Source: Nannocystaceae bacterium
GTDB lineage: Bacteria; Myxococcota_A; Polyangia; Nannocystales; Nannocystaceae
Direction of reading: 5' to 3'
DNA: 20,294 bases
Assembly: GCA_044344875.1 (NCBI GenBank)
Contig: JBIJCC010000154.1
Coordinates: 1 to 20,294 of the forward strand
The stretch's first letter is position 1. Each line of letters starts with the position of its first letter. Below are positions 1-20,294 of the stretch, piece by piece. The notes beneath the pieces are model-generated. The model made no database searches. It saw only the letters and a list, made by a program, of their open reading frames with translations, and had not been told where the DNA came from. Both the position numbers and the translations under genes were made by a program.

Positions 1-7500: not shown

Positions 7501-8433
7501 ATGAAGACGTCCCTCACCGTGTGTTCGGCCCTGGCCACCCTGTTGATCGGCTGCGGCGCGCCCAAGGGCGCGACTGCCGACACCGCGCCGGTGGATCCCA
7601 GCGCCTCGGGTAGCAGCAGCGAGAGCAGTGGTGATGGTGGTGACGACGTCACGCCGGTGACCAGCGCCGAGAGCAGCAGCACTACCACACCGGTGGACGA
7701 CGACGACGGCGACGACGACGGCACGACCTTCATCCTCCAGCCCGACGTCGTGGGCGGAGTCGATTGCGATGTGTGGTCGCAGGACTGCCCGGACGGCGAG
7801 AAGTGCATGCCCTGGGCGAACAACGGCGGCAACTCGTGGAACGCAGCCAAGTGCGCGCCGGCGGACGACAACGCGGCCGAGGTCGGTGACGCGTGCAGCG
7901 TCGAGGGCAGCGGCGTCTCCGGCATCGACAACTGCGTCGTCGGTTCGATGTGCTGGAACGTCGACCCCGAGACCAACCAAGGATCGTGCGTCGCGTTCTG
8001 CAGCGGCACCGAGGCCAACCCGATCTGCGAAGACCCGGGCACGAGCTGCAACATCCTCAACGACGGCGTGCTCATCCTCTGTCTATCCAACTGCGATCCG
8101 CTCATCCAGGACTGCAACGACGGCGAGGCGTGCTACCCGACCAACGACGCGTTCTCGTGCGTGCCCGATGCCGGCGGCGAGAACGGGCTCTACGCCGAGC
8201 CGTGCGAGTTCCTCAACGTCTGCGACCCGGGCCTCTTCTGCGCCGTCGCCGACGGCGTCCCGGACTGCCAGGGCTCGAACGGCTGCTGCTCGCCGTTCTG
8301 CGACCTGAGCGACCCCGACGCCAGCACGAGCTGCCCGGGCGCGGCGGGTGGCCAGGAGTGCGTCGCGTGGTACGAGGAGAACCAAGCCCCGCCCGGCTAC
8401 GAGAACGTCGGCGCGTGCCTGATCCCGGCGTGA
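7501..8433 (+). CDS. Cys-rich repeat lipoprotein (310 aa), acidic, Ser/Asp-rich linker then about 30 Cys
   Basis: Signal peptide MKTSLTVCSALATLLIGCGA with lipobox LIGC. A low-complexity S/D/T linker follows. Then repeated modules C(D)xxxQDCxDGExCxP (CDVWSQDCPDGEKCMP, CDPLIQDCNDGEACYP) and other Cys-spaced units. Strong RBS. Confidence 0.75.
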   Translation: MKTSLTVCSALATLLIGCGAPKGATADTAPVDPSASGSSSESSGDGGDDVTPVTSAESSSTTTPVDDDDGDDDGTTFILQPDVVGGVDCDVWSQDCPDGEKCMPWANNGGNSWNAAKCAPADDNAAEVGDACSVEGSGVSGIDNCVVGSMCWNVDPETNQGSCVAFCSGTEANPICEDPGTSCNILNDGVLILCLSNCDPLIQDCNDGEACYPTNDAFSCVPDAGGENGLYAEPCEFLNVCDPGLFCAVADGVPDCQGSNGCCSPFCDLSDPDASTSCPGAAGGQECVAWYEENQAPPGYENVGACLIPA

Positions 8434-8445
8434 ACGGACGACCGG

Positions 8446-9480
8446 CTACAGCTCATGGTCCACGGCGTCGCGGAAGACGCGACGCCGGTGGATCTTCCAG
8501 CTCTCGCGCAGCTCGGCGTAGCGAGGATGCGCGACGCGTCGCATCGCACCGAGCAGGTAGCCGAGCGCGTAGCTGGGATCCTGCCAGCACTGCGCGCCCG
8601 CGCGGAGCGCTGCGATCTCGTCGACCCGCGATAGCGCGATCTCGACGTCCGAGGCATCGGCGTCCTCTGCCATGAGGAACAGGGCGTACATCGCTGCGCG
8701 CGGCTCGCCGTCGCCGAGGATCCGTTGGAGTCGTGGCGTCGCGTCGCTGTCGGACCCGCGCATGCTGCCCTCGCGGACGCGGTCCATGAACGCGAGCGCC
8801 GCTGGCGTATCGGTCGGATCGACGTCGTCCGGGGTGGTCGCGCGCCGGATCCGGAACGCCCCGGTGTCGTCGTGCGGGACGACCACCTCGAACTCCGGAT
8901 CGAGCGCCTCGCGTAGCCGCCGGGCGAAGGCCGCCAGGTCCCCCGACCAGTGGAGGTGCAGATCGCCGACGAGCGCGCCCCCTTGGAACGCGGTGCGGTG
9001 CGACTGCTTGTGCCAAAAGATGATCTCGTAGGCCTTCGAGTCGCCACCGCGGCGATGGATCTCCTTGGCCGCGTCTTCGTACCCGCCGCTCTGGGTCGGA
9101 CCGGCGTTGGCGAGCGCCACGACCTTGCCCTGGTTCATCGCCGCCATCGCGCGTCGCAGCTTGGTGAGATCGGTGATCGCCGAGCCGCGCTGCGCGGACG
9201 CGCGCTCGGGTACGACGGCCGCATCGTCGGCCGCTCGCGCCGGCGCAGGCACCCCGCTGGCCGTGTCGACGCACGCGTAGCCCTTGTTCTGCTTCTCCGC
9301 CGCGAGCTCGTCCGCGAGCTCGCGCGCCGCGGTGGCGCTCGCGCAGCTCTGCGTCTTCGACTGACCGTTCGCGCCGATCCGGCCCCACCGGGTGGTCACC
9401 GCCTTGCCGTCGGCGACCACCTCCCAGAACTTCGACGACTTGCCTTCGCGGAACTCGAGGTAGACGCGCATTGCCATCAT
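8446..9480 (-). CDS. WGR-domain protein (344 aa) with an uncharacterised C-terminal domain
   Basis: The N-terminus MRVYLEFREGKSSKFWEVVADGKAVTTRWGRIGANGQSKTQSCASATAARELADELAAEKQNKGY is a textbook WGR domain. The rest has no recognised motif and is not an obvious PARP catalytic H-G-S/Y/E signature. Confidence 0.75.
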   Translation of the reverse strand: MMAMRVYLEFREGKSSKFWEVVADGKAVTTRWGRIGANGQSKTQSCASATAARELADELAAEKQNKGYACVDTASGVPAPARAADDAAVVPERASAQRGSAITDLTKLRRAMAAMNQGKVVALANAGPTQSGGYEDAAKEIHRRGGDSKAYEIIFWHKQSHRTAFQGGALVGDLHLHWSGDLAAFARRLREALDPEFEVVVPHDDTGAFRIRRATTPDDVDPTDTPAALAFMDRVREGSMRGSDSDATPRLQRILGDGEPRAAMYALFLMAEDADASDVEIALSRVDEIAALRAGAQCWQDPSYALGYLLGAMRRVAHPRYAELRESWKIHRRRVFRDAVDHEL

Positions 9481-9587
9481 CTTATCGACGCCACAGCCGC
9501 GGGGGAGTTGCGCTCATGCCGTGCACGATCGGCGGATGACCGCCACTCTTGTCACGCGCGCCTGTGCCGTGGCAGATTGTCCGCGTG

Positions 9588-9809
9588 ATGGATGGACGGC
9601 GACGCTGGGTGGTGGGGTCTGCGTTGGTGCTCAGTGGTTGTGCGCCGACGGTGAACGCGACGTCGACGGGGGACGGCGAGACCACTGCTGCGAACGCGAG
9701 CTCGTCCTCGTCGACGACCGCGTCGGGGATCGTCTCGGCGTTCCTGCCGGGCGCCAACACGCCGATCCTCGCCACACCGGACCAGCTCATCCGCGTCGGC
9801 CTGCAGTGA
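9588..9809 (+). CDS. Small lipoprotein (73 aa)
   Basis: MDGRRRWVVGSALVLSGCAPTV has a classic n/h/lipobox (LSGC) signal. An upstream in-frame GTG/TTG start is also possible. It sits directly upstream of the ECF sigma gene. Confidence 0.4.
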   Translation: MDGRRRWVVGSALVLSGCAPTVNATSTGDGETTAANASSSSSTTASGIVSAFLPGANTPILATPDQLIRVGLQ

Positions 9810-9857
9810 GACCCGGTCCATCGGGATCCCGCGCCAGGTTGCGCTACCCTGGCGGGG

Positions 9858-10475
9858 TTGCCGACCGACCTCGAGCTCCTCCAGCGATGGCGAGCGGGCG
9901 ATGCCGCCTCCGGCAGCGCCCTGTTCGAGCGGCACTTCGACGCGCTGTGCCGGTTCTTCCGCAACAAGCTCGGGGGCGTTGGCGTCGACGATCTGATCCA
10001 GCGCACGTTCCTCGCGCTGGTCGAGCACCGCGAACAGTTCCGCGGGGACTCGAGCTTCCGCACCTACCTGTTCACGGTGGCGCGGCACGAGCTGTACGCC
10101 CACCTCGAGCGCTCGGGCCGCGACGCGGCGCGGTTCGATCCCCTCGTGCACTCGGCCCACGATCACGGCGCATCGCCGACGACCGTGGTCGCGCAGCGCC
10201 GCGAGCAGCGGCTGCTCCTCGAGGCGCTGCGCCGGATCCCGATCGAGCTGCAGCTCGTGCTCGAGCTGTTCTACTGGGAGGACCTCGCGGCGCCCGAGCT
10301 CGGGCGGATCCTCGAGGTCCCCGAGGGCACGGTGCGCACGCGACTGCGAAGGGGACGTCAGCTCCTCGAGCAGGCGCTGCACGAGCTGGGCGATGGTGAC
10401 GCGGCGCTGTCGACCACGCTCGCGGGGCTCGAGGACTGGGCGCGATCGATCCGCGAGCACGCCGGCCGCCCGTGA
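9858..10475 (+). CDS. ECF-type RNA polymerase sigma-70 factor (205 aa)
   Basis: Sigma region 2 (DLIQRTFLALVEHREQFRGDSSFRTYLFTVARHEL) and region 4 (LVLELFYWEDLAAPELGRILEVPEGTVRTRLRRGRQLL). TTG start at 9858 is inferred; no in-frame ATG between the upstream stop and region 2. Confidence 0.85.
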   Translation: MPTDLELLQRWRAGDAASGSALFERHFDALCRFFRNKLGGVGVDDLIQRTFLALVEHREQFRGDSSFRTYLFTVARHELYAHLERSGRDAARFDPLVHSAHDHGASPTTVVAQRREQRLLLEALRRIPIELQLVLELFYWEDLAAPELGRILEVPEGTVRTRLRRGRQLLEQALHELGDGDAALSTTLAGLEDWARSIREHAGRP

Positions 10476-10490
10476 GCCCGATGCGCGCTG

Positions 10491-11078
10491 CTACAGCGCG
10501 GTGCCGACGAACGGCACCGAGAAGCCGCACGGGAACGCGACGCCGAGCGCTCCGGCTGCGAGCGCGCAGTCGGCCCCCTCGCACTCGATGCGGCCGTTCT
10601 GCACGCCGTCGAGCGTGGTCGCGCGGGTGAGCGTGCCCTCGACCGACACCCGGATGTTGCCGACGGCGTCGAGGCCGGCGACCTCGTCGGTCATTCCGGT
10701 GAAGCGCTCGGCGCAGTCGAACGCCCCGTCGCCGAAGGTGCACTCGAACGGCTCGGTCTCGTCGCCGGGGGTCAACGTCAGCGAGTCGGGTCCCGTCAAC
10801 GCGATCTGGAACAGGCCGAAGCCGTTGCTGGGATCGGCCAGGAACGTGCAGTCGTTGGTCGCGCCGGCGGTCTCCTCGTACTGCCACAGTCCCTCGGCCG
10901 GGGTGACGTCCGCGCCCGAGTCGTCGCCGCTCTCGTCCGCGGAATCCGAGCTCGCGCTCGCCGAGGCGCTCGGGTCGTCGGTGCCGGCGCCGTCGTCGTC
11001 GCCTCCGTCCGAGATCACGCAGGCGGGGGTCGAGACGAGGCAGGCGAGCAGGGCGACGCGGGAAAGCACAGGGGTCAT
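10491..11078 (-). CDS. Secreted or lipoprotein-like protein (195 aa) with acidic S/D linker and 8 Cys
   Basis: ATG at 11078 is preceded by GGAGGA (7-nt spacing). Signal-like N-terminus MTPVLSRVALLACLVSTPAC, then D/S/G-rich linker, then Cys-containing domain. The rest of the long minus ORF (to 14105) is a shadow of the kinase gene on the other strand. Confidence 0.65.
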   Translation of the reverse strand: MTPVLSRVALLACLVSTPACVISDGGDDDGAGTDDPSASASASSDSADESGDDSGADVTPAEGLWQYEETAGATNDCTFLADPSNGFGLFQIALTGPDSLTLTPGDETEPFECTFGDGAFDCAERFTGMTDEVAGLDAVGNIRVSVEGTLTRATTLDGVQNGRIECEGADCALAAGALGVAFPCGFSVPFVGTAL

Positions 11079-11303
11079 GTCGGTTCCTCCGCGGCCGGTA
11101 GAGGGCCGAGTTCCGCGGATCGATTGCGGCGCGGGGCCGCTGGGCGTGGCCCGCGTCACAACGCGGCCCCCACGCCCCGCCGCCGCCGAATCCCCCGACC
11201 CGCCGCGCGTCGAGGATCGGCGGTGTCCGCCCTGCGCATCGATGGTTCGAGCGAAGATGGACGCGACGTGGCGGGACCCGACCAACCCACGCGGCCGACC
11301 GCG

Positions 11304-14168
11304 ATGAACAGCCCCCGCGCAGCCGACGTGGACGCCCGCGTGCGCGAGGCGGCGCCCGCCGGTCGTGATCTGCAGGCGGCACGGTGGCACGGCGAGGTCG
11401 CCCTGCGGTTGTTCGGCACCGCACCTCCCGTGACCTCCGTCGGTCGCTACCAGCTCGTCGAACGCAGGGGCGGAGGCGCCAGTGGCGAGGTCTGGGCGGC
11501 GATCGATCCCGAGCTCGATCGCCGCGTCGCGCTGAAGATCCTCCACGCCGAACTCGGCCCCGAGCCCGCCCACGCCGCGATGATCCGCGAGGCGAAGGCG
11601 CTCGCGAAGCTCTCGCACCCGAACGTCGTGCCGGTGTTCGACGCCGGCGTCCACGACGGCCGCGTGTTCATGGCGCTCGAGCTGGTCGAGGGCACGACGA
11701 TGCGGGCGTGGATGGAAGCCAAGCCGCCGTGGCGTGACATCGTCGCGGTCTTCGCCCAGGCCGCGCGTGGCCTGCTCGCCGCCCACGTCGCGGGCATCGT
11801 GCACCGCGACGTCAAGCCCGAGAACATCCTGGTCGGCAACGATGGCCGCGTGCGCGTGTCCGACTTCGGCATCGCGCGGCCGACCGGAACCCACGCCATC
11901 GATGCGTCGGCCGGTACGCTCCAGTCGACCGCGGGCATCGGCACGCCCGCGTACATGGCCCCCGAGCAGTTCCTCGGCGACCCCGTCGCCGCGCGCACCG
12001 ATCAGTTCGGCCTGTGCGTCGCGCTGCACGAGGCGCTGTGGGGCGAGCGGCCGTTCGCGGGGCGCGACCGGACGATGCTCGCCGCGAACGTCATCGCCGG
12101 CCGGCGCCGCGCGCCGCCGACCGAGTCCGACGTCCCCGGGTGGTTGGCCCGCGTCGTGTCGCGGGGCCTGAGCGTCGATCCGGCGCGGCGTTGGCCGGAC
12201 CTCGCCGCGATGCTCCGCGCGCTCGAAGGTCCGCGGCGTCGACGGGGGCCGACCGCGATCGGCGTCGCCGCGATCGGCGTGGCGGCGCTGGCATGGGCAC
12301 CGTGGCAGACCGCGGCCGCGCCCGCGTGCGACGACGGCGCGGCGCGGCTGGCCGCAGCGTGGAACGACGCCGCCGCCGATCGCATCCGCGACGCCTTCGC
12401 CCGCACCGGCACCACCCACGCCGACGAGCGCGCGACGGCGTTGGTCGCCGAGTTCGATCGCTTCGGCGAGGCGTGGCGCTCGGCCCACGACGACGCGTGC
12501 CTCGCCGCCGTCGACGACGGCACACGCATCGCCCGACAGTACTGCCTGCACACGCGGCTGCTCGAGCTGCAGTCGATGGCGACCGCCTTGGGCCAGGCCG
12601 ACGCCGCCGTGGTCGAGCACGCGGCGCGCGGGGGCACGACGCTGCGCGCCCCGGGCGAGTGCCGCTACCTGGCGCCGCCGGCCGTCGCAGCGGCCACCGA
12701 CCCACAGCAGGACCTCGAGCTGCGCGCTGCGATCGCGACCGCGCGGGCGCTCGGCGACGTCGGCCGCATGGACGCCGGGCTCGCGCAGGTGCGAGACGCG
12801 GTCGGGCGCGCCCAGGACCTGGGCAACCGCTCGCTCGAGGCCGAGGCCTTGCTGGTCACCGCCGAGCTGCAGGTGCCGCTGGTCGGGACCCAGCCCGACG
12901 TCGATCCCATGCCCACGCTCCACGCCGCGCTGCTCGCGGCCGAGGCCGCGCACCGACCCGATCTCGTCGCGCTCGTCGTGGTCGCCACGATGGAGTCGGA
13001 GCTGATCCGCGGCGACTACGATCGCGCCGAGCTGCTCGAGCCGCGCGCGCGCGAGGTCGCGACGACGATGGGCGATCCACCGGAGCTGGTCGGGCGCATC
13101 GACCTGGCCGCGGGCGAGATCCTGATCATGGCGCACCAGCACGCCGCGAGCGTCGCGCTGCTCGAGCGCGCCCGCGATCGCTTCGAACGCAGCGGTCCGT
13201 CGAGCCGACGCTGGCTCGCGCAGACGCTCAACCTGCTCGGCGAGACCGAGTTCCGCGCGGGCGCCTACGCGGCCGCGCGGCCACAGTACGAGCGCGCGCT
13301 GGGGATCCTCCGCGAGGATCTCCGCGCGCACCACCTGCTGGTCGCCAACGCCACCGGCAACCTCGCCGAGACCTACTTCGTCGTCGGCGACTTCACCACC
13401 GCGGCGCGCTACTTCGAGGAGGCGCTGGCGATCCGGCGCGAGATGTTCGGCGCCGACTCGGTCTGGGTCCGGCACACGCTGGGGCACCTCGGCGATCTCG
13501 CGTGGGAGCAAGGCGACCCCGAGCGCGCGCTGCAGGCCTACACCACCGCGCTCGCGCAGCCCGAGCCGCCGGTCGGATCCGAGACGCTGCCCAACGTGCT
13601 GCGCGACCTGCAAACCCAGCAGCAACGCTCGTGGATGCACAACGGCGCCGCGCTGGCGTTGCTCGACCTCGGGCGACTCGAGGAGGCCCTCGTCCACGCG
13701 GAGCTCGGCGACGACGCACCGCTGGCGGAGGATTTCCAGCACCCCGATCTCACCGGTCGCATCGATGTGCGTGGCCTGGTCCTGCTCGCGATGGGCCGCA
13801 CCGACGACGCCGGCGCGGCGTTGGATGCCGCGCTCGCGCGGCTCGAGCACGGCTACCCCGACGGCGCGCGCACGGTCGCGTTCGCCTCGATCGGCCTGGG
13901 CCGAGCGCTGCTCGCCGCCGGCCACCGAGACCGCGCCGCGGCGGCGCTGCAGCGCGGCCTGGCGATGTTCACCGCGACGCCCCTGGCCTATCCGCGGATG
14001 CAGGCGGCGGCTCGGTTCGCCCTCGGGCAGGCGTGGGCCGACGATCCGCTCCGGGCCGACCGCGGACGCGAGCAGGTCCGCGCCGCAATCACGCTGCTCG
14101 CCCATGCCGAGGGCACCGCAGCGCGCGAGCGCGACGCGATGCTCGCGTGGTCCAGCGCCGCGCCGTAG
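11304..14168 (+). CDS. Transmembrane Ser/Thr protein kinase with extracytoplasmic 4-Cys + TPR-rich C-terminal region (954 aa)
   Basis: Hanks kinase motifs: GGGASGEV (Gly loop), VALKIL, HRDVKPENILV, DFGIA, AYMAPE. Predicted TM helix GPTAIGVAAIGVAALAWAPW. Then conserved Cys and TPR-like repeats (AYAAARPQYERALGI..., FTTAARYFEEALAIRREMFG...). Start ATG 11304 chosen; an upstream GTG is possible. Confidence 0.88.
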   Translation: MNSPRAADVDARVREAAPAGRDLQAARWHGEVALRLFGTAPPVTSVGRYQLVERRGGGASGEVWAAIDPELDRRVALKILHAELGPEPAHAAMIREAKALAKLSHPNVVPVFDAGVHDGRVFMALELVEGTTMRAWMEAKPPWRDIVAVFAQAARGLLAAHVAGIVHRDVKPENILVGNDGRVRVSDFGIARPTGTHAIDASAGTLQSTAGIGTPAYMAPEQFLGDPVAARTDQFGLCVALHEALWGERPFAGRDRTMLAANVIAGRRRAPPTESDVPGWLARVVSRGLSVDPARRWPDLAAMLRALEGPRRRRGPTAIGVAAIGVAALAWAPWQTAAAPACDDGAARLAAAWNDAAADRIRDAFARTGTTHADERATALVAEFDRFGEAWRSAHDDACLAAVDDGTRIARQYCLHTRLLELQSMATALGQADAAVVEHAARGGTTLRAPGECRYLAPPAVAAATDPQQDLELRAAIATARALGDVGRMDAGLAQVRDAVGRAQDLGNRSLEAEALLVTAELQVPLVGTQPDVDPMPTLHAALLAAEAAHRPDLVALVVVATMESELIRGDYDRAELLEPRAREVATTMGDPPELVGRIDLAAGEILIMAHQHAASVALLERARDRFERSGPSSRRWLAQTLNLLGETEFRAGAYAAARPQYERALGILREDLRAHHLLVANATGNLAETYFVVGDFTTAARYFEEALAIRREMFGADSVWVRHTLGHLGDLAWEQGDPERALQAYTTALAQPEPPVGSETLPNVLRDLQTQQQRSWMHNGAALALLDLGRLEEALVHAELGDDAPLAEDFQHPDLTGRIDVRGLVLLAMGRTDDAGAALDAALARLEHGYPDGARTVAFASIGLGRALLAAGHRDRAAAALQRGLAMFTATPLAYPRMQAAARFALGQAWADDPLRADRGREQVRAAITLLAHAEGTAARERDAMLAWSSAAP

Positions 14169-14181
14169 CGCGCCGTCGAGC

Positions 14182-16356
14182 TCACGCGTCGACGACCGGC
14201 ACCGACTCGACGACGAGCTTGGCCTCGTCGTCGTCGCGCGAAACCAGCATCACCTTGAAGGCGTCGCGATCGGCGTGCAGCTCGTCCCCGACGGCGACCA
14301 GCACGCGCCAGCTCTCGAGCCGCGCGCTGCTCATCACCAACGCCGGCCCGGCGGCGACGTGCTTGCCGGACTTCCCGGCGCACTTGGTGCCCGTGCCCGG
14401 CGCGAACACGGACCCGCACTCGCGGCAGATCTTCCAGGTGCGACGCAGCGCGAGCATGGCCTGCGCACCGCCGGGGAAGCGCGGCTCGGATCCCTGGGGC
14501 ACGCTGACGCGATCGACGACCGCAGCGTCGCGCAGCGCGAAGTCGGGGAACAGACCCGACGGCACATGACGACCGCCCGCCGAGCAGGCGCCGGCGTGGC
14601 CGAACATGCCCGCGCACTTGGTGCAGCGCCAGGTCGAGACGATGCCGGGCACGATGCGCCAGCGCTCCGCGGCGTGATCGTGATCCTCGAGCACGTGGGC
14701 CTCGCCGGTCTTGGCGCACCGCTGCGAGCGGGTGTACCCGACGATGCCGCACTTGCGACACGTCGACCACCCCTGGTGCGTGCTCGCACCGCGACGCACG
14801 ACGTCGAGGGTGAAGAACGGGCTGCGACGGACCTCGTGGGTGCCACCGGCGGCGCACGGCGCCGTGGCGCGCTGCGGATCGATGAGCGTGCGGCAGCGAC
14901 TGCACGCGCGGAATCCCGTGCCGGTCTCGCTGGTGCGCAGCGCGTAGGCCGTGGTCATGTCGCTGCGGTGCTCGCCGCCGGCGGCGCACGCACTGCCCTC
15001 GCCGGAGCCCGCGTGCCACAGACCGTTGCAGCGGAAGCATCGACGCCAACCCGGCACCGCGCGGACGTAGCCGTTGTCGAACGGCACGGCGAGATCGGTG
15101 CTCTCGAATTCATGCACGCCACCGGCGCGGCAACCGAGCTCGGCGGTGTCGACCGCGACCCCGCAGGCCGTGCACGCGCGAAAACCATCGACGCCGCGCG
15201 AGCCTCGGCCGAGCAGGCGCCGCAGCTGCAAGCGCTCGTCGGCGGGCAGGTGCGACTCGATGCCTCGACCGCTGCGCATCTCGACGGTGTACACGCCGCC
15301 GGGCGCGTCGATCTGCAGGAGCACCGGCTCGGGCGCGGCGGCATCGGCCAGGGCGATCGTCGCCTCGAAGCGGCGGCCGGGCTTCCACGTCACGGTCGTC
15401 ACCCGCTCGGGCGGCAGCCATCCGGCGAGCCACGACGCGGCGAGCGGCGGCACCGGCCCGCGCTCGGCGAACCGCGGGTGCGGTGCGGGCCGGAACCCGC
15501 GCCCGGTCGCGTCGAGATCGTCGTGGACCCCGAGCGCCGCGGCCACCGCCCGCGTGCCCCAGCTCGAGGTCGGGAAGGACTCCTGCGCCACGGCCAGCGG
15601 TCGATCGAGATCGAGGTTGTGCGGCACCGGCACGCCCTCGGTGCTCTCGAGGCAGCCACGATCGGCGAGCTCGACGGAGATCACGCGCTGGCAATCGCGA
15701 CACTCGGCCCACTGCACGTCGCCGTCGGCGGCCCGCGCCAGACTGAAGCGATCGCCGCCGGTGTGACCGGTCGGGTTCTTCGGGCAGTGGCCGCGGGAGT
15801 TGCCGTCGAAGGCCCAGATCGCGTGGCACGACGAGCAGTTCTGGTAGTGGATCTCGCCCTCGGTCGCGCGCGCGAGCTCGAAGGTGCCGCGATCGTCGAA
15901 CGCGTGTCCGCCCTCGGGGCTCCCCCAGCAGTGCGACAGCGCGGCGTTGGGGGCGAGGTGCAGCGCGCCGCAGTACCGGCAGCGTCGCAACCCGCCCTGG
16001 CCGCCATGGGTGATCCAGTCGGCGACGACGTCGCCTTCGATCGCGCCGGTCCGAGCGAGCCGAGCGTTGACGATCGCGACCAGGCCACCGGCGATCGGCT
16101 CGGCGGTCAGCGTGCGCGCGTGGGCGGCCAGCTCCGGCAGCTCGAGGCCCGCGAGTTCCTCCTGCAGCAGCGGGCTCTCGAGCCAACCGTGCCACTCGAA
16201 CTCGAGCGTCAGCGCGCCCTGGCCGACCTGCTCGAGGTCGGCGCGGATGCCCTGCAGCCACGCCCGCACCGCCGCCTCCTCGGCGACGCCGGCGACGTCC
16301 TTCGCCCGCACGCCGAGCACCACGAACGCGACCCGACCTCGAACCCGTGCGCGCAT
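14182..16356 (-). CDS. Tandem Cys3-His repeat protein (724 aa): about 9 repeats of W-x1-2-C-x2-C-x10-14-C-x2-(G/A)-G-x-H, putative zinc-ribbon-like array; no signal peptide
   Basis: Repeats read directly: GLRRCRYCGALHL...CWGSPEGGH; YQNCSSCHAIW...CPKNPTGH; GFRACTACGVAV...CRAGGVH; GWRRCFRCNGLW...CAAGGEH; GFRACSRCRTLI...CAAGGTH; GWSTCRKCGIVG...CAKTGEAH; TWRCTKCAGMFG...CSAGGRH; TWKICRECGSVF...CAGKSGKH. Continuous 724-codon ORF, convergent with kinase 1 and divergent from kinase 2. Confidence 0.75.
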   Translation of the reverse strand: MRARVRGRVAFVVLGVRAKDVAGVAEEAAVRAWLQGIRADLEQVGQGALTLEFEWHGWLESPLLQEELAGLELPELAAHARTLTAEPIAGGLVAIVNARLARTGAIEGDVVADWITHGGQGGLRRCRYCGALHLAPNAALSHCWGSPEGGHAFDDRGTFELARATEGEIHYQNCSSCHAIWAFDGNSRGHCPKNPTGHTGGDRFSLARAADGDVQWAECRDCQRVISVELADRGCLESTEGVPVPHNLDLDRPLAVAQESFPTSSWGTRAVAAALGVHDDLDATGRGFRPAPHPRFAERGPVPPLAASWLAGWLPPERVTTVTWKPGRRFEATIALADAAAPEPVLLQIDAPGGVYTVEMRSGRGIESHLPADERLQLRRLLGRGSRGVDGFRACTACGVAVDTAELGCRAGGVHEFESTDLAVPFDNGYVRAVPGWRRCFRCNGLWHAGSGEGSACAAGGEHRSDMTTAYALRTSETGTGFRACSRCRTLIDPQRATAPCAAGGTHEVRRSPFFTLDVVRRGASTHQGWSTCRKCGIVGYTRSQRCAKTGEAHVLEDHDHAAERWRIVPGIVSTWRCTKCAGMFGHAGACSAGGRHVPSGLFPDFALRDAAVVDRVSVPQGSEPRFPGGAQAMLALRRTWKICRECGSVFAPGTGTKCAGKSGKHVAAGPALVMSSARLESWRVLVAVGDELHADRDAFKVMLVSRDDDEAKLVVESVPVVDA

Positions 16357-16455
16357 GCAGTGCGCGCGGGTCTACACGGGGGCCGCGCGCATGGCAAGCC
16401 GTCGCGGCGCCGCGCGGAGTCGACGACGCCCGAGCGCCGCGGTAGCGTCGGTTCC

Positions 16456-19400
16456 GTGGACGCGTGCCCCGATCCGTCGGCGCTCGAGGCCTTCGGGCAG
16501 GGCTCGCTCGGCGCCGCGGCCCGCGAGGCGCTCGAGGTCCACCTCGATCGGTGCAGCGCGTGCGCGACGCTGCTCGCCCAGCTCACCCAGATCTACGGCT
16601 CGGCCCTTTCGCCGGCCTCGCGCGCGGACGAACGACCCACGCTCGGCGACGCGCCGTCCGCCAGCGGCAGCGCGGAGCTGCGCGCCGACGCGACCGGGAT
16701 CCGCGTCGGCCGCTACGAGCTCGGCCGGCTGCTCGGCGCCGGTGGCATGGGCATGGTCTACGAGGCCGCCGATCCCGAGCTGCACCGTCGCATCGCGATC
16801 AAGCTGTTGCACCCGGGCGTCAGCGGCGACGTCGAGGCCACGCGCAATCGCATGCTGCGCGAGGCCCGGGCCATGGCCCAGCTCGCGCACCCGAACGTCG
16901 TCGCCGTGCACGACGTCGGCCGCATCGGCGAGCAGGTGTTCGTCGCGATGGAGCTCGTCCCCGGCACGACACTCACCAAGTGGTTGGCGTCGACGCGACG
17001 CACGCGGGCGGAGATCCTCGCGACGTTCGTGCAGGCCGGTCGCGGGCTCGAGGCCGCGCACGCGGTGGGCCTGGTGCACCGCGACTTCAAGCCGGACAAC
17101 GTGCTCATCGGCCTCGACGGGCGCGCACGCGTGACCGACTTCGGCCTGGCGCGACCGGCACTGTCGTGGCCCGAGGGCACCCACGACACCGCGGCGGTCG
17201 CCGCCGCGGCCGCGGGCCTCGGCGTCACCTCGCACCTGAGCACCGCGCACGGGGCGATCGTCGGCACGCCGGCGTACATGGCCCCCGAGCAGTGGCGCGG
17301 CGTCGCGGCCGACGCCCGCAGCGATCAGTTCTCGTTCTGCGTCGCGCTGTACGAGGCGTGCTTCGGCGCGCGGCCGTTCGGCGGCGACGGCTTCTACGAG
17401 CTCGCCGAGCAGGTGCTGCGCGGCCGCTTGGTGGCCCCGCCGCGCAGCGCCCCGGCCTGGCTGCGCGCGGCGTTGATGCGCGGGCTGCAGGTCGATCCCG
17501 ACGCGCGTCACCCGTCGATGTCGGTGCTGCTGCACGCGCTCGAGCGCGACCGCACCCGCGTACGTCGGATCGCGGGCGTCGTCGGGGCGATGGGCCTCAG
17601 CGTCGCCGCGACCGTCGGCGTGCTGGCATGGACCGCCGGCGCGACGTCGGCCGCGCCACCGTCCGTCGATCTGCCTGCGCCCGAGATCGCGACGACCGAG
17701 GTCCCGGCGGCCGCGCCACCGCGGCCCGCACCACCACCGATCGACCCGCAAGTGACCGCGTGCCTCGGACGGACGCCGGACGCGGCGGGGCGATGGAAGG
17801 ACGCGCGGCGCAGCGAACTCGAGGCTCGTGTGCGCACGATGGACGACGGCGACGCGATCGCGACCCGCAGCTTGCGGGTCCTCGACGCCTGGGCGGCGCG
17901 ATGGACCGAGCTGAGCGCGACCGCGTGCGCGCCAGTGGCCGGCGCCGCGCACGTCGACGCGCAGCGCCGCTGCCTGGCATCGGCGCTGCCGCGGTTCGAC
18001 GCGCTGATCCAGCACGCGCTCGAGCTGCCGACGTTCCAGGTCGACGACTCCCTCGCCGCGGCGGCGCTGCGCCTGCCCGATCTCGACGCGTGCAGCGACG
18101 TCGCCTGGCTCGCCGTCGCGCCGGGGCCGATCGACGCGGCCAAGCTCGGGGAGGCCGCGCTCGTCGAGGGCGAGCTCGCGAGCGCCGAGGCGCTGGTCCA
18201 CCTCGATCAGCTGACGAGCGCGCCCGAGGCCGTCGATCGGGTGCTGACGCGCGCGTTGGCCCTCGGTCACGCGCCGCTCATCGCTGCGGCGCAGCTCGCC
18301 CTCGGCGTCGCGCAGCTCGAGAAGTACGAGACCGATGCCGCCATCGAGGCGCTGTCGGCCGCCGCGACCACCGCCCAGGGCGGCGTCGACGATCGCGTGT
18401 TCGCCCGCGCGAGCCTGCTGCTCATCGAGCAGACCGCGGGCCCGCAGCAGCGACCGGCCGATGCGCTGCGGTGGGAGCGATTGCTCGCACCGCTGGCGTC
18501 ACGCCTCGGCGATCCGTGGCTCGACGGCGCGCTGGCGTTCGCGAGCGCGTCGGCGCTGCACGGCCGCGCCGAGTACCGCCCGGCCCTCGCGCAGTACGAC
18601 GTGGCGATCCGCGAGCTCGGCGGCGCGCTCGGGCCGAATCACCCCGAGGTCGCGCGCGCACGGCTCGGCGCCGCGGCGACGCACCTCGCTCTGGGCGAGA
18701 CCGATCGCGCGACCGAGCTGGCCGGCGCCGCCGATGCGGCGCCGCCGATGCGGCGCTGCTCGAGGCGGTCGGCGGCGGCGATCTCCACTACGCAGCGGCG
18801 CGGGCCATGGTCGCGCGGGCGGCCCTCGAGCGCGGCGATCTCGACGCCGCGGGCAAGGCCGCGGACGCAGCCGCGCACATCCCGTTGTTCTCGCAGTCGC
18901 TGCGCCACGATTTCGATCACGGCACCTACCTCGGCCTGGTCGGCGACGTCGCGGCCGCACGCGGCGACGCGGCCGCGGCCCTGGCGAGCTACGAGAAGGC
19001 GAAGATCTATCTCTACGTCGACGCGCCCAAGGCGACCCCGCTGCTCTGGGAGGCCCGCCTGCGCATCGACACCGGCACCGTCCGCGAGGGACTCGGGCGC
19101 CTCGACGAGGCCCTCGCGATCCTCGACGCGTCCCTCGAGCCCGACGACGCGCGCCGCATCGATCCGCTGATCGCGATCGGCCGCGCGCAACGTCGCGCGA
19201 AGAAGATCGCTGCCGCACGGGCGACCCTCGAGCGGGCGGTCGCGATCGCCGAGGCGAGCTACGGCTTCTCGGCGCGCACCTCCCTCCTCCAGCACGAGCT
19301 GGCCGCGCTCGAGGCCGAGGCCGGCAACGACGCCCGCGCCCTGCAGCTCTACGACGACGCCCACGTCGCCCTCGGCAGCGCGTTCGAGCTGCACCACCCG

Positions 19401-19571
19401 CGGGTGGTCGCGACGTTGCTCGCGCGCGCCGACCTCGCCTACGGCCTCGGTCAGCGCGAGTACGCCGGTCGGTTGTACGGATCGATCGCGGACGAGCTCA
19501 TGCAACAGCGCGGGCCCAAGGACGCATCGACGATGCGCGCCCGGGCCCGCCGTGGGCCGGACGACGGCTGA
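16456..19571 (+). pseudogene. Transmembrane Ser/Thr protein kinase paralog with N-terminal ZAS-type (H-x3-C-x2-C) motif and TPR-rich C-terminus; reading frame broken by a 14-bp tandem duplication at 18727-18754
   Basis: N-terminus VDACPDPSALEAFGQGSLGAAAREALEVHLDRCSACATLL. Kinase motifs GAGGMGMVYEA, IAIKLL, HRDFKPDNVLI, DFGLA, AYMAPE. TM helix IAGVVGAMGLSVAATVGVLAW. Frame 1 is protein-like to ...ELAGAADAA (about 18750). Frame 0 takes over at ADAALLEAVGGGDLHY... and runs to the stop at 19571. Removing one copy of gccgccgatgcggc restores a single ORF of about 1034 aa. GTG start at 16456 inferred; GTG at 16360 is an alternative. Confidence 0.8.
18727..18754. repeat. Perfect 14-bp tandem duplication (gccgccgatgcggc x2) inside the kinase gene
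   Basis: Direct reading. 14 is not a multiple of 3, and the switch in protein-like frame occurs exactly here. Confidence 0.9.
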
Positions 19572-19654
19572 GCCGAATCGCCGCGCGCCACGTCAACCCT
19601 GTGCGACCGCCCGCAACTGCTGGCTTCCTTCAGTGAGCCGTCGCGTCCGGTCCA

Positions 19655-20143
19655 CTAGCCCCCAGGTGCCGGGACACACGTCGCGTTCCACACTGCCGCG
19701 CGGTAGCAACATCTGTCGAAGTCACCTCCCCAAACGTCGCGCTCCCAGACTCCATAGCACCCGCGCATGAAGTGATCTACGGTCGGAACACACTCTCCGC
19801 CCAGTGGATCCTCGGCCGTGAAGGTGGCGAACAGCGCCTCTCCTTTGGAGCGGAGTCTGTCGTCCATATCCGGTGGGCATGCGTCACAGCTCACGGTGCT
19901 CAAATCGTCGCAGACGTCGACGAGATAGGGGCCGTTCAAGTGCGGCACGCTGTCCGGGATCGTCGTCACCGTCCACTCGCACCACGGCTCTTCTCCGAAA
20001 CCGGGCGGCGACTCTGGATCCACTGGTTCCGGATCGACGAGGGGATAGCATACATTCGAGGTGTCGTCGCCGCATCCGTTCATGCAAATCAGCACCGTCA
20101 CCGCCAGCCCGGAGATCCATCGAAGTTCGGTCCCAGGTATCAT
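19655..20143 (-). CDS. Cys-rich lipoprotein (162 aa) in a lower-GC segment
   Basis: ATG at 20143 is preceded by GGGGTGG. Signal MIPGTELRWISGLAVTVLICMNGC (lipobox MNGC). The mature part has about 14 Cys. A 60-nt spot count gave about 60% GC versus >70% in the adjacent kinase genes. Confidence 0.6.
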   Translation of the reverse strand: MIPGTELRWISGLAVTVLICMNGCGDDTSNVCYPLVDPEPVDPESPPGFGEEPWCEWTVTTIPDSVPHLNGPYLVDVCDDLSTVSCDACPPDMDDRLRSKGEALFATFTAEDPLGGECVPTVDHFMRGCYGVWERDVWGGDFDRCCYRAAVWNATCVPAPGG

Positions 20144-20294
20144 TTGCACCACCCCACGCCTGCTACGCACTTGAGGCCAGGGAATCCGCAGGGCAATCGC
20201 ATCAAAACTTAAGCAGTCTTGCGCAGATGGACCTTCGGTTTGATCCGGGGCGTGACTTGTGATCTGTTGCGGCGCATGCCGAAGAGAAGGGCGA

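Follow-up and report, generated by a model that had tools for sequence, protein, structure and literature searches.

Between the genes for two putative membrane Ser/Thr kinases of a Nannocystaceae bacterium lies a gene for a 724-amino-acid protein that is rich in Cys3-His units. What kind of protein is this, and is it tied to the kinases beside it? We examined the whole 20,294-nucleotide stretch of DNA that contains the gene (the window), together with ten orthologs of the protein (50-94% identity) and its more distant relatives. We infer that the product is probably a non-catalytic, zinc-stabilized pseudo-peptidase of the cytoplasm, which serves as a binding or adaptor protein and is tied to Ser/Thr kinase signaling. 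The features of the locus are listed in Table 1.

Table 1. Features of the locus, with positions in the window
Feature	Position	Strand	Residues or basis
Kinase 1, convergent (Pkinase - single TM - TPR)	11124..14168	+	ORF, Pfam, synteny
Whole gene (starts with ATG), 724-aa putative pseudo-metzincin with nine Cys3-His units	14182..16356	-	stop codon 14182-14184
Small all-beta C-terminal domain	14185..14340	-	aa 673-724
Repeat triplet 3 (R7-R9), long insert separating R8 and R9	14341..14784	-	aa 525-672
Repeat triplet 2 (R4-R6), nearest to the canonical C-x2-C...C-A-G-G-x-H	14785..15192	-	aa 389-524
C-terminal half of the peptidase-like domain and beta domain	15193..15591	-	aa 256-388
Degenerate active-site helix, SSWGTRAVAAALGVHDD	15517..15567	-	aa 264-280; columns of alignment A3 and structure model
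Repeat triplet 1 (R1-R3), inserted in the peptidase-like domain	15592..16002	-	aa 119-255
N-terminal half of the metzincin-like catalytic-domain fold	16003..16356	-	aa 1-118
Candidate promoter element, CTTGCC-N17-TAGACC	16373..16398	-	five orthologous intergenic regions aligned
Kinase 2, divergent (Pkinase - single TM - TPR)	16456..19571	+	ORF, synteny

The initial annotation described a tandem array of about nine copies of a unit with four potential metal ligands. The copy number is correct: the protein has 27 cysteines, or exactly nine times three, and every one of them falls within a C-x2-C...C...H unit. These units span residues 126-151, 174-198, 219-246, 395-415, and 440-463 (R1-R5) and 485-507, 533-554, 578-597, and 644-666 (R6-R9). 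The ligands are also conserved in homologs, which had been raised as a point on which the description could fail. All 27 cysteines and all nine histidines are invariant across 11 sequences (the window and the ten orthologs), and most are retained in relatives at 21-30% identity. Other parts of the description need revision. The spacing within the units is not invariant, as the third cysteine and the histidine are separated by five residues in only four of the nine units (C-x2-G-G-x-H; R4, R5, R6, and R8), by six in R2, R7, and R9, by seven in R1, and by ten in R3. Tryptophan precedes C-x2-C in five units rather than in all nine; three have phenylalanine or tyrosine and one has leucine. And instead of a single tandem array, there are three blocks of three units, one inside another domain and two after it.

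The initial annotation did not recognize the unit as a named family and allowed that it might match a known Pfam family after all. We found no match in Pfam (a 2025 copy of Pfam-A, and precomputed Pfam up to PF27xxx), in NCBIfam (2026), or in PDB (by sequence and by fold). For the 724-aa protein, Pfam gave only hits below threshold (zf-ChsH2 at 13.4 bits and DUF7837 at 14.9 bits), and NCBIfam gave none. Sequence searches of PDB with a profile of the orthologs or with the canonical triplet returned a chance-level BED zinc finger (E = 0.17) or nothing, and a fold search found no structural match to the repeat. Literature searches for the repeat motifs, for PF27711, or for gametolysin with zinc ribbon found nothing relevant. 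PF27711 is a precomputed match of the relative P0019, and we considered whether it might be the repeat itself. This is unlikely, as 80 repeat-only proteins have no precomputed Pfam; most likely, PF27711 covers the GDPD/PLD-like C-terminal part of P0019 instead. We also rejected a beta-trefoil (ricin-B-like) lectin module, which the triplets and a Q-x-x-W motif had suggested, because the three-fold pseudo-symmetric, 12-strand arrangement of a trefoil is not present.

The repeat occurs well beyond this protein. Its canonical form is W-R-W-C-x-K-C...C-P-A-G-G-x-H, within a longer consensus of W-R-W-C-x-K-C-Q-x-L-F...G-x-C-P-A-G-G-x-H-D...S-G-x-Y-x-L, and the repeats of the 724-aa protein match these canonical repeats by BLASTP and by HMM. 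A profile of the core domain plus the repeats (not of the repeat alone) matches 6,728 representatives of 50%-identity clusters at E <= 1e-3, and 657 at E <= 1e-30. A second, word-indexed search (alignment A2) turned up only two extra proteins. This very large family has many architectures: the repeats are fused to peptidases, oxidases, tyrosinase, a toxin pore domain, lectin-like domains, and Cry-toxin-like proteins. Among the named organisms with profile matches are Nostoc, Paraburkholderia, Bacillus, Spirosoma, and metagenome-assembled genomes of Nannocystales. Most members lack a signal peptide, and several exported ones have twin-arginine (Tat) signals (for example, Nostoc proteins with TRRDFL).

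Across the family, blocks of 3, 6, 9, or 12 units were found in 84, 71, 13, and 2 cases, while blocks of 4, 5, 7, or 8 units were found in 8, 18, 1, and 1 cases. Among stand-alone repeat proteins of at least 140 amino acids, 47 of 57 have exactly three units. Modeled alone, triplet 2 of the 724-aa protein forms one compact unit (pLDDT 76.7, pTM 0.74). Within the 724-aa protein, repeats that are three apart are barely more similar (2.22) than those at offsets of one (2.08) or two (2.03), so the case for triplets comes mainly from the block sizes, the stand-alone triplets, and the compact model. Judging by these comparisons of sequences, the nine units are members of a large repeat family without a name, whose units come in multiples of three, with some triplets forming proteins of their own. 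The 724-aa protein shares the family's ligand pattern, its period of about 45-50 amino acids, and its triplet grouping (3 + 6 units). However, the units of the window's clade are far more divergent than the canonical ones: besides the four-in-nine occurrence of C-x2-G-G-x-H, some have F, Y, or L in place of W, and they accompany an inactivated enzyme domain instead of an active one.

We propose that each unit would bind one structural Zn(II) through Cys3His, with C-x2-C forming a hairpin like that of a zinc knuckle or ribbon, and that three units would pack as one module. Metal binding is suggested by the odd number of cysteines per unit (three), together with one invariant histidine. It is also suggested by the lack of signal peptides in most members, by the use of Tat in several exported ones, and by weak matches of the units to zinc-ribbon models of Pfam, with weak matches in relatives to Rpr2, DZR, Zn_Ribbon_1, SBP, and zf_VAL1_N. 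JGI's automatic annotation of one relative is "LSD1 subclass zinc finger." In structure models, DSSP assigns strands on both sides of each C-x2-C. Like zinc ribbon and knuckle fingers (RanBP2-type, LSD1-type, Rpr2, or DZR), the unit has four ligands in ~25 residues: two in an aromatic-x-C-x2-C knuckle that lies within a beta-hairpin, and another two that follow 10-14 residues later. The previously noted resemblance to RanBP2-type fingers stands at the level of the motif, but no match to zf-RanBP was obtained. In zinc ribbons the second ligand pair is C-x2-C, whereas here it is C-x5-H (C-P-A-G-G-x-H), and the ligand set is Cys3His instead of Cys4. The units here are also longer (about 45-50 amino acids), with an extra strand, and come in obligate triplets.

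The likeness to zinc ribbons, including those weak matches in relatives, raises the question of whether the repeats are a zinc-finger array for DNA or RNA, and the protein a regulator that binds nucleic acids. In favor of this, the pI is basic for triplets 2 and 3 (8.2 and 9.5), but triplet 1 is acidic (5.9) and the protein as a whole is neutral (7.1). Furthermore, the fusion partners of the repeats are not nucleic-acid enzymes, and the Nostoc members are exported by Tat. We consider a nucleic-acid-binding role to be improbable. It is only slightly easier to see the nine sites as sensing redox state or zinc, or as buffering zinc, in which case oxidation or loss of zinc would alter the conformation and signal to the adjacent kinase and to an ECF sigma system; we view this as unlikely. 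That the protein is cytoplasmic and has nine invariant Cys3His clusters would suit a sensor, as would the nearby ECF sigma gene and the H-x3-C-x2-C motif at the N terminus of kinase 2, which resembles zinc-binding anti-sigma factors. But kinase 2 does not match zf-HC2 from Pfam. Also, many unrelated enzymes and toxins carry the repeat as a fusion, and some species export it by Tat; a module with a structural or binding role would fit both of these better than one devoted to sensing.

The protein is not a repeat array alone. Its scaffold appears to be a metzincin-type metallopeptidase domain that lacks the catalytic motif. As the 724-aa protein itself has no Pfam match, this homology is indirect: it has full-length matches to the relatives P0011-P0015 (E = 5e-37 to 4e-15), including P0014 (E = 1.6e-23) and P0015 (E = 4e-15), which score 29.7 and 25.6 bits against Pfam's Peptidase_M11 (gathering cutoff 21). 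The alignments to relatives cover the N-terminal half, three repeats, the helix, the C-terminal half, and further repeats. Triplet 1 is inserted directly ahead of the active-site helix; the insertion point is identical in P0011-P0015 and P0020-P0035, while P0018 lacks the insertion. The structure model has the mixed beta-sheet and the active-site helix (residues 264-275) of a metzincin, and its N-terminal half is a strand-helix-strand core with a conserved "AIVN" strand and D109. The small C-terminal domain (model strands at 668-718, pLDDT ~90) is also C-terminal in the active relatives P0011 and P0012. On the basis of these alignments and models, the scaffold is homologous to metzincin metallopeptidases of the M11/M6 type, whose fold it is predicted to retain. 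The N terminus, MRARVRGRVAFVV, is kept in orthologs and in distant relatives, and in the model it is the opening strand of the beta core (residues 7-17, pLDDT ~92). A signal peptide is therefore lacking, in agreement with the initial annotation.

Nearly all full-length relatives have the HExxHxxGxxH motif. In alignment A3, its columns read R269, A270, A273, G276, and D279 in the 724-aa protein, so that the three zinc-binding histidines are replaced by R269, A273, and D279 and the catalytic glutamate by A270. The replacements vary among the orthologs (R/W/A/T/V; A; A/E/S/R; and D/G/E/R/P), and HExxH is absent from all 11 members of the clade. The segment that carries the Met-turn (D-[VI]-M in the active relatives) is deleted, with a gap of 22 columns after the active-site helix; residues 288-302 are modeled at pLDDT below 50. 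By this alignment, the zinc-binding histidines, the catalytic glutamate, and the Met-turn have been lost throughout these Nannocystales members, while relatives of like architecture retain all of them. Could the protein still be a hydrolase with a non-canonical active site? The fold and some elements that line the cleft are kept (including the "AIVN" strand, D109, and G276), but variable, non-ligand residues occupy the four catalytic positions and the Met-turn is deleted, which makes residual hydrolysis very improbable. Despite the loss of catalysis, the gene is under purifying selection, with dN/dS of 0.12 relative to the 94%-identical ortholog in locus L006 and with all of the Cys and His ligands invariant.

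Compared to characterized M11 peptidases (gametolysin, or OgpA of Akkermansia) and M6 peptidases (immune inhibitor A), the 724-aa protein lacks HExxHxxGxxH, the Met-turn, a signal peptide, and a Pfam match. It also has three Cys3-His units ahead of the active-site helix and six more appended. Its loss of catalysis is independent of that in the ADAMs that lack activity (ADAM22, ADAM23, and ADAM11) and in other pseudo-peptidases. ADAMs are eukaryotic, extracellular, membrane-anchored, and disulfide-rich, whereas this protein is bacterial and cytoplasmic, with presumed zinc modules. To our knowledge, bacterial pseudo-peptidases have rarely been described.

In the binding and adaptor role that we favor, the triplets would be recognition or binding modules. 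In the active relatives they would bring targets to the catalytic cleft. In the window's clade, with catalysis lost, the protein would do no more than bind, whether as an adaptor, scaffold, decoy, or substrate. The conserved divergent pairing with kinase 2, and often the presence of kinase 1 as well, leads us to propose that the kinases are the partners: the 724-aa protein would be phosphorylated by, or would regulate, the cytoplasmic kinase domains of the kinase 2/kinase 1 module. Kinase 2 would have its kinase domain in the cytoplasm, one transmembrane segment, and its TPR domain facing outward.

Is the association with the kinases conserved? As initially annotated, the gene is 13 bp from kinase 1 (14169-14181, up to the kinase 1 stop) and about 100 bp from kinase 2 (99 bp to a GTG start at 16456). 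The two kinases were also called paralogs; they are 46% identical, but the similarity is confined to the kinase domain and the transmembrane segment. An ortholog of kinase 2 is divergent and adjacent in five of six distinct loci (the window, L006, L001/L008, L003/L004, and L002), which gives the link some support, and an ortholog of kinase 1 is convergent and adjacent in four of six. Against the link, a tandem duplication of 14 bp (18723-18750) puts kinase 2 out of frame in the window, so that its coding sequence lies in two frames, while the repeat gene is intact. Myxococcota also encode very many Ser/Thr kinases.

Some of this adjacency may be general synteny among related Nannocystales genomes. 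If the adjacency was inherited without function, then the pseudo-enzyme might act on its own family, serving active M11-like peptidases that carry the repeat as their decoy, inhibitor, or regulator, or it might be what is left of an effector from a conflict system that was domesticated. Such an origin would account for the conservation of ECF sigma and MVP-like genes in the same neighborhood, for the ortholog in L007, which has no adjacent ortholog of kinase 2, and for the contexts of the active relatives, which are variable and partly defense-like or mobile (TIR, NACHT, STAND, or resolvase genes). Also, a review describes active paralogs as often being regulated by pseudo-enzymes (PMC11266112). 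On the other hand, the pairing of kinase 2 with the repeat gene survives the loss of kinase 1 and the insertion of other genes in L002, as well as a changed upstream context in L003, and we saw no active paralog in the window or in related loci. PADLOC reported no defense system for the 724-aa protein or its relatives. The examined contexts of the active relatives contained no kinase neighbors and no conserved partner gene. We consider inherited synteny to be a minority possibility, and we prefer an adaptor role that is linked to the kinases.

A more specific proposal is that the Cys3-His triplet is a widespread and undescribed zinc-dependent module, with a fold new to PDB, by which cytoplasmic or Tat-exported peptidases, oxidases, and toxins recognize their targets, and that the dead metzincin of Nannocystales, with three such modules, is an adaptor or substrate of a unit of membrane Ser/Thr kinase and ECF sigma factor. 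We offer this tentatively, as we think it possible but doubtful in full. If so, the 724-aa protein would be a bacterial counterpart of the dead-ADAM receptors. The repeat is apparently a sizeable domain family without annotation; defining it, its triplet structure, and its ligand would annotate thousands of proteins, including peptidase, tyrosinase, oxidase, and Cry-toxin-like fusions. The active relatives and the dead clade form a natural pair of like architecture, and the dead clade has a conserved kinase neighbor, so the role of a dead protease in a bacterial kinase pathway is directly testable.

Scans of positions 14100-16600 for consensus sigma-70 promoters and for terminators found nothing. 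In the aligned intergenic regions, CTTGCC-N17-TAGACC is conserved; it lies 17-42 nt upstream of the ATG of the repeat gene, and we suggest it as a candidate promoter for this gene.

The repeat gene was called as an ATG-initiated ORF that encodes 724 amino acids. As the initial annotation had proposed, the protein carries tandem Cys3-His units: all 27 of its cysteines lie in nine C-x2-C...C units, each with three cysteines and a histidine after them, and the layout is 3 + 3 + 3. The spacing was described as invariant, which is overstated. Five residues separate the last cysteine from the histidine (C-x2-G-G-x-H) in just four of the nine units, and in the others there are six to ten. The aromatic position ahead of C-x2-C is not constant either: five units have W there, three have F or Y, and one has Leu. 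The N-terminus (MRARVRGRVAFVV...) is kept in orthologs and in distant relatives, and the structure model (built from shallow alignments of 16 sequences) begins the core sheet with it as a strand, so we agree that the protein has no signal peptide. The gene arrangement was also described correctly: the gap to kinase 1 is 13 bp, and the shared region of about 100 bp is a 99-bp intergenic stretch that ends at the GTG start codon of kinase 2.

Positions of features in the window and in the repeat protein
Feature	Position	Strand
HD-CE plus HATPase_c, first ORF	4293-4919	-
HD-CE plus HATPase_c, second ORF	2098-4296	-
Lower-GC island	about 2000-5000
MVP-like gene	4822-7320	-
WGR plus DUF6891 gene	8446-9480	-
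ECF-type sigma gene	9858-10475	+
ORF of ~190 aa	about 10491-11063	-
Kinase 1 gene	11124-14168	+
Repeat gene	14182-16356	-
CTTGCC-N17-TAGACC element	16373-16398	-
Kinase 2 gene	16456-19571	+
Kinase 2 H-x3-C-x2-C motif (aa 29-36)	16540-16563	+
Kinase 2 14-bp tandem duplication	18723-18750	+
Unit R1	aa 126-151
Unit R2	aa 174-198
Unit R3	aa 219-246
Unit R4	aa 395-415
Unit R5	aa 440-463
Unit R6	aa 485-507
Unit R7	aa 533-554
Unit R8	aa 578-597
Unit R9	aa 644-666

Using a word-indexed search, we found ten full-length orthologs from metagenomes (50-94% identity). The repeat gene is also present in three GTDB MAGs, one labelled Nannocystales and two labelled only "Deltaproteobacteria bacterium"; given these labels, we take the clade to be Nannocystales. 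Across the 11 aligned sequences, 27/27 cysteines and 9/9 histidines are invariant, as are many other motifs, and dN/dS relative to the 94% ortholog is 0.12. Judging from the sequences, this is a real and constrained gene.

Five distant relatives of the active peptidase type (P0011-P0015) align to the repeat protein over its full length (21-30% identity, E = 5e-37 to 4e-15). They share its N-terminal layout (an alpha/beta segment, then three repeats, then a helix) and its C-terminal layout (a C-terminal half plus beta domain, six or more repeats, and a small beta domain). In these relatives, the helix after the first three repeats bears HExxHxxGxxH. P0014 and P0015 score above the gathering threshold of Peptidase_M11 in Pfam, P0011 and P0015 have sub-threshold matches to an M6-domain model in NCBIfam, and reprolysin-type Pfam models match several relatives below threshold. 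Our list of evidence for the metzincin scaffold has entries for ADAM17, atrolysin C, CpaA, archaemetzincin, and fragilysin. Searching exhaustively with a profile, we saw HExxHxxGxxH kept at about residue 270-300 in almost every full-length relative.

In contrast, neither the repeat protein nor any of the ten orthologs (together the "dead clade") has HExxH at any point along its length. The active-site columns correspond to R269 (His1), A270 (Glu), A273 (His2), G276 (Gly), and D279 (His3). The Glu column is an invariant alanine, and the replaced catalytic positions vary from ortholog to ortholog. Also, the 22-residue Met-turn segment (D-[VI]-M) is deleted. The repeat protein thus has homology and a predicted fold in common with M11/M6-like metzincins but lacks both of these catalytic features, which makes it a pseudo-peptidase; that a protein with these replacements is a residual hydrolase seems exceedingly improbable. 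Together with zinc ribbons, M11/M6 metzincins and dead ADAMs are the nearest known kinds. In dead ADAMs, the fold is retained, serves protein-protein interaction, and is modulated by phosphorylation (PMC11266112). The same logic would apply to the repeat protein, although its catalytic loss is independent and it is bacterial and cytoplasmic.

In relatives, the canonical unit reads Q-x-x-W-[RK]-W-C-x-K-C-x-x-L-x-F-x-G-x(4)-G-x-C-P-A-G-G-x-H-D-x-x-G-S-x-x-Y-x-L. The initial annotation did not recognise the window's units as a named family, and we found no match to the repeat in a copy of Pfam-A with models to 2025, in NCBIfam 2026, or, by sequence, in the PDB. Of 80 proteins made up of repeats alone, among them Nostoc entries from NCBI and UniRef, none has a precomputed Pfam assignment, and we found no description of the repeat in the searchable literature. 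Similarity to zinc ribbons is weak and sub-threshold (Rpr2, Zn_Ribbon_1, DZR, zf_VAL1_N, and SBP), and the common ground is the motif only. The repeat belongs to a large unnamed family: searching 1.84 billion cluster representatives exhaustively with an HMM of the core and repeats gave 6,728 matches at E ≤ 1e-3, 3,768 at E ≤ 1e-10, and 657 at E ≤ 1e-30. In 46 relatives that lack HExxH, the domains fused to the repeat include DUF4185, Peptidase_M23, ALO/FAD oxidase, tyrosinase, pro-kumamolisin, the delta-endotoxin N domain, Laminin_G_3, and LGFP. The family's fusion partners are not nucleic-acid enzymes and the repeat protein has a pI of 7.1, both of which count against a nucleic-acid binder, a reading we consider very unlikely.

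On a Spirosoma plasmid, a gene whose annotation is "matrixin family metalloprotease" has the repeat at its N-terminus, and Paraburkholderia and Bacillus plasmids also carry matches. At the P0015 locus and on the P0013 contig, active M11-like peptidases with the repeat adjoin a serine recombinase, a relaxase, and a CHAP gene, with TIR, NACHT, HEAT, and STAND-WD40 genes nearby. Such neighbours point to mobile or conflict islands as carriers of some family members.

Units are grouped in threes. Blocks of 3, 6, 9, or 12 consecutive units occur 84, 71, 13, and 2 times, while blocks of 4, 5, 7, or 8 units occur 8, 18, 1, and 1 times. Exactly three units are found in 47 of 57 small stand-alone proteins, and the window triplet at residues 386-524 is modelled as one compact body (pLDDT 76.7, pTM 0.74). 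Most of the family lacks signal peptides (12/164 proteins have a signal-peptide-like N-terminus), and several exported members have twin-arginine (Tat) signals. For instance, the Nostoc proteins P0167 and P0169 are stand-alone triplets with Tat signal peptides (TRRDFL...), so the module is exported folded in some lineages. Tat cargo is typically folded and loaded with cofactor beforehand. From this distribution of signals, and from the odd number of cysteines per unit with one invariant histidine, we infer that the units bind zinc. A redox or zinc sensor seems quite improbable. We favour a bacterial pseudo-metzincin with an unannotated, probably zinc-binding, triplet module. Each unit would hold a structural zinc, and triplets would be binding modules that, in active relatives, bring targets to the catalytic cleft. 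In the dead clade, binding alone would be the mode of action: the protein would serve the signalling unit of kinase 2 and kinase 1, on its cytoplasmic face, as an adaptor, scaffold, decoy, or substrate.

Both kinases consist of Pkinase, one hydrophobic segment, and a TPR region; their 46% identity is confined to the kinase domain and TM segment. By tblastn, a kinase 2 ortholog lies next to the repeat gene, in divergent orientation, in the window and at L006, L001/L008, L003/L004, and L002, which makes 5 of 6 distinct loci across 50 to 94% identity of the repeat protein. A kinase 1 ortholog is convergent with it at 4 of 6. At L007, a different Pkinase-TPR gene lies two genes upstream. Because the wider neighbourhood is also syntenic, including the ECF sigma and MVP-like genes, adjacency alone is moderate evidence for functional coupling; it is rather unlikely that adjacency is synteny only and that the repeat protein regulates paralogues. 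No kinases were seen in the variable neighbourhoods of active relatives that we inspected, and only the dead clade shows the kinase link. Five orthologous loci share a conserved intergenic element, CTTGCC-N17-TAGACC, which lies 17-42 nt upstream of the ATG of the repeat gene. If this is a promoter, then the mRNA leader would be very short.

Compared with the 94%-related locus L006, kinase 2 has an exact 14-bp tandem duplication (cggcgccgccgatg x2). This moves it from frame 1 to frame 3 and puts its C-terminal TPR part (~270 aa) out of frame, while the L006 gene is a single continuous frame. Either a real mutation or an artefact of assembly could account for the duplication. Near its N-terminus, kinase 2 has an H-x3-C-x2-C motif (HLDRCSAC, with CPDPSALEAF just before) that resembles the zinc-binding anti-sigma (ZAS) motif; we did not find a match to zf-HC2 from Pfam. 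The sigma gene upstream of kinase 1 matches Sigma70_r2, r4_2, and Sigma70_ECF. ECF genes near the orthologous clusters of L001 and L002, as well as near the window's, suggest that kinases and ECF sigma factors may form a module.

The MVP-like gene encodes 832 amino acids with MVP_shoulder and Vault_3 domains, and counterparts of 836 aa are conserved in L001 and L002. The lower-GC island (0.57-0.60 versus 0.68-0.77 elsewhere) is possibly foreign or defence-like DNA. Its HD-CE domain is spread over two neighbouring ORFs that differ in frame (profile positions 1-120 and 129-262), an apparent second frameshift in the window. The WGR plus DUF6891 gene is a weak match to WGR_XIII in PADLOC; in the neighbourhoods of L001 and L002, we saw no gene with these domains. 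Divergent from kinase 1, and nested within a longer spurious ORF, is the ORF of ~190 aa, whose start (MTPVLSRVALLACLVSTPAC) resembles a lipoprotein signal and is followed by an acidic Ser/Asp-rich linker. L001 has a 229-aa gene at the equivalent position.
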